From an uncultured Candidatus Saccharibacteria bacterium (lineage in GTDB: Bacteria; Patescibacteriota; Doudnabacteria; UBA920): a stretch of 64,000 nt of DNA. Positions 1 to 64,000 of the stretch are shown here, in pieces. Each line of letters starts with the position of its first letter. Position 1 is the first letter of the stretch. Position numbers and translations under genes: made by a program. The DNA is taken from positions 2,772 to 66,771 of the forward strand of contig CAZHIA010000005.1 of NCBI GenBank assembly GCA_964532425.1, read 5' to 3'. The notes beneath the pieces were generated by a model. It was not told the DNA's origin. It was given only the letters and a program-made list of their open reading frames with translations, and did not search any database.

Positions 1-695
1 ATGGCGGCTGCTGCTTTGCGGCCTTCGGAGACCGCTTCGGAAACGACAGTGGCAATGAGTTCAACGGCCTTAGTTGCGTCGTCGTTAGCGGGAATGACAT
101 AGTCGATGCCGTCAGGGTTGCTGTTGCTGTCGACAATGCCGATGACCTTGATGCGGGATTTCTGTGCTTCCTTGACCGCGATGTCCTCATGCTTGACGTC
201 AGTGACGAAGATGGCTTCGGGCAGGCGCTTAACGTTCTGGATTCCTTCGAACAGTTTCTTGAGCTTTTCAATCTCGCGCTCAATAAGCAAGCGTTCCTTC
301 TTGGTGTACTTGGTCTCCAGTTCGCCGCTCATCTTGAGGTTCTCGAGGCGTTCCAGTTTGCGGATGGTGCGCTGGATGGTGCGGAAGTTGGTAAACGTCC
401 CGCCGAGCCAGCGGACATTCACGTACGGCATGCCACAAGCTACAGCCGCGGTTTTGACGATCTCGCGGGTCTGGCGCTTGGTACCAACGAACAAAACAGT
501 GCCGCCTTTGGCCGCAGTCTCTTGGGCAAACTTTACGGCTTTGGTGATGGCCTTTTTGGTCTTTTCTAGGTCCAGAATGTGGATGTTGTTCCGGACAGTA
601 AAGATATACGGCTTCATTTTCGGGTTCCACCGGCTGGTGGTGTGACCAAAATGCGCACCGCTTTTTAACAAATCTAACAGGCTGATTTCTTTCAT
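1..695 (-). CDS. rpsB: 30S ribosomal protein S2, 3' end beyond left window edge
   Basis: Minus-strand frame from ATG (comp. 695-693) runs to position 1 without stop, so it is absent from the ORF track. The translation begins MKEISLLDLLKSGAHFGHTTSRWNPKMKPYIF, typical of S2. Confidence 0.88.
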   Translation of the reverse strand, partial: MKEISLLDLLKSGAHFGHTTSRWNPKMKPYIFTVRNNIHILDLEKTKKAITKAVKFAQETAAKGGTVLFVGTKRQTREIVKTAAVACGMPYVNVRWLGGTFTNFRTIQRTIRKLERLENLKMSGELETKYTKKERLLIEREIEKLKKLFEGIQNVKRLPEAIFVTDVKHEDIAVKEAQKSRIKVIGIVDSNSNPDGIDYVIPANDDATKAVELIATVVSEAVSEGRKAAAA

Positions 696-1086
696 AGTGG
701 TATTTTGGAGGGGAAAACCCCGGCGGAAATAAAGGGGTTTTCCCCTTCCAACGTCGCCGGAGGCTCCTGCCTCCCCTTTCCTATAGTATTTTTGTCTGCG
801 AAGTAAATTCGACAGCCAAAAAACTATAAAATCCTTTCGCTTCTATTCCGCGATCCCGATGAAGGCCCTCAGGCCCATCAAGACAGGAAGATTGTGCGGA
901 ATATGCTTGATTAATTAGTAGTTGGATTATAGCAAGTCTTGACTTTTTTGGCAAGAAGCATTAGTATTACAACTGTATTTCCATCTATATCAATTGTATT
1001 TCAATAGTATATCTATCCAGCAGGGTCTGAAATACGGTAGAAATACAATAGAAATACTATAGAAATTAATTGTTGACTCAATTACT

Positions 1087-1347
1087 ATGAAAGACAAGAT
1101 TCATCCCAAATATCACGATAATGCCAAGGTGACCTGCGCTTGCGGGAATACCTTCACCACCGGTTCGACTGCCGAAGAGCTTCGCACCGAAGTCTGCAGC
1201 GCCTGCCACCCGTTCTATACCGGCAAGCAAAAGCTGCTCGATACCACTGGTAACGTAGACCGCTTCAAGAAGCGCGTAGCCACTGCCAGCGCCCGCAAGG
1301 CTGATGCCAAGCCAAAGAAAGAACGCAAGACACGCGCAAAGAAATAA
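1087..1347 (+). CDS. rpmE: 50S ribosomal protein L31, zinc-binding type (CxxC...CxxC)
   Basis: 86-aa [13 protein letters not shown]...CACG...[10 protein letters not shown] with a Lys-rich tail, as in the L31 family. Confidence 0.9.
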
Positions 1348-1348
1348 G

Positions 1349-1380
1349 GATCGCAGATCTTTTCTGCACGCTGATTACAC
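1349..1380 (+). repeat. 32-bp post-stop element GATCGCAGATCTTTTCTGCACGCtGATTACAC, copy 1; second copy at 46132-46163
   Basis: Near-identical sequence (1 mismatch) immediately after the rpmE stop and overlapping the recR stop. It contains an internal hairpin GCAGA-TCTTT-TCTGC. Confidence 0.6.
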
Positions 1381-1387
1381 TGATAAA

Positions 1388-1411
1388 CCCCGTCCATGTG
1401 GACGGGGTTTT
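1388..1411 (+). terminator. Rho-independent terminator after rpmE
   Basis: GC-rich hairpin CCCCGTCCA/TGGACGGGG followed by TTTT. Confidence 0.6.
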
Positions 1412-1475
1412 GCTATTGACAACCAGGCATAATCATGATATTGTGCTTTGTTTACTTATCACTAGGAGGTTGCAT

Positions 1476-1664
1476 ATGGGTAGCGATAGCAACACTGTTT
1501 CTGGACCGGGTTCTGCCCCGGCTCAAAGCGATATGGGCCGCATCCGTGAAGCTATGGAGGCTCACGAAGGCGGTGGTCCGGCCACGGAAGTGGACACGGA
1601 CGAAGCCGTAGAAAAGGCCAAGAAAGCTCTCAATGAGGGCTTGGCTAATCGCATGAATCGCTAA
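1476..1664 (+). CDS. hypothetical small acidic protein (62 aa)
   Basis: AGGAGG at 1464-1469, 6 nt before ATG 1476. The ORF track's 1398 start lacks an SD. A terminator hairpin follows at 1686-1710. Confidence 0.5.
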   Translation: MGSDSNTVSGPGSAPAQSDMGRIREAMEAHEGGGPATEVDTDEAVEKAKKALNEGLANRMNR

Positions 1665-1685
1665 ACTGGCGCCGCAAGTGCCAAA

Positions 1686-1748
1686 AAGACGAGCCGCAAG
1701 CTCGTCTTTTCTGTTTATATAAAAGCGCGCATTGCTGCGCGCTTTTGA
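1686..1748. terminator. two hairpin terminators between convergent genes
   Basis: AAGACGAGC-CGCAA-GCTCGTCTTTT and AAAAGCGCGC-ATTGCT-GCGCGCTTTT. Confidence 0.55.
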
Positions 1749-1751
1749 GAT

Positions 1752-2216
1752 TTATTGTGTGGCATCGAGGAGTCGCTTGGTTTCTTCGAGCTGGGCTTGC
1801 CAGAATTTAAGATCCTGCTTGGCGTTGCAGTCAATGTGGGCATAGCGCGGGTCGCACAGCCCTGCACCATCCCAGAATTTGGATTTTTGTTCTGCCTCTG
1901 CCAGGCGTTCTTGAATGAATTGCAAACGCATACGGTGCCGATCGGCGCTTGTCTTCCATTGTTTGGCCAGCTGTTCGGCGGTCCCGTTTGTGTGCCAGGA
2001 AAAATTACTGTGTGGCTGGCAATTGCACGGCCCGATTATCTGCCAGGTACCTTGTGCCAAATCGATTCCCCGCGTTCCCTGACATACGCCTTGGACATGA
2101 ACCTCGGAACCTATACAACCAAAAACGATAACACCCTGCCCAGATGGATTATCTTGGATGGAAAAAATCTCCATGCAATCCAAAGCATAAGAATCGTTCT
2201 TATGGAATACGCGCAT
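1752..2216 (-). CDS. hypothetical protein (154 aa, Cys/Trp-rich)
   Basis: Strong SD AAGGAGG immediately upstream of comp. ATG 2216. The opposite-strand ORF 1755-2393 looks like an antisense artefact. Confidence 0.5.
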   Translation of the reverse strand: MRVFHKNDSYALDCMEIFSIQDNPSGQGVIVFGCIGSEVHVQGVCQGTRGIDLAQGTWQIIGPCNCQPHSNFSWHTNGTAEQLAKQWKTSADRHRMRLQFIQERLAEAEQKSKFWDGAGLCDPRYAHIDCNAKQDLKFWQAQLEETKRLLDATQ

Positions 2217-2304
2217 ACTTCCTCCTTTGTATTGCCGGCCAGCAGGCCAGCCTGGAAATCTGCTTTAGCAGAAGGTCTCGGGGCTGTACTTCTGGTAAAT
2301 AAAA

Positions 2305-2340
2305 ACCGTCCCGCCCTTTGTAAACAAAGGGCGGGACGGT
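2305..2340. terminator. bidirectional GC hairpin terminator (CCCGCCCTTTG family)
   Basis: ACCGTCCCGCCCTTTG-TAAA-CAAAGGGCGGGACGGT, a perfect 16-bp stem with A/T runs on both sides. Confidence 0.6.
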
Positions 2341-2481
2341 TGAATAATACACGTTCAAATCACCGCGGCCTTTGCAAAGGCAGGGCGCGGTAGGTGGACA
2401 AAGAAAATATTGATGTGGTAGTCATTTCATCCATGGTATCAAGAGTTTACGTTAGCTCGCAGTGCTTGTCAATGGCTGTAG

Positions 2482-3309
2482 TTAAATGTCAAAACCTTCT
2501 GCCCGCAATATCATGGTGGCAAACTCAGTGGCTTCAGGGTGGTTGCCGAGCCTATTAGAGAACCTGCCGCGAGAGCCGATGTCAGTAAAAATTTCAGCGA
2601 ACGCTTCGTTGGCGATCAGTTGGGCATCTAACTTGGGGTGCTTGTCTTTCTGTACTTCGCGCACTGCTGCCTGTAATTGCGGGTTGTTGCGGACAAAAGA
2701 TATCCAGTTAGCTTTTAACTTATTGTTGATCATTTGGATATACATGCTATGGCCGACTTCGTGGTAGAAATATTTGACTGCAAGCATGTGTAGGTATTCT
2801 TCGGCCTCTATTTTATCACTGAATTCTATTCCGTCATGTTCTTTGGCAGCATATTCATTGGCTTTACTCAAAATATCATTTTCGCGCACTGCAAAGTATA
2901 GAATTCGGTAACCGGAAATGTTATAGGCAAACCCTTTCATGGATCCATCAAGTTGAATTCCACGGTCGATGGCTGCTTCAACCATTCGGCGATCATCGTC
3001 AGGATTAAACTTTGAAAAGTCGTATCCCCTTCCCTCCATAAATGCAATAAAAGACTTATGATCGTTGAACTGATGATAGAGTTTTAGCCGTGCTTCGAAA
3101 AGATCAAAAAAATATTCTCCGGGTCGCGAAGTTTTTATGGGTAGTTGGGAGATATCGGCACCGATGTTTTGCTCGATGTCAGATTTTAAAAATTCGATCT
3201 CTTCTTTTGAGATGGGTTCGTAGACCGGAATGTTCTCCCGCCGTTCCCTGCGGAATGATTCCATGTCAAACGGGCGGTGTGCGATTTCTGGCGTGTAGAG
3301 TAAACTCAT
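2482..3309 (-). CDS. putative zinc metallopeptidase (HEVGH = HExxH motif)
   Basis: 275-aa ORF containing YHEVGHSMY. No further family assignment is possible by eye. Confidence 0.55.
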   Translation of the reverse strand: MSLLYTPEIAHRPFDMESFRRERRENIPVYEPISKEEIEFLKSDIEQNIGADISQLPIKTSRPGEYFFDLFEARLKLYHQFNDHKSFIAFMEGRGYDFSKFNPDDDRRMVEAAIDRGIQLDGSMKGFAYNISGYRILYFAVRENDILSKANEYAAKEHDGIEFSDKIEAEEYLHMLAVKYFYHEVGHSMYIQMINNKLKANWISFVRNNPQLQAAVREVQKDKHPKLDAQLIANEAFAEIFTDIGSRGRFSNRLGNHPEATEFATMILRAEGFDI

Positions 3310-3345
3310 ACGGTAATAATATCACATTTCTTTTTGTTTATAAGA

Positions 3346-3371
3346 AAAGCGCTCCCGGAAGCGGGAGCGCG
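3346..3371 (-). terminator. terminator hairpin downstream of small-ORF pair
   Basis: AAAAGCGCTCCCGG-AA-GCGGGAGCGC. Confidence 0.5.
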
Positions 3372-3387
3372 AACGTGGTTACCAATA

Positions 3388-3540
3388 CTACCATTCTCCC
3401 CTCCTCAGATCAACCTTCTTCTGCTGACGGCTCTGGCGACGCTGGTCCTTATGGACCCCACCGGTTTGTTTGGGGAGTGGTTTGCGCAAGGAGTCAAAGA
3501 CTTCCCTCGCGGAAATGGTGATGGGTTTAACCTTCTTCAT
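3388..3540 (-). CDS. hypothetical small basic protein (50 aa), not in ORF track
   Basis: AGGAGG (comp. 3546-3541) 5 nt before ATG (comp. 3540). Translation MKKVKPITISAREVFDSLRKPLPKQTGGVHKDQRRQSRQQKKVDLRRGEW. The SD overlaps the stop of the upstream 107-aa ORF. Confidence 0.4.
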   Translation of the reverse strand: MKKVKPITISAREVFDSLRKPLPKQTGGVHKDQRRQSRQQKKVDLRRGEW

Positions 3541-3541
3541 C

Positions 3542-3865
3542 CTATCCTCCTATGGATGTTTTGTATCGCTCGGCTGCGACGAGCAAGATGTCGCGCAGTT
3601 CGGTGAGCGGCCGGTTGTACTCTTCCGTGAACGGGCGGGCGCCCTGACCGTAAGCCTCACAGAGAGTGTTCAGCTTGATTTCAGCAAGTTCGACAGATTG
3701 GATAAATTCCCCGTTTGCCCGTTCAATAACGAGCATCTGTCTGAGTTGGCCGAGAGACTGATACGCTTCATCGAACTGCTGGGGGTTAAGGCACTGGGTG
3801 AGTAGTTCGAGTGAATACTCGAGGAATGCGTCCTGTGGAAGCAGTCCTTTATATAATTTTGACAT
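3542..3865 (-). CDS. hypothetical protein (107 aa)
   Basis: ORF with downstream-coupled small ORF. No recognisable motifs. Confidence 0.5.
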   Translation of the reverse strand: MSKLYKGLLPQDAFLEYSLELLTQCLNPQQFDEAYQSLGQLRQMLVIERANGEFIQSVELAEIKLNTLCEAYGQGARPFTEEYNRPLTELRDILLVAAERYKTSIGG

Positions 3866-3930
3866 AAAATTAGTAATTTGTCAAGTTCTGAATCAAGTCG
3901 GCATCTTTCAACATCGAAAATGTTCTGCAT

Positions 3931-3992
3931 TGTAGCGTGCCGATTTATCGGCCAAATTCGCCTCTAAGCAGCCGATAAATCGGCACGCTACA
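3931..3992. repeat. 62-bp palindromic element, copy 1 (22-bp perfect arms TGTAGCGTGCCGATTTATCGGC, 18-nt loop)
   Basis: Second copy at 41788-41848 has identical arms and the same first 8 loop nucleotides CAAATTCG. Confidence 0.7.
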
Positions 3993-4088
3993 GAATTGTT
4001 GCTAATTTCGATGCTCAAAGATGAAGGCAATGAACCATGCGGTTCATTGCCTTATGATACCAACCGGGTGTGCCGATCGATGAAACGG

Positions 4089-4880
4089 TTACTGCCAGAT
4101 GTGGCGCTGCGGTGCGGGTATTGCGGCGGCAGGCTTGCGATCGTCCTTTTTATTAAACAGCAGGATCGAACCCTTACCAGCGTGTTCGGGCAGAATGCGT
4201 TCTGCCAAAAGCCAGGTGCGGATGGTCTTGAGTTGCTCGGCGTTCAGGGATTTCTTGCTAACCAGCTCAAACAGCGTCGGACGGTCGCCCCAGCGGACAA
4301 TAACCGTGCGACCGAGCTGGTGGTCAAAGAAAGAGCGGAACACCTCGTGCGGATCATGCTTCACGTACCGCAGATGGTACCAATGACCATCGATCTTTTC
4401 GATCGTCTCGGTTTCAGACAGCTGGATCTTGGAGATCGACTGATTGAGGTGCAGATTCTGGTAATACTTCGTCGTGCGGTCGCGGTGCCGGCGCTGCAGG
4501 ATGCCGTTGTCATCGACAAAGAAGCTGCGCCACCGGTCGAAACCGTCAAAGTCCACCAGGTAATTCATCAGGTGGTCGTGAATGAGGTGGTAACCGCGCG
4601 ACGACCGGGAATCAACATGGTTGCAAATTTCCGCAAACACATCGTCCCACGGCTGCCCGACCGAGCGGTCGAGCATGCGATACAGCGGATGGGACCGGCT
4701 GCTCGGATCTTTGTGCATCCGAACTTTGCGGCGGACAACGAAGTTGTTGACATGGCCAACCAAACCGTCGTCAATCGCGAAGCTGTTGTTGGCGCGCAGA
4801 CGCAAAGCAGTTTTGCCGCTCTTTAAAAAACTTCCGCGGCAGGCAGTATTAACGATCACGCGGTCCATATCAGGCCGCAT
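4089..4880 (-). CDS. hypothetical protein (263 aa)
   Basis: Minus-strand ORF with GC3-rich codon usage like flanking genes. Preferred over the overlapping plus-strand ORF 3996-4826. Confidence 0.45.
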   Translation of the reverse strand: MRPDMDRVIVNTACRGSFLKSGKTALRLRANNSFAIDDGLVGHVNNFVVRRKVRMHKDPSSRSHPLYRMLDRSVGQPWDDVFAEICNHVDSRSSRGYHLIHDHLMNYLVDFDGFDRWRSFFVDDNGILQRRHRDRTTKYYQNLHLNQSISKIQLSETETIEKIDGHWYHLRYVKHDPHEVFRSFFDHQLGRTVIVRWGDRPTLFELVSKKSLNAEQLKTIRTWLLAERILPEHAGKGSILLFNKKDDRKPAAAIPAPQRHIWQ

Positions 4881-5030
4881 ATATTGTAGTGTCCTCCTTG
4901 AGGAGATCAGTCAAAGTATCAATACGTCGATGTATTGGAACAATGGCCGCATGGCATTCTCATGCCACTACTTAAACCATCAAATAGATTGAAGGCTTGA
5001 GCAGCGGTATGATGAACTGTGCTGTTCCGT

Positions 5031-5132
5031 GTCATTGCGAGGTCGAGAAATTTTGTGGTATAAATTTCTCGAGTGAAGCAATCTATTTCAAGGTAAGATT
5101 GCCGCGTCCGCCGGAGGCGGACTCGCAATGAC
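5031..5132. repeat. structured element A (GTCATTGCGA...TCGCAATGAC termini), candidate ncRNA or MITE. Paralogue at 10287-10392
   Basis: 10-bp terminal inverted repeats identical to element B. Internal hairpins CGAGAAATTT/AAATTTCTCG and GTCCGCC-GGA-GGCGGAC. Shared internal word TGAAGCAATCT. Confidence 0.55.
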
Positions 5133-5188
5133 AGCATACACTCCCCTCACTCAAATGCCGATTACCACTTAAGTGAGGGCGCCAATGG

Positions 5189-5447
5189 TTATTGGCGCAA
5201 GATAACTGCTTTGAGGCGCGAGCGTGGCTGGGCCGGTCGCGGTTCGTACGTGGCGACCGCGGTAAAGCCCAGGGCGACCGGGATGGCCAGGAACGGTATG
5301 GCTAGCAGCTGCCACAGCGGCGTGCTGGTGATCTGGCTCAGCTGCGTGAGTGCACCGTACCGGAATTCCAGGTAAAAGGTCATGCCGGCGAGGCCCAGGG
5401 TCACGAACGTCATCACGACGCCGAAGATCAGTTTGAGAGTTTTCATA
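5189..5447 (-). CDS. small membrane protein (85 aa, 2 predicted TM helices)
   Basis: AAGGAGG 8 nt before comp. ATG 5447. The ORF-track start at 5626 is unlikely. Confidence 0.5.
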
Positions 5448-5462
5448 GTGATGTCCTCCTTA

Positions 5463-5657
5463 TCAGTTTTGGTTGTCAAGCATGTCCAATGAACAGCCGT
5501 AGTAGTCGCGTTCGTTTTGATGCGGATTGCACTTGCTTGCAACTCCGAACCAGATGTCTTCTCCGCCGAACTTCCGGTACAAGGCTTCTTTGTTTTCGCT
5601 TTCGACGATGCGGTCGCGCTCGTCAAGCGTTCTCAGTAAGTTTTTGGATTGCGGCAT
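5463..5657 (-). CDS. hypothetical small protein (64 aa)
   Basis: GAGGAGG 4 nt before comp. ATG 5657. Translationally adjacent to the downstream membrane-protein ORF. Confidence 0.5.
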   Translation of the reverse strand: MPQSKNLLRTLDERDRIVESENKEALYRKFGGEDIWFGVASKCNPHQNERDYYGCSLDMLDNQN

Positions 5658-6122
5658 GAGTCCTCCTCAGAATCCGTTTTCTGAAATGGGCTCTGAGGAA
5701 GAGATGATTTTCATCATCTCGGGTTTTGGCCTGTTCGGCCATTATGTACCCTCCTTACTCTTTTTTGTTATTACCGTACCAAGGCAGATGCCCTGCTGCT
5801 CCCATGGAGTCGTAGACTCTGTCACAAATCCAGTCCCAGACCCAGACGAGTCCTCCCCTGCAGTCGCAGACTCAGCCCTTTTAGGGTAAAGTTGCGGGGA
5901 GTACTCCGAGAATATGGCTTGGTTTGTGAAAACCAAATCATTCCAAGAATTATCTTGAATATGTATGGTCATGGCAGCAGGCAGGTGCCGCGGCACGCGA
6001 GAAGAGGTCTCAGTGGTGCTGCTATCGATCGCTCTTCAAGCGCGCCGGGCTGCATCTGTCTCAGTGCGGCCCGCAAGCCTGAACCGTGTAACTTCCACAG
6101 CCCAAGCCTGCGGAAAGTCCGC

Positions 6123-7149
6123 TTACTCCACGCGCACGCGCAGGGCTGCAAGTTCTTGCAGGGCCTGCTGGCGCAGTGTTTCGGCGGAAGACCGAAGTTG
6201 CTCCTGGTCGCGGGCGTACTGCTTCAAAGCTGTCTGGTGGTTAGCCAGCAGCTCGTCCACAGCAGCCTGGTGCGAGGCATACGCGAGTTGGTACTCGCCG
6301 AATGCCTGCTGGTACGAACGCTCCTGTTCCAGGTTGTAAGCCCGTACGGCGTCCTTGACCTGCTTCTTCAGCCCGTTCAGCTGCTTCTGCAGGTCATTGT
6401 ACTCAGCTTGAAGCGCGTTACGCTGCTCGGCGAAACCCACCAGCTCTTCGGCGGAGTACGCCTTCTCCCACCGGGTCACGACGACACCGGTCTGAGTCAT
6501 TTGCTCACCGCCTTTCGGCAGCGGACGAATGAGCTCGCGGAAGAGGCTCCCCTGCTCGGAGAGCAACTTGCCGATTGCAGCGGCGCGGGCGTTCAGTTCG
6601 TTCGCCTTTTTCCAGAAAGCGAAATCGAACTGCGCGAGAACCGCCGGCTTCAGGTTCGCTATCATCTCGTCGATGTTCGCGATGTCCATGAAGCGATCAG
6701 TTTCGCAGACCGTGGCAAGAGCGGGTCGCTCGGGCAGCTGCGGCGGTTCCGGAAGCTTGGGTCGCTCGGGCGCGTTCGACAGCTGCGGCGATAAGAACCT
6801 TCGCAGGTCCATCGACTCCAGCTCCTGTTGCAGGCGTTTGTACAACTTCACACCGTGCATCAGAACAGCCGTGACCGCGTTGCGCTCCGCCACCCCCGCA
6901 TACCCTTTCAGGTCTTCGGGCGTGACTTTCGGGCCGTCAATAGTCTGCGGTGTAGAGTTGCCAGCGCCAACGAACGACAGAACCTTGCGGAACACGCCGG
7001 CAACCGCATCGGTAATGCGGCCCCAGAACTCGTCGTTCTGCTGCTTGGCTTCGGCTTGACGGCGAGCGACCTCGGAGATCGACACACCACCGTTGTTGGT
7101 AAAGAACGTCGGCACCTGAGTGCCGAAAATCATGGTGAGTTTTTCCATG
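6123..7149 (-). CDS. hypothetical protein with C-terminal coiled-coil region (341 aa)
   Basis: SD GAGGGGG before comp. ATG 7149 (MEKLTMIFGTQ...). The C-terminal 130 aa is rich in Q/E/A/L heptads. Adjacent to rsr. Confidence 0.55.
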
Positions 7150-7506
7150 GTTTCCCCCTCTAAAACCATGATAAGTTCATGGCTTGAGAGGAGGAGAGAT
7201 GAAAATAATCATCTCTGCTGATTGCAATCAAAGTTGATTGCTTTCATCTTCCCTCCTTTTCGTTTTTAACAACTGGTGTGCGACCAGTATCACCCCGAGT
7301 TTAATGTCCCGCAGGCTCCCTGGACACTCCCCTTTAATTTGTCACTGATCCGGAACGGATCCCCGAGTACGCAGGACGCGTACTCGGGAGGCTTTCGGTC
7401 TTTTATAGCCCAGTGCTCCCGCCCTTTCTCCGCCGAGTGGCGGACGAAAGAGCGGGATTCGCGCAGTCAGACAGGGGCCCCGAAGAATTCGGGGCGGGCG
7501 GCGAAT

Positions 7507-9249
7507 TTAGGATTCGTCGCCCATCTGCGCGTCGCTGACGGCTTGCCCCGGCACCTCTAAAGGTGCCTGGGTCTGCCGGTCCTCTCGTGCCGCAAGTTGC
7601 ATCCTGCTAATCTCCCGAACTTGGCTTGCGCCGCCTTCGAGCATCAACGGAATGTACTTAACGACCGAGTCGCTCCATCCGTAGATGAAGTGAACGCCCG
7701 GTTCGCCGAACGGTGCAACAGCCGCTTTGTACGGCGCGATGGTCACCAGGAACGCTTGCGCGTCCTGGTTCACTTCGCGCTTGTACTGGCGCCATTGATC
7801 GAGGAATGAACCAGAGCAATCGTAATCGCTCTGGCCATACGCCCAATCAACGTTGTCGGTGATGCCGATGAACGCATCCACGCGAACCTTACGTTCGCGC
7901 AAATACTGGATCGGCGCCCCGACAGCCGTGCTGCCACCGCAGTACCCAGCAAGTCGTTGCGTGACGGACATAATGTCGTCACGCTTCGACAGGCCATGGT
8001 CCGGGTGAACCCATCCGTCGAACGGGAGCAGGACAGCCCGATTCTCGATGCGCCGCAATAGTGCGCCGGAAAGGATACCACAGATATCGATGTAACGCGC
8101 AGTCCCCTTTTGGGAGACCCGCGAACTCATCGAGCCCGAGACATCAGATCCGATCGCAACCGTGCGGCTGCCGAAAGACGGCATGCAGGCAAAGGAAAGG
8201 TTCAGCGCTTCGCGGAGAGCATCCGCAATGCGGCTGTCCGGTTCCCAGTTGCCCGCGTGCACAGGTAGCTCGTCGTCAAACAGGGAATCAAATTCATTCC
8301 CTGCGCCGGACGAGTACTTCTTCCAGGCATCGAAAAACCGGAACGGCAGAACCTTCGAACGCTCGACCGCCTGAGGTGAGGTGAGCTTTTCCACCGCCAC
8401 CGCTACACTCTTCTCGTCCGCGAATACTCCATGGCGCGTAAACGCCGCGAGCATGCGCAGGAGATTCATGTACGGGGCTTGGCGAAGCAGCTCTTCCCAG
8501 ATCCTCAACGTCATCCGCTTCATTGCGGGAGCGACGACTTCGTACGGCAACCGGCCATCCTGAATCAGGGTGGCGGCTTCGTACTCAGTTGTCGCCCGCT
8601 TTAAAGCTTCGAACGCGCGGATCTGCGGGTTCAGTGCGGGATCGCTCCCGAGCGCATTCCCCCTTCGTACCAGCCAGTCGAGACGCTCGGCGACCGCGGC
8701 CGTTGCAGGGCGCGGGTGGGTCATGCGAATGAGATCGCGGAGTACGATGCCCTTGGACCGCTTGGATCCGTACTTCAGGGCATGGTATTCCGAGATGTTC
8801 GCAAGCCACCGTGCCACCGCTTTGGCAGCGTAACCGCCGAGGCCACGTTTGCCGGGGATCTGGCCCGAGATCAGGAAAGTTGAAAACTTTCGCAGATCGT
8901 CAGGAAGCAGAACCACGCGGTCGAACGCAGCTTCGAAAGCCTCGCGGGTTTTCCCGCGGCCGGCTGCGAGCAAGGCCAGCGCCTTGACGTTCTGATCCTT
9001 AATGAGCCCCTTGGTGCGGCCGTAGACAACGGCCTTGGCCAGGAACTCCGGATCAGTGTCGCGCGCTCCGATGATCGTCTCCTGCCACTGTTCGTCGAGT
9101 TGACGCTTGGTGGCATAGAACGTATCACCGAAGACACCGACTGTCAGGAGCTGAACTACGCGCTCGCGCAGCGATCGGTTGTAGGCGGGCGCCCCCTCGT
9201 GGTTCACAAGGGACGCCTGGACATTGGCGAGAGTCGAAGTCTGTGTCAT
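7507..9249 (-). CDS. rsr: Ro60/Rsr ortholog (TROVE domain + C-terminal vWA with MIDAS DVSGSMSS)
   Basis: The N-terminus NHEGAPAYNRSLRERVVQLLTVGVFGDTFYATKRQL parallels the Rsr motif NxAGGFVY..RLDRFLILGSEGGTYY. The MIDAS-type motif IGSDVSGSMSS is present. SD AAGGAG before comp. ATG 9249. Confidence 0.82.
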   Translation of the reverse strand: MTQTSTLANVQASLVNHEGAPAYNRSLRERVVQLLTVGVFGDTFYATKRQLDEQWQETIIGARDTDPEFLAKAVVYGRTKGLIKDQNVKALALLAAGRGKTREAFEAAFDRVVLLPDDLRKFSTFLISGQIPGKRGLGGYAAKAVARWLANISEYHALKYGSKRSKGIVLRDLIRMTHPRPATAAVAERLDWLVRRGNALGSDPALNPQIRAFEALKRATTEYEAATLIQDGRLPYEVVAPAMKRMTLRIWEELLRQAPYMNLLRMLAAFTRHGVFADEKSVAVAVEKLTSPQAVERSKVLPFRFFDAWKKYSSGAGNEFDSLFDDELPVHAGNWEPDSRIADALREALNLSFACMPSFGSRTVAIGSDVSGSMSSRVSQKGTARYIDICGILSGALLRRIENRAVLLPFDGWVHPDHGLSKRDDIMSVTQRLAGYCGGSTAVGAPIQYLRERKVRVDAFIGITDNVDWAYGQSDYDCSGSFLDQWRQYKREVNQDAQAFLVTIAPYKAAVAPFGEPGVHFIYGWSDSVVKYIPLMLEGGASQVREISRMQLAAREDRQTQAPLEVPGQAVSDAQMGDES

Positions 9250-9303
9250 CTGAAATCTCCTTTTCTCGATGGGATGTCCGAAGCGCCTTGGGCGCTTGGT
9301 CTT

Positions 9304-9497
9304 CTTGCGGGAAGAGTTTTGTCCAAAATGATAGCGATGTTATACGGCGTCATGCTGAGCCTGCCTGCCGGCAGGCAGGTGCATCCGAAGCATCTCTCTT
9401 ACAAGCGAAGAGATTCTTCGATCGTCCGCTGAAGCGGACTTCCTCAGAATGACGCCTGTATCGTAAACATGTTTTTTAGACAAAACTCTTCCCGCAA
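9304..9497. repeat. MITE-like element with terminal inverted repeats GGCGTCATnCTGAG (core 9346-9456) nested in longer 57-bp imperfect inverted arms
   Basis: Second copy in opposite orientation at 43034-43126 shares the 14-bp terminal repeats and the internal word CCGAAGCATCTCT(CT)TAC. Internal perfect palindrome CCTGCCTGCCGGCAGGCAGG. Confidence 0.65.
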
Positions 9498-10286
9498 TAT
9501 TTCAAAGTGCAAAAGGCTAATAAAAACAGGTATCGCAAAAATGCGTATACCCGATTTACTTTCCTTTACCAGAATCGCTACCTGTATACCGATCCTGATA
9601 AAGGAGGGGTGGCTTTTCGGGCCACCCCACAGGTGTCGCCCCCGATCTTCGGGCAGCGAGTTCCCATGGTTCCTCCTTTTAGGCATGATTGTCTCGAAGT
9701 ACCCCCAACGAGCAGTCCTCCCCCCCGATTTGCACCGGGGATCAATGGACATATTTGCACAAGGCTTGTATTCGTCAATTGGATTGAAGTAGCCTCGTGG
9801 TGTATTCCTCCTCCCGCTTTACTGTTACGGGGATCAACGGATATTGTGCTAGGGGTGGTGTAGCTGTTTGCGGCGGGCCGGACCTCGTAGGCACTTTCCG
9901 GGCGCGTTTCGCCCGGCTCCCCGTCTGGTCCGCAAGGCCGCCCCGCTCTTTCACGAGAGGGACGGCAGACGATGTATTTGTCGAAGTATCCTCGCTTTGC
10001 TGTTCTCGTCCTTCGGTTTCTCTCGAGCTCTCATTCCATCCTCAGAACTTGCCAGCCGCTGCTGGACAAGCCGCCTTAAGATGATTTGATCTCGAAAGAA
10101 ACGGGTGAAGGAGTCAACGAACGAATTCGCAAGGAGTAAAGGCTTCGAGAAATATCCCGCCGCTTTTGCCCCAGGGATTTCAGGTCGGGCCGGATCATCC
10201 GGCTTGCCCTGCCCTGGTTTTACCTGCTCTCGATGAACAGGCGGCTCAGCTCCCTTTCGGGAAAGCTTTTGGGGCATGTTTTGATT

Positions 10287-10392
10287 GTCATTGCGAATCC
10301 AGAAATTTTTAAGCAATAAAATTTCAGGATGAAGCAATCTAAACACCTCAGAGTTGAAGATTGCTTCGTCGGATGCACTCCTCGCAATGACA
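10287..10392. repeat. structured element B, paralogue of element A (5031-5132)
   Basis: Same 10-bp termini GTCATTGCGA/TCGCAATGAC. P1-like stem CCAGAAATTTT/AAAATTTCAGG and an 8-bp GAAGCAAT/ATTGCTTC stem. Additional flanking inverted repeat GAAAGCTTTTGG/CCAAAAGCTTTC. Confidence 0.55.
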
Positions 10393-10995
10393 AAATGTAA
10401 CGTGAACCAAAAGCTTTCCCGAATAATATAGATAGATTGATAAAGATCTTTTTGTTTATTCCTCCCTAAGGCCTACCATAATCGGGTTAATGGCAGGCTT
10501 TGGGCAAGAATAAATGGGCATAATAAAACCGGGATACGGTAATCCTGTTCAGCAATTTGGATTGTCCGTGGTCCCGATTTATAGTTAGCATCTTTTCCAG
10601 TCGCCTGAAGCAGGTAAGGACTCTGGGCTCGCCCCGTTCCCGCCTCTGGCGGGTGCAATAATGCAATAATTGGACGGCTTAACTTTCCTCGGGCTTCAGG
10701 CTGACCGGAACGTGATGTTAATGAATTTTGACAAAGTGCTTTTTGTTTAATTTCAGCTTGCTCGGGTATGCTAGCAGAAAAATAGAGAGTTGTCAAGAGG
10801 TTTTAACAAAAAATTTCCAAAATATAGAAATACCCAATAAACAAGCATAAATTATGACATATATTGTGTTGAAAATAGATATCAAAATGTATGTATTTAA
10901 AGATTTAATGATTGAAAATTTAAAGATTGAGCACTTTCCTTCAACTGCGATTTTAAACCTAATAATCTCAATTTTAAAATATTTGTTAATAGGTA

Positions 10996-11024
10996 TTGAC
11001 AAAATATTGAATCTATGCTAATAT
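10996..11024 (+). promoter_or_regulatory. consensus sigma-70 promoter: TTGACA, 17-bp spacer, TAATAT, preceded by 200-bp AT-rich island
   Basis: TTGACA 10996-11001 and TAATAT 11019-11024. The upstream region 10800-10995 is extremely AT-rich (UP-element-like). Confidence 0.6.
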
Positions 11025-11030
11025 TTGTTC

Positions 11031-11192
11031 AGCTCAGTAAAGCCGGAAATTAGCAGTCTCCGGCCTCGGAAACTCAGATTGCGGTTGAATTCGACGGCAC
11101 AGGAGGTGCTCTTTATGGGTTCTTAAAAGCGGGACGGCCCCGCATCCATCCTTCGCGTTCGATTCGTCGGGCGCGGGGCCGGGATCCCCTTT
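11031..11192 (+). ncRNA. candidate small ncRNA (~160 nt), promoter-to-terminator, no ORF. Possible Y-RNA-like transcript given rsr proximity
   Basis: Starts about 7 nt after -10. Hairpin GCCGGA...TCCGGC. Words GGTTGAATTCGACGG and GCGTTCGATTCG (T-loop-like TTCGATT). Terminal stem CGGCCCCGC/GCGGGGCCG followed by TTTT (11189-11192). Confidence 0.4.
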
Positions 11193-11810
11193 TAAACCTA
11201 TAGAAGCGCCTAAATCAATAAGGAGGTAGAAATATGGGCGGGTTATGAACAACACCGCGTTGGGTTGGTTTATTTTAAAGAGTGTTTGCTGGGGAAATGC
11301 CACCATGGAACGGCTACACACTCCCAGGCGATTACTCGAGAAGTGAACCCAGGAAAGGGTCAGAATGTATATTCGTCGATTTTTTGACCGACTTAGTCGG
11401 TTAGCGAAGAGTACGTAGCCACCCGAAGGGTGGCCATTAACCAATCCACTGATTGTCCGCATGAGAGTCCGGCCGGAAACGCACAAGCATAGCTGCAATT
11501 CCCCCGGACTCTTCTCATATATATTGCTTTGGTGTACTATTTTAGTATAATAGCTTGCGATTGGTATTTTGTAACAGCCGCATTAGGGTGTGGGTCTATG
11601 AAATTCTAAATCTTAATTACGAAATTCTAAACAAATCACAAATCCCAAATTAGAAAATCTCAAACGGAGAGGTTTGGAATTTGAGTTTTGTAATTTGAAA
11701 TTTGTTTAGAATTTAGGATTTCGATATTCGAATTTTCTGACAATATTTTTTGAACATTAAATATTTCCGCGTTTGATCAGCGTTGCTATCGCGTCTGATC
11801 CGCGATCCAT

Positions 11811-12590
11811 ATGAACTTACTTCAAGAACTGCAAAATATTGGCCTAAGTGACAAGGAGGCCAAGGTTTACCTCGCCAATCTGGAGTTGGGCCAGTCTTCG
11901 GTTCAGAATATTGCCAAGAAGGCAGGAGTCAACCGGGCGACCACGTATGTCATTCTGAACTCGCTGATCAAGAAAGGTTTATGCAGTACCTTTGAACAGG
12001 ACAAGAAAACATTGTATGTCGCTTCGGATCCAAATCTGCTTGAAGGCGTTTTTGAAGTCCAAAAAAAGGAGCTGGAAGAGAAGCAAAGATATTTCCAGAC
12101 CATTGTTCCCCAGCTGAACCTCATTAACAACCGCCAGACCGACAAGCCCAAAGTAAAATTTTTTGAAGGCAAACAAGGGTTGATTAACTGCTTCATAGAG
12201 TTTACGGGCTACAATGGGGGTAAAGATGATTATTTCCGGTTGGCATTCCATCGTGATCGTTTAGAAAAGATTTTTACACCCGAAGAGAATGCGCGTTTTC
12301 GCGAAATGAGAAAGAAGAACCAGGGCAGCAGCAAAAGCAAAGTTTTATACAATAGCAAAGTACCAATTTCAGACACCACTGATGCCTTGCGCATACGACT
12401 GGATGAAGATAAATTCCCCCTGCCATGCGACATTGGAGTATTTGGAGATAATATCCGCATCCTCTCCGAAAGCAAGGAACTTTCCGGTATCCTTATTGTT
12501 GACCATGATATTGCCACCACCCTCCGTTCCCTCTTTGAGCTAGCCTGGGAAGCGGCTGAAGCCCGGGCGAAAAAATCCAAAGCAAGTTAA
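11811..12590 (+). CDS. TrmB-family transcriptional regulator (N-terminal wHTH)
   Basis: N-terminus LSDKEAKVYLANLELGQSSVQNIAKKAGVNRATTYVILNSLIKKGL resembles the TrmB/ArsR-type HTH. Upstream region has tandem and inverted AT-rich repeats. Confidence 0.65.
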   Translation: MNLLQELQNIGLSDKEAKVYLANLELGQSSVQNIAKKAGVNRATTYVILNSLIKKGLCSTFEQDKKTLYVASDPNLLEGVFEVQKKELEEKQRYFQTIVPQLNLINNRQTDKPKVKFFEGKQGLINCFIEFTGYNGGKDDYFRLAFHRDRLEKIFTPEENARFREMRKKNQGSSKSKVLYNSKVPISDTTDALRIRLDEDKFPLPCDIGVFGDNIRILSESKELSGILIVDHDIATTLRSLFELAWEAAEARAKKSKAS

Positions 12591-12600
12591 ATGCATTTAA

Positions 12601-12640
12601 AAACCACCCCGATCTCTGGAACAGAGGCGGGGTGGTTTTC
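12601..12640 (+). terminator. terminator after TrmB-like gene
   Basis: AACCACCCCG...CGGGGTGGTTTTCTTT. Confidence 0.6.
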
Positions 12641-13127
12641 TTTCCTTTTCCCGATATACCAATCAGCAATTGATATTTCAAGAGGAGGAAGGAAGACTGC
12701 TTCCTTTCACGAATTGGCGACGGATCGCCCTGCATAAAATAGCGGTTCCTCCTTACTACATTCACATACTGTCTCACGACAGTTATCCATAATATAAAAT
12801 AACACTGTACGCTTTGTTGCCTGGATCTCGAAGGATCTCGTGCAATATATTTCAGCGTAGCCGCTGGCGTTTACCGTTTACTGGTTCTTTTTGGCTTTCA
12901 TAGCCTCAAGAGCTGCCTTGCGGCTAAAGTAAACGATTCCGTCAACGACGTAGTACGTATCAGCTGTGTTATTCATATTATGAAGGTGCTTGCGTGGCAC
13001 CGTTTGGATTTGCCCGCAGGCGCGGTGCCTTATGTAACCTACCACATCATTGCTGTTCCGGTCAACCTGCAGCCTTGTAAAATGTCGATAAAAATGATAT
13101 ATTTCACTGAGTTATAGTACAAACTTT

Positions 13128-14198
13128 ATGGAACCAGCCTTACAGAAAATTTTAGACGAATATCATCAAATCACGGAACAAATGTCATCCGGGAACGGTT
13201 TTGACTTGGCTCGCCTCGGCAAGCGCCAGTCCGAACTTTTGCCGACCGTGGAAAAAATTCAGGACCTGGCCGCCAAAGAAGCTGAAAAAGCCGATAATGA
13301 AAAATTACTGGATGACGCAGATTCGGAAATCAAATCCATGGCTTTGGACGAGATAAAACGGCTGGAGTCAGAAATCTTGAATTTGCAATCGGAAATCGAA
13401 AACGATTTGATTCCCCGCGACCAGGACGATGACAAGGATGCCATATTGGAAATTCGCGCCGGAGCAGGCGGGGACGAATCCACGCTGTTCGCCGCGGAAA
13501 TGTTTCGCGCCTATGGAAAATTTGCCGAAGAGAACGGTTGGAAGCTGCATATTGTCTCCTCGTCAAAATCCGATGCCGGGGGCTTTAAGGAAGTCATTGC
13601 CGAAATTCATGGACGCCCCAGCCAGCAAGCCGGTCCATATTCTAAATTTAAATACGAGAGCGGAGTGCATCGTGTACAGCGGGTACCGGACACGGAAAAA
13701 GCCGGCCGTGTGCATACGTCTACCATTACGGTGGCAGTTTTGCCGATATTGGAAGAAAAAGATTATTCCATCGCGGAAAAAGATTTGAAAATAGAAGCCA
13801 CGACTTCCAGCGGCCATGGCGGGCAGTCGGTAAACACAACGTACTCGGCCATAAGAATTCTGCACATTCCCACCGGCATCACCGCGCAGTGCCAGGATGA
13901 GCGCAGCCAGGCACAAAATCGGGAGAAGGCCATGGCCGTAATCCGCGCTCGCGTCGCAGCGCATTACCGCGAAATAGAGGAAAAGAAAGTCCGTGACCTC
14001 ACAAAATCCCAAATCGGCACCGGTGACCGCAGCGAAAAGATCCGCACATACAACTTCCCGCAGGACCGCGTGACTGACCATCGCATTAACCAGAACTTCA
14101 ACCAGATCAATCTCATCATGGAAGGAAAGCTGGAAGACATTACCTCTTCTCTGCAAAAAGCGGACCTGGCAGCCAAGAAGGAAGCGTTAAAAAAATGA
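13128..14198 (+). CDS. prfA: peptide chain release factor 1 (GGQ motif present; tripeptide PDT at the PxT position)
   Basis: SSGHGGQSVNTT and RVQRVPDTEKAGRVHTSTITVAVLP are present. Followed by prmC as in the classical prfA-prmC operon. Confidence 0.9.
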   Translation: MEPALQKILDEYHQITEQMSSGNGFDLARLGKRQSELLPTVEKIQDLAAKEAEKADNEKLLDDADSEIKSMALDEIKRLESEILNLQSEIENDLIPRDQDDDKDAILEIRAGAGGDESTLFAAEMFRAYGKFAEENGWKLHIVSSSKSDAGGFKEVIAEIHGRPSQQAGPYSKFKYESGVHRVQRVPDTEKAGRVHTSTITVAVLPILEEKDYSIAEKDLKIEATTSSGHGGQSVNTTYSAIRILHIPTGITAQCQDERSQAQNREKAMAVIRARVAAHYREIEEKKVRDLTKSQIGTGDRSEKIRTYNFPQDRVTDHRINQNFNQINLIMEGKLEDITSSLQKADLAAKKEALKK

Positions 14199-14224
14199 TC
14201 AATATTAAATAAGATCGAACGAGA

Positions 14225-15112
14225 TTGACGATTCGGGAAGCTATCACAAAATTTAGACAAGTTGAAATAGAACTCCTTTTGGAACATGTGCTCAATAAAC
14301 CGAAGGAGTTTTTGTTCATGTATCCGAACCATCGATTGACCGGGATTCAAAGTAACAGGTTAGCGCTGATGGTTGCCAGACGTATGAACGGAGAACCGAT
14401 CGCATACATTCTCGGGTACAAAGATTTTTGCGGTTTGCGGTTTAAGGTCAACAAACATGTGTTAATCCCCCGCCCGGAGACGGAGTGGCTGGTGGATCGA
14501 ATCGCGAACGATGTAGTTACCAAGGGAGGGTCTCGACCCTCCCCTACAAAGGCAGTGACGCCCGTCACTATTCTCGATCTTGGTACCGGCTCAGGCTGTA
14601 TTGCTATTATGCTGGCACATAAGCTTGCAGACAGTAGAATTACTTTTGATATCACTGCGTCCGATATCTCCCCTGCCGCCCTGACAGTAGCCCGCTCCAA
14701 TGCAAAAACCATACTTGGAAAAAAGTCCAATAGTCTAAACTATCAGACTATTCGCTTTGTGCGATCTGACTTATTTATAAGAGTCAACGGAATATTTGAC
14801 GTCATTGTTGCAAATTTGCCTTATGTGCCCCGGAAGATCTATCAGAAATTACATCAGAATTTAAAATTCGAGCCAAAAAGCGCGCTCATTGACCCCAAAC
14901 AGGATTTTGGTATATATGAAAGATTTTTGGCACAAGTACCGGAACATGTCCATGACGGGTCAATGATCTATTTGGAAATTGACCCTTTGGCGCGCAAGGT
15001 TATCTCTCAAGCCGTAAAAGAATACCTACCCGGATGGAAAGTAAAGTATTTTAAAGATTTTCGGGGGTTGTGGAGGTATGGAGTGATTTCGCAGAGTGGT
15101 GGTTATTATTAG
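14225..15112 (+). CDS. prmC: release factor glutamine N5-methyltransferase PrmC/HemK (motif IV reads NLPY instead of NPPY)
   Basis: HemK-like N-domain and SAM-binding LDLGTGSGCIA. DVIVANLPYVP aligns to the NPPY catalytic motif. Confidence 0.8.
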   Translation: MTIREAITKFRQVEIELLLEHVLNKPKEFLFMYPNHRLTGIQSNRLALMVARRMNGEPIAYILGYKDFCGLRFKVNKHVLIPRPETEWLVDRIANDVVTKGGSRPSPTKAVTPVTILDLGTGSGCIAIMLAHKLADSRITFDITASDISPAALTVARSNAKTILGKKSNSLNYQTIRFVRSDLFIRVNGIFDVIVANLPYVPRKIYQKLHQNLKFEPKSALIDPKQDFGIYERFLAQVPEHVHDGSMIYLEIDPLARKVISQAVKEYLPGWKVKYFKDFRGLWRYGVISQSGGYY

Positions 15113-15321
15113 AGAATTTTATAATAACAATTGACATGTAACCACTGACCTTTGACCGGCTGCAGTGTAGAAGTTAAATGTTAAATGTCAAAGGTTAATG
15201 GTTTTTCCAGTTCTCATCCTCGATGGTGACCATTAAATCACCATCAGGCTACTGAGAGCAATAGAGTTTTCATTAAAACTCTTTTCCTGTATACTAAAGC
15301 CATAAATAATCTTCGTTTTGT

Positions 15322-16047
15322 ATGGAAATGATCTCGTTTGCCCTTGCTACGTTTTTTTCCACACTATTCGGCGGGTTGCTCGCTGTACGTTTCAAGAATA
15401 AGCTCCATTTGATCATGGGCTTCACTGCCGGTGTCTTGCTTGGCGTGGTGGCATTCGAGATCTTCCCGGAAATTATCCAGCGGGTAGCTGAAGGCAGCTC
15501 CAAGCCAATCGAACCGATGATAGCATTGGTTGTCGGATTTCTCCTTTTCCATATTTTTGAAAAATCCATCGTCATCCACCATGCGCATGAAGGCGACTAT
15601 GCCGACCACAAGCATCCGCATGTGGGTATGCTGGCGGCGATTGCTCTGGCAGCACACAGCTTTATGGACGGTGTCGGTATTGGTCTGGGCTTCCAAGTCA
15701 ATCCCGCGGTTGGACTTCTGGTAGCCGTAGCCGTAATCTCTCATGATTTTACCGACGGTATGAACACGGTGGCTTTGATGCTTAGCCATAACAACACGCC
15801 GCGTCGGTCCAAGCTGTTCCTGGTGTTGGATGCGATAACTCCCCTTTTGGGCGCAATTTCAACATTGTTCTTTACGGTCTCTCCCCATTTTCTCATCTGG
15901 TATTTGGGGTTCTTTGCAGGCTTCCTCCTATACATTGGCGTTAGCGACATCCTTCCCGAAGCTCATAGTAAGCACAGCTCGATCAAATTGATCGGACTAA
16001 CCGTACTGGGAACGTTATTGATTTTCTTGATCTCGCGCGCAGCATAA
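15322..16047 (+). CDS. zupT: ZIP-family metal (zinc) transporter
   Basis: Multi-TM protein with a His-rich loop HHAHEGDYADHKHPH and HSFMDGVGIG...HDFTDG motifs. Confidence 0.75.
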   Translation: MEMISFALATFFSTLFGGLLAVRFKNKLHLIMGFTAGVLLGVVAFEIFPEIIQRVAEGSSKPIEPMIALVVGFLLFHIFEKSIVIHHAHEGDYADHKHPHVGMLAAIALAAHSFMDGVGIGLGFQVNPAVGLLVAVAVISHDFTDGMNTVALMLSHNNTPRRSKLFLVLDAITPLLGAISTLFFTVSPHFLIWYLGFFAGFLLYIGVSDILPEAHSKHSSIKLIGLTVLGTLLIFLISRAA

Positions 16048-16142
16048 GTATATTTGATCAGACGTTATAGCCACTATCGAGAACCGGGTAAATATTTGAC
16101 CTTTGGCCCGTCTCGCCTGGCGAGCCGAGGTGGACCTTTGAC

Positions 16143-16276
16143 TGTAGTGCAGGCCCGTGGCCTGCAATAATGACGATTGTAATAGTGAATAAAAAACAGC
16201 CTCCGAAAGTTCGGAGGCTGTTGTGTTTATAGAACGACCCTGTACATCATGAGGCAGGCCACGGGCCTGCACTACA
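16143..16276. repeat. REP-like inverted pair (GTAGTGCAGGCC-CGT-GGCCTGC / GCAGGCC-ACG-GGCCTGCACTAC) bracketing a terminator hairpin (16193-16228)
   Basis: Same palindromic unit recurs at 42735-42756 and 47437-47457. Inner hairpin AACAGCCTCCGAA-AGT-TCGGAGGCTGTT. Confidence 0.65.
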
Positions 16277-16325
16277 ATCTTGCGATCATAAATAAAGCCG
16301 GACACGTTCGTGTCCGGCTTCGCTG

Positions 16326-16982
16326 TTACTCAACTGCAAGTATTCGGCGAGCGCACTTCTCGATACGGGCAAGTTGGCCTGTAAGGATGTTAGCAAGAGC
16401 CTCTTCTTTTCGAAAAATCCAGGTCAGTGCATTGTCCTTGTCTTTGGCGAACAGATGCCAAAGACGGCCAAGCAGCTCGTACTTTTCCGGTTCGAATACC
16501 ATCAGCGGCCACCAGTCGTTTGGAGTTCGTTCGAACTTCTTCGGAAAGAGAATTTCGTCTCCGCTGATGTCGCCATCCATATTGACGGTGAGGAGTGCCG
16601 GTACTGGGACCGGCACATACACCCCGTCATTCAGCAGGGCGAACACCCATTCATACTCGTGGTGGGCGTACTCGATCTTCAAAGCTGCCCAGTTGCTTTC
16701 CGCATACGCAGATGGATTTGGTTCGCTCACTAGAAACTGGTGCGGCGAGCTGTCCGGGGCACACAGTACCCGAGTTTCTTCGCTGTAGTTTAAATGGTGC
16801 CGTGTTTCGAATCCGCTGTCCAGCTGTTGTGGCTTCGGGTTGAAACGTTCCGGTGACTCTTGCATAATTCGAGCCACTGCTTTGAAGAGCACTTCCAAGT
16901 ATTCTTCCCTGGTCAACGTTTTCTCTTGCCATTCACTATCGAACGAAACGCGATACTTCAGAGTAACGGTATTGCTTGTCAT
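16326..16982 (-). CDS. hypothetical protein (218 aa)
   Basis: Long ORF with a downstream terminator hairpin CCGGACACG-TTCG-TGTCCGG (16299-16318). No recognisable motifs. Confidence 0.5.
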   Translation of the reverse strand: MTSNTVTLKYRVSFDSEWQEKTLTREEYLEVLFKAVARIMQESPERFNPKPQQLDSGFETRHHLNYSEETRVLCAPDSSPHQFLVSEPNPSAYAESNWAALKIEYAHHEYEWVFALLNDGVYVPVPVPALLTVNMDGDISGDEILFPKKFERTPNDWWPLMVFEPEKYELLGRLWHLFAKDKDNALTWIFRKEEALANILTGQLARIEKCARRILAVE

Positions 16983-17160
16983 TGTATATTCCCTCTTTTT
17001 GGTTGGATTGGATGTTTTTTAACGTCGTTCCCACGACTCCTTATTATACAGTAAATCAGCCATTGTGTCAAGGGCTGATTTTATATCATTCTGCGAATTG
17101 AATTGAACTGCGCAATCTGCGCTTATCCGCGCCTGCCTGCGGTAGGCAGGTATCTGCGAT

Positions 17161-18072
17161 CTATCTGGTTATTTCTTCTTCCAACACCTTCATATTCTGG
17201 TTGTGGTTCACCCGTATGCGCGGCACTTCCATCATGTTATCTAAATTCACGCGGTTACCTTCGTGGACCGTAATACCCATAGAAAACCCGGCCTTGCGCG
17301 CCAGCTGGATGTATTGGGTATTGTAATGGCCGTAGGGGTATATCAAAATGTTGGTCGTTGTTCCCAAGTGTTCCTGAATATCCTGGTAGGAACCATATAA
17401 ATTGTTCTGAATAAAATCGGGTTTGTACTTCGGATCTTTGGCGTCGAAATGGTCCTGGGTGTGGGAAACAATCTCCATACCTTCATCATGCGCCGCGGCA
17501 ATCTGCTGCCAAGTAGCGTACTGGTTCGTTCCCTGCGTATCACCGGGCCAGCGAGTAATGATGGCAAAGCTGCCGGTATACCCGTGTTTTTTCAATATCG
17601 GAATGGCATTTTCAAATACATCGCTGTACCCGTCATCAAACGTGAAGATAACCGGCTTTTTGGGCAGCTCGCCATTCTTTTGGCTGAAGTTGTAGAGATC
17701 CTCAAGAGATATACTCTCATACCCTTGATCCTTAATCCATTTGACCTGTTGTTCGAATTCCTCGGGAGACACGGTGAGTCCCCTTCTGACAGCGTCAGCC
17801 TTTTCCGGAACGCTGCCCACATGGTGGTACATGAGAATCGGTACTTTAAGATAGCGTCCTTTGTTATTCTGTGCTATCGGCAGCGGCGCGGTGTCCTGCT
17901 GGGTTACACCGGCATACAAGTCGGTTACGGATTTTTGATGAACCTGGGCAGTTTGAATTTGTGGGCGGTGACGCCGTTCGATTATAGTCACGGTAAAAAC
18001 AGCGGCTGTCACCAAAATGGTGCCAACGATGGCTATAATTGTCTGGCGTGATTGGGGTCTGCTGATGTTCAT
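17161..18072 (-). CDS. polysaccharide deacetylase (NodB-homology domain) with N-terminal TM anchor
   Basis: ILMYHHVG...IFTFDDGYSDV...HTQDHFD are typical CE4 deacetylase motifs. Confidence 0.75.
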   Translation of the reverse strand: MNISRPQSRQTIIAIVGTILVTAAVFTVTIIERRHRPQIQTAQVHQKSVTDLYAGVTQQDTAPLPIAQNNKGRYLKVPILMYHHVGSVPEKADAVRRGLTVSPEEFEQQVKWIKDQGYESISLEDLYNFSQKNGELPKKPVIFTFDDGYSDVFENAIPILKKHGYTGSFAIITRWPGDTQGTNQYATWQQIAAAHDEGMEIVSHTQDHFDAKDPKYKPDFIQNNLYGSYQDIQEHLGTTTNILIYPYGHYNTQYIQLARKAGFSMGITVHEGNRVNLDNMMEVPRIRVNHNQNMKVLEEEITR

Positions 18073-18141
18073 ATTTTTATTAATCTAAAATCCCGCCCCG
18101 GCGTACTCATGAGAGAATCCGGGACGGGATGTTTGACGAAA

Positions 18142-18807
18142 CTACTCAGCTTTCTTTTCCGCTTCTGCGCCTTCAGTTGCAGGCTTTTGCTCAGCCGCAC
18201 CTTCCACGGCGGTCACATCTTCCACGACCGGAGTAGCGAGTTCGGCCTCCACATCGCGCGGCGGCTGTACCTTGGCCACAGTCTCTTCGGCATCGGTAGT
18301 GATGGTTACTTTGGCAGGGACTTTCAAGTCCTTGACTAGAATGACATCGCTAAATGAATTCATACCGCTGATATCTACCTCGAGGTTGTGCGGCAGGTCG
18401 GACGGCAGACACTCGACTTCGACTTCGCTCAAGACCTTGACGAGCGTTCCGCCCAAAGCCTTGACTGCATGGGATTCGCCGGTATATTCAAGAGCAACAG
18501 TGGCGGTAAGCTTTTCGGTCATATCCACTTCGTAAAAATCTACATGGATCGGGGTAGCCTTTAACACGTGCATCTGTACATCATGAATGAGCACGGGGTG
18601 CTTTTTGCCGTCCTGAGTTTCCAAGTCAACAATAGTGCTCTCCCCTGCCTTGCGCAGAACCTTTTCGAATTCGTTTTGGTTCACTGCCAGCATGGTATTC
18701 GGTACGTGGTGTCCGTACAAGACTGCCGGCATCATGCCGGACTTGCGCAGTTTTGCCAGGGAATCTTTGGCCTCCCTGCTCACGCTTTTTAACTGGATCT
18801 TGTCCAT
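18142..18807 (-). CDS. rplY: 50S ribosomal protein L25 / general stress protein Ctc (long form with acidic C-terminal tail)
   Basis: MDKIQLKSVSREAKDSLAKLRKSGMMPAVLYGHH... is the L25/Ctc N-domain. Confidence 0.8.
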   Translation of the reverse strand: MDKIQLKSVSREAKDSLAKLRKSGMMPAVLYGHHVPNTMLAVNQNEFEKVLRKAGESTIVDLETQDGKKHPVLIHDVQMHVLKATPIHVDFYEVDMTEKLTATVALEYTGESHAVKALGGTLVKVLSEVEVECLPSDLPHNLEVDISGMNSFSDVILVKDLKVPAKVTITTDAEETVAKVQPPRDVEAELATPVVEDVTAVEGAAEQKPATEGAEAEKKAE

Positions 18808-19101
18808 TCTTTATCCTTGCATGGTCTTGCCCATCCCTGCTGTTTCTCTCCGTAAAGACATACATGCTTTATTGGATAGAAATGCCCGTGCACCACACAG
18901 ATGCAGGGCGAGGTACTCACAAGGCCTTAAAAATTGCTTGTTAGATTATAGCAGAAAGCTTGGTTTTTTGCAAGCATAGAGCGTAGCCCCGCCCTTTGCC
19001 AGTAAAGAGCGGGACGAAGCACTATATTTTTCTCCCTTTTTGGGGGAGATGTCTCAACTTGTCGGGACAGTGAGGGTGCAATAAGAGCATAGTCGCGTAC
19101 T

Positions 19102-19131
19102 TTGACAGCTATCGGCAATTTCTCCTACAAT
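19102..19131 (+). promoter_or_regulatory. sigma-70 promoter TTGACA, 18-bp spacer, TACAAT
   Basis: Precedes a 5' UTR with two hairpins sharing the loop TTGTG (19143-19196) and the SD TGGAGGA. Confidence 0.5.
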
Positions 19132-19217
19132 ACTTCGATTACCGGACCTGTTGTGCAGGCTGGTAATAAGCCGGCGGTCCTGTTGTGCAGGACCAAGGGC
19201 TCTAAACTGGAGGATAT

Positions 19218-20408
19218 ATGAATACCAAAGAAGTAGAACGCGACGAATTTGTCGATTTTCAGCCCCGCGACCTGCTGACGGTCTCGGAGTCTGTCCTCAA
19301 ACATCCCATGCTTATGGCTATCGTCGAATCAGGCCAAAGCCCTAAAGACTGCTATGGGTACATGAAGCGGATCGGCTTTTCAGACGATACCGCCTATAGA
19401 GTCAAGGCCGCGGTCCGGGCCAAACTGGAAATCCAGCAAGGCTTGGAACGCTCCCGAGTGCTCAACCCCAGTATGGCAGACGCGACTGCTCAAGTCTGGT
19501 CTTTGCTGAGATCGACCCAAGACCGGCCATCTTCCATATTCCTGTTTCCGGATATGGGCAGGGAGTACTTGACCCCTTGCGAGGGGGTTGCGTTCGGAAG
19601 ACAGGCAGTAGACCGTCAGCGTTGGCCGTACCTGCTCCAGGAGTTCATCTATCGGCCGCCCATGATTTCGAGCCAATATCCGGCACCGCTGACCACCTTC
19701 GACTACGACGGCTCGCACTTTCTCCGGCTGCATCAATCTTTCCGCGCGGGTGACGAATGGGATAATCAACCATACGGCCCGAAGAGCGTAAGAGGCACGG
19801 ACGGCTCCTGGTCTTATGAGTTGTTTGATGGTACGGTGCCCGTACTGTACTGGAGCATGGAGCATGCCAGTTACGGCTGTCTTGTCAGCAGCTACAGCAA
19901 TGTTCTGCCTTCGACTGACCCGTTGTGCCCCTTTCCCCGCTGCTACAAACTGGTCAAAATCGAAAAGGCGTTGCCGGATGGCGGCCAAGAGATGATCAAG
20001 ATCAAGGTTCGGCAGGACTTTGGTCCGGAACAGGGCTCTGCCATGCATTGGAAACTGGGTGAGGTGTGCTACCAGAGGTCAGTGCCGCTCAGCGGGTTGC
20101 TGGAAATTAAACTGGTACTCAAGTATTCCATCGACCGGGACATGCGCATCCAATGGAATTACCAGCGCGGCGATGATTTTATCCTAACTGGATTTTCCCG
20201 GAAACCCGAAACGTCCGAACAGTTGGGCCGGGAATTATTCAGACGGGTATCATTCGTGCAAGCGGGCGAGAGTCGCATACACGAGGATCTGACCAAGCTC
20301 GGTCATCGTATTCTCAGCAGCGAGCCTCCCCCGCTGGAGCGCGTTGCCGGCAGGCCGTTCCTGGACCGTCCGCCTGCAAACCTGTCCGATCTTTTCATCA
20401 CTTCTTGA
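19218..20408 (+). CDS. hypothetical protein (396 aa)
   Basis: SD TGGAGGA 5 nt before ATG. Overlapping minus ORF 19380-20048 judged antisense artefact. Confidence 0.55.
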   Translation: MNTKEVERDEFVDFQPRDLLTVSESVLKHPMLMAIVESGQSPKDCYGYMKRIGFSDDTAYRVKAAVRAKLEIQQGLERSRVLNPSMADATAQVWSLLRSTQDRPSSIFLFPDMGREYLTPCEGVAFGRQAVDRQRWPYLLQEFIYRPPMISSQYPAPLTTFDYDGSHFLRLHQSFRAGDEWDNQPYGPKSVRGTDGSWSYELFDGTVPVLYWSMEHASYGCLVSSYSNVLPSTDPLCPFPRCYKLVKIEKALPDGGQEMIKIKVRQDFGPEQGSAMHWKLGEVCYQRSVPLSGLLEIKLVLKYSIDRDMRIQWNYQRGDDFILTGFSRKPETSEQLGRELFRRVSFVQAGESRIHEDLTKLGHRILSSEPPPLERVAGRPFLDRPPANLSDLFITS

Positions 20409-20496
20409 CATCGGTTAAATTGTCCATTCGTCGAATCCTACCATGCTGGGTAGTGTGGTAGTATTCGACCGCTTTGGGTGATCAACAAAAACACAA

Positions 20497-20528
20497 AAAC
20501 TCCGCTGCTTGCGAGCAGCGGAGTTTTA
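20497..20528. terminator. bidirectional perfect hairpin terminator
   Basis: AAAACTCCGCTGC-TTGCGA-GCAGCGGAGTTTT. Confidence 0.7.
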
Positions 20529-20550
20529 GATTATCCTCGATTGCAAAATA

Positions 20551-20937
20551 CTATTTAGTTCGCGATCCTCGATCTGCTGAGGATATGGCCTTCACAAAAT
20601 TACCGTCAAATTTTTTCAAAGCTTTGTGAATGCCGATTACATCGTCGGCTGAGATCGGTTCTTTGGCATGCAGCCGCTTGCTGTCACCGGAGGTTAAGTC
20701 TGTGATCATGCCTACGCTGAAAACCTCGGGCCCATGAATGTCGATGTTGAACATAATGGAGCTCTTGCACTTGGTACAATCCGAGTGAATGAGAATATGC
20801 GCTTCAGCATTCATATCATCCTGCTGACTATCTACGACTTTGGTCTGGTCCAAATTATATTTGACTCCGCAAATCGGACAGCGCAAAATCAGTCCCAGCC
20901 ATTCGATGATCTTTTTTAGGTCAAAATTATCTCTCAT
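20551..20937 (-). CDS. hypothetical zinc-ribbon protein (CPICG...CTKCK)
   Basis: SD AAAGGA before comp. ATG 20937 (MRDNFDLKK...). Confidence 0.5.
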   Translation of the reverse strand: MRDNFDLKKIIEWLGLILRCPICGVKYNLDQTKVVDSQQDDMNAEAHILIHSDCTKCKSSIMFNIDIHGPEVFSVGMITDLTSGDSKRLHAKEPISADDVIGIHKALKKFDGNFVKAISSADRGSRTK

Positions 20938-21217
20938 AACGTATCCTTTCGACACATACTATAATATTCGGTGATATACCGCTTTTGTAGGAGCAGACTT
21001 CTATGTCTATCGGCTCGTGTGGGTAACATAGACATGCTTTCGGGCGGATCCAGCCTTCGCATGAAGCTATGGCGGACACCGTAAATCCGGCCCCTACCAT
21101 GCAGGTCTTCCGCCGTAGGGGCTAGCGACAGCTGCCCGTCGTCCGACGAAAGATTTTCTAACAGATTTATTCACCAGAGTGTCTAACAACACCCATATAC
21201 TTAGTATACACTATCTT

Positions 21218-22351
21218 CTAAAATCTCAATACTTTCGATTGGATTGCCACATTCTGGGCTATGCCGAGGGCGCTTAAGGACACCATCAATGCGCTGCCGC
21301 CAGCACTCAAAAACGGGAGTGGAATGCCCGTTACCGGAAGTAGTCCGATATTCATACCGATGTTAATGGTGACGTGCATGAAGAACATAAAAAACACGCC
21401 GCCGGCCGCATACATGCCCAAGTCATCCCTGGCTTGGTGCATGACCTTAATGAGCCGCGCAAACAGGAAAAAATACAAAACGAGGAGCGCCATAACACCA
21501 ACGAACCCGATCTCTTCGCTGCTGGCCGCAAAAATGAAGTCGGTTTGCCGCTCGGGCAGAAATTTATGTTCGCTTTGCAGCCCTTGTCCGAGTCCCCTGC
21601 CCCAGAGCATGCCGCTGCCTACTGCGATCGTAGCTTGTTTGACATTGTACCCTTTGCCTTTGGGATCGAGATTTGGGTCTAAAAACACCATGACGCGGTC
21701 CTTCTGGAAGTCTTTCAGGACGAATTTCCAGGTCAGGCCGGCTACGCTGAGGAATGCGAGAAAAAGGATAGCCAGGAATTTCCGCTTAATCGGCGAAATG
21801 AGGATGACACCTGCCCAGATGGACATAATAATAATGGAAGAACCAAGATCAGGTTCGAGAACGACCAGGCTGGCAGGGATGATGACGTATAAGAATGACC
21901 AGCCGATATTGGTCCAGGCATTGATGGCCCCGCGCCTCAAATACAGAAGCCTGGCCAGGCCTAAGATAACAATTAATTTAACAAATTCCGCCACCTGCAG
22001 GTTAAAAAAGCCGAGATCGATCCAGCGGCGTCCGCCGCGGACTGCCGAGCCAAACACGAGCAGGTAAACGAGCAGAAAAACAAAAACAACATAAAAAACG
22101 CGGTTGGCTTTCGCCATGGTATGGTAGTCGAAAAAGGCAAAGAAAAAAAATCCAACAAGTCCGATACCCAAAAAAGCGACTTGCCGCCAAAAAACGGTGG
22201 TCGCTCCCGTGGTTACGGAAGTGCTATACAGCAGTGCCATTCCCACAACGATAAGCAGGAACATGGAGGTCAGGAGTGGGAGGTCGAAATATTTGAATCT
22301 AGAGAAAAATTTTAACATAGGAATATACATTTGACATTTAACCTTTAACAA
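21218..22351 (-). CDS. ftsW: SEDS-family peptidoglycan glycosyltransferase (FtsW/RodA)
   Basis: 10-TM protein with typical FtsW/RodA motifs (GxGxGxGxQ-like GRGLGQGLQS, PE..TDFIFA, C-terminal LPVTGIPLPFLSAGGSA). Confidence 0.8.
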   Translation of the reverse strand: MLKVKCQMYIPMLKFFSRFKYFDLPLLTSMFLLIVVGMALLYSTSVTTGATTVFWRQVAFLGIGLVGFFFFAFFDYHTMAKANRVFYVVFVFLLVYLLVFGSAVRGGRRWIDLGFFNLQVAEFVKLIVILGLARLLYLRRGAINAWTNIGWSFLYVIIPASLVVLEPDLGSSIIIMSIWAGVILISPIKRKFLAILFLAFLSVAGLTWKFVLKDFQKDRVMVFLDPNLDPKGKGYNVKQATIAVGSGMLWGRGLGQGLQSEHKFLPERQTDFIFAASSEEIGFVGVMALLVLYFFLFARLIKVMHQARDDLGMYAAGGVFFMFFMHVTINIGMNIGLLPVTGIPLPFLSAGGSALMVSLSALGIAQNVAIQSKVLRF

Positions 22352-22362
22352 TTAACACTGAA

Positions 22363-22382
22363 CCCCGGCGCATGCGCCGGGG
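22363..22382. terminator. perfect palindromic GC hairpin CCCCGGCGCATGCGCCGGGG
   Basis: Lies between the stop of 22424-23302 and the ftsW start. Flanked by TTGAC phased repeats. Confidence 0.5.
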
Positions 22383-22423
22383 TAAGGGTCAAATGTCACA
22401 TGTCAAAGGTCAAAGGTTGGAAA

Positions 22424-23302
22424 TTACCACTGTTGCTGCGCTTCCGGCCGGCTCAGGTCGCTCGTCGGCGTATTGGAGCCGGCTGGCAGGGTCAGGTTGA
22501 GCGGATCCAGGGTGTTGGTTTCGGCAAGTGTTTCGATCTTGGCGACGCTCGACCCATCCAGTACCCCGGGCCAAAGCTGCTTATATGCACGCCGGGCGAA
22601 TGGAGCCAGAGTAAATTCATCGCGCTGGCTGGCGCCAATGATTGTACCGGCTGCGTTTTTTAACAAGACGATGATGCGGATACTGCCGATCTGGTAGGGT
22701 GAATTGTTAAACACCTCGCCCTGCACCGCGTATTGCGGCGGGTTTAATTGGACGGCGCCAGTAGGAGTGTTCGGTACCAGTTTAACGGTGGGAATGAACA
22801 GGCGTTTTTGCCAGGCTAGTTCTTCTGGAACTTCATACGTGGCTTTGCTTGCTGCACCTGGCCCCGGAATGCGGGTCACCACGATAGTCTTCGTTTCGTT
22901 CGGAAGCAAAAAAATTTTATCCTGCCAGGAATAGATTTCCCTGCCAGCCGAATCATAAAAATGAATCTTCAACGGCGACTGGTTCAGGGAAAGATCGAGG
23001 TTTTCGTTAGTGACGCTAATGACTGCGGTGCCGAACGGCTGCCCTGGAACAAAAACCGCATTGCCGAACTTCAGCGGTTTAGGATTGGCAAATGAGGGGT
23101 GGGCGGCTGCATAAGCTGGCTGGTATTTTTTATTGTAGAGGCCTTGAGAAATGCTTTTCGCAATGAAGTAGGATGGGATGACTGCCAGAATGCAGAAGAT
23201 AAGGAGGAATTTCACAAATCCCGGCATGCCTGCCAAAACGCTTTTGGCTTCGAGCTCGGCTTCCGCCAGCTCAAGCTCTAATTTCTCTTTTAAATATTCC
23301 AT
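22424..23302 (-). CDS. hypothetical membrane-anchored protein (292 aa)
   Basis: N-terminal coiled segment plus TM helix. No known motifs. Confidence 0.5.
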   Translation of the reverse strand: MEYLKEKLELELAEAELEAKSVLAGMPGFVKFLLIFCILAVIPSYFIAKSISQGLYNKKYQPAYAAAHPSFANPKPLKFGNAVFVPGQPFGTAVISVTNENLDLSLNQSPLKIHFYDSAGREIYSWQDKIFLLPNETKTIVVTRIPGPGAASKATYEVPEELAWQKRLFIPTVKLVPNTPTGAVQLNPPQYAVQGEVFNNSPYQIGSIRIIVLLKNAAGTIIGASQRDEFTLAPFARRAYKQLWPGVLDGSSVAKIETLAETNTLDPLNLTLPAGSNTPTSDLSRPEAQQQW

Positions 23303-23379
23303 ATAATTGACGAAATTTTTGTTTGTGTTCTGATGTTAAAATTATAGCAAAATCCGGAGGTTTTTGGTACACTAATATC

Positions 23380-23485
23380 ATTGAACAAAATTTAAAAAAT
23401 TGACAAAATTGACAAAATTGTGGTTACAGGCTGCAGTTTAATTTTGTCAATTTTGTTCAATTGTGTCATTTTTGTCAATTCCCTT
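23380..23485. promoter_or_regulatory. E1: ~105-bp element of 10-bp-phased TTGACAAAA direct repeats then inverted ATTTTGTCA repeats, abutting the dnaE ATG with no SD
   Basis: Near-identical to 45421-45526 upstream of recR apart from ~15 central nt. Confidence 0.65.
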
Positions 23486-26400
23486 ATGTCTTTCACCCAC
23501 CTCCACTGCCATAGCCATTATTCCCTGCTTGACGGTCTGTCCAAAACGGACCAGCTGATTTCGCGTACCAAGGAGCTCGGCATGGACAGCCTGGCTTTGA
23601 CCGATCATGGGGTCATGTACGGGACCATAGAATTTTATACTGAATGCATCGCTGCTGGAATCAAGCCGATCATTGGACTTGAAGCCTATATTGCTCCGCG
23701 CCGGTATACGGACAAGGAAGGTAAGATAGATGCGGACTATTTCCATCTGACATTGCTTGCCGAGACGTATGAGGGGTACAAAAACCTCATCATGCTGACC
23801 ACGGAAGCGCACATCAACGGTTTTTATTATAAGCCGCGGGTGGACACTGAGCTGCTCAAAAAATATAGTAAAGGCCTCATTGCACTTTCCGGCTGCATGC
23901 GCGGCGAAATTCCCCGCGCGGTTATGAATAAGTCCGAAGAAGAAGCCCAGAAAGTCCTGGAAAAATATTTGGATATTTTCGGGCGGGGCAACCTGTATAT
24001 CGAAATTCAGCGCAATGCCCGCGGTTATGACGAAAAAGAAGCGGAACTGAACACGCGCTTAGTAGAATTCGCCGGCAAGAATGGATTGCCGCTGGTGGCA
24101 ACTTCTGATTGCCATTATATCAATTCGGAAGATTATGAAGCGCAGGATGTTCTGGTCTGCATTGGTACCGGGCGGAACGTCAATGACACGGACCGGCTCG
24201 ACATGCGCGCCTATGATCTTTCCTTAAAATCGCCGGAACGCATGGCGGAGTTGTTTTCCGATCTCCCGGAAGCCGTCGAGAACAGCGCAAAAATTGCAGC
24301 GCGCTGCCAGGTTGAAATTCTTATTGACCAGCGTTATTTTGCCAAGATGGAAATTCCGGAAGGCTTTACCGTAGCTGACTATCTAAAAAAACAGGTGTAC
24401 GAGAAGGCAGTGCCGATTTACGGCGACAAGGACGGCAATTTGCCGCAGAACGTTGTTGACCGCATTGAGTATGAGCTTGGTATTATTTCCAAGAAAGGGT
24501 TTGATTCGTATTTCCTCATGGTGGCGGATATTGTGCAAGGCGCGCACAGCATTGGTGCCATTACCAACACCAGAGGGAGCGCAGCCGGTGCGATTATCGG
24601 CCATATTCTGGGAATCAGCCACATTGACCCGTTGTATTACCAGCTGCCATTCGAGCGGTTTTTGAACCCGTACCGACCGACGCCGCCCGATGTCGACTTG
24701 GATATTTCCGATCAACGCCGCGATGACGCCATCGCCTGGATATCGAATCGGTTTGGTCAGGACAAGGTTGCCCAGATTATCACGTTTGGAACAATGAAAG
24801 CGCGCGCGTCCATCCGCGATGTGGGCCGCGCTTTGGGAATTCCGTACAGCAAGTGCGACCAGATCGCCAAAATGATTCCCATGGGCAAGCAGGGGTTTGA
24901 TATGACGCTGCAGAAAGCCATGGAAATGAATCCGGAGTTTAAAGAGATCTATGACCGCGATCCGGACACGAACCGCATCGTTTCCATTGCCCAGAAACTC
25001 GAGGGCGGAGCGCGCCATGCGTCCATCCATGCCGCGGCTATTGCCATTACGCCTACTCCCCTCACCGATTACACGCCCTTGCAGCTGGAACCTGACGGCA
25101 CGCGCCATATTACGCAATATGACATGTATGCGCTCGATGCCGGTGCGTCCAGCAAGGCCTTAGGGGTGATCAAGATGGACTTGCTTGGTATCCGCAACCT
25201 GTCTATTCTTGAGCAGGCGGTCAAAATTACGGAAAAGCGCCGCAACGTAAAAATTGATATTTACAATCTCCCCCACCCTGATCCCAAAACCTTTCAATTG
25301 CTTGCCGATGGCCACACGTTTGGTGTGTTCCAGCTGGCCAGCTCCGGCATGACCCGGTATCTCAAGGAACTGAAACCAAAGGATATTTTCGATATCATGG
25401 CTATGATAGCGCTTTACCGTCCGGGGCCGATGAGTATTATTCCTAATTACATCGCGCGCCAGCACGGCAAGGAGAGGGTTGATTATTTTGATCCGCGCAT
25501 GAAGGATTACCTCAGCCGTTCACTCGGGCTGTTGGTCTATCAGGATGACGTTTTGCTGACCGCAGTCAATATAGCGGGCTACACCTGGGAAGAAGCGGAC
25601 AAGCTGCGCAAAGCTATGGGTAAAAAAATCCCGGAAGAAATGGCCAAACAGAAGGTCAAGTTCATTGACGGCTGCGTCAAAGCCGGTATTCCGCCGGCCC
25701 GCGCGACAGACCTGTTCGCACAAATCGAGCCATTCGCCGCGTACGGGTTCGGGCGCGCGCATGCTGCATCGTACAGCATGGTCTCCTACCAGACCGCGTA
25801 TATGAAAGCCAACTATACTGTGGAGTTCATGACCGCGCTCATGACTGCGGAAAGCGGCGATGAAACCAAAATTTATGCGGCCGTGGACGAGTGCAAGAGC
25901 CTCGGCATTGCCGTGTTGCCGCCCGATGTCAACGAGTCCCGCGGTGACTTTACCGTGGTGGACGACAAAACCATCCGGTTCGGGTTGAATGCCATCAAAA
26001 ATTTAGGATCTGACGTGGTAACCTCCATTATTGCCAGTAGAAAGGATGGCGGCCCATTTGCCGACCTTCAGGATTTTCTCATCCGCGCCCATACCAAAAC
26101 CATGAACAAAAAATCATGGGAAGCTTTGGTCAAAGGCGGGGCGCTCGACCGCTTCGGTGAACGCGGACAATTATTAGCCAACACCGAAGAGGTTCTCGAT
26201 TACGTCCGTGAGCATTTTAAAGCTGAAATGAGCGGTCAGAATTCCCTTTTCGGCAAGAGCCTGGGTATGGGCAAATTAAAATTGAAAGATTCACCACCGG
26301 CAACCAAGGAAGAAGCCATGGCTTGGGAAAAGGAACATTTGGGATTGTATGTTACCGCTCATCCGCTCGATAACTACCGCCAGGTCTTGTCCGGTTTTAC

Positions 26401-26944
26401 AAACTTTAAAGATTTGACTGTTGACAGTCTCGGCCAGTTCGTGGTCATGGGAGGGTTGATTACCAAACTCAAACGCATTTTTACTAAGAAGAATGATCCA
26501 ATGGCGTTCTTTACCCTGCAAGATACGACCGGGCAAATCGAAGTTTTGGTATTCCCGAAGACCATGGAAAAGGTTTTGCAGTTTCTAGCCGAAGACCGCG
26601 TGGTCCAAGTCTCGGGCAAGCTTTCGGACAAGGATGAGGAGTTCAAGCTGTTAGCTGACGAGATAAAAGATCTGCCGAATGACGAACTCTATACGATGGC
26701 GCTTTCTGAAATGGAACGGAAAAAACAGGTGGTCCTGCATATGGAATCTCTCGCCAACATGGAAGCCTTGAACAGAATCAAAGACATTCTGCAGGCTAAC
26801 CCCGGTAACGCCCAGGTCTATTTAAGCCTCGGTTCAGGTGGGGCGGCCAAGCGCATCAAGACCCAAAGCCAGGTACGCATCTCGCAGGACCTGATGAAAC
26901 TGCTGCGCGAAGTGCCCGAGGTGGTGATGGTGGATATAAATTAG
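23486..26944 (+). CDS. dnaE: DNA polymerase III alpha subunit
   Basis: Begins MSFTHLHCHSHYSLLDG (PHP domain). The ORF-track start at 23420 is an upstream in-frame extension through element E1. Confidence 0.9.
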   Translation: MSFTHLHCHSHYSLLDGLSKTDQLISRTKELGMDSLALTDHGVMYGTIEFYTECIAAGIKPIIGLEAYIAPRRYTDKEGKIDADYFHLTLLAETYEGYKNLIMLTTEAHINGFYYKPRVDTELLKKYSKGLIALSGCMRGEIPRAVMNKSEEEAQKVLEKYLDIFGRGNLYIEIQRNARGYDEKEAELNTRLVEFAGKNGLPLVATSDCHYINSEDYEAQDVLVCIGTGRNVNDTDRLDMRAYDLSLKSPERMAELFSDLPEAVENSAKIAARCQVEILIDQRYFAKMEIPEGFTVADYLKKQVYEKAVPIYGDKDGNLPQNVVDRIEYELGIISKKGFDSYFLMVADIVQGAHSIGAITNTRGSAAGAIIGHILGISHIDPLYYQLPFERFLNPYRPTPPDVDLDISDQRRDDAIAWISNRFGQDKVAQIITFGTMKARASIRDVGRALGIPYSKCDQIAKMIPMGKQGFDMTLQKAMEMNPEFKEIYDRDPDTNRIVSIAQKLEGGARHASIHAAAIAITPTPLTDYTPLQLEPDGTRHITQYDMYALDAGASSKALGVIKMDLLGIRNLSILEQAVKITEKRRNVKIDIYNLPHPDPKTFQLLADGHTFGVFQLASSGMTRYLKELKPKDIFDIMAMIALYRPGPMSIIPNYIARQHGKERVDYFDPRMKDYLSRSLGLLVYQDDVLLTAVNIAGYTWEEADKLRKAMGKKIPEEMAKQKVKFIDGCVKAGIPPARATDLFAQIEPFAAYGFGRAHAASYSMVSYQTAYMKANYTVEFMTALMTAESGDETKIYAAVDECKSLGIAVLPPDVNESRGDFTVVDDKTIRFGLNAIKNLGSDVVTSIIASRKDGGPFADLQDFLIRAHTKTMNKKSWEALVKGGALDRFGERGQLLANTEEVLDYVREHFKAEMSGQNSLFGKSLGMGKLKLKDSPPATKEEAMAWEKEHLGLYVTAHPLDNYRQVLSGFTNFKDLTVDSLGQFVVMGGLITKLKRIFTKKNDPMAFFTLQDTTGQIEVLVFPKTMEKVLQFLAEDRVVQVSGKLSDKDEEFKLLADEIKDLPNDELYTMALSEMERKKQVVLHMESLANMEALNRIKDILQANPGNAQVYLSLGSGGAAKRIKTQSQVRISQDLMKLLREVPEVVMVDIN

Positions 26945-27023
26945 CAATAGAAAAATAGAAGATAGAAAGATAAAAAGATTGTAGGGGCAGCTATTAGCCG
27001 CCCGAGCAGTAAAGATAATAAAC

Positions 27024-27050
27024 AAGACCACCGGGAATCGGTGGTCTTTT
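27024..27050 (+). terminator. terminator after dnaE
   Basis: AAGACCACCG-GGAAT-CGGTGGTCTTTT. Confidence 0.65.
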
Positions 27051-27075
27051 AGGTTGGTTGGCTGGCTTGCGGCAT

Positions 27076-27307
27076 TCAGAATTTGCGCTCGCCTTTGCTG
27101 GGCGCGTTGCTTGTGTTGAAACGGATCATCCGCTTCACGTATCCTATTATTCCATCCATAAAACAGAATGAAAGGATCAGTGCGAGGATGGAGCTTGCGG
27201 CATCCGGTGCGCCTGGTTCCTCGCTAAGACAGACGAGAAGCATGATGAGTAAGAATGATACGCCGAGGATGCGCAACACGATTTGGCAGCCATACAGAAA
27301 TTCCATA
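27076..27307 (-). CDS. small membrane protein (76 aa)
   Basis: AGGAGG 4 nt before comp. ATG 27307. Two hydrophobic helices. Confidence 0.45.
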
Positions 27308-27708
27308 GTTCCTCCTGTTATCAAAAAAACGTTCAGATGATGGGCACCATCGAGGACCATCTTCAGTCCATAGATCGAAACAATATGTTTGGATTAACCT
27401 GCTAGTAAAGTTAATCCTCGATGGTGCCCATCCATATATCATACGACAATTTTAGGTAAGTGAAAAGCCGCCGTATGTTATCCAGGGCCTGTGTTCGCCA
27501 GTAAATAATGGCGTCTAAACAGGGCGTGGTTTCGGGCGGCTTTGATTGGGCATTCCAGCCAAGTGAGGTCTTCCAGGAGGCGTCTCGCAGGAATTTCCCC
27601 ATGCTCGGGAGGATGTCGGCCTACGCCGACGTGTTATCGAGGGTTCTCGTCCTTTTAGGACTATGCTAGCCCGCCTTCGGGCGGACTGCACTGCACACGC
27701 GACAGGAT

Positions 27709-27737
27709 TTGATAAAGGACTGCTAAAAATTTATAAT
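27709..27737 (+). promoter_or_regulatory. sigma-70 promoter TTGATA, 17-bp spacer, TATAAT, driving a GC-rich ORF-poor region
   Basis: Hexamers at 27709-27714 and 27732-27737. Confidence 0.5.
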
Positions 27738-28515
27738 CGCGTGCAAGAAGGAAACCCTGACTACACCGCGTCGCGAGGTTTTCTTCGCAACACTTGTATA
27801 CCCTCCTTTACATTCGAGCCTTACTACCCCAGCCCCGTCGCGGCGTATCATGGGGCGCATACCGCTTCGGCTCAAAGCGGCTCGGGTAATATAATCTGCA
27901 CCACTCCGGGTGCCCGGTCGACCAGCACAGTGCCGGTCTTCAACGCGCGGGCCGGGGTACTCTCCAGCCGGCCCGCTGCGTGTCGCGGCCGCATCATTGG
28001 CGGAGCTGTCTGTCGGTGTTTTGGTCTGGCCTACATTTTTGGCTCGATTCCAATAACCGGCACGGCGGCGGAAGCAGCAGGCGTAAGCGCCTGCGCGGCG
28101 ATAAAGCCGCCGAATGTCCGCGCGTCTGGCCGCGGGGCGCACGCTGGCGATGAATGAACGATAAGCCGAGCGTACGCATACTTGTTTCAACGTGTATAAT
28201 CACCCGACCTCTGCCGGGCGGTCACTCCGGCCGAAACCAGCGTGACCAAACAATATACTCCTTTTGGGGGATTTTGTCAAGAGTAAAGTAGAAATAGTAT
28301 TCTCGAATATAACTAATACAGCACAAATCTACCAATATTTGTTGGCCATCTAAGTCACGTAGGATGGTGTGCAGTATTGGTATATTTTGCGCTTGATTCG
28401 TTCCGCCAGCTGGCGGATTAGAGAATACTAAATATAAAAGCCGCTGGATGCATCTTGCACCAGCGGCGTCACGAACAATCAGACGATGATAAGATGGTAG
28501 TCCTCCTTGACTACT

Positions 28516-29361
28516 TTAAAGCGACTCGGCGCCGGCAACTACAAACTTGCCGGTATCGTTCTTCTTCATGGTTACTCGGATCTTGAATCCGTTGAAGGTC
28601 AGCGCCTGGCTGCCGCCGCCGACATCTTCAATCTTGTTCGGCATGCCGCAGCGAGCCATAACCTGCTCGCTATTCAAGCCCATCAGGCTCATGAGCGAGC
28701 ACCCGGTAGTTTGATCCGGACTAACCGCTGCAACTGCGACTGCGACTGGAGTAGCGTTGCTTACCGGCTTCTTAAATCCCGACACTGGTTCGATCACTTC
28801 ACTCATCTTTGCCCAGACTTCATCGGGAGTTGCTTTTTCCAAATACCCCGGGGGGAACTTGAAATGGATTTGCGAGGCCAGAAGCTTTTCCTGATCGTGG
28901 TGATCCATGCGGGTGACCGCCGAAGAGACCGTTACCCGGACCGTAGTCGCGTCCTTGACCACGAGTTCGCGGATTACCACGGTTTCTCCTGGCCGAAACG
29001 CGGTTGCGCCGGTGCGGACTGCTTTCAACCCGGTCATGGCCGAGTTCTTCAGCATGCTGCCAAACCCGGACTTCTTAGCAGGTGCAGTCGGGTCGGAGAG
29101 GGCAATTTGCCCTTCATAGTACCAGCACTGCGGCGCACTGCCGATGTCGTTCATCAGCAGGTCGCTGGCCGGGACCTGCGCGGCTTTGATCAGGAACGTT
29201 GTCCCTGTCATAGCCTTGGTCGTCGGGTTAACCATGGCGACCGAAGCTGACATTTTTTCTTCGAGCCCCGTTTGCCACGGTTCTTTTTCCGCCCGCGCGT
29301 AGCCGGCGGGAATGACAACTGACGCAATTCCAATCACTGCCGCAAACAATTTCGTCGTCAT
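28516..29361 (-). CDS. hypothetical secreted protein (signal peptide, 281 aa)
   Basis: N-terminal MTTKLFAAVIGIASVVIPAGYARA is a signal peptide. Preceded by a consensus promoter. Confidence 0.6.
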   Translation of the reverse strand: MTTKLFAAVIGIASVVIPAGYARAEKEPWQTGLEEKMSASVAMVNPTTKAMTGTTFLIKAAQVPASDLLMNDIGSAPQCWYYEGQIALSDPTAPAKKSGFGSMLKNSAMTGLKAVRTGATAFRPGETVVIRELVVKDATTVRVTVSSAVTRMDHHDQEKLLASQIHFKFPPGYLEKATPDEVWAKMSEVIEPVSGFKKPVSNATPVAVAVAAVSPDQTTGCSLMSLMGLNSEQVMARCGMPNKIEDVGGGSQALTFNGFKIRVTMKKNDTGKFVVAGAESL

Positions 29362-29416
29362 CTGAGTATCCTCTTTTCCCTTTTGAAATTCCGGCTACGC
29401 CGGTATTGCTGACCAC

Positions 29417-29445
29417 ATTATACTCTTAAAAGACGTTTTTGTCAA
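29417..29445 (-). promoter_or_regulatory. consensus sigma-70 promoter (TTGACA, 17-bp spacer, TATAAT) for 28516-29361
   Basis: TTGACA comp. 29445-29440 and TATAAT comp. 29422-29417. Confidence 0.6.
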
Positions 29446-29523
29446 GGGAAACTGGCACTTATTGCTGTTTTTTCGCTTAGTTATAAAATAATCATCGTGA
29501 CGAATAACTGTGGAAAACATGCT

Positions 29524-29552
29524 TGATTTTGGTTAATAATATTGTTATAATG
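29524..29552 (+). promoter_or_regulatory. sigma-70 promoter TTGATT, 17-bp spacer, TATAAT
   Basis: Drives the non-coding transcript 29559-29834. Confidence 0.55.
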
Positions 29553-29558
29553 TTTTTG

Positions 29559-29834
29559 GTTCTTCAAACGAAACCCCTGCACCAGTCATCCGCAAGGATT
29601 CCGGTACAGGGCAGAGCTGGTTACCACCCAGGGAGTTTGAAACAAATATATAGTCTGGATGTTTCTAGAGGACATCCAGATGAAAAGTCCAGCTCTTTCT
29701 TAGAAAGAGCGGGAGAACTGGGACGGAAACGTCTTTGGTTCGTAGGTCCGCTTCGGCGGATCCGAAGCCAAGACCCCAGGGTCGGTCCACCGCTTTGCCA
29801 ACACGGCAGCGCGGGGATCCAACCCTGGGGTTTT
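29559..29834 (+). ncRNA. candidate ~270-nt structured ncRNA or cis-regulatory leader, from promoter to intrinsic terminator
   Basis: No SD-led ORF. Hairpins GGATGT..ACATCC, GCTCTTTC-TTAG-GAAAGAGC and a CCGC-UUCG-GCGG tetraloop. Terminator CCCCAGGGT...ACCCTGGGG+TTTT at 29774-29834. The word ACAGGGCAGAGCTGGTTACCACCCAGGG is faintly reminiscent of the RNase P P5-P7 region. Confidence 0.4.
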
Positions 29835-29888
29835 GTGTAATTCAAGAGATATTTACTCGCAATTTCGAATTACGCATTACGAATTTTT

Positions 29889-30611
29889 ATGAAATATGAA
29901 TTACGCGGGGATGAAGTGCTTAATGAATTAGCCGAGCGCGCTAAAGCCCGGGCGGAGTATTTAAAAGGATTGGAATTCCGTCATCCTTCGTACGAAAAGC
30001 AGAAACTGGAGACGTTATTCGGTTTCCGCGAACAAATTTTGAAATTTTTAGAGCAATTTTACGGGACGCTCTATGTCAGGTATAAGAAGAATGATGCGGA
30101 TTTGGAACTTGATGTCTCCCAGCCAGATGTCGGGCAATATCTGGATCCCCTGCTCCAAAGAGTCGAACAGATGCTCGACCAGACCGGATTCTTCCCTCAC
30201 AAATTTTCAACTATGCCGGGGTCGGGTCACGGGGACAAGCTGGTAATTTCAAAGATTGACTCAATCTATTACCAGACCGCCGAAGGGATCACGTTCCGGC
30301 TGCGCAAGGCCAGTGCGTATGAATCAGGAAGATTGAGGGAAATGGTTCAGCCACTGTTCGAAAAGGCCGTTTTCCAAAATGACAATCGAGATTCCAGCGA
30401 GCAGCCACAGCTCGGATATCGGGTTTACGAAGCATCTACTACGGATTTTTTTGACCTGCAACAGGCATTTCGTAAAACCGGCAGATCCGTAAAATATTTT
30501 TCTCCTTTGCGGCTTTACTATGACAAAGGCAAGCTGGCAACTATTGACGCGGACAATCCGCAGAAATTAGAGATACATACGGGAGATATGGTCAATAAGA
30601 TATACAATTAA
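29889..30611 (+). CDS. hypothetical protein (240 aa) flanked by 28-bp inverted repeats
   Basis: Left repeat CGCAATTTCGAATTACGCATTACGAATT at 29858-29885 and right repeat AATTCGTAATGCGTAATCCGCAATTG at 30639-30665. No SD. Confidence 0.55.
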   Translation: MKYELRGDEVLNELAERAKARAEYLKGLEFRHPSYEKQKLETLFGFREQILKFLEQFYGTLYVRYKKNDADLELDVSQPDVGQYLDPLLQRVEQMLDQTGFFPHKFSTMPGSGHGDKLVISKIDSIYYQTAEGITFRLRKASAYESGRLREMVQPLFEKAVFQNDNRDSSEQPQLGYRVYEASTTDFFDLQQAFRKTGRSVKYFSPLRLYYDKGKLATIDADNPQKLEIHTGDMVNKIYN

Positions 30612-30684
30612 ATACAATTTTGGATTGCGGATTGGGTTTCAATTCGTAATGCGTAATCCGCAATTGTCAGTAATAAATACTACC

Positions 30685-32520
30685 ATGGATAAATCTGAAA
30701 AATTACATAATATCCGCCACTCGCTCGCCCATATCCTGGCTAGCGCGGTGCTCGAGATGTTCCCAAAAGCCCAGCTCGGCGTGGGTCCGGTTATTGAGAA
30801 TGGTTTTTACTATGATTTTTTGCTCCCCCGCGCCCTGACCCCGGAAGACATCAGCAAACTCGAAAAGCGCATGCGCGCCTTAGTCCAATCCAAACTGCCC
30901 TTTGAGCGCAGCGAAATGCTGGCTCAGGAAGCCAAGGCATTTTTTAAAGCAGCCGGCCAGCCGTTTAAGGTGGAATTGGTGGAGGATATTGAAAAGTATG
31001 GAACCACCAAGGCTGATGAAATTTTAAACAATGAAAAGGCTGCTGTAGGGGCGGCCAATGGCCGCCCGCAAGGCGAGAAAGAAAAAATTTCTCTTTATAA
31101 AACCGGCAAGTTCATCGACCTCTGCCGCGGCGGGCACGTGGACAACACCTCACATATCAAGACTGATGCATTTAAGCTCGACAAAATCTCTGGAGCCTAT
31201 TGGCGCGGTGACCAGAAGAATCCTCAAATGCAGCGCATTTACGGCATCGCGTTCGAAACCAAGCAAGAGCTCGAGGGCTACATCAAGCTGCAGGAAGAAA
31301 TCGCCAAGCGCGACCACCGCATTCTAGGGCCTAAGCTCGGGCTGTTCCTCTTCCACGAGCTTTCTCCCGGCATCCCTTTTTACCAGCCCAAGGGTATGAT
31401 CGTGCGCAATGAGCTGGAGAAATTCGTGCGTGAGTATTCATATGGTACCGGTTATCAGGAAGTCAAATTGCCACAGATGTTCGATGCGGACCTCTGGAAG
31501 ACCTCGGGACATTGGGACCATTATAAAGACGATATGTTCGTATTCAAAGTAGAAGGCCGTGATTTTGCCCTAAAACCCATGAACTGTCCCGGACACTTCA
31601 CGCTATTCAAGCAGGGGTTGTACAGTTATCGCGACCTGCCGGTCCGCTTTGCCGAAATGACGACCTTATTCCGCAATGAGCTGTCCGGAGCGTTGTCCGG
31701 ACTCACCCGCGTCCGCGGATTTGCCCAAGATGATTGCCATATTTTCCTTTCGCCTGATCAGATCAGCGACGAGGTGGCCGATCTGCTCAAGCGCATTAAA
31801 AAGATCTATTCCGTCTTCGGCATGAAGATTGAAGATGTCTATCTGTCCACCATGCCGGAAAAGGCGCTTGGTACGGAAGAGGAGTGGAAGCAGGCCGAAG
31901 CTGCCTTGGCCAGCGCCTTGAAAAAAGCGAAGTGGGACTTCCAAATCAACCCTGGCGACGGCGCGTTCTACGGGCCGAAGATCGACATGCAGATTAAGGA
32001 TGTACTCGGCAGAAAGTGGCAGCTAGCCACGGTCCAGCTTGATTTCCAAATGCCCAGAAGATTCCAACTGGAATACGTGGCACAGGATGGTACCCGAAAG
32101 ATGCCTGTAGTCATCCATCGCGCGCTCATTGGTTCGTTCGAGCGATTCTTCGCTATTCTCATTGAACACTATGGCGGAGCTTTCCCGCTCTGGCTCTCCC
32201 CTGTCCAGGTTGCCGTGCTGCCGATATCCAAAAAACAGAATAAGTACGCACGTGATGTGGTAAAGATGTTAACTGTAAGGACAGGTCGCGACCTGTCCCT
32301 ACCGGACCTGCGGATAGAAGTAGATGACCGCGATGAATCCATTGGCAAAAAGATCCGCGAAGCGACTATGCAAAAAATACCATACCAGTTGATTTTGGGC
32401 GAAAAGGAAATGAAGTCCAAGAAAATTACCGTGCGCACACGCGAAGGCAAGGACCTGGGAGCGGTACCAATAAAGAAGTTTGTGCTGAAATTGCAGGAAC
32501 AACTGGCAAAAAAGAAATAA
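30685..32520 (+). CDS. thrS: threonyl-tRNA synthetase lacking the N1 (TGS-like) domain. Starts at the N2 editing domain
   Basis: Strong collinearity with E. coli ThrRS from HSxAHxL onwards. Class II motifs and the anticodon-binding domain are present. Start ATG 30685 is preferred over the ORF-track TTG 30625, which would run through the inverted repeat. Confidence 0.88.
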   Translation: MDKSEKLHNIRHSLAHILASAVLEMFPKAQLGVGPVIENGFYYDFLLPRALTPEDISKLEKRMRALVQSKLPFERSEMLAQEAKAFFKAAGQPFKVELVEDIEKYGTTKADEILNNEKAAVGAANGRPQGEKEKISLYKTGKFIDLCRGGHVDNTSHIKTDAFKLDKISGAYWRGDQKNPQMQRIYGIAFETKQELEGYIKLQEEIAKRDHRILGPKLGLFLFHELSPGIPFYQPKGMIVRNELEKFVREYSYGTGYQEVKLPQMFDADLWKTSGHWDHYKDDMFVFKVEGRDFALKPMNCPGHFTLFKQGLYSYRDLPVRFAEMTTLFRNELSGALSGLTRVRGFAQDDCHIFLSPDQISDEVADLLKRIKKIYSVFGMKIEDVYLSTMPEKALGTEEEWKQAEAALASALKKAKWDFQINPGDGAFYGPKIDMQIKDVLGRKWQLATVQLDFQMPRRFQLEYVAQDGTRKMPVVIHRALIGSFERFFAILIEHYGGAFPLWLSPVQVAVLPISKKQNKYARDVVKMLTVRTGRDLSLPDLRIEVDDRDESIGKKIREATMQKIPYQLILGEKEMKSKKITVRTREGKDLGAVPIKKFVLKLQEQLAKKK

Positions 32521-32613
32521 GCAGGCTCCCGGTACTATAAACAGAATAGGACAAATTTAAAATCCGCCCCGTGTTTGTCATCTTGGCACGGGGCGGTTTT
32601 GTATGGCGGGTCT

Positions 32614-33318
32614 TTATACCCGCAGTAGATGTATTGCATGGCGTAAGGCTCTTCCGCAGAGCAACTCAATGTTTTCCTGGCAGGCCGTTAGGGTGTTGTC
32701 GATCCGGTAGTACGTGTTACTCAATTGCTCGTCAAGAGTGCCGGGTTTTGCCAAACCGCGCTCAATGCGATGGATTCGTCGACCAACTATAAAATATAAG
32801 ACCCCTGCAATGGCTGAGAGAATTAGCAGGCCCAGGCTCCAATCCGATCGGGCTAAATTCATGAAATCGAAGCGGTCGGTATATTTGACCGGTGTTTCTG
32901 AGGATTCCGGCCTTGTTCGTTGTGCTGTCGGCGCGCTACGCTCATCGGTTGGCGGTTCAGATGGTACGGCTGTTGTCACTCCAGTCAACCCGGCCCGAAT
33001 GGGAGGGTTTACGCTACTATTCTGTTTACCCGTCCGCGTTCTCAGCAGTGAGTTTGGAACCAATACCTTGGTGCCAACAGGCAGTTTCGTATAGCTTTCA
33101 GGAAGAAAGTGCCGGTGAGTGGCAGCGTTCAGGAACAACCGAAAGTTCAACGGGTTGCCGGTCATCTGCTCGGCCATTGACCATAAGGTTGAATTCTGAG
33201 ACAGTTCGAATTGCGAAAACTCATTCCCCTGCTCAGAAAACTGAAACAGCTTTCCCTGTGCAAGGTTGAAAAAACCCGCAAACAAAAAAAGGAGCGCACA
33301 CCATAATACATGTTTCAT
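32614..33318 (-). CDS. hypothetical exported/membrane protein (signal peptide, C-terminal TM)
   Basis: GGAGGA 4 nt before comp. ATG 33318 (MKHVLWCALLFLFAGFFNLAQG...). Confidence 0.5.
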   Translation of the reverse strand: MKHVLWCALLFLFAGFFNLAQGKLFQFSEQGNEFSQFELSQNSTLWSMAEQMTGNPLNFRLFLNAATHRHFLPESYTKLPVGTKVLVPNSLLRTRTGKQNSSVNPPIRAGLTGVTTAVPSEPPTDERSAPTAQRTRPESSETPVKYTDRFDFMNLARSDWSLGLLILSAIAGVLYFIVGRRIHRIERGLAKPGTLDEQLSNTYYRIDNTLTACQENIELLCGRALRHAIHLLRV

Positions 33319-33446
33319 AAATCCTCCAGTAAAACGAAAGACTACCGTACCATATCCGGGTAAGCCAGTCAATAGTTTTGTGGAAAAATGGCCTGAACAT
33401 CGTAAAAAAACTGCCAAGCGAACAGCTTGGCAGTTTGTGCTCATGG

Positions 33447-34514
33447 TCAGGCGAGAGTTCGCTCAGTGGCGGCCGGATCTCGTGGCGAATAATGATCCAG
33501 TTTAGGCACTTCCCAGGTTTCCTGCAGGTTCTCATTAGCATATTCCGTACGTACGACGCGCGCGCCGAGGTCGTAGTACTTGGGTATCAGCTTGACGAGT
33601 TCAGTTTTTAGGACAGGTCTTGATTCATCGTCGCAGAAGAAATGAAGGAGCGGTACGCGGTCTCCGGATTTTACATGGAGGCCGATAATAGGAATCTCGG
33701 TCCGCGCTTTCAGTACGGTTTCAACTTCTGAGGCAAGGTTGTTCAATATTTCTTGCTGATCAAGGCTCAAATCGAATGGTGGCGGGGTAACGGTGTATCG
33801 GGGCGGGCGGGCTGCGGACGGCTTGTTACTTCTAAAGCGATCCCAAAAACGATCCCAAAACTCACGCTTGCTCCAGTCGCTATAGGTCATTGCAAGCGCA
33901 GCGACTAGGAGTACAGCTGCTACTATCCAGAACACGATCCACCAGTTTATGGGTGTCGGGGGCCGGGCAAGCGGTTGCGGGCTTTCCGTAGCCGGCGGAG
34001 CGGGTGTCCGCTCAGCGGTAACGCGCGGGAGCGGAACGAAATCCTTGGGAATGTATATGATTTCGCTCGTAAGCTGCAGGTCAGGATTGTAAATGCCGTT
34101 TATCTTAGACAGTCTCTGTGCGCAGTCCGGGTCAGTGTATTTCTGGCGGCAAACATCGCGGATCGACTGGCCAGTCAGGGTATAGGGCTCGGTGCGTACC
34201 AATGATTCGGAAATAGTGATGACGGATCCGGCTGGAATGTGACGATATCGGTTTTTTGGGATGAGTCTGTCTTGGTACTCGACCTTAACTCCAGGATCGC
34301 GCCAATTAGCTGCTTTTCGGGTGACCTTCAAAGCCCAGGCACTGACCGTGTCCCCGGTTCGGATAATTCCTACAAAATCTTTTGCTGATGCCCCTACGGA
34401 ACTGAGCAGGAGGCCCAGTAAGACTAAGGCGGTTTTGACCACGTCTATTGCCCCTCCTTTGGCATGTATGTATATATGACGAAATAAAAACTCCTTGATT
34501 TCTTGCAAAATCAA
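33447..34514 (-). CDS. hypothetical membrane protein with LysM-like segments and Pro-rich linker
   Basis: GDTVSAWAL and INGIYNPDLQL...IYIP resemble LysM. TM helix WWIVFWIVAAVLLVAALAM. Confidence 0.45.
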   Translation of the reverse strand: MILQEIKEFLFRHIYIHAKGGAIDVVKTALVLLGLLLSSVGASAKDFVGIIRTGDTVSAWALKVTRKAANWRDPGVKVEYQDRLIPKNRYRHIPAGSVITISESLVRTEPYTLTGQSIRDVCRQKYTDPDCAQRLSKINGIYNPDLQLTSEIIYIPKDFVPLPRVTAERTPAPPATESPQPLARPPTPINWWIVFWIVAAVLLVAALAMTYSDWSKREFWDRFWDRFRSNKPSAARPPRYTVTPPPFDLSLDQQEILNNLASEVETVLKARTEIPIIGLHVKSGDRVPLLHFFCDDESRPVLKTELVKLIPKYYDLGARVVRTEYANENLQETWEVPKLDHYSPRDPAATERTLA

Positions 34515-34635
34515 GGAAAGGGCGAATTGATTGGAGTTACTCGGCAGATATCAGTTAGCATCACGCGGTAAGCTGCCGTATGACATAAGCCTAATTCCGA
34601 TACGCGCAGCGCAACCGATAAACGATTTCCAATGC

Positions 34636-35397
34636 CTAAGTTAGTACCCTGCTCCCATTCTTCGTAATCGCGACCGTGTGTTCAAAGTGGGCTGCCTGTC
34701 CCCCATCCTGGGTACGGATGGTCCAGCCGTCCTGGTCAAACAACAGAAAATATTCCCCCTGGCAGACCATTGGTTCTATGGCAATTACCATGCCTTCCTG
34801 CAAGACCGGGCCCATAGACTTCGGTCCATAACACGGGACAGCCGGGTCCTCATGGACCGCATAGCCGACGCCGTGGCCGACCAGGTCGCGGACCACGGAA
34901 AATCCTGCAGCTTCGGCAGTCGTCTGGATTGCATGCGCAATGTCGCCGACGCGGTTGCCGGGGCGGCACTGCTTAATGGCTTCATTCAGGCATTTGCGCG
35001 TAGTCTCGACCAGGCGCGCCGTGCTTTTTGGAATACTTCCGACCGGAACCGTTACTGCCGTATCTGTAAAAAGCCCTTTGTACTCCATGCCGATATCCAA
35101 GCTGATAATATCCCCGTTCTTAAGGATCTCGGTGTCTGAAGGGATACCGTGCACAACCACATCATTGACAGAGGTACAGAGGCCAGCCGGATACTGGTTG
35201 CGTTTCGGGCCGTAGTTTTTAAAGCTCGGCCGTCCGCCGATTTGGTAAATTTCTTGTTCGGCAAATTCATTCAATTCAGCCGTGGAAACGCCGGGGGCGA
35301 CCTTTGCCGCAGTCTGCTGCAGGATATCATGAATGAGCCTGCCGCCTTCGGCAATCAATTCTATTTCTTCCTGGGTTTTAATCATCCCCTGTTTCAT
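34636..35397 (-). CDS. map: methionine aminopeptidase type I
   Basis: Conserved metal-ligand context (DIGMEYKG, HGVGYAVHE, IEPMV). Confidence 0.9.
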   Translation of the reverse strand: MKQGMIKTQEEIELIAEGGRLIHDILQQTAAKVAPGVSTAELNEFAEQEIYQIGGRPSFKNYGPKRNQYPAGLCTSVNDVVVHGIPSDTEILKNGDIISLDIGMEYKGLFTDTAVTVPVGSIPKSTARLVETTRKCLNEAIKQCRPGNRVGDIAHAIQTTAEAAGFSVVRDLVGHGVGYAVHEDPAVPCYGPKSMGPVLQEGMVIAIEPMVCQGEYFLLFDQDGWTIRTQDGGQAAHFEHTVAITKNGSRVLT

Positions 35398-35469
35398 GAA
35401 AAGAAATTAAATATCGTAAAATATCTTATTCTTGTATAACGAACGATCGTTCGTTATACAAGAATTGGT

Positions 35470-36288
35470 TTATGTGAATTTTGAAATAAATTCCACTATC
35501 CGTTTTCTGACCTCATCACGGCTGCCAAGACCGGAAATTTGTTTGAACGGGTATTTGGCCTTGAAGAATTTTAACACCCCGGCGATGTTCTTGTGATAAT
35601 ATTTTACACGGTTTTTCAAAGCCGCTTCGTTGTCGTCTGCGCGCTTGCTAAATTTTCCCTTGAAATATTCAACGCGGTTCCTCATTCGTTTGCAAGTCTC
35701 TGCCATCGGTATGCTGAGGTAGATGAGGATACAGCGATCTCTTCCTTGCTCCTTGAGCCAGCGGTAAATAAGTTGTGCTTCTCCGATCTGTTTGGGGTTG
35801 CCGTCAAACAGGATTCCTTTGCTCTTGGGAGTGGTGAAGATCTTTTGCTGAAAAATCTTTCTCACAATTTCTGTTTGGGTAACATGCCCTTTGTTGTAGG
35901 TCTTCTCCATCAGCTTCCGCATTTTTGGGTCGCGGGCTTGTAACTGCCGCAGTTCCTTCCCCATGTCGAGATCGTAGAGCGGGTATTTTTTCACAAGATA
36001 AGCCGCTTGCGTAGCTTTGCCGGCAGCCGGATCTCCGAGCAGGATAATGTTGAGCGGACCCTGCATGACATTGGCAGTCTTAGCAGTATGAACCTTCTTT
36101 CTGGGAGTTTTGGGTTTTGGGGTGACCTTATTCGGCTGCGCAGGTTTTTTGGCAATTGGCGGTTTGTCTTGGATGTTGACAACCGGCTTTGGTTTTTGTT
36201 CTTTCTGGGGACGCAATAAAGCCGTCTGGGCAGCGCGGCGCAAGGTGGTGCGAAGTTCTTTGATGTCGGAAGGCTTCATTTTATCCAT
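35470..36288 (-). CDS. adenylate-kinase-family paralogue with ~80-aa basic/Pro-rich N-terminal extension
   Basis: P-loop ILLGDPAAGKATQ and NMP/LID-like segments. N-terminus KPKPVVNIQDKPPIAKKPAQPNKVTPKPKTPRKK. Confidence 0.65.
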   Translation of the reverse strand: MDKMKPSDIKELRTTLRRAAQTALLRPQKEQKPKPVVNIQDKPPIAKKPAQPNKVTPKPKTPRKKVHTAKTANVMQGPLNIILLGDPAAGKATQAAYLVKKYPLYDLDMGKELRQLQARDPKMRKLMEKTYNKGHVTQTEIVRKIFQQKIFTTPKSKGILFDGNPKQIGEAQLIYRWLKEQGRDRCILIYLSIPMAETCKRMRNRVEYFKGKFSKRADDNEAALKNRVKYYHKNIAGVLKFFKAKYPFKQISGLGSRDEVRKRIVEFISKFT

Positions 36289-36290
36289 GG

Positions 36291-36857
36291 TTATAGTTCC
36301 AAGGCTTGGTTAATTTTTGTCGTTACTTCTTCAATGGATGGTGTGCCGTCTATTTCAATAAGGCGGGAATGCTGGCGCAAGAAATCCAAAACCGGAACCG
36401 TGTCCTTCTCGTACTGCTCCAGCCTGAATTGGATTTTTTCCGGCGTGTCATCGGCGCGGCCTTCTATCTCCGCGCGTTTCATGAGACGGTTCATACTTTC
36501 CTCTTTGGGCAGGCTTACGTAGAGCGTTACAATGTCGCTGCGGTTTTGGTCTTTCAGCGCACCCGTTAAAAATTCCGCCTGGGACAGTCTCCGTGGTATC
36601 CCGTCAAAAATAATCCCTTGGTCACCGGGAATGGCTGCGAGCTTGTCTTTGACCAGTTCCATCATCATATGGTCCGGCACCAAAGTGCCCTGGTCGATGA
36701 GCTCGGTAATTTTCTTGGCGATTTCCGTTTGTTCATTGCGGAGGTTGCGGAAGATGCCGCCCATTTCCCAATAAAAATAATTCAATTTTTGGGCAAGGAT
36801 CTTGGCCTGCGTGCCTTTGCCGCTGCCTTGGGGGCCGATGAATATGATGGCGTCCAT
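36291..36857 (-). CDS. adk: adenylate kinase
   Basis: GPQGSGKGTQ P-loop and canonical Adk length and motifs. Confidence 0.9.
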   Translation of the reverse strand: MDAIIFIGPQGSGKGTQAKILAQKLNYFYWEMGGIFRNLRNEQTEIAKKITELIDQGTLVPDHMMMELVKDKLAAIPGDQGIIFDGIPRRLSQAEFLTGALKDQNRSDIVTLYVSLPKEESMNRLMKRAEIEGRADDTPEKIQFRLEQYEKDTVPVLDFLRQHSRLIEIDGTPSIEEVTTKINQALEL

Positions 36858-36993
36858 GGTTATATCACAGATTAACGCTGATTAGAAACTGATGAACACG
36901 GATAATTTTTGTGTTCGAGTACATTTATTGTACAAAAAATAAGCGAAAAAGAAAAGAGAACGGCCGGTATGCCGTTCTGTGATGCCCGCGGAG

Positions 36994-37266
36994 TCAATTC
37001 ATTACCCAAAGTAAGTAATACGCAACAATAGAAATTGGTATATGGGTCTCACAAACCCATCCTGAGCCGGTCGTGTTGGGCTCAGGTGAAAAGTCGGTAA
37101 TCATCGCGATGTCTCCGTTTTCGTCCATGCCGTCGTACATTCCTTCAATGTAGTTCTTTGGGTCATTCTTGTTTAAGAACAAGCGGAGTCTGATCTTATC
37201 AGGGTACTCTTCGTTGAGTTTTTGGAGATTTTCACGAACTTCTTTCTCCCAAACATCTCTGTCCAT
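36994..37266 (-). CDS. hypothetical small acidic protein (90 aa)
   Basis: GGAGGA 3 nt before comp. ATG 37266. Confidence 0.45.
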   Translation of the reverse strand: MDRDVWEKEVRENLQKLNEEYPDKIRLRLFLNKNDPKNYIEGMYDGMDENGDIAMITDFSPEPNTTGSGWVCETHIPISIVAYYLLWVMN

Positions 37267-37347
37267 GTTTCCTCCGTTCACGTTTCTACTCGGACAAACA
37301 AGTGTAATTTCTTATTATTGCTTTGTCAAATATGGTATAATGTAAAA

Positions 37348-37449
37348 ATTTCGATCGCGGGGCTCTGACAAGTTCATCTGGCAATTTGCCAAACGTCTCT
37401 GCTGAGGGCAGCCTTCTGGGGTTGCCCCAGAAGGCTGCCCTCAATCTTT
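37348..37449 (+). ncRNA. candidate ~100-nt sRNA/leader between duplicated extended -10 promoters (TGGTATAAT at 37333-37341 and 37459-37467), ending in a 17-bp hairpin
   Basis: GAGGGCAGCCTTCTGGGG-TTG-CCCCAGAAGGCTGCCCTC followed by AATCTTT. A similar GAGGGCAG..CTGCCCTC hairpin lies at 55141-55172. Confidence 0.4.
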
Positions 37450-37500
37450 ACCAGCGTATGGTATAATAAAATAAAGATTTCGAACGGAAACGAACACACA

Positions 37501-39213
37501 ATGGACCATACGCTGTTTTATGAACTGACGAGCGTTTTGCTGGTGGCGGGCTTGATAGCCATGCTGACCAGCCTTTTGAAGCAGCCAAGCATTATTGCCT
37601 TCATTATAACTGGCTTGATTGTCGGGCCTCTGGGTTATTATCAGCTGCACTCGACCACCATCCTCAACAGCCTTGGCGAGGTCGGTATTACGTTGTTGTT
37701 GTTTATGGTCGGGCTGGAGCTGGATGTGAAAGTGCTCCGCAAGCTCGGCAAGGTTGCACTAACCACCGGTATTGGACAGATACTTTTTACGACAATCGTC
37801 GGGTTTTCCATTTCCAAACTGCTCGGATTCACCTTGGTCGAATCTGTATATATCGCATTCGCCCTGACTTTCTCTTCCACCATTATTGTCGTCAAACTCC
37901 TGGCGGAAAAGAAGGACTTACAAAGCCTGTATGCGCGCATTGTCATCGGCATCCTTGTGGTCCAGGACTTTATTGCCATGATTATCCTGCTGTTTTTAGG
38001 CGGTACAGAAAGTTCCAAAGTCGGTTTCCTTCAGTCATTGCCGGTCTGGCAAATACTGGTGATCACATTGGTGAAGGCTTTGATCTTCGTTTTGCTGCTC
38101 ATGTGGCTGTCGCGGCGCGTGTTCCCGTATCTCCTGAAATATCTGGGAAAATCCGAAGAGCTCCTGTTATCGTTTTCCCTGGCCTGGGCATTGGGTCTGG
38201 CTGCGTTCGCTTCCCTGCCCTGGGTCGGCTTTTCGCTGGAGATGGGCGGATTTTTGGCAGGCCTGGCCTTAGCAAACACGGAGATTCATTACGAGATCAG
38301 CGCGAAGATCAAATCCATCCGTGATTTTTTCATTATTATCTTTTTCATCGTGTTCGGTACGCAGCTGGTTTTGGGCAGTTGGTCGCAAATTGCCTGGCCA
38401 GCGGTGATACTTTCCTTGTTCGTACTCATCGGCAATCCGCTCATCGTCATGGTTATTATGGGGTACTTGGGCTACAAGCCGCGCACCGGGTTCTTCGCCT
38501 CGGTCGCCTTTGCCCAAGTTTCCGAATTCAGCTTTATCCTCGTCGCGCTCGGCTACCGGCTCGGACACGTTTCGGCCTCGGTCGTCAGCCTGGTCACGCT
38601 GGTCGGCGTTATTACCATTGCCTTGTCTTCGTACATGATCCTTTATAGCCATGATATATTTGAATTGCTGAAACCAGTCCTAAAATATTTCGATTTTAAA
38701 AAGGGGTCGGCTGAGAAATCGTTTGCCAACACAGTGCTTAAGGATCATGTTGTGCTCGTTGGCGCACACCGGCTCGGTGCTCATCTTATTGAGGCTTTGG
38801 AAAATGCAGACTCGCCCCTCGTTGTCGTTGACTTCAATCCTGAAATTGTACAAAAGTTCGAGCAGCAGGGTGTTATGGCAGTCTGCGGCGACGTGACGGA
38901 CAGCTATATCCAGGACCAGGTGAACATTGAGAATGCCAAGCTGGTTATTTCCACCATTCCTGATTTTAAGGATAATTTGACGCTGCTCGATGCGGTGAAT
39001 TTACGCTCCCAAGGCAAGAATCATCGCCCGAAGCTGATCTTTGCGGCCCAGGATGAGGAAGAAGCGAAGCATTTGTATTCCCGTGAGATCGACTATGCCC
39101 TGTCGCCGCACTTTATTGGCGGCCTGCACCTGGCCAAGATTCTCTCGGACAGCGATATTGCATCGGGGCTGCAAAAACTGAAACAGCACCACCTGAAGGT
39201 GCTCAACTCATAA
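37501..39213 (+). CDS. CPA2-family monovalent cation:proton antiporter with C-terminal RCK/TrkA-N domain (Kef-type)
   Basis: 12-13 TM N-domain. The C-terminal VVLVGAHRLGAHLIEAL is a Rossmann motif. Confidence 0.8.
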   Translation: MDHTLFYELTSVLLVAGLIAMLTSLLKQPSIIAFIITGLIVGPLGYYQLHSTTILNSLGEVGITLLLFMVGLELDVKVLRKLGKVALTTGIGQILFTTIVGFSISKLLGFTLVESVYIAFALTFSSTIIVVKLLAEKKDLQSLYARIVIGILVVQDFIAMIILLFLGGTESSKVGFLQSLPVWQILVITLVKALIFVLLLMWLSRRVFPYLLKYLGKSEELLLSFSLAWALGLAAFASLPWVGFSLEMGGFLAGLALANTEIHYEISAKIKSIRDFFIIIFFIVFGTQLVLGSWSQIAWPAVILSLFVLIGNPLIVMVIMGYLGYKPRTGFFASVAFAQVSEFSFILVALGYRLGHVSASVVSLVTLVGVITIALSSYMILYSHDIFELLKPVLKYFDFKKGSAEKSFANTVLKDHVVLVGAHRLGAHLIEALENADSPLVVVDFNPEIVQKFEQQGVMAVCGDVTDSYIQDQVNIENAKLVISTIPDFKDNLTLLDAVNLRSQGKNHRPKLIFAAQDEEEAKHLYSREIDYALSPHFIGGLHLAKILSDSDIASGLQKLKQHHLKVLNS

Positions 39214-39266
39214 ATAAATTCACTACCCGCGGGTAGTGAATTTTTTGTGAGGCCGTATGAAACGAA

Positions 39267-39653
39267 TTAGTCTAATTCGGATGACAGTTCCAGTTCGATA
39301 GGCTTCCATTCGACGGGATTGCCATTTGTGCCAGCCAAACCGAGTGCCGCTTGGTGGCCTGATTCGGACAGGCGTGCGACAATCTCAGAGAGCACGAGAA
39401 GGTTTTCGTAACCTGGCACGACCAACCGGGTTTTGTACCCGTTGCCGTTCATGAGTGGCCCGTGCTGGACCACTTGAGGCTCCCCCTCCTGTTCGCGTTC
39501 GAACCACAACCGGTCCGATTCGATGTTCGACAGGAGATGGTCAATTTGAAATCCCATCGACTTGAGAATGGTGTTTACTTCTGCCGTGGTGGCGCTTGTG
39601 GCGCATACGGTGATACCAGTGAATTGGCTGTTTGCCGTTTCCGTTTGGAGCAT
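39267..39653 (-). CDS. hypothetical protein (128 aa)
   Basis: ORF only. Confidence 0.45.
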   Translation of the reverse strand: MLQTETANSQFTGITVCATSATTAEVNTILKSMGFQIDHLLSNIESDRLWFEREQEGEPQVVQHGPLMNGNGYKTRLVVPGYENLLVLSEIVARLSESGHQAALGLAGTNGNPVEWKPIELELSSELD

Positions 39654-39755
39654 TCTGCCTCCTTACGGAAATAGTGTAGAACGGGAACCTTCAGAACGCA
39701 AGGGCGGATTGGACCAGTAAATCCAATTACGGCCGAAATATGCTAAAATACGTAT

Positions 39756-41138
39756 ATGCTCAAAATCTACAATACACTAGCAAAACGCTTAGAGGATGTA
39801 AAAAACACCGGCAAGCTGAATATGTATAGCTGCGGGCCCACGGTGTATAACTATGCGCATATCGGTAATTTGCGCAGCTTTGTTATGGCCGATTTGCTCT
39901 ATCGCACACTGAAAGCCGAAGGATACGGTCCCCGATGGGTCATGAATATTACGGATATTGAAGACAAGATCATGAAGGCGGTGCTGGCCAAATACGGGCC
40001 GTCAGCCACGGTTACAGATCTGCGAGAGTATACCAAATTTTATCTCGACGCCTTTCTGGATGATTTGCGGCACGTTAACGTGAGCGTGGACGAGATCGAA
40101 ATTATCCGCGTCACCGATGTCATCCCCCAGATCCAGGACTTTATTGTTGAATTGATGGACAAAGGGTTTGCTTATAAAGCGGAAGACGGCAGCACGTACT
40201 TCAGCATCGAAACGTACCAGAATCAATTCCATGATTACGGGTCGCTCGTTGGCGAAAAATTCATTGAGGGCAAGAAGATAGGCGCCCGGGTCAAGGTGGA
40301 TGAATATGACAAAGACAACTTGAGTGATTTTGCCTTGTGGAAAGCCGCTGAAGCTGCTGACGGACAAATTTTTTGGGACCATCCCGTGCTCGGTAAAGGA
40401 CGGCCAGGCTGGCACATAGAGTGCTCGGTTATCAACCGAGTCGCATTCGGCGATCATACGACCGACATTCATACCGGCGGAGTGGATCTGGTTTTCCCGC
40501 ACCACACAAACGAAACAGCCCAGACGCAGCCGCTCTATCGTCCCTTCGTCAATTGCTGGCTGCATAGCGAACATTTGCTCGTGGATGGCAAGAAGATGAG
40601 CAAAAGCCTTGGCAATATTTATACATTGAAGGATCTGGAAGGAAAGGTTCGTACACCCGGACGGAGCCTACGTTATTTCTATCTCCAAGCCGGATATGAT
40701 GTCCAGTTGAATTTTACTTGGGAAGGACTCAAAGCCGCGGACAAATCGCTGAACTCCATTTCGGATAGTATCTCGTTCGGCACGAGTGCCAAGGAGAGCG
40801 CGCCGGTCTATGAAGAATTTTTATCGGCGCTTGATGGTAATCTCAATTCCGCTAAAGCTTTGGCTGTTGTTTGGAAAACTATTCGGGATGAAAAACTGGA
40901 CGTGAATCAAAAGACCGAATTGCTCGAAAAATTCGATGCTATTTTAGGACTTGGGCTCTTGGATCAGCAGGAAGAGGAAGAAGTGCCTGCAGATGTGGCC
41001 GCGCTCCTCGAGCAGCGACAAACAGCCCGGCAGCACAAAGACTTTGCCTTATCCGACCAGCTGCGTGACAAGATCGCCGACTTAGGCTGGGAGGTTATGG
41101 ATACTCCTGAAGGGCAGAAGGTGGCTAGGAAAATTTGA
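39756..41138 (+). CDS. cysS: cysteinyl-tRNA synthetase
   Basis: HIGN (HIGH) and KMSKS motifs plus Zn-binding Cys context. Confidence 0.9.
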   Translation: MLKIYNTLAKRLEDVKNTGKLNMYSCGPTVYNYAHIGNLRSFVMADLLYRTLKAEGYGPRWVMNITDIEDKIMKAVLAKYGPSATVTDLREYTKFYLDAFLDDLRHVNVSVDEIEIIRVTDVIPQIQDFIVELMDKGFAYKAEDGSTYFSIETYQNQFHDYGSLVGEKFIEGKKIGARVKVDEYDKDNLSDFALWKAAEAADGQIFWDHPVLGKGRPGWHIECSVINRVAFGDHTTDIHTGGVDLVFPHHTNETAQTQPLYRPFVNCWLHSEHLLVDGKKMSKSLGNIYTLKDLEGKVRTPGRSLRYFYLQAGYDVQLNFTWEGLKAADKSLNSISDSISFGTSAKESAPVYEEFLSALDGNLNSAKALAVVWKTIRDEKLDVNQKTELLEKFDAILGLGLLDQQEEEEVPADVAALLEQRQTARQHKDFALSDQLRDKIADLGWEVMDTPEGQKVARKI

Positions 41139-41237
41139 TAACCGCGGATATATCGCTGATAGCGACGCTGAATAGACGCTGATAAAAAGAAACGCCCGGG
41201 ACCGGTAAGGGTCTCGGGCGTTTGTTGATATCAATGG

Positions 41238-41618
41238 TTAGCTAGTGGGTTGTTGTGCCATGGCTGGCGATGCGCAGTGGTCGCCGCGCCGCATGACAAT
41301 CTTCTTCTCGTTCGTACTACGGTCGGTATGCATGACTATCAGCGCGTTACCTTCGCGATCGATCGTGAAATTGTCCCTTCGATCCTCAGGTTCAACGGCT
41401 TGCCCTGCTATTACGACGAGGGTTCCGTAGTCTTTGTGCGTCAGCACAATCTCTTCTTTGTCTCCGGTAACACCTGTGGCGACCTTTGCTTCTTCAATCT
41501 TCTGGTCCCACTTCATCTTTTCGATGGTCTGGTACGATTCGTACCAATTCCACCCACAGATGCCTGCGATGATCGCAAACAGCACGACCAGAATAATCCA
41601 CCCACTCGATGAATTCAT
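41238..41618 (-). CDS. hypothetical membrane-anchored protein (126 aa)
   Basis: N-terminal TM helix WIILVVLFAIIAGICGW. Confidence 0.5.
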   Translation of the reverse strand: MNSSSGWIILVVLFAIIAGICGWNWYESYQTIEKMKWDQKIEEAKVATGVTGDKEEIVLTHKDYGTLVVIAGQAVEPEDRRDNFTIDREGNALIVMHTDRSTNEKKIVMRRGDHCASPAMAQQPTS

Positions 41619-41787
41619 AAATTGCCTCCTGTTTTCTGTTCAATACGGCTTGGGTACTATCTGGCCATATTGACCCTATATTATAGCATAACTATGCGAT
41701 ATTGTCAATAGCCAAAACCCTAGGTTTTCGCTATATTTATTGGGTATATTTACCATTCTATTAATTTTACGCAACTTTTAGATCATT

Positions 41788-41848
41788 TGTAGCGTGCCGA
41801 TTTATCGGCCAAATTCGGATTGATGTCGCCGATAAATCGGCACGCTAC
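41788..41848. repeat. 62-bp palindromic element, copy 2
   Basis: Arms identical to copy 1 (3931-3992). Immediately upstream of dus. Confidence 0.7.
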
Positions 41849-41865
41849 GGTTCTGCTACTATTCT

Positions 41866-42990
41866 ATGTCTTTTTCCTGGCAACAACTTAAAGAACCGAT
41901 ATTTGCCCTGGCGCCCATGGAAGACGTGACTGATTGCGCATTTCGGGAAATGTTCGCTCGCTATAGCAAACCCTCCCTGACCCTCCCTTTTGCAAAGGGA
42001 GGGGGTGTTCCAACTCCCCTCTTTTCTAAAGAGGGGCAGGGGGAGTTCGTCATGTTCACGGAGTTCGTGTCCACGGACGGATTGATGCACGAGGAAGGCC
42101 GTAAGAAATTATTGCCGGATTTGGCGTATACGGAAATACAGCGCCCTATCATTGCGCAAATTTGGGGAACCGACCCGGAGAAATTTAGGAAAGTTGCCGA
42201 GTTGATAGTGGAACTGGGATTTGACGGTATTGATATCAATATGGGTTGCCCGCAGGCGAAAGAGATTGGAGTAGGTGCGTGCGCAGCGCTCATTCGCACC
42301 CCGGACCTTGCTGTAAAAATCATCAATGCGACTATTCAAGGTGCCGGTCCCCTGCCGGTTTCGGTTAAGACCCGCCTTGGGTATAGCAAGACAGATGAAA
42401 TGGAAGGCTGGATTTCCAGATTACTGCAAACGGACATCAAAGCACTGACGCTCCATGGCCGTACGAAAAAAGAAATGTCAAAAGTACCAACGCACTGGGA
42501 CAAGATCGCCGAGGCTGTCGAGATCCGTAATCGAGAAAACCCCAATGTGGTCCTTCTCGGCAATGGGGACATCCGTTCTCGCAAGGAAGGATTGCAGCGC
42601 GTAGCTGAGACCGGTGTTGACGGGGTTATGATAGGCCGCGGCGCATTTGGCTGTCCATGGTTTTTTAATCCGAATGTAATCGACCAACCCGTAGTGCAGG
42701 CCCCTGGCCTGCCAATTACAGAATCGTCAGCACAGCAGGCCACGGGCCTGCACTACATTACACCGCGAGAACGCTTACAGATTATGATCGAACATGCTGA
42801 ACTATTTGAGAAAATGTATACCGGCAAAAAACCATTCCAAATCATGCGCAAGCACTTTAAAGCCTACTGTTCCGGTTTTGCCGGCGCAGCCGAACTCCGT
42901 GCTCAGCTCATGGAAACCAGAGATGTTGCTGAGACAAAAACAGTTGTTGCAAATTATTTACAGGCAGAGAAACCCAGACAGGGCACCTGA
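41866..42990 (+). CDS. dus: tRNA-dihydrouridine synthase with ~22-aa in-frame insertion encoded by two palindromic hairpins
   Basis: APMEDVTDCAFR...INMGCP...HGRT are Dus motifs. The insertion SLTLPFAKGGGVPTPLFSKEGQGEF is encoded by CCCTCCCTTTTGCAAAGGGAGGG and CCCCTCTTTTCTAAAGAGGGG. Confidence 0.8.
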   Translation: MSFSWQQLKEPIFALAPMEDVTDCAFREMFARYSKPSLTLPFAKGGGVPTPLFSKEGQGEFVMFTEFVSTDGLMHEEGRKKLLPDLAYTEIQRPIIAQIWGTDPEKFRKVAELIVELGFDGIDINMGCPQAKEIGVGACAALIRTPDLAVKIINATIQGAGPLPVSVKTRLGYSKTDEMEGWISRLLQTDIKALTLHGRTKKEMSKVPTHWDKIAEAVEIRNRENPNVVLLGNGDIRSRKEGLQRVAETGVDGVMIGRGAFGCPWFFNPNVIDQPVVQAPGLPITESSAQQATGLHYITPRERLQIMIEHAELFEKMYTGKKPFQIMRKHFKAYCSGFAGAAELRAQLMETRDVAETKTVVANYLQAEKPRQGT

Positions 42991-43033
42991 CAATGTAATA
43001 TCTGTCCTAGAAGTAGTCTCAAAACCTCCTTAT

Positions 43034-43126
43034 GGCGTCATTCTGAGTCCTGAGTTCGACGAAGGACGAAGAAACTCATGATCGGTAAGAGATGCTTCGG
43101 TCGTCTGACTCCCTCAGTATGACGCC
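43034..43126. repeat. MITE-like element with terminal inverted repeats GGCGTCATnCTGAG, copy 2 (inverted relative to 9346-9456)
   Basis: Shares the terminal repeats and the internal word GTAAGAGATGCTTCGG (reverse complement of CCGAAGCATCTCTTAC) with copy 1. Confidence 0.65.
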
Positions 43127-43246
43127 GAGAGGGGTATTCTGGTTTTGAGGCCAGTTCCTGATATCTATTCCTGGATATTTTACGATCGTGCAAAACCCGG
43201 GAATCGATATTTTTGAGGTCATTCTGCCCAGGGGAATAGAATAATT

Positions 43247-43281
43247 AAAACCGCCAGAAGAGGAGCTTTGGCGGTTTTTTT
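43247..43281. terminator. bidirectional terminator
   Basis: AAACCGCCA...TGGCGGTTTTTTT. Confidence 0.6.
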
Positions 43282-43299
43282 GGTGCGTACAGATACGGG

Positions 43300-43719
43300 T
43301 CATGGCAGATTGGCGTGCTCCACGAACTGGTCGGTCACGCGGAAGTTGACGCCGTCTTGCGCATAGATCAGGCCACGGACGCGGAACTGGTCAAATGCGA
43401 ACATTGAGCCGCAGTGGACGGAATTGAATTCCTGCAGGATCTCGGGCTTTGTGAACGAGACCCATCCTCCCCTTTTTCTGCAGAACGAAACAATGGCCCA
43501 GGCTGCCCATTCACATTCGGCGCTGCCGAACCGGCCGCACGATCCGTGATGGAAAATGCGTAAGTCCTGCGGCGAGGGACGGTGATCTTCCGCGACGACC
43601 GTGCCTTCCGGTTCGAACTCGATATTCGGCCGAGCTGCTATCTGAGAGGAAAGGCCGGCTATCAGATCACCCGAAGGCAGGTGCGACAAAAGTGCGTGAT
43701 ACTCATCTACTGCTTTCAT
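43300..43719 (-). CDS. hypothetical protein (139 aa, Cys/His-containing)
   Basis: ORF only. Confidence 0.45.
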   Translation of the reverse strand: MKAVDEYHALLSHLPSGDLIAGLSSQIAARPNIEFEPEGTVVAEDHRPSPQDLRIFHHGSCGRFGSAECEWAAWAIVSFCRKRGGWVSFTKPEILQEFNSVHCGSMFAFDQFRVRGLIYAQDGVNFRVTDQFVEHANLP

Positions 43720-43922
43720 GAAGCCTCCTTATGAAGTCTACTATACCACAGACTGTTTATGATCGCATCTTTCTTTATGTAATTAACTTGCTAAGGCTTG
43801 CAAAACATTCCTAAAATTAGCGTAATATAATCCACCGATTGTACCCAAAATATACCCGAACCATGAAAATAAGCCTGTTTTTTAAGGCTGTTTATTATGG
43901 GTATTATTTGGTACAATGATAG

Positions 43923-44022
43923 AAATTGACATGATTTAAAAGATTGACATGATTGCCAAGAGTTGACTGCAATAAAATCTTTTAAATCATTTAAATCTTG
44001 TTCAATCCTTTAAATCAAATTT
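43923..44022 (+). promoter_or_regulatory. phased-repeat element upstream of dnaB (two GATTGACATGATT direct repeats, then four 10-bp-phased TTAAATCA-type repeats abutting the ATG, no SD)
   Basis: Architecture parallels E1/E2 upstream of dnaE and recR. Confidence 0.5.
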
Positions 44023-45417
44023 ATGGCCGATAATTCTACAGTGCACCGGATCCTCCCCCAGAACTTGGAAGCCGAAGGGTCCCTGCTGGGTGCCTTGCTG
44101 CTCGACAAGGACGCCTTGATCAAAGTTGCCGACTTGATCAGTCCCGAAGATTTTTACGATCCGAAAAACAAGCTCATCTACCAGACTATTCTGGCTTTGT
44201 TCGGGAAGAACGTTTCTATTGATATTCTGACTGTCACCAACCTGCTGGAAGAACAGAGCCAGCTGGAAAAGGTCGGCGGAGCCACCTACCTGACCAACTT
44301 GGTCAACATGGTGCCGACCGCGGCCCATGTGGTGCATTATGCACACATCGTCCGGAAAAAGGGCACATTGCGCCGGCTGATCCAGGCTTCTAATGAAATA
44401 TCCAGCATTGCGTATCAGGAAGAAGGCGAAGTTGAACAGATTCTCGACCAGGCAGAACAGCAGCTCTATGCTATCTCGCAAAAGCAGATGAAGCAGAACT
44501 TCGTGCCGATCAGCAGCATTCTGCACCAGACGTTCGAGAAAATCGACGAATTGCACCGCGACCAGGGCAAGCTGCGCGGCGTCCCGACCGGCTTTTATGA
44601 TCTGGACCAGAAGCTCGGCGGCTTGCAAAAGTCAGACTTGATCATTCTGGCAGCCCGGCCTTCCATGGGAAAGACCTCTCTCGCTTTGGACATTATGCGG
44701 CACATTGGCGTCAACTTAAAAGTTCCCGTAGGTATCTTTTCCCTGGAAATGAGCAAAGACCAGTTGGTTGACCGCTTGCTTTCATCGCAGTCCAATGTTG
44801 ACGGCTGGAAGATCCGTACCGGCCACCTCAACGATGAAGATTTTGAAAAGATCGGCGAAGCCATGGGTTTGCTGTCCGAAGCTCCCATTTATATCGATGA
44901 CGCCGCCGGCAGCAATATTATGGAAGTGCGCACCAAAGCGCGCCGGCTGCAGGCCGAACACGGTGTCGGTTTGATTGTCGTTGACTACTTGCAGCTGATG
45001 AGCGGCCACAGCACTGACAATCGCGTACAGGAAGTCAGCGAGATCTCCAGGTCTCTCAAAATTCTGGCCCGCGAACTGAACGTGCCGGTTATTGCCTTGT
45101 CTCAGCTGTCCCGCAGCGTGGAAAACCGTCCCGACAAGGTTCCGCAACTATCCGACTTGCGCGAATCGGGTTCCATTGAGCAGGATGCGGACGTGGTCAT
45201 GTTCATTTACCGCGAAGACATGTATAAAGGCAAGGACAGCCGCAAGCCGAACATCGCGGAAATTCACATCCGCAAGCATCGCAATGGGCCGACCGGCGAA
45301 GTGGACTTGTTCTTTGATGGACAAAAAACCTCGTTCCGAAACCTGGACAAGACGTTTGATACGTCCCCTCAAGCCGTCATGGAAAGCATGGCAGGGCCGG
45401 AGGGAGCGGCCCAGTAA
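44023..45417 (+). CDS. dnaB: replicative DNA helicase
   Basis: Walker A ARPSMGKTS, Walker B IVVDYLQLM, N-terminal DnaB domain. Confidence 0.9.
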   Translation: MADNSTVHRILPQNLEAEGSLLGALLLDKDALIKVADLISPEDFYDPKNKLIYQTILALFGKNVSIDILTVTNLLEEQSQLEKVGGATYLTNLVNMVPTAAHVVHYAHIVRKKGTLRRLIQASNEISSIAYQEEGEVEQILDQAEQQLYAISQKQMKQNFVPISSILHQTFEKIDELHRDQGKLRGVPTGFYDLDQKLGGLQKSDLIILAARPSMGKTSLALDIMRHIGVNLKVPVGIFSLEMSKDQLVDRLLSSQSNVDGWKIRTGHLNDEDFEKIGEAMGLLSEAPIYIDDAAGSNIMEVRTKARRLQAEHGVGLIVVDYLQLMSGHSTDNRVQEVSEISRSLKILARELNVPVIALSQLSRSVENRPDKVPQLSDLRESGSIEQDADVVMFIYREDMYKGKDSRKPNIAEIHIRKHRNGPTGEVDLFFDGQKTSFRNLDKTFDTSPQAVMESMAGPEGAAQ

Positions 45418-45420
45418 GAT

Positions 45421-45526
45421 ATTGAACAAAATTTAAATAATTGACAAAATTGACAAAATTTTGAATCAAGAATGCAGTTCAATTTTGTCAATTTTGCTCA
45501 ATTTTGTCATTTATGTCAATTAACTT
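45421..45526. promoter_or_regulatory. E2: near-identical copy of E1, abutting the recR ATG with no SD
   Basis: Left half ATTGAACAAAATTTAAATAATTGACAAAATTGACAAAATT. Right half GCAGTTCAATTTTGTCAATTTTGCTCAATTTTGTCATTTATGTCAATTAACTT. Confidence 0.65.
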
Positions 45527-46132
45527 ATGGCTAAACTCCCCTCTTCGCTCGACCGTTTAATTCGTGAGCTCTCCAAGCTTCCGGGTATTGGTCCAAAAAC
45601 CGCCCAGCGGCTGGCTTTTTATCTGCTCAAAAAAGATACTATAGACCTGTCTTCCTTGTCTCAAGCCATAGCTCAGGTCAAAAGCGGTATTGTATACTGC
45701 AGCATCTGCCACATGATGGCCGATTCAGACCCGTGTGCCATAGATAAGGATGACCGGCGCGACAAGCAGTTGGTCTGCGTGGTAGAAGAAACTCTCGATG
45801 CAGTAGCCATCGACAAGACCGGTCAGTATAATGGCGTTTTCCATGTGCTTGGTGGCGTACTGAATCCGTTAGAAGGAATCGGTCCTGAACAACTCCAGAT
45901 TGGCTCTCTGCTGGAGCGCATCGGCAGTCAGAATATACGCGAAATCATTATTGCCACCAATCCTACGCTCGAGGGTGAAACGACGGCCATGCATTTGGTC
46001 AAGGCTGCCAAAGAGCAATACCCGGACGTCAAAATTACCCGCATTGCGCGCGGCTTGCCCATGGGCGGAGACCTCGAATATGCGGATGATATCACTCTGA
46101 CAAGGGCATTGGAGGGACGGAGAGAATATTAG
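45527..46132 (+). CDS. recR: recombination protein RecR
   Basis: HhH motif, C4 zinc finger CSICHMMADSDPCAIDKD, Toprim domain. Confidence 0.9.
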   Translation: MAKLPSSLDRLIRELSKLPGIGPKTAQRLAFYLLKKDTIDLSSLSQAIAQVKSGIVYCSICHMMADSDPCAIDKDDRRDKQLVCVVEETLDAVAIDKTGQYNGVFHVLGGVLNPLEGIGPEQLQIGSLLERIGSQNIREIIIATNPTLEGETTAMHLVKAAKEQYPDVKITRIARGLPMGGDLEYADDITLTRALEGRREY

Positions 46133-46163
46133 ATCGCAGATCTTTTCTGCACGCAGATTACAC
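46132..46163 (+). repeat. 32-bp post-stop element, copy 2
   Basis: GATCGCAGATCTTTTCTGCACGCAGATTACAC, overlapping the recR stop. Confidence 0.6.
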
Positions 46164-46311
46164 AGATGAAGTAAAATCAAAATGCTTTTATCAGAGTAAT
46201 CTGTGATCTTTCTTGACACATTTGACATCTTTGTGTACGATATAAACACAATCAGCCGGGCGAGAAATGGCTGATTTAAATTATTCGCAAATTTTTTCTC
46301 AGGAGGAAAAA

Positions 46312-46686
46312 ATGACAGCAGCTGTAGAAGTGAAGGATTCGACCGTGCGGCCTGGTGAAGTCTTGCGACTTATCACGAGTAATGGGCACAAACGGCTCGT
46401 AACAGCTGATGATCCTTCGGAAATTCGGAAGGTCATTTCCATCCCCCGCGACCAGGTTGATGTGGAAAAGCGGCAGGAGCAGCCCCATACTGTGATCAAG
46501 AAAATGATCAAGGTCAATGGCAAGGCTATTGCTGCGGCTTTCGTGCTCACCCCTCTGGAAGAATCTACCACGGATTCCTCCAAACCCCGTTATCGTCTGA
46601 CGATGCTCATCTCGCGAAACGGAAAATTGGTCAATCTCATGAGTCTCCCGGATGGCACACTTATCGAATTACCAAGATCTCGCTAA
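46312..46686 (+). CDS. hypothetical protein (124 aa)
   Basis: AGGAGG 5 nt before ATG 46312. Upstream are two TTGACA boxes 10 bp apart. Confidence 0.5.
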   Translation: MTAAVEVKDSTVRPGEVLRLITSNGHKRLVTADDPSEIRKVISIPRDQVDVEKRQEQPHTVIKKMIKVNGKAIAAAFVLTPLEESTTDSSKPRYRLTMLISRNGKLVNLMSLPDGTLIELPRSR

Positions 46687-46754
46687 CCTCAGGCAGGGCC
46701 CGCCTTTACGGCCCTGCTTTTGAATTTCACAAATTCTACTAAGTTTAATTACGA

Positions 46755-46782
46755 AAAAACCCACCTTAGGAGGTGGGTTTTT
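46755..46782. terminator. bidirectional terminator
   Basis: AAAAACCCACC-TTAGGA-GGTGGGTTTTT. Confidence 0.65.
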
Positions 46783-46829
46783 CAGCGTAAGTTCTGCGTT
46801 GCAGTCACTTTTCGCGTATAATCAGCGTT

Positions 46830-47135
46830 CTAGGCTTTGGTAATAACTACCTCAGTGTACTGCTGGCGATGCCCGATCTTTCTGCGATATTTGCTTTTGG
46901 CTTTGAACTTCAGGACGTGGACTTTGTCGCCTTTGCCTTGCTTGATGATGGTGGCTTCCACGGCAGCTCCGGAAACGGTGGGTTTGCCGACCTTGAGGTC
47001 AGTACCGTCAAATGTCATGAGGACTTTGTCGAATTTAACCGCGGCATCCTTTTCTCCAGCGAGTTTTTCTACCTGGATCTTGTCACCGACGGATACCAAA
47101 TACTGTTTTCCGCCAGTTTCGATGATTGCAGACAT
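46830..47135 (-). CDS. rplU: 50S ribosomal protein L21
   Basis: MSAIIETGGKQYLVSVGDKI... is canonical L21. No rpmA follows. Confidence 0.9.
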   Translation of the reverse strand: MSAIIETGGKQYLVSVGDKIQVEKLAGEKDAAVKFDKVLMTFDGTDLKVGKPTVSGAAVEATIIKQGKGDKVHVLKFKAKSKYRRKIGHRQQYTEVVITKA

Positions 47136-47154
47136 ATTGTAAATGCTTAATTGA

Positions 47155-47319
47155 TATAGGGCTTACGCGTTTCGCCCAATGCAAGAAAAAACAGGGCGAA
47201 ACCCTCAAGGGGCTTAACCAACTACTTCGTTATTTTGTTCCGCTTGACCTCACCGTAGGTGAACTACGCCTCGGTCAATGCTCGCAAAATGCCTCGTATT
47301 TGGCTAAGCGCGTAAGCCC
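47155..47319. repeat. ~165-bp MITE-like element (terminal repeats GGGCTTACGCG / CGCGTAAGCCC), copy 1
   Basis: ~70% identical to 53095-53253. Conserved blocks GGGCGAAACCC, CAAGGGGCTTA, CGTTATTTTG, CTACGCCTCG, CAAAATGCCT. Confidence 0.7.
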
Positions 47320-47547
47320 TGACTAATTTATATAGGGTATTTGGATTCTATCAAAAACCGGGGAAAAAGTCAACAGGAACAAGCTTGTAGGTTGTAGTTT
47401 ATAGTTTGTAGATCATACGCCAAGACATGAGCCATATAGTGCAGGCCACGGGCCTGCTATACGGAGAGTGGAAAAGAAAAAGCACCACCTTGCGATGGTG
47501 CCAAAGTTGGCCATTGCCTTATTGCTTACCAGTCCCCGACGCTGGAC

Positions 47548-48447
47548 TTACGGCCGGATCTGGGTGAAGATTGCCGGCAGGGCCGATGTCTTGTTGCGCA
47601 GTTCATAGAGACTGGCAGCGAGCGCCCAGCAGGGGTCGCACGTCCGCAGATGCTCTTGGGCTTGCTCGGAAAGAATAGTGCTTTCCGTAAAATTTGCAAG
47701 CTCATACGGCTGGAGGCAGTCCTCTGTTGGGTACTTGCTTTCTTGAACCCGCTTCCAGTCTTCGTCCATCAGCTGCCGTGCGCTTTTGGCTTGTCCGGTA
47801 CGCTCGCGCAATTCCACAGAACTACGGAGATACGCGAGGTGTACGCGGGTCATGCCGTCTTGCGCCAGCTGATCGAGTTCTTCGCGGGAAACATCGGTCC
47901 GATGAAGTAACTGGTGGAATTCGATCGCTTTGGGTAAGTTTTGGCTGGCGGCGGTGTGGTAATGTTTGAGCGCTTTGAGCCGGAAGCGGAGGATCTCGAT
48001 GATGTGCGGGAAGCGGGCCGCTTCGCGGAACAAAATTTCACAGTCACTCTCCGCGCTCTCAATGAGCAGGCTGGCGATCTTGAGCTCATCAGCCCGTCTG
48101 GAGATCTGTGTGCGTTGCAGATTGTGATAGAGTTCTTGTTCTGCAACGAGCAGGCTCAGTGGCGGATCCGGACGCCTGGAAAGCAGTGGGACCGGAAGCG
48201 TGAGGAACATTTCTTTAAGCTTAGCTTCAGCCGTTTGTTCCTTTGATCGCAGAAAGTGAAACCTGGGTTTAGCTTTTTCTGCGCCACTGATGCGATAGAA
48301 ATCGTCTAACTGGGACAGAGCCTTTTGGGCTTGCACCTGGTCTAGCCCCGAAAACCGGCAGATATCTTCCAAAGTGCCAGAACCTAACGCGCGTAAGGCA
48401 CCCAGGATTTTGTACTCGTTCAAGTCTGCTGCCTTGGTAAACAACAT
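47548..48447 (-). CDS. hypothetical protein with N-terminal wHTH-like segment and C-terminal HxxxCxxC
   Basis: EYKILGALRALGSGTLEDICRFSG and HLRTCDPCW. Confidence 0.45.
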   Translation of the reverse strand: MLFTKAADLNEYKILGALRALGSGTLEDICRFSGLDQVQAQKALSQLDDFYRISGAEKAKPRFHFLRSKEQTAEAKLKEMFLTLPVPLLSRRPDPPLSLLVAEQELYHNLQRTQISRRADELKIASLLIESAESDCEILFREAARFPHIIEILRFRLKALKHYHTAASQNLPKAIEFHQLLHRTDVSREELDQLAQDGMTRVHLAYLRSSVELRERTGQAKSARQLMDEDWKRVQESKYPTEDCLQPYELANFTESTILSEQAQEHLRTCDPCWALAASLYELRNKTSALPAIFTQIRP

Positions 48448-48609
48448 GTATTCCTCCTGTTCAGATTACCGCGTATCATAGCTTACATTTTGATCGCGGT
48501 CAATAGCTGCTTCTCAAGTGATTGATTCACCTCCATGGTCGCTATGGAGGGAAAATAAGAAGACACCGGGCATACGAGCTCGGTGTCTAGATCGGGCCTC
48601 ACGGCGCGA

Positions 48610-48855
48610 TTAAATGTTCACGGTGCGATGCAGCAGTCCGGGTGAGATCTTGTCGCCGGCATCGATTTGTCCGAGTACTGGTTCGGCGGCTTTGAATCTC
48701 TCCCTTAGGCGCACGGCTGACATCTCGCGAAGATGCAGATTTTTGCGCGCCGGATCGGCGTCGGTCTCGGAGCCGTCCATTTTGCCTCTGCTGCGCTGGT
48801 GGCGCAGGAAGATATCGATACGATCATGAATGTCCATGCTGCCGTCTGACTGCAT
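48610..48855 (-). CDS. hypothetical small protein (81 aa)
   Basis: AAGGAGG 7 nt before comp. ATG. Downstream terminator hairpin 48567-48594. Confidence 0.5.
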   Translation of the reverse strand: MQSDGSMDIHDRIDIFLRHQRSRGKMDGSETDADPARKNLHLREMSAVRLRERFKAAEPVLGQIDAGDKISPGLLHRTVNI

Positions 48856-48968
48856 TATAATGCCTCCTTGGGGCTGGTGATGTCCTCTGCTTTGAGGATG
48901 TTCGCCTGCCTGCCGAAGCCTTTTCTATTGCTACCGAGTTTTACTTACTTCATTTTGTGAAGAAAAGG

Positions 48969-50066
48969 TTAGGCGGTGGGATCACTTGGCTCTGGCAAGC
49001 GGGGGTGCTGGTGTTTGTAAATTACCACAACAGCAATGGCTAAAGCAAGCATGACACAGAATAGAATAAGTAAGGTAATGAGCTTGCCGAGGGACTGCAG
49101 AAAAACGGCAGAAAATCCAAAAATCGCGGATATGGCATAGAGCACCAAGACCGCCTGGCGCTGGGAAAGCCCAATATCGAGCAGTCGATGGTGCAAATGT
49201 TTGCGGTCGCCTTTAAACGGGCTTTGTCCGTACCAGAGCCGGCGTACGATGGCCCAGGCAATGTCCAAAATCGGAATACCCATTACAATTAGCGCGGTGG
49301 CAATCTTTCCTCCGAGAATAATGGACAGCACACCGATCATAAAACCTGCAAACGTGCTCCCCCCTTCCCCTAAGAATATCGTTGCGGGATAGAATGCGTA
49401 CACGAGGTAGCCCAGGAATGCCCCAGCCAGGATGATGGATAGTGTTGCCGTAATCGGCTGATTGATGCGCTCCGTGAGCGATAATGCAAAAATAGTCAAT
49501 GACGCGATGAGGGTAATGCCACCGCAGAGTCCGTCGATGCCGTCTAAAAATTTGGTAGTAAAAGTCATGCCCATCATCCAAATCCACATAGCGAAGTATG
49601 AGAATGGGATGCCGAAAACCATAAAGCCGATATTGATGGGATTGCCGAACGGGTTGGAAATGAACTTGATGCCCACTCCGATACCCGACAGGACGACTAT
49701 GAGCGAAGCGATAGCCGGGAACAACCACAGGATTTTTGGCTTCAGTACGTACTTGTCATCCAGAAAACCCCCGATCATCAGCACTGCTCCCCCGCCGAGA
49801 ATAGCCTCGAAAAATTTTTTGGGTACGACGGAATAGTCAGGATGCCCGAAGTTCATATAGGCCAGTACGCACAGCAAAAAGGTTGTGTACACCGCCAAAC
49901 CGCCGAGCAGTGGCGTGGGGGTTTTATGGATTTTGCGCGGTTCTTTGGGAATATCCAAAATTCCGGTCCGCCGAGCCGTCAGCCTGATGAGCGGGGTGAC
50001 AATAAGTGCGAGGACCGCCGCAGCTAGGAAATAAAATAAATAATACAAAGTCATTGAACTATTCAT
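48969..50066 (-). CDS. GT4-family polyprenyl-phosphate N-acetylhexosamine-1-phosphate transferase (WecA/TagO/MraY superfamily)
   Basis: FLDGIDGL and GDRKHLHHRLL motifs. 10-11 TM helices. Confidence 0.75.
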   Translation of the reverse strand: MNSSMTLYYLFYFLAAAVLALIVTPLIRLTARRTGILDIPKEPRKIHKTPTPLLGGLAVYTTFLLCVLAYMNFGHPDYSVVPKKFFEAILGGGAVLMIGGFLDDKYVLKPKILWLFPAIASLIVVLSGIGVGIKFISNPFGNPINIGFMVFGIPFSYFAMWIWMMGMTFTTKFLDGIDGLCGGITLIASLTIFALSLTERINQPITATLSIILAGAFLGYLVYAFYPATIFLGEGGSTFAGFMIGVLSIILGGKIATALIVMGIPILDIAWAIVRRLWYGQSPFKGDRKHLHHRLLDIGLSQRQAVLVLYAISAIFGFSAVFLQSLGKLITLLILFCVMLALAIAVVVIYKHQHPRLPEPSDPTA

Positions 50067-50913
50067 TGTGCAGGGCTTTTATTCTTTGGTTTTCCTCGAT
50101 ATATTCCGGCGAGTAATAATATTCGAACGTGCGTGGAAACAATGCAGGTGCCACATTGTAATTATGCAGTGCATTAAGCAAGTCCTGATATCGGTGGTAA
50201 AGCGCTTGGGAATCCTCGTCCAAGTTGATGCCATCATCCGGGTGCAAGGATTCAAGATTCATGAGAATACCTGCTACAATTTCAGTCTTATCGCAGAGCC
50301 TGACGAGATGGCTGTCAATGCGTTCGTCTTCAATTTCAAGCACTTTGTTGCCGGCGATCTCGATCTGTTTCGGCTGCTTAAGTTGAATGAGGTTGTAAGT
50401 GAGATCGCTCAGGTCGTCACTAATGTTGCCAGGATCGGCATACCAATAATTTCCATCGGAGGTTTGAACAATGCCAGCCACGTGCCGGGCAGGATTGGCA
50501 TAGATGTAAGAGATGCTGGCGCGCTCCATGAGCCGCTGCATGAGCATCGTTTGGCCGGTACAGTTGACCTTGCCGGTTTCCTGGATGATCTTCGGGAAGG
50601 AACCACACTTCATATAGTCCAAGCCTTTGAGCTGGACGAGCGCTGCTTTGCAAATTTCCAACTCTTCTTCGGTTGACTTTCCGGGATTTTCCCAGCCTTC
50701 AGGCAGCTGAATGCCGAGCTGGTCGATTGTTTGATCAATCGCGGGCTGCAGGGAGTCATACAGCGCGCTGACAATCTGGTCCCTGTCGCCGCTTTCCAGG
50801 TCCCCTGCATCGCATCCAACAATCTCGCGCCATACTTCAGCCGTTGTTTTCAATGCTTCCCGTTTTTGCAGTTCAGTGGCTTCTGTTTCGAAATAGAAAT
50901 TTTCGTTTTGCAT
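50059..50913 (-). CDS. hypothetical protein (284 aa)
   Basis: ORF overlapping the WecA-like start by 8 nt (operon). Confidence 0.5.
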   Translation of the reverse strand: MQNENFYFETEATELQKREALKTTAEVWREIVGCDAGDLESGDRDQIVSALYDSLQPAIDQTIDQLGIQLPEGWENPGKSTEEELEICKAALVQLKGLDYMKCGSFPKIIQETGKVNCTGQTMLMQRLMERASISYIYANPARHVAGIVQTSDGNYWYADPGNISDDLSDLTYNLIQLKQPKQIEIAGNKVLEIEDERIDSHLVRLCDKTEIVAGILMNLESLHPDDGINLDEDSQALYHRYQDLLNALHNYNVAPALFPRTFEYYYSPEYIEENQRIKALHNE

Positions 50914-50989
50914 TTTGGTGGTGTAGCGAGTCGATTTATACGTCCCATGGGTCGCTTAGGACTTATATGTCCTATCGATCCCATTCATC

Positions 50990-52648
50990 CTATTGCTCAA
51001 CTATTTGCATTTCTTTCATAGCAAGGCCGGTATTCTCTCCTTTGCGCGCCTTGGGAGTGACCCAGAATTCCAGATACCACCCGAACATTAAGCGCGTTTG
51101 GGCTTCAATAGCTGGCAAGCTGGTGAACAGTGTGGTGGTAATGGGAACCAGGAACCATTGCAAATACATCATAACACTCCGCCACACACTGTACTTTTTC
51201 GGCCGCGGCGGCAAAAGGATAAGATTGATGTATACGGAAAAGATTAGAAAGAATGTAGCCACGGTCATCAGCGTTTTGGTGGCCAGTGGCAAGTTAAAGG
51301 CTAGTACGCTGCCTAAAAATTCATTGTTGCCCAAAAATAACGGGAGCCAGCCGAGCATGGAAATAAGAATGCTGGCGGTAGCCCAGTTGAAATTGCCTTC
51401 CACATACTGATAGAGCTTGTACATTCTGTCCCAGAATGGCGCTTCCGATTTGAGCAATTGCGGGATGAGATGCGGGTAGTACTCGACGTTGTATGCCCAG
51501 CGCCGCTTCTGCTTATATTGGTTTTTGAGAGTCTGCCACGTGGTATCAGCCAGGCAAGTATCGAGCGAAATGGGAATAAACAGCGGGACCACCTGGTAGT
51601 CACCCTTAAAATGCAGATAGCACTGCCAGTAGATATACCCATCTTCGTTGACGATATCCTTTTTCCAATAGCCGACTTCCTTTAGGGCTTTGAGGGTCAT
51701 GGTGTGAGAGGAAAACGTGCGGAGGCGGTCAGGACGGCTGCTTTCCGTGAACTGGAAGAAAGAATTGGAAACGGAGACCACGCGGATAATAGCCGGGCTG
51801 TCCCAAATGTTGTTATTATACAGGGCAATCGGCTGATAGCTGCTCTGGTACGGTTTCTTCGCAGTCAGGAATTCGTACATGACGCGGGCAAAGTACTGCG
51901 GATGGACAATCGTATCCGAGTCGAAATTGGATACCAGTACCTGTTCGTCAGTAATACCGAGCCGCTCGAGTTCAGGCAGGACTGTTTTGACTGCATAACT
52001 GGCATTGGCGCTCTTGCCTTTGATTTCGCCTTCCAGTCCGTCAGGATGGGCCGTAATAAAGAACTGGAAAAAGTCTTGTCCATATTTCTCTTTGGCCTGA
52101 ATGCCTACTTGCTCCGCATTCTTTCCTGCGCGCTCCTCCCGTGCGAGCAGGATCATAATCTTGTCTTTGGGATAATTGGACCGCTTGATGGCATCCAAAG
52201 TCGAGTTCAGTACCTCCAGACTTTCATCCACGAACGGAATAAGAACCAAATGGTAGTAGCGGGTGTAATCGGCTCCGGTTTTACCCGAGGCTATGAGATT
52301 TCCGAGACGAGCGGTTTCCTGTTCTAGATAGTCGCGTTCGACTTGGGTGTGGACGTTTGGCCGCAAAGATTCCAATGTTTGGCGCAATTGTGAAAAATCT
52401 GCCAATTCTTCGGCGCGCTTCAGCCAATTGATGGTAACGAAAACGCGAAATTTCCGGTAGCTGGCAACCAAATGGCTGGCGACATTCAACGCCTTCAATA
52501 CCCAATAAAGGTCAAAGCAGATAATAAAGATCGCGGCCACTACCGGAGCATAATACGAAAGCAGGACTGAGCCTAAAAATACCATCCAGAATTGCAGTCC
52601 TGGCAAAATTTCCCACACTCTTTCGGATACGGAACGTTTTCTGAACAT
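50990..52648 (-). CDS. processive family-2 glycosyltransferase (cellulose/chitin/hyaluronan-synthase-like, QxxRW)
   Basis: QKRRWAYN motif, D/DxD context, N- and C-terminal TM clusters. Confidence 0.7.
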   Translation of the reverse strand: MFRKRSVSERVWEILPGLQFWMVFLGSVLLSYYAPVVAAIFIICFDLYWVLKALNVASHLVASYRKFRVFVTINWLKRAEELADFSQLRQTLESLRPNVHTQVERDYLEQETARLGNLIASGKTGADYTRYYHLVLIPFVDESLEVLNSTLDAIKRSNYPKDKIMILLAREERAGKNAEQVGIQAKEKYGQDFFQFFITAHPDGLEGEIKGKSANASYAVKTVLPELERLGITDEQVLVSNFDSDTIVHPQYFARVMYEFLTAKKPYQSSYQPIALYNNNIWDSPAIIRVVSVSNSFFQFTESSRPDRLRTFSSHTMTLKALKEVGYWKKDIVNEDGYIYWQCYLHFKGDYQVVPLFIPISLDTCLADTTWQTLKNQYKQKRRWAYNVEYYPHLIPQLLKSEAPFWDRMYKLYQYVEGNFNWATASILISMLGWLPLFLGNNEFLGSVLAFNLPLATKTLMTVATFFLIFSVYINLILLPPRPKKYSVWRSVMMYLQWFLVPITTTLFTSLPAIEAQTRLMFGWYLEFWVTPKARKGENTGLAMKEMQIVEQ

Positions 52649-52724
52649 GAATTATTTGAATAGTAATAAATCTGAGAGGTTGTCTGAAAAATCGCCTTCG
52701 TAGCGAAGTTTCGATCGAAACCTC

Positions 52725-53069
52725 TCAGCTGAATCTCGAAATAAACATTACGGCTATAAGCAGCACAAGCTGAACCCCGGCGCTGACAAATGCGCTCAAG
52801 AAGGACAGAAAACGCTGTTCGTTCTTTAGCATCCTGAAAAAAATAAAATTAGCCACGGCAATAGCCAGGCCAGCAGCGGGAATATTGTACATAGTTATCC
52901 CCTTGCCGTATAGGTCAACACCGGAAAGAACGTTGTAATGCAGAGCCAACGTAGCATCAGTTGGGTGAATTTTGTAATAAATGAACAAAAATGTTATAAT
53001 ATTAAGGCTCAAGGCAACGAGCCAGAGAAACAAAATATTGTCCAATAATCTAAAAAATCGATTAAGCAT
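52725..53069 (-). CDS. small membrane protein (114 aa)
   Basis: Three hydrophobic helices. Confidence 0.45.
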   Translation of the reverse strand: MLNRFFRLLDNILFLWLVALSLNIITFLFIYYKIHPTDATLALHYNVLSGVDLYGKGITMYNIPAAGLAIAVANFIFFRMLKNEQRFLSFLSAFVSAGVQLVLLIAVMFISRFS

Positions 53070-53094
53070 ATACTGCCTGAATAATGTATCTTTA

Positions 53095-53253
53095 GGACTT
53101 ACGCGCTTCGCCTAAAACATAGACACTCGGGCGAAACCCACAAGGGGCTTACCGGCTGGTTGCGTTATTTTGCTCCGGTTTTGCTCACCGCAGCTTGCTA
53201 CGCCTCGCAAAATCCTCACAAAATGCCTTGCCAGCGGGTAAGCGCGTAAGTCC
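53095..53253. repeat. ~160-bp MITE-like element, copy 2 (GGACTTACGCGC / GCGCGTAAGTCC)
   Basis: Homologous to 47155-47319. Confidence 0.7.
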
Positions 53254-53300
53254 TAAGCTTGTCAGTATTATACTAAAAACAGGCGGTTTAAGGCAATTGT

Positions 53301-55088
53301 ATGACAGCATTTCAAAAAACTGTGTTCGCAGCGGTGTTTGTGCTCGCCTTGTTTTTTAGGTTCGATCAGATCCAGCTTATGCCCGGCGGACTGTTTCCAG
53401 ATGAAGCGGCGAACGGGCTGGATATCAATTTAATGCAGCAGGGCCATCTGCAGCCGTTCTATGAACGAGGGAACGGCCGTGAGGCGCTGTTCTTTTATTT
53501 GGAGTGGGCCAGCGTGGCTGCTTTTGGCAAAGGCCCCTGGCAGCATCATATTGTTTCTGCGGCGATCGGAGTCATGTCTGTTGTGCTGTGCTATTTCGTA
53601 ACATACCGCCTGTTCATGATGGACGTGTTGCCGGGGGACGAGAAGAAGAAGCGGCGCGCAATTAATATTGCCCTGCTTGCCATGTTTCTCATGGCGGTCA
53701 GTAGCTGGCACACGGTACTATCGCGCACAGCTTTTCGGGCGACCATGATCCCACTCATGTCAGCGTTAACGATATACTTCCTGCTCAGAACTTACCAGGC
53801 ATCCACCACTAAGGCTCGTTTCTGGTTTGCAGCCTTGAGCGGGGCCAGCTTTGCGTTAGGATTCTATACGTATATCGCTTTCCGCATCATGGCGCCGATT
53901 ATCGTAATGGCATTAATCTGGCCCTGGCTGTCAACGCTCAAGACGCGAGCTTTCATGACTGCGGTCAAGCGGTACGTTATGCCGGCAATGATGTTCGTTG
54001 TGGCATTCATTATTTTCTTCTACCCACTCGGCAAATACTTTGTTACTCACCCCGATTCATTTGTCGGACGCAGCGGGCAGGTTTCGGTCTTTAATCCTGA
54101 ACTGTATACGGTTAACGGCGTGCAGCTGCATGGCACCCCTCCCCTCTCTACGGTACTACAGGCTATGGGTGAGGTTTTTAAAACTACCATGTTCGGGTTC
54201 TTCACGCACGGCGATCTGAACTGGCGGCATAATATTTCAGGTTACCCATTCCTCTCACCGCTGGTCAGCCCGTTTTTTGCCCTAGGACTGGCGGGGTGCA
54301 CCATTTTTGCAATCTGGTATTTTATTGCACCGGTCAAGCGCAGGGAATGGTGGAAGTTTTATCTGCTTTTTGGGTGGTTCTTTGGCATGCTCCTGCCGGT
54401 CATCACCACGGCAGAAGGCATTCCGCATGGATTGCGAACCATCGGCGTCATTCCCGCCGTATTCATCCTTGCCGCTTGGGCACTCTATGAGTTCAGCGGA
54501 CTACTGCTCAAGCTGCACCGCCGTATTTGGGAAAAGTGCTGGTGCCATTTCGGCAAGCACTATCCGTATGACGAAGAGGTTATGCAAAGCCGGAACCTCG
54601 CTATAAACAGCCACCACTGTACCCGCTATAGGGTCATGAACTGGCTCTTGGTTCTGGTGGTTGTCTGTTACGGTGCGGCGCTTGTGGTTCAAACCTATTC
54701 TCTATACTTTGTGTATGCTGCAAATTCGCCGGAAAATTTCTTTTACTTCCGTTCGGACCTTACAGAAGTAAGCCAGTATCTCGTCAACCGCTGCAAAAAA
54801 GATTCGACGTACCTGGTGCTCGACAAGTTTTCGGTGCAGACCACGGATTATCTGACGAGCGACCCGCACGGTAATTTTAATAGTCCCTGCAACGTCCCCT
54901 ACCGCCAGGTCGATCCGGAAAATGCGTGGCAGCTGCAAGATCTTAAACCTGGCGACGCCGTCGTGTTTACGCAGTCGTCAGTGTTCGATACCGTCAAATT
55001 CAAACAGTATCATCCGGAAATGCACCTGACCCTGGAGGAACGAAATAAATTCAAACAGGCGGTCATGGCCGTGTATGAGATGAAGTGA
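53301..55088 (+). CDS. GT39/GT83-like membrane glycosyltransferase (ArnT/PMT family)
   Basis: N-terminal FPDEAANG (DE motif) and polytopic membrane topology. Confidence 0.65.
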   Translation: MTAFQKTVFAAVFVLALFFRFDQIQLMPGGLFPDEAANGLDINLMQQGHLQPFYERGNGREALFFYLEWASVAAFGKGPWQHHIVSAAIGVMSVVLCYFVTYRLFMMDVLPGDEKKKRRAINIALLAMFLMAVSSWHTVLSRTAFRATMIPLMSALTIYFLLRTYQASTTKARFWFAALSGASFALGFYTYIAFRIMAPIIVMALIWPWLSTLKTRAFMTAVKRYVMPAMMFVVAFIIFFYPLGKYFVTHPDSFVGRSGQVSVFNPELYTVNGVQLHGTPPLSTVLQAMGEVFKTTMFGFFTHGDLNWRHNISGYPFLSPLVSPFFALGLAGCTIFAIWYFIAPVKRREWWKFYLLFGWFFGMLLPVITTAEGIPHGLRTIGVIPAVFILAAWALYEFSGLLLKLHRRIWEKCWCHFGKHYPYDEEVMQSRNLAINSHHCTRYRVMNWLLVLVVVCYGAALVVQTYSLYFVYAANSPENFFYFRSDLTEVSQYLVNRCKKDSTYLVLDKFSVQTTDYLTSDPHGNFNSPCNVPYRQVDPENAWQLQDLKPGDAVVFTQSSVFDTVKFKQYHPEMHLTLEERNKFKQAVMAVYEMK

Positions 55089-55196
55089 CGAAGGGGCAAA
55101 CAAATGACATTTGACAATTAATAATTGACTCGTGCTCGTGAGGGCAGTGCCCCATAAGGCTGCCCTCACATTCCTGCAACCTGAAATCAATATCCT

Positions 55197-56786
55197 ATGT
55201 TAAAAAAATATTGGCCACTCTTTGGTTCGCTCATCGTAGCAGCTATCATCAGGATCCAGCATTTAACTTCTATCAGCCTTTGGCACGATGAGGCATTCTC
55301 AGCTCTTTTGATCAGATATCCCTGGGGAGAGATGATGCACCGCATAGGCCTTGATGTACATCCGCCGATGTACTATATCTTTTTGCGCTTTTGGCATTAC
55401 GCCTTTGGTGATTCCATGTGGTCACTTCGGGGTTTTTCGGCGCTTTTCGGGATTTTGACGGTTTTTGCGGTATGGCTCCTAGTTAAAGAGGCCTTTAAAA
55501 GCGAAAAAATGGCCTTTTGGGCGGCCTTTTTAGCCGCTCTGAGCCCATTTCAGGCCGAGTACGTGACTGAGGCCAGAATGTATACTATGGGGGCATTTTT
55601 CGCAGTCTTGTCCGCATACTTTCTAGTAAAAGCTCTGCATGACCAAAAGCTGCTGGCTGCAGATGACCGACTCCATATACCGAACCTGCCGCAGGACATC
55701 AAACTCAAGCGCATGATGCGCCTGAACTATCTCGGGTATGCGGTTTCTACCGCCGTCATTATCCTGACCCACTACTACCTGCTGTTCACTGCCGCAGCAA
55801 TCGGTTTGTACGGATTAGTCTACGCCGTTTTTCATTTCAGGCACGACATAAAAAAGTATGCAGAACTGTTTGCGGCATATATCCTAATCGGCCTGGCGTT
55901 CCTCCCCTGGCTGAAGGTTTTCCTGTTCCAATACCGACAGGTAGGGGCAGGTTACTGGATTCCGAAGACGACGTTTTGGAGCATCCCTGATACGCTGTGG
56001 ACCATGCTTTTAAATTTCACCCATGACGTCAACAATCACACAACGCAAAAGTTGTTGTTGCTCGTAGCCCTGTTTTCTATTTACTTCCTTATCGAATTCT
56101 TGCGCAAGACGCAGCAGTTTGAAAAGTGGCTGGTGGTACTCGCTTTGCTTGCTCCGTTCGGCGGCGCATTCCTGTTCGAAGTTTTAGCACGCATGAAAGG
56201 CAGCACCAGCTCGGTCTATCAGGTTCGATATTTTCTGTTTGCCAGCACATTCTATACCATCGCCTTAGCTGCCTGGTTGTCGCAGATAAAGACCAAAGCA
56301 ATTGGTATAACATTGCTCGGTTTGTATGCGATAACGAATGTCACCGCGATTTATAACTACTGGCATCAGCTGAACGTCTCTAGCAGGCCGGGCATGAACG
56401 CCGCTGCTAAATATCTTGGCGCAAATGTCGAACCGGGCCAGCACGTTTTTTTGGGAACGTCGTTTGAATTTTTCAACTACAAGTATTACGCGCAAACATA
56501 TTATAAGATCCCTACTCGTCCGCAGCTGTACACTGGCGGTCGGGCGCAAGCCAGCCAGATGTCCCACGTGGAAGGCTCCGCTATTTTAGCCGATTTCGAT
56601 TTAGTGCCCGATTTCCAGCAAGCGACCACAAACAGCGACACGGTATGGCTGGTATGGACCTACGCCTTTGGATCCAACAAGCCCGAGACTCCCAAGAACT
56701 GGGTACAGATCTCAGAAAAAGAATACCCTGACGTAAGGCCATATGTAGGAACGTCGATCTATGTGACGGAGTACAGGGTCAATTAA
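55197..56786 (+). CDS. second GT39/ArnT-like membrane glycosyltransferase
   Basis: WHDEAF motif and polytopic topology. Confidence 0.65.
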   Translation: MLKKYWPLFGSLIVAAIIRIQHLTSISLWHDEAFSALLIRYPWGEMMHRIGLDVHPPMYYIFLRFWHYAFGDSMWSLRGFSALFGILTVFAVWLLVKEAFKSEKMAFWAAFLAALSPFQAEYVTEARMYTMGAFFAVLSAYFLVKALHDQKLLAADDRLHIPNLPQDIKLKRMMRLNYLGYAVSTAVIILTHYYLLFTAAAIGLYGLVYAVFHFRHDIKKYAELFAAYILIGLAFLPWLKVFLFQYRQVGAGYWIPKTTFWSIPDTLWTMLLNFTHDVNNHTTQKLLLLVALFSIYFLIEFLRKTQQFEKWLVVLALLAPFGGAFLFEVLARMKGSTSSVYQVRYFLFASTFYTIALAAWLSQIKTKAIGITLLGLYAITNVTAIYNYWHQLNVSSRPGMNAAAKYLGANVEPGQHVFLGTSFEFFNYKYYAQTYYKIPTRPQLYTGGRAQASQMSHVEGSAILADFDLVPDFQQATTNSDTVWLVWTYAFGSNKPETPKNWVQISEKEYPDVRPYVGTSIYVTEYRVN

Positions 56787-56992
56787 AAAATAGAAATATT
56801 AAACGGCCCCGTGCGGGGCCGTTTGGTTACATGCAATTCACTGTAATTGAGCGATCGGCTCAGTTATGGTGAATTGATTTTTCGACGGAAAAGCCTTTCA
56901 GATGGCCTAAAAAAAACTTTATAAATATGCGAAAATTGCGGTTGACTGCTTGCCTTAGGCCTCCTATAATGACCGTGCTTTAAAGGAGGCAT

Positions 56993-57724
56993 ATGGAACA
57001 CACTGCTTTGCTGGAAATGAAACGGTCAGCGAAATCCTTTGACCGTCAGGCAATTGAGCGATACCGGAGCGGTCTGCAAACCGCGCAGGACACAATCAGT
57101 GTTCAGAAAGAGATGATGAAAGGCTTGCTTGGTATCGAACGCAGGGCTCAACAAAAGCTCAAGGCCAACATTCAATCGATCCAGGAGAACACCAGGCGCA
57201 TCGAGCCGTTTACGGCACTGGCCGAAAAATACAGCCGGTTGAGTCTTCAGCCATTGAAATTGCGGGACCAATCCGGCTGGCCCAAGCTTGTCGTTTTCAG
57301 CCTTGAAGCTTCGCGCTTCTCTTTGGGTTGCGTTTGCACCACGGACGGCTGGAGCGGCAGCGCAAGCTTCCGTCGCAGGGTAATGCCGGCTAAGCTTCCT
57401 TCAAAGATCGTAGAGTGCTATGACGACGTACTCAGGAAGCTGGCGCAAATGAGCAGGAGTGCCGGCAGATCGGTCTCCATCACGTGCGAGTTTGACGGGA
57501 TCATCCCGGCCGATGTCAAGGTGAAAATTCTGGAAAGCAAGAAAGACTTCCAGCAGATTTTCATCATCGCAGAGTCAACGGGGTTTGTCGTAGAACAAAA
57601 AGCGCCGACGATCATCCAAAGGGATCCTATAGTTGCCGGTTTTGACGGAAACGATCTGTGGCTGATCGCCGACTTTGACACAACTCCGGTCGAAGAGGGT
57701 ATGATCTTCACGGTTCCCGAGTAG
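56993..57724 (+). CDS. hypothetical protein (243 aa)
   Basis: Strong SD AAGGAGG 3 nt before ATG. Confidence 0.55.
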   Translation: MEHTALLEMKRSAKSFDRQAIERYRSGLQTAQDTISVQKEMMKGLLGIERRAQQKLKANIQSIQENTRRIEPFTALAEKYSRLSLQPLKLRDQSGWPKLVVFSLEASRFSLGCVCTTDGWSGSASFRRRVMPAKLPSKIVECYDDVLRKLAQMSRSAGRSVSITCEFDGIIPADVKVKILESKKDFQQIFIIAESTGFVVEQKAPTIIQRDPIVAGFDGNDLWLIADFDTTPVEEGMIFTVPE

Positions 57725-57814
57725 GCGCCTAAGCGCGCAATCAAAACTCCCCGGAATATATTTCCCGGGGAGTTTTCTGCTTTTTACTATTCACTATTCA
57801 CTATTCGCTGGTTC

Positions 57815-58495
57815 CTATTCTATCGTCGTTCCAATATACGCCTTGCCTTTTAATATATTTTCCAGGTTCTTAAGGTTTGTCCCGTTAGCCACAATCACGC
57901 GCTGTTTGTTCTTCTGGGCTGTTTTGGCCGCAGTCGGATCGAATGGAGTTTTTCTGCCAGGCTCCCACTGGCCGCCAAAACGAGTATTGAATTCTTTCCA
58001 GGTCAGGCGTTCAATCTTCTGCGCGTCCGGAAACTCTTTGGGATTTTTATCATACACATAATCTACATCGCTCAAATTGACGATCGTGGTCGCACTGTAG
58101 GCCTTGGCAAGCCTGACTGCATCATCATCCGTGCTCCGGCCCGGCTTCCAGCCGCCAGCGATTAACACTTTTTCCTTGAACGCGACTTTACTATTCGGGT
58201 CTTCCACGATAGTCTTGTGCGCGAGCTTGCCAAACGCCAATCTGACCAGCTGGGCGTTGAACCGGGTCGCAAAAATTCCCATCCAATCCAATTCATCATT
58301 GGAAGCCTTAATGAGGCCAGATAAGGCTGTTTGATACTCACGTGCCGGCTTGCCTCCACCGATAATCAGAATGAACCGGTCCCCTGTCCTGGCGAGTTTC
58401 TCGATCAGCTGTTTGAAATTTTTTATGAAGGATGTGTCTATTTGCCCTGGGTTCACAAGCGAACCGCCTACGGAAATGACAAATGTGTTTTTCAT
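57815..58495 (-). CDS. pyrH: amino-acid-kinase-family protein, probable UMP kinase
   Basis: VISVGGSLV...IIGGG...VANGTN fits the PyrH-like fold. The length (226 aa) fits the short (archaeal-type) UMP kinases. Confidence 0.55.
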   Translation of the reverse strand: MKNTFVISVGGSLVNPGQIDTSFIKNFKQLIEKLARTGDRFILIIGGGKPAREYQTALSGLIKASNDELDWMGIFATRFNAQLVRLAFGKLAHKTIVEDPNSKVAFKEKVLIAGGWKPGRSTDDDAVRLAKAYSATTIVNLSDVDYVYDKNPKEFPDAQKIERLTWKEFNTRFGGQWEPGRKTPFDPTAAKTAQKNKQRVIVANGTNLKNLENILKGKAYIGTTIE

Positions 58496-59511
58496 GGTGT
58501 GCTAGTGGCTTTAATTTCTATAGTATCTACAGTGGATGATGCCGCAGTGAGCGGCGGAGCCGCTATCTGCGTGCAGCTGCTTCCTTTGGTGCACAGGTAT
58601 CCCCTGTTGTTAAACCGCATATCAATGTAATCATAATTGTTTTTTTGGTCATCAGGCAAGTTGGCATAGAGCAGCCGCAAATTCGCCAGAACTTTTTCCA
58701 TATCACTCTTGCGATCAAAGAGCAATCGCCTGTTATTCGGCAGGTTGGCGGTAATATCAATACTATCGGCATTTTCCAGGGAGAATGATGCCACTTGCGA
58801 ACCGATAATGGCCGGGAGCCGGGTATTGAGCGTCTGTAGCAGGCCTGCCAGATCGTCTGCCACAAAATGACTGTTCAGGAATAACGACTCCTCGCCAGGG
58901 AGTGTGATGGTAATCAGGCTGCTGTGAGGCGAGGTTGTTGTTGTCGCGGGTACCGATTCCTGAACATACCCGTCGGCTGAGATAATATATTGAGCATCAG
59001 AAGTCCTGGCAAAAAATTTGCTGATTCTCGGCTGGATTGATATTTCTATTGAATTCGGGAACTTTTTTCGGATCGAATTGACTGCAAGAATGCCATTGTC
59101 ATTTTCTTTTAAAAATACAGATAGGTGGTGTTTAGACAGGAATAGGATATTCTGCTGGGCTTTGATCCGATTTTCCGAAAAGTAAGTTTGCACAAGTGCC
59201 TGTACGTCTTTTTGCTCCTGGATCTTAAAACCAGTGACTGTTACCTGTTTGATGAAAAGGAAATTCGGAATGTAGACCGCATAAGCCAGACCAAAAACAA
59301 CAACCAGTATGGCAGCCTTAATATACCAAGGTCCAGGTCCAAGGGTTGCCATAAATCGTTCCATTCGCGATTCCGGCACCACATATGGCTGCCTCCGGTA
59401 GTGACGGGCATTCTCAAGCTGGCGCTTGAAGCCAGTTTGCTGGAAACGAAGTCTGGAATTTGATTTGTTTGAATTCCCGATCATAGTATGCCAATCTACA
59501 GATATGCACAA
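58492..59511 (-). CDS. FtsQ/DivIB-like cell-division protein (TM + POTRA-like VTVTG segment). True start probably internal
   Basis: IKQVTVTGFKIQEQKDVQALV after a TM helix. Lies directly upstream of murF. Confidence 0.5.
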   Translation of the reverse strand: MCISVDWHTMIGNSNKSNSRLRFQQTGFKRQLENARHYRRQPYVVPESRMERFMATLGPGPWYIKAAILVVVFGLAYAVYIPNFLFIKQVTVTGFKIQEQKDVQALVQTYFSENRIKAQQNILFLSKHHLSVFLKENDNGILAVNSIRKKFPNSIEISIQPRISKFFARTSDAQYIISADGYVQESVPATTTTSPHSSLITITLPGEESLFLNSHFVADDLAGLLQTLNTRLPAIIGSQVASFSLENADSIDITANLPNNRRLLFDRKSDMEKVLANLRLLYANLPDDQKNNYDYIDMRFNNRGYLCTKGSSCTQIAAPPLTAASSTVDTIEIKATSTP

Positions 59512-59532
59512 ATATACAGATAACTACAGATT

Positions 59533-59585
59533 TTACTGAACAGTATCTGTAGTTATCTGTATATTTGTTACCATCTATATATCTG
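59533..59585. repeat. perfect 20-bp inverted repeat ATATACAGATAACTACAGAT / ATCTGTAGTTATCTGTATAT with 13-bp spacer
   Basis: Lies between the murF stop and the ftsQ-like start. Confidence 0.6.
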
Positions 59586-59590
59586 CATTA

Positions 59591-60847
59591 TTATTTTATC
59601 CATTTTCCATATTGTCGGCACAGCAGCTCCCCGGCGCGCATAGGTTCAGCCATGATCTCTTTGGTAATTTTTTCCATGCGCATGCCTTGGGAACCCTTGA
59701 TCAAGATCGCCGATTCGGGTACGAGAAGGTTTTGGACCGGGTTTTGTGCCTGCTCTGACGTGTCGAGGCTTACAATATGTTCAGGATCAAACCCTGCGTC
59801 TTTTGCTCCGTCAGCTATGAGCTTGCCGCCCTGGCCGACTGTTATCAACTTGGTGATGCCGCTCTCTGCAACTATCTTGCCGATCTGCCGGTGCGCATCA
59901 TCGCTCAATTGACCGAGCTCGAGCATGTCTCCAAGTACGGCAATTTTGTACGGCTGCGGCATATGCGACAATACGGCAAGTGCGGCTTTGGTCGAATCAG
60001 GCGAGGCATTATACGTATCATCCAGAATGACAGTATGTTTAATGCCCGCTATGGCTTGGAGCCTGCCTGGTACGGGCTTGTACTCAGAAAGACCTCGAAG
60101 CAGCAGGTCGGTTTCGACTTTCAAACTTTCGGCTACTGCAATAGCTGCAAGAGCACTGCTGATATGGGCAGTACCAATGGCTTTGATGGAGGCCTCAATG
60201 CTTCTGGTTGGGGTCTGAACTTGGATCTTTGTGGCAAAGCGGCCGTAATCGGCTTCAGAAGAAACTAGTCTAACCTCTGAACTGCTGGCAGAGCCATACG
60301 CCAAAACTTTGGCTTTTGTTTTACCGCGTTGTCTCGCTGCTGCTTCGTTATCCTCATTGACGATTAAATATTCGTCCGGCTCCAGTACTTCGGCGATCCT
60401 TCCTTTTTCGCGCTCAATAGCTTCATTGCTCTGAAAATACTCATAATGTGAAATGCCGATGGTAGTAATAATCGAGATATGGGGTTTGGCGATGGACAGC
60501 AGATGGTTCATGTCTCCAGGCCTGTCGACGCCTAGTTCTAAAACTAAGACTTCCGGATAAGCATGTGGGAATACCTGTAATGAGACAGACTGGGCGAAAA
60601 ATTTGAGCCAAGCCAAAGGGTTCTTGCCGGGCCAGGCCATGCCGAGAATGGTTAGTGGCAAACCGAACTCGTTGTTAAAATTCTTTTCCGGCCGGCGCGC
60701 CTTGAATTTTTGCGAGACCACGGAGTATATTGCCTCTTTGGCCGAGGTCTTGCCCACGCTGCCCGTTATTCCAATAACAACCGGATTATATTTTTGTATA
60801 GTGGATCTGGCGAAGTAGGCGAGAATATTTTGGATATATTTTTTCAT
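59591..60847 (-). CDS. murF: UDP-MurNAc-tripeptide--D-Ala-D-Ala ligase
   Basis: GITGSVGKTS P-loop and Mur ligase domain order. Confidence 0.85.
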   Translation of the reverse strand: MKKYIQNILAYFARSTIQKYNPVVIGITGSVGKTSAKEAIYSVVSQKFKARRPEKNFNNEFGLPLTILGMAWPGKNPLAWLKFFAQSVSLQVFPHAYPEVLVLELGVDRPGDMNHLLSIAKPHISIITTIGISHYEYFQSNEAIEREKGRIAEVLEPDEYLIVNEDNEAAARQRGKTKAKVLAYGSASSSEVRLVSSEADYGRFATKIQVQTPTRSIEASIKAIGTAHISSALAAIAVAESLKVETDLLLRGLSEYKPVPGRLQAIAGIKHTVILDDTYNASPDSTKAALAVLSHMPQPYKIAVLGDMLELGQLSDDAHRQIGKIVAESGITKLITVGQGGKLIADGAKDAGFDPEHIVSLDTSEQAQNPVQNLLVPESAILIKGSQGMRMEKITKEIMAEPMRAGELLCRQYGKWIK

Positions 60848-60949
60848 AAAAATTAGTTCTCTCGCGGATATGCGGATAACACGGACTTCGCGGTCATCGG
60901 CGGTATCTGCGAAGTCCGTGTATCCGTGAGATAACTACTTTACTAAATT

Positions 60950-62290
60950 TTATTTCTTAATCACATCTTTGCCTACAAACGGTTTCAGTACGTCCGGTAC
61001 CACGACTGATCCGTCCTGCTGCTGGTAGTTTTCGAGGATGGCAATCAGAATCCGAGGGCTGGCAATAACGGTGTTATTCAGCGTGAAGACATGTTTGGTT
61101 TTGCCGTCTTGAGTCTTATATTTGATGTTCAAGCGGCGGGCCTGCCAGTCAGTGAGATTTGAATCCGAGTGTGTCTCGCTGAAGGCATTTCTCGACGGCA
61201 TCCAGGTCTCAAGATCGTACATCTTGTACTTGCCCGCACCCATATCTCCCGTGCAAATATTCAAGACGCGGTACGGGAGCTTCAAATCCTGCAGCATTTC
61301 TTCCGCAATCTCACGAAGCGTTTCCAGCCACTTGTCGCCTTCAAGAATATCGGCTTTGCAGAGAATGACTTGTTCGACTTTCATGAATTCATGCACGCGG
61401 TAAATACCCTTGGTGTCCTTGCCGTAGCTGCCGATCTCGCCGCGAAAACAAGGCGAGACTCCGCAGAGCCGGACAGGCAGATCTTTTTCTTCCAGGGTCG
61501 TGTCAGCATAATAAGCTAGCAGGCTCGGCTCAGAGGTACCAGCCAGATACGTTGGTTCGGTTACTCCTTTTTGGATTTCTTCCTCCGTAAGTACTTGGTA
61601 CTGGTCAGCTTTGCCAAACGGAAAATGACCGCTGCCATAGAAGGCGAAGGGTTTATCGAGGATCGGCGGTACCATGAGCGTAAAACCTTTAGCCTGCATT
61701 TTCTTTAAGGCATGCCAAATCAGGCCATACTGCATGAGCACAGCTTCATTTTTGAGATAATAACCCCGAAAACCTGCTGTTTTAACCCCGGCTTCGGTAT
61801 CGATAAGATCGAGCGCTTTACCGAGCGTCATGTGGTCTTTAATCTCGTAGTCGAACTTATTCGGTACCTGTTTGACCTTCTCTTCTTCTTTGGGGTCGAC
61901 ATGGCCTAAAGCAGGGCTCCAGTAGCTCCACGGGACATTGCCGGTTTCGTCTGGACCGATCGGGGTTTCCGGACTCGGAATGTTCGGAACCAAGTACATA
62001 AGGTTATCGAATTCAAGCTCAATTTCGTCCACCTTCTTTTTAAGTTCCGTGGTTTTGGTATCGACTTCCTTCATTTCTAAGAGTTTAGCCTGGCGGTCTT
62101 CGGGGGAGAGTTTGCCAATCTCTTTGGAAAATTGATTCTTAGCTGCCTGCAGGCTTTCCAGTTCCGTGAGCAGGTCGCGCCGTTTTACGTCAACATCGAG
62201 CAGGTGGTCAATGTCAAGATCGATTCGTTTGTTCTTAACAGCTTCTTTGACTTTGTCCGGATTATCGCGGACGAATTTAATGTCTAACAT
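60950..62290 (-). CDS. serS: seryl-tRNA synthetase
   Basis: N-terminal coiled-coil arm and class II motifs 1-3. Confidence 0.9.
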   Translation of the reverse strand: MLDIKFVRDNPDKVKEAVKNKRIDLDIDHLLDVDVKRRDLLTELESLQAAKNQFSKEIGKLSPEDRQAKLLEMKEVDTKTTELKKKVDEIELEFDNLMYLVPNIPSPETPIGPDETGNVPWSYWSPALGHVDPKEEEKVKQVPNKFDYEIKDHMTLGKALDLIDTEAGVKTAGFRGYYLKNEAVLMQYGLIWHALKKMQAKGFTLMVPPILDKPFAFYGSGHFPFGKADQYQVLTEEEIQKGVTEPTYLAGTSEPSLLAYYADTTLEEKDLPVRLCGVSPCFRGEIGSYGKDTKGIYRVHEFMKVEQVILCKADILEGDKWLETLREIAEEMLQDLKLPYRVLNICTGDMGAGKYKMYDLETWMPSRNAFSETHSDSNLTDWQARRLNIKYKTQDGKTKHVFTLNNTVIASPRILIAILENYQQQDGSVVVPDVLKPFVGKDVIKK

Positions 62291-62426
62291 AGTAAGTAGA
62301 AAGTTATCAAGTTATAAAGTAGAAAGAGAAAACAGAATAAAATAATTCAAAATTATTCCCCCACAGGGGAGGTGCGGTCTTTGATTTCGGTTGGAGAAAG
62401 AGTTAGGTTCATGTTGATATACTCGA

Positions 62427-62867
62427 TCACAAATTGAGAAGCTCAACAACTTGTTCGCCTTTTTTGAGCAATGTATAGTTTTGAAGTTCGGAAATTGGGA
62501 TATATCGGAGCTCTGCTATTTTACTGTCAAACTTGTTGGTGTGTAGTTGTCCGCCGATAGCTTTGCATTCATAGCATGCAATGATGGTCTGAATCTGCTC
62601 TCCGGTGTTCTTGGTCCAATTGTTCGTTAAGATTTTGGGGAGCAATCTTATAATCTCCACCTCAAGTCCAGTTTCTTCCTTGGCCTCGCGTATAACGGCA
62701 TCCTCGGGTATCTCGCCAAACTCGATCTTTCCCCCGACAAATTCCCAGGTGTCATGTGCTTCGGAAATGTCAGGATCGATCCTCCGCGCAAGTAGCAAGT
62801 CCCCCTGATCGTTCCGGATTACCGCAATGACAATGGGGATTAGCTTTTGTTCCGTGGTGGAATTCAT
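62427..62867 (-). CDS. NUDIX hydrolase
   Basis: Nudix box GGKIEFGEIPEDAVIREAKEETGL. Confidence 0.8.
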   Translation of the reverse strand: MNSTTEQKLIPIVIAVIRNDQGDLLLARRIDPDISEAHDTWEFVGGKIEFGEIPEDAVIREAKEETGLEVEIIRLLPKILTNNWTKNTGEQIQTIIACYECKAIGGQLHTNKFDSKIAELRYIPISELQNYTLLKKGEQVVELLNL

Positions 62868-62926
62868 GGGTTAAGTAGGATAGATAGGACTTATAGGATG
62901 AATAGAATGCATAAGACTTATTGGCC

Positions 62927-64000
62927 CTATTCGTTGTCCTTCGTAGATTCGTCTATTCGTAGATTCGATATATTCTCTTTCATCGGCGGGAAGATGACGG
63001 TCTCACGTATGGGCTTGTCGGCCAGGAAGGAGAACAGGCGCTGGGACACGCCAAAACCGGCCGCGGGCGGCATACCGTACTCCATGGCTTCCAAATAATC
63101 ATAGTCGATAAATTGTGCTTCCGTATCCCCTGCTTCCCTGCGCTTCATCTGCTCTTCGAACCGGGCACGCTGGTCAATGGGGTCATTGAGCTCGCCGAAA
63201 CCTTTACCGAGTTCAGTACCGTAGGCAATGATCTGGACTCGCTGTACCAGCTTCGGATCTTCAGGATTTTTCTTAGCAAGCGGTTCCAGCTCTATAGGCT
63301 GGTCGATTAAAAAGATCGGTTTGTCGGTCGGTAGCGTCGCGCGGACCTGCTTGAAAATCGTATCTATCAGTTTGCCGCGATGAATAGCCGGATCGTAAGC
63401 AATCTTCTTGGAATCAAGATAATTTTTCAGGTCCTGGTCGCTGGCCTGTTCAAGATCTATACCGGTGTTCTCTTTGAATAGTTTGACATAGCTGACCTTT
63501 TGCCACTGGCCGCTCCAGTCGCATACCATGCCGCGACTGGTTATTCGCAGGGTGCCAAATGTCTTTTCGATAACGTATTGGTACATTTCCTGCAGCATCT
63601 GCATCAGTTTTTCAAAATCGCCGTATGCCCAATAGAATTCCATTTGAGTATAGTCCTGCAGGTGCTCGGTATCAATGCCTTCATTGCGGAAAATGCGGCC
63701 AATTTCAAAAACCTTTTCGTAACCGGCTACAAGCATTTTTTTGAGCGGCAGTTCCAAGCTGATGCGCAGGTAAAAATCGCGGTCTAAGGCATTATGATGC
63801 GTCACAAACGGTTCAGCTTCGGCACCGCCGGGTATTGGCTCCAAAATTGGCATCTCCAATTCCAGAAAACCGCGGTCAACCAAAAATTGCCGCATATAGG
63901 ACCAGAACTGGCTGCGTTTGATGAATAACTCCTTGTTTTCAGGATTTAACAGGATATCCAGATAGCGCTGGCGCAGGCGAATCTCTTCGTCAGTGAGGCC
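62927..64000 (-). CDS. lysS: lysyl-tRNA synthetase (class II). N-terminal part lies beyond right window edge
   Basis: Catalytic domain motifs. The frame continues upstream past 64000 (…LTDEEIRLRQRYLDILLNPENKELFIKRSQFWSYMRQFLVDRGF). Confidence 0.88.
   Translation of the reverse strand, partial: GLTDEEIRLRQRYLDILLNPENKELFIKRSQFWSYMRQFLVDRGFLELEMPILEPIPGGAEAEPFVTHHNALDRDFYLRISLELPLKKMLVAGYEKVFEIGRIFRNEGIDTEHLQDYTQMEFYWAYGDFEKLMQMLQEMYQYVIEKTFGTLRITSRGMVCDWSGQWQKVSYVKLFKENTGIDLEQASDQDLKNYLDSKKIAYDPAIHRGKLIDTIFKQVRATLPTDKPIFLIDQPIELEPLAKKNPEDPKLVQRVQIIAYGTELGKGFGELNDPIDQRARFEEQMKRREAGDTEAQFIDYDYLEAMEYGMPPAAGFGVSQRLFSFLADKPIRETVIFPPMKENISNLRIDESTKDNE

Follow-up and report, generated by a model that had tools for sequence, protein, structure and literature searches.

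A putative T-box-derived leader RNA of thrS with an altered antiterminator bulge in a Doudnabacteria lineage

Introduction

T-boxes are the textbook example of an RNA that recognizes another RNA and at the same time senses whether it is charged. To our knowledge, all mechanistic and structural work on T-boxes rests on the UGGN-NCCA helix and, for the transcriptional ones, on a long Stem I, which holds on to the tRNA elbow. In E. coli, thrS has an operator through which ThrRS autoregulates translation by mimicry of the tRNA-Thr anticodon arm; its hairpin loops imitate the anticodon loop (NGU) and are located beside the ribosome-binding site. Bacterial RNase P RNA, which will be weighed below as a rival, has the conserved regions CR-I to CR-V, a P4 helix and a length of about 330–400 nt, and RNAs of the candidate phyla radiation (CPR) are often divergent.

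The hallmark of T-boxes is AGGGUGGNACCGCG, and the 5'-UGGN-3' in the antiterminator bulge pairs with the NCCA of the tRNA (PMC7778990, PMC11297988). Interdigitated T-loops stack on the tRNA elbow in T-boxes, RNase P, and the L1 stalk (PMC4810234). The T-box database TBDB was built from the Rfam model RF00230 and an Actinobacteria-only model (PMC7778990). Our literature search on T-boxes gave no paper for Patescibacteria or for the candidate phyla radiation.

Here, we analyzed a leader RNA in a 64,000-nt stretch of contig CAZHIA010000005.1 (the window), which is assigned to Doudnabacteria. Judged from its sequence, the leader would be a T-box in kind, yet it has neither a UGGN nor a match to the Rfam model, and what appears to be new in it is the altered bulge, an anti-antiterminator hairpin (H), and an inserted P3/P5 domain.

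Results

A promoter-to-terminator non-coding transcript

An earlier note on the window had proposed a promoter (TTGATT, a 17-nt spacer, and TATAAT) followed by a non-coding transcript. The promoter is present, TG-extended, and conserved, but the coordinates given for it were one base off (Table 1). With four promoter-like motifs in the region and 3.0 expected, the motifs by themselves do not exceed chance; a TTGC...TGTTATAAT-type promoter (-35/-10 pair) was kept in all homologues at an equal distance to the RNA 5' end. The variant-class leaders with available upstream sequence also carried the box TGTGGA(A/T)AA(C/G) 5' of the -35, which was triplicated in locus L118 and was not found at L122 and L123, two loci with the minimal T-boxes described below.

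The 5' end of the leader was placed according to the -10 box and the conserved (A/G)GUUCUUC start, which gave a transcript of 277 nt. The fold of 29558-29836 had an energy of -131.9 kcal/mol, compared with -89.9 ± 5.5 kcal/mol in dinucleotide shuffles (z = -7.65), and none of 200 shuffles was as stable as the native leader. A 105-aa ORF with a TTG start overlaps the leader (29523-29840), and its start falls within the -35 box. This ORF had no Pfam match and was not conserved, and most homologues had several stops in each of the three frames. Because the reading frame is not preserved, the leader RNA is considered non-coding, as had been proposed, and a coding role of the 105-aa ORF and leader-peptide attenuation were both rejected. 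The UUCG tetraloop on a CCGC/GCGG stem that had been noticed was located at 29749-29760, and the long terminator described with it was also there, with the next ATG at 29889.

Searches with Rfam 15 gave no relevant match in the whole window at the gathering score and nothing relevant on seven related loci. The model check that had been suggested for T-box, RNase P, 6S, and riboswitches came back empty as well, since even at E ≤ 10 on 29300-30000 there were only junk matches and RF00230 gave none. ARAGORN found no tRNA or tmRNA in the window or in 20 loci, hence no tRNA-Thr gene from which the discriminator base could be read.

Table 1 Positions of the leader, its elements, and the neighboring genes in the window
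Feature	Position	Strand	Description and basis
dnaE	23420-26944		Upstream of the leader
Upstream box TGTGGAAAAC	29509-29518	+	About 5 nt 5' of the -35; conserved
Promoter	29523-29551	+	-35 TTGATT, 17-nt spacer, TG-extended -10 TATAAT; motif scan, conserved in homologues
Non-coding leader RNA	29558-29834	+	277 nt, from predicted 5' end GGUUCUUC to terminator U-tract; fold z, homologues, non-coding
Stem I	29563-29641	+	Base helix UUCAAAC (29563-29569)/GUUUGAA (29635-29641); encloses inserted arm and specifier hairpin
Lineage-specific arm CCCCUG...CAGGG	29574-29611	+	5' side of Stem I; comparison of members
Specifier hairpin CUGG-UUACCAC-CCAG	29617-29631	+	Thr codon ACC at 29623-29625, then A; conserved loop, covarying stem
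A-rich linker ACAAAUAUAUA	29642-29652	+	ACAAAU... conserved in variant leaders and minimal T-boxes
P3 hairpin	29653-29681	+	8-nt loop UUCUAGAG (29663-29670); covarying helix, conserved loop
Single-stranded junction GAAAAG	29682-29687	+	Invariant in four independently found members
P5 hairpin	29688-29714	+	Sequence variable; occupies T-box Stem III position
Antiterminator (ON fold)	29718-29779	+	A1 CUGGG (29718-29722)/CCCAG (29775-29779); bulge ACGGAAAC; A2 helix 29731-29774
Anti-antiterminator hairpin H (OFF fold)	29720-29735	+	GGGACG-GAAA-CGUCUU; RNAalifold consensus; excludes A1 and A2
Intrinsic terminator	29774-29834	+	CCCCAGGG...CCCUGGGG and UUUU; folding, helix 6 covariation
Insert between leader and thrS	29853-30673	+	821 bp; 33-nt inverted repeat arms 29853-29885 and 30641-30673; window-specific
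Orphan ORF	29889-30611	+	240 aa; inside the inverted-repeat segment
thrS (threonyl-tRNA synthetase), presumed regulated gene	30686-32520	+	Pfam tRNA_SAD, tRNA-synt_2b, HGTP_anticodon

Conservation of the leader between dnaE and thrS

A search by nhmmer with the window RNA matched the gap between dnaE and thrS in two loci, L083 and L086. The blocks shared by these two loci were converted into the pattern TTCTAGAG-N-GATGAAAAG-N-CTGGG and scanned over the JGI metagenomes, and the 28 stretches obtained consisted of 13 true members and 15 chance matches in coding DNA. L124 was found independently via its ThrS homologue. The presence of the element in relatives was thus confirmed by 16 further homologues, which together with the window made 17 variant members with lengths of 192–336 nt. 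In 13 of these 17 members, UUCUAGAG, GAUGAAAAG, and CUGGG (also GAAAAG) were fixed by the search pattern.

All variant members were located between dnaE and thrS, and the order dnaE-gap-thrS was conserved in relatives, whose DnaE was 65–71% and ThrS 40–88% identical to that of the window. All 15 members with enough sequence, and also L124, had thrS 3' of the leader in the same orientation. Most members had no more than about 130 nt from the terminator to the beginning of the ThrS match, and in six the gap was about 250–500 nt. A covariance model (R1) built on ten short members found exactly one copy per locus. The ThrS scan gave only distant genomes (≤ 53% identity), which served as the negative control; neither nhmmer nor R1 found a leader in them, and for R1 this covered 1.34 Mb around thrS in 80 unrelated genomes.

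The window itself has some additional genes in this region. The two ORFs between dnaE and the leader had no Pfam match, and the second of them, on the minus strand (28516-29361), is preceded by a perfect promoter of its own in divergent orientation. The inverted-repeat-flanked gene that had been noticed before thrS is indeed there, as a 240-aa ORF between 33-nt arms which are 88% complementary and unique in the window. The orphan protein matched only itself among 5.8 billion proteins and had no Pfam or PHROG match. Because the 852 nt that separate the terminator from thrS contain a weak promoter-like site (30589-30618) besides this orphan ORF, control of thrS by the leader of the window may be partial. 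The start codon of thrS is probably the ATG at 30686; the N-terminus of ThrS, MDKSEKLHNIRHSLAH, agrees with homologues, and ThrS homologues at 62–76% identity bear names such as Candidatus Doudnabacteria or Patescibacteria group, which would place the organism in the CPR. The DNA of the window, part of a 135.5-kb NCBI contig, was present too in the Logan assemblies of SRR11567520 and SRR11567528. T-box-like leaders were also looked for 5' of cysS and serS in the window, and none was found.

A short Stem I with a Thr codon and an inserted domain

Stem I consists of only 7 + 5 pairs (about 12 bp), and its terminal loop carries the codon. In the alignment, its base helix (helix 1) was paired in 90.6% of cells with compensatory changes at 2 pairs, and the same helix was found in the sister-clade minimal T-boxes. 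The stem of the specifier hairpin covaries, with compensatory changes at four of its five pairs, and its loop followed xxACCA(A/C) in 17/17 variant leaders and 6/6 distinct minimal T-boxes. ACC-A is a Thr codon plus a purine, but it is displayed in a terminal, not an internal, loop, which is atypical. The window reads CUGG-UUACCAC-CCAG-GGAGUUUGAAACAAAU at 29617-29647. The arm on the 5' side of Stem I was missing from 10 short members, and arms of different sequence occupied the same position in L120, L124, L105, L107, and L083. The word ACAGGGCAGAGCUGGUUACCACCCAGGG, which had been likened to RNase P, is present, but it is the end of this arm plus the specifier hairpin and varies among homologues, so the likeness is put down to chance. 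Another helix of the window MFE fold, P1 (GGUUC/GAACU), was dropped, as it was not kept in L096-type members.

The P3 hairpin, the GAAAAG junction, and the P5 hairpin make up an insertion of about 65 nt that lies 3' of Stem I and 5' of the antiterminator. P3 (helix 3) was paired in 94.7% of cells and had compensatory changes at 7 of 10 pairs, and P5 (helix 4) was paired in 92.4% with compensatory changes at all 9 of its pairs. The P3 loop UUCUAGAG was identical in the window, L083, L086, and L124, all of which were found without the loop as a search term.

Two alternative folds of the 3' domain

The 3' domain can adopt an ON fold, in which the helices A1 and A2 of an antiterminator surround a bulge, and an OFF fold, in which H is formed together with the terminator. 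The bulge ACGGAAAC has 8 nt (29723-29730), and CUGGG-ACGGAAAC-GUC (29718-29733) is the counterpart of the T-box sequence. The A2 of the window is a long helix with the UUCG hairpin at its tip, both features being lineage-specific. A1 (CUGGG/CCCAG) was paired in 16/16 sequences, and A2 (GUCYY/RRGAC) had compensatory changes at 3 pairs. The bulge read ACGGAA(A/G)C in 17/17 members though it was absent from the search pattern, and since the pattern did not impose it, its invariance points to selection. None of the 17 members had UGGN in the conserved unpaired segments, and the GGA of UGGA was kept in register. The imperfect T-box word AGGGUCGGUCCACCGC that had been reported is part of the terminator stem, none of the homologues conserves it, and it is regarded as a chance resemblance.

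H has 6–7 bp, is capped by a GNRA loop, and takes the 5' strands of both antiterminator helices. It was paired in 95.5% of cells with changes from G-C to G-U only, and its sole loop variant, GAAG in L108, is still GNRA. The 5' strand of A2 was pyrimidine throughout (columns 313 and 314) while the partner alternated between A and G, whereas pairs elsewhere flipped freely, and this is the pattern predicted by a dual constraint from H and A2. The antiterminator helices compete with the terminator CCCCAGG.../...CCUGGGG (helix 6), in which 14 of 24 pairs had compensatory changes.

The terminator/antiterminator folding that the earlier note had asked for showed that the OFF fold and the ON fold each fit all 16 aligned sequences. 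By constrained folding, the 3' domain of the window had -70.6 kcal/mol in the OFF fold (H and terminator) versus -28.8 kcal/mol in the ON fold, and the OFF fold was also lower in energy in four other members; that it is far more stable is as expected of a kinetically controlled attenuator. In the whole OFF structure, 93.6% of cells were paired and 36 pairs had double changes, values that none of 500 shuffles reached, and pairing dropped to about 50% in slid controls. A1 and the conserved loops are invariant, which places them beyond the reach of the covariation test.

Minimal T-boxes at the same position in a sister clade

At six loci whose DnaE was 57–61% identical to that of the window (L087, L089, L091, L092, L122, and L123), the position between dnaE and thrS was occupied by minimal thrS T-boxes of 130–145 nt. 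A typical minimal leader reads AGUUCUU-AAGGCG-CUGAU-CCGG-CUACCAA-CCGG-GGAG-CCUUAAAC-AACCUAAAG...UUUGGG-UGGAACC-GUUC...GAAC-CCCAAAG...CUUUGGGGUUUU. Its Stem I is very short and ends in a 7-nt loop with ACC (Thr) and then A; the leader also has a canonical antiterminator GGGUGGAACC (textbook form GGGUGGNACC) with a terminator. The minimal T-boxes share with the variant the AGUUCUU 5' end, Stem I, the CUACCAA loop, the ACAA linker, and the terminator type, but they lack P3, GAAAAG, and P5, have the canonical UGGAACC bulge, and possess only a weak potential for hairpin H. The latent hairpin of the sister T-box is weak, with three G-U pairs and a GAAC loop; through two substitutions, U to C and CC to AC, the hairpin of the variant is solid, with a C-G pair and a GAAA loop.

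R1, although a model of the variant, scored the minimal leaders at E values of 1e-13 to 1e-18. Because the 5' end, Stem I, loop, and linker of the window RNA recur in the sister leaders at the corresponding locus, and these leaders contain GGGUGGAACC, sequence comparison clearly points to a window RNA that is T-box-derived and homologous to bona fide T-boxes. RF00230 also misses the canonical-looking minimal T-box of L092, which makes it a weak test for this lineage. The UGGA of the sister-clade bulge implies U73 as the predicted discriminator base.

Discussion

Proposed mechanism

The riboswitch or leader reading of the earlier note agrees well with a thrS-linked leader that runs from promoter to terminator and has an antiterminator alternative, and its T-box hunch, which came from thrS, fits a thrS-linked relative of T-box leaders with a tRNA-Thr specifier. 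In our opinion, there is a strong probability that the leader is a cis-acting transcription-attenuation element of thrS descended from a T-box riboswitch. By analogy, it most likely senses tRNA-Thr and acts in the same general way as T-boxes.

From what is known of T-boxes (PMC7778990, PMC11297988), the anticodon GGU of tRNA-Thr would pair with ACC where the short Stem I ends in a loop that resembles an anticodon loop. Sequence, covariation, and energy suggest that the 3' domain then picks between two folds, the OFF fold with H (GGGACG-GAAA-CGUCYY) and the terminator, and the ON fold with A1 CUGGG/CCCAG and A2 GUCYY/RRGAC, in which the bulge ACGGAAAC would be left open. Uncharged tRNA-Thr would stabilize the ON fold, as in T-boxes (PMC7778990, PMC11297988). 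The GGA still present in the bulge would base-pair with U73-C74-C75 of tRNA-Thr and the C would face A76, and the opening of H would let RNA polymerase read through into thrS. The variant may thus have given up the U-A76 pair for a stronger default-OFF element, and the P3/GAAAAG/P5 domain, presumably gained later, probably adds tRNA contacts and recovers affinity. We speculate that the P3 loop, as a T-loop-like element, may offset the lost pair and the missing elbow platform. Its UUCUA presumably fits the bare U-N-N-N-A spacing of the T-loop pentad.

Alternative explanations

One point against the T-box reading is the absence of UGGN; with a C opposite A76, the NCCA pairing would have only 3 bp. 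It is conceivable, though doubtful, that this T-box lineage has no UGGN-NCCA readout at all and that a new module, made up of the T-loop-like UUCUAGAG hairpin, GAAAAG, the CGGA bulge, and the GNRA anti-antiterminator, senses charging or a second signal by a mechanism undescribed for any T-box. In another reading, which we consider unlikely, the switch would be composite or re-wired: Stem I would recruit tRNA-Thr, but the 3' domain would no longer read NCCA, and UUCUAGAG, GAAAAG, and ACGGAAAC would form a pocket for some other signal such as threonine, an alarmone, the ThrRS protein, or a tRNA-docking-dependent intramolecular contact (e.g., between UUCU of the P3 loop and GGAA of the bulge). 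UGGN has been lost, yet about 22 unpaired nt are invariant across lineages with diverged helices, the domain of about 65 nt has no counterpart in the sister-clade T-boxes, and UUCU and GGAA are complementary, all of which would suit such a re-wiring. However, the GGA of UGGA, with which U73-C74-C75 pair, is kept in register, no Rfam aptamer matched, and the ACC specifier is still under selection, so that tRNA remains the ligand of at least one step; covariation speaks neither for nor against any tertiary pair.

The strong terminator, the OFF fold that is about 40 kcal/mol more stable than the ON fold, and, in the window, the ORF and the promoter-like site (9/12 matches) that precede thrS could suggest a trans-acting sRNA, or a decayed T-box that is now a constitutive terminator with thrS on its own promoter, but this seems very improbable to us. 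The linkage to thrS in the same orientation is strict across two ThrS types, and in most members the short distance from the terminator leaves no space for another promoter. Purifying selection acts on the specifier, on the bulge, and on the antiterminator complementarity, none of which decay would have kept while the helices covary. The independent sRNA that the earlier note had left as an option is likewise not supported, as the element always directly precedes thrS in the same orientation and its terminator has an antiterminator as the alternative.

The least probable explanation, to which we give next to no weight, is a housekeeping RNA that has diverged too far for Rfam, namely a reduced RNase P RNA or else 6S, SRP, or tmRNA. 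It would draw on the loose word likeness to the P5-P7 region and on P3 followed by GAUGAAAAGUCC, which recalls P3 followed by GAGGAAAGUCC (CR-I) as we know it from RNase P. But the models of RNase P, 6S, SRP, and tmRNA all gave no score at E ≤ 10, ARAGORN found no tmRNA, and the RNase P-like word spans a variable arm and the specifier hairpin. The specific candidate of a reduced RNase P (P3 with GAAAAGUCC and GAGAACUGGGAC) was rejected: L086 does not keep its P4-like pairing, it gains no support from any model, and a housekeeping gene could not have been replaced by a plain T-box, as this element is in the sister clade.

Significance

The variant would be a natural, conserved, terminator-based T-box relative without UGGN and without a long Stem I. 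Together with the canonical sisters of 130–145 nt, it would make up an evolutionary experiment on the minimum needed for sensing tRNA charging and on a default-OFF hairpin in the discriminator. If the UGGN-NCCA readout has really been abandoned, it would be Patescibacteria, with the variant and the 130-nt sisters, that have the smallest of all transcriptional T-boxes. T-boxes of Patescibacteria are missed by RF00230 and by TBDB, for which RF00230 was the basis, so the riboswitch content of reduced genomes may be under-counted.

Comparison with known systems

With class I T-boxes (RF00230; e.g., the thrS, tyrS, and glyQS leaders of B. subtilis), the variant shares the position in the leader of an aminoacyl-tRNA synthetase gene, a cognate specifier codon plus purine, and an antiterminator of two helices around a bulge that cannot form together with the intrinsic terminator. 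It differs from them in the bulge ACGGAA(A/G)C without UGGN and the lack of an RF00230 score, in a Stem I of about 12 bp with the codon in a terminal loop instead of an internal specifier loop, in having neither the distal double-T-loop elbow platform nor a recognizable Stem II or IIA/B, and in the extra GNRA hairpin that competes with the antiterminator.

Class II T-boxes with truncated Stem I (ileS of Actinobacteria, e.g., M. tuberculosis) also have no elbow-binding T-loops in Stem I and have additional elements between Stem I and the discriminator, which are thought to be compensatory (PMC11297988, PMC4810234). But class II T-boxes are translational, act by sequestration of the SD, and keep UGGN, Stem II, and the IIA/B pseudoknot, whereas the variant is terminator-based and has an unrelated inserted domain and an altered bulge. 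The E. coli thrS operator is likewise a thrS leader with an anticodon-loop-like hairpin loop of 7 nt, but the loop of the variant contains the codon ACC, which is the complement of the anticodon and not its mimic, and the control element of the variant is a terminator 34–850 nt 5' of the start codon, not a ribosome-binding site.

The S-box/SAM-I riboswitch and trp-type attenuators (1:2/2:3/3:4) have the same logic as the variant, in which H (1:2) and the terminator (3:4) stand against the antiterminator (2:3). In those systems, a ligand or the ribosome acts on the anti-antiterminator, whereas in the variant the presumed ligand is tRNA and the strand exchange appears to be grafted onto a T-box discriminator.

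The variant leader, its thrS genes and its upstream box

The T-box-derived leader in the window is followed by thrS, and in the relatives that share it (L-numbered, like all related loci here) two very different thrS types stand behind it within one clade, in which DnaE is 65-71% identical. One type comprises ThrS of the window and of L083, L086 and L101, with 75-88% identity to the window's protein, whereas the ThrS of six loci (L104, L107, L108, L109, L115 and L117) is only 40-47% identical to it. Because two such divergent ThrS types follow the variant leader in one clade, sequence comparison suggests that thrS was replaced in this clade while the leader was retained. No T-box-like leader was found upstream of cysS (39756) in window 39214-39755, or upstream of serS (62290, minus strand) in 62291-62470. 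Within the 64-kb window, thrS alone is preceded by a tRNA-sensing leader.

A TGTGGA(A/T)AA(C/G) box was conserved upstream of the -35 element in variant-class leaders that had upstream sequence to compare, with three copies in L118, and it was not present at the minimal T-box loci L122 and L123 of the sister clade. A regulator may bind this box, or it may act as an UP-like element.

Features in the window and in related dnaE-thrS loci
Feature	Locus	Position	Strand	Remark
TGTGGA(A/T)AA(C/G) box	window	29509-29518		a short way upstream of -35; same site in other variant-class loci
Inverted repeat, 33-nt arms	window	29853-29885 and 30641-30673		88% complementary; no other copy in the window
Orphan ORF, 240 aa	window	29889-30611		flanked by the 33-nt inverted repeat
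Ro60-like protein ORF	window	7507-9249	minus	TROVE and Ro60 vWA domains
42-nt module	L083	9327-9368
42-nt module	L104	~7803-7845
42-nt module	L118	immediately 5' of 5720	minus
Minimal T-box	L087	~9700-9850
Minimal T-box	L089	5849-5979
Minimal T-box	L091	5843-5978
Minimal T-box	L092	5641-5770
Minimal T-box	L122	2825-2968
Minimal T-box	L123	2812-2965

Insertions and repeats around the leader

In Stem I, the internal loop on the 5' side is a hot spot for insertions (29574-29611 in the window; equivalent site in L120, L124, L105, L107 and L083). In the window, L120 and L124, GAAA-[variable hairpin]-CAGAG replaces G(U/C)UGAU, and the inserts of L083 and L107 are much larger; L086 carries an insert of about 120 nt, which lies 3' of the linker. 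Three leaders also share a near-identical 42-nt module between transcription start and Stem I, AGCCCGCCUUGCCUCGUAAAAGCGAAAGCAAGUCGAGGCAGG, with fold z-scores of approximately -2.6 to -3.3 and no Rfam match, and it may form a pseudoknot.

Short, lineage-specific repeat units fill the spacer from terminator to thrS in many members, including L100 and L109: ACGAAT in L107 (about five copies), GCGGAT in L117, ACGCTGA in L118, and GATTT(G/A)AG in L108 and L111. In the window, an inverted-repeat segment lies between the terminator and thrS, and its arms are composed of the short units ATTACG(C/A)A and GCGGATT-like. The enclosed orphan ORF matched nothing in Pfam or PHROG, and no homologue of it turned up among 5.8 billion proteins. 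A mobile insert is one possible reading of the segment, and a long-range RNA helix in the thrS 5' UTR is another.

Elsewhere in the window is an ORF for a Ro60-like protein. Y-RNA-like ncRNAs usually lie near bacterial Ro genes, and Rfam found none anywhere in the window.

Minimal T-boxes of the sister clade

The transcriptional thrS T-boxes of the sister clade are minimal, only 130-145 nt, and RF00230 fails to detect them even with E <= 10. Each is built from a specifier in the terminal loop, a linker of roughly 15 nt and the canonical UGGAACC bulge, with Stem II and Stem III absent, and as very small T-boxes these leaders are noteworthy in themselves.
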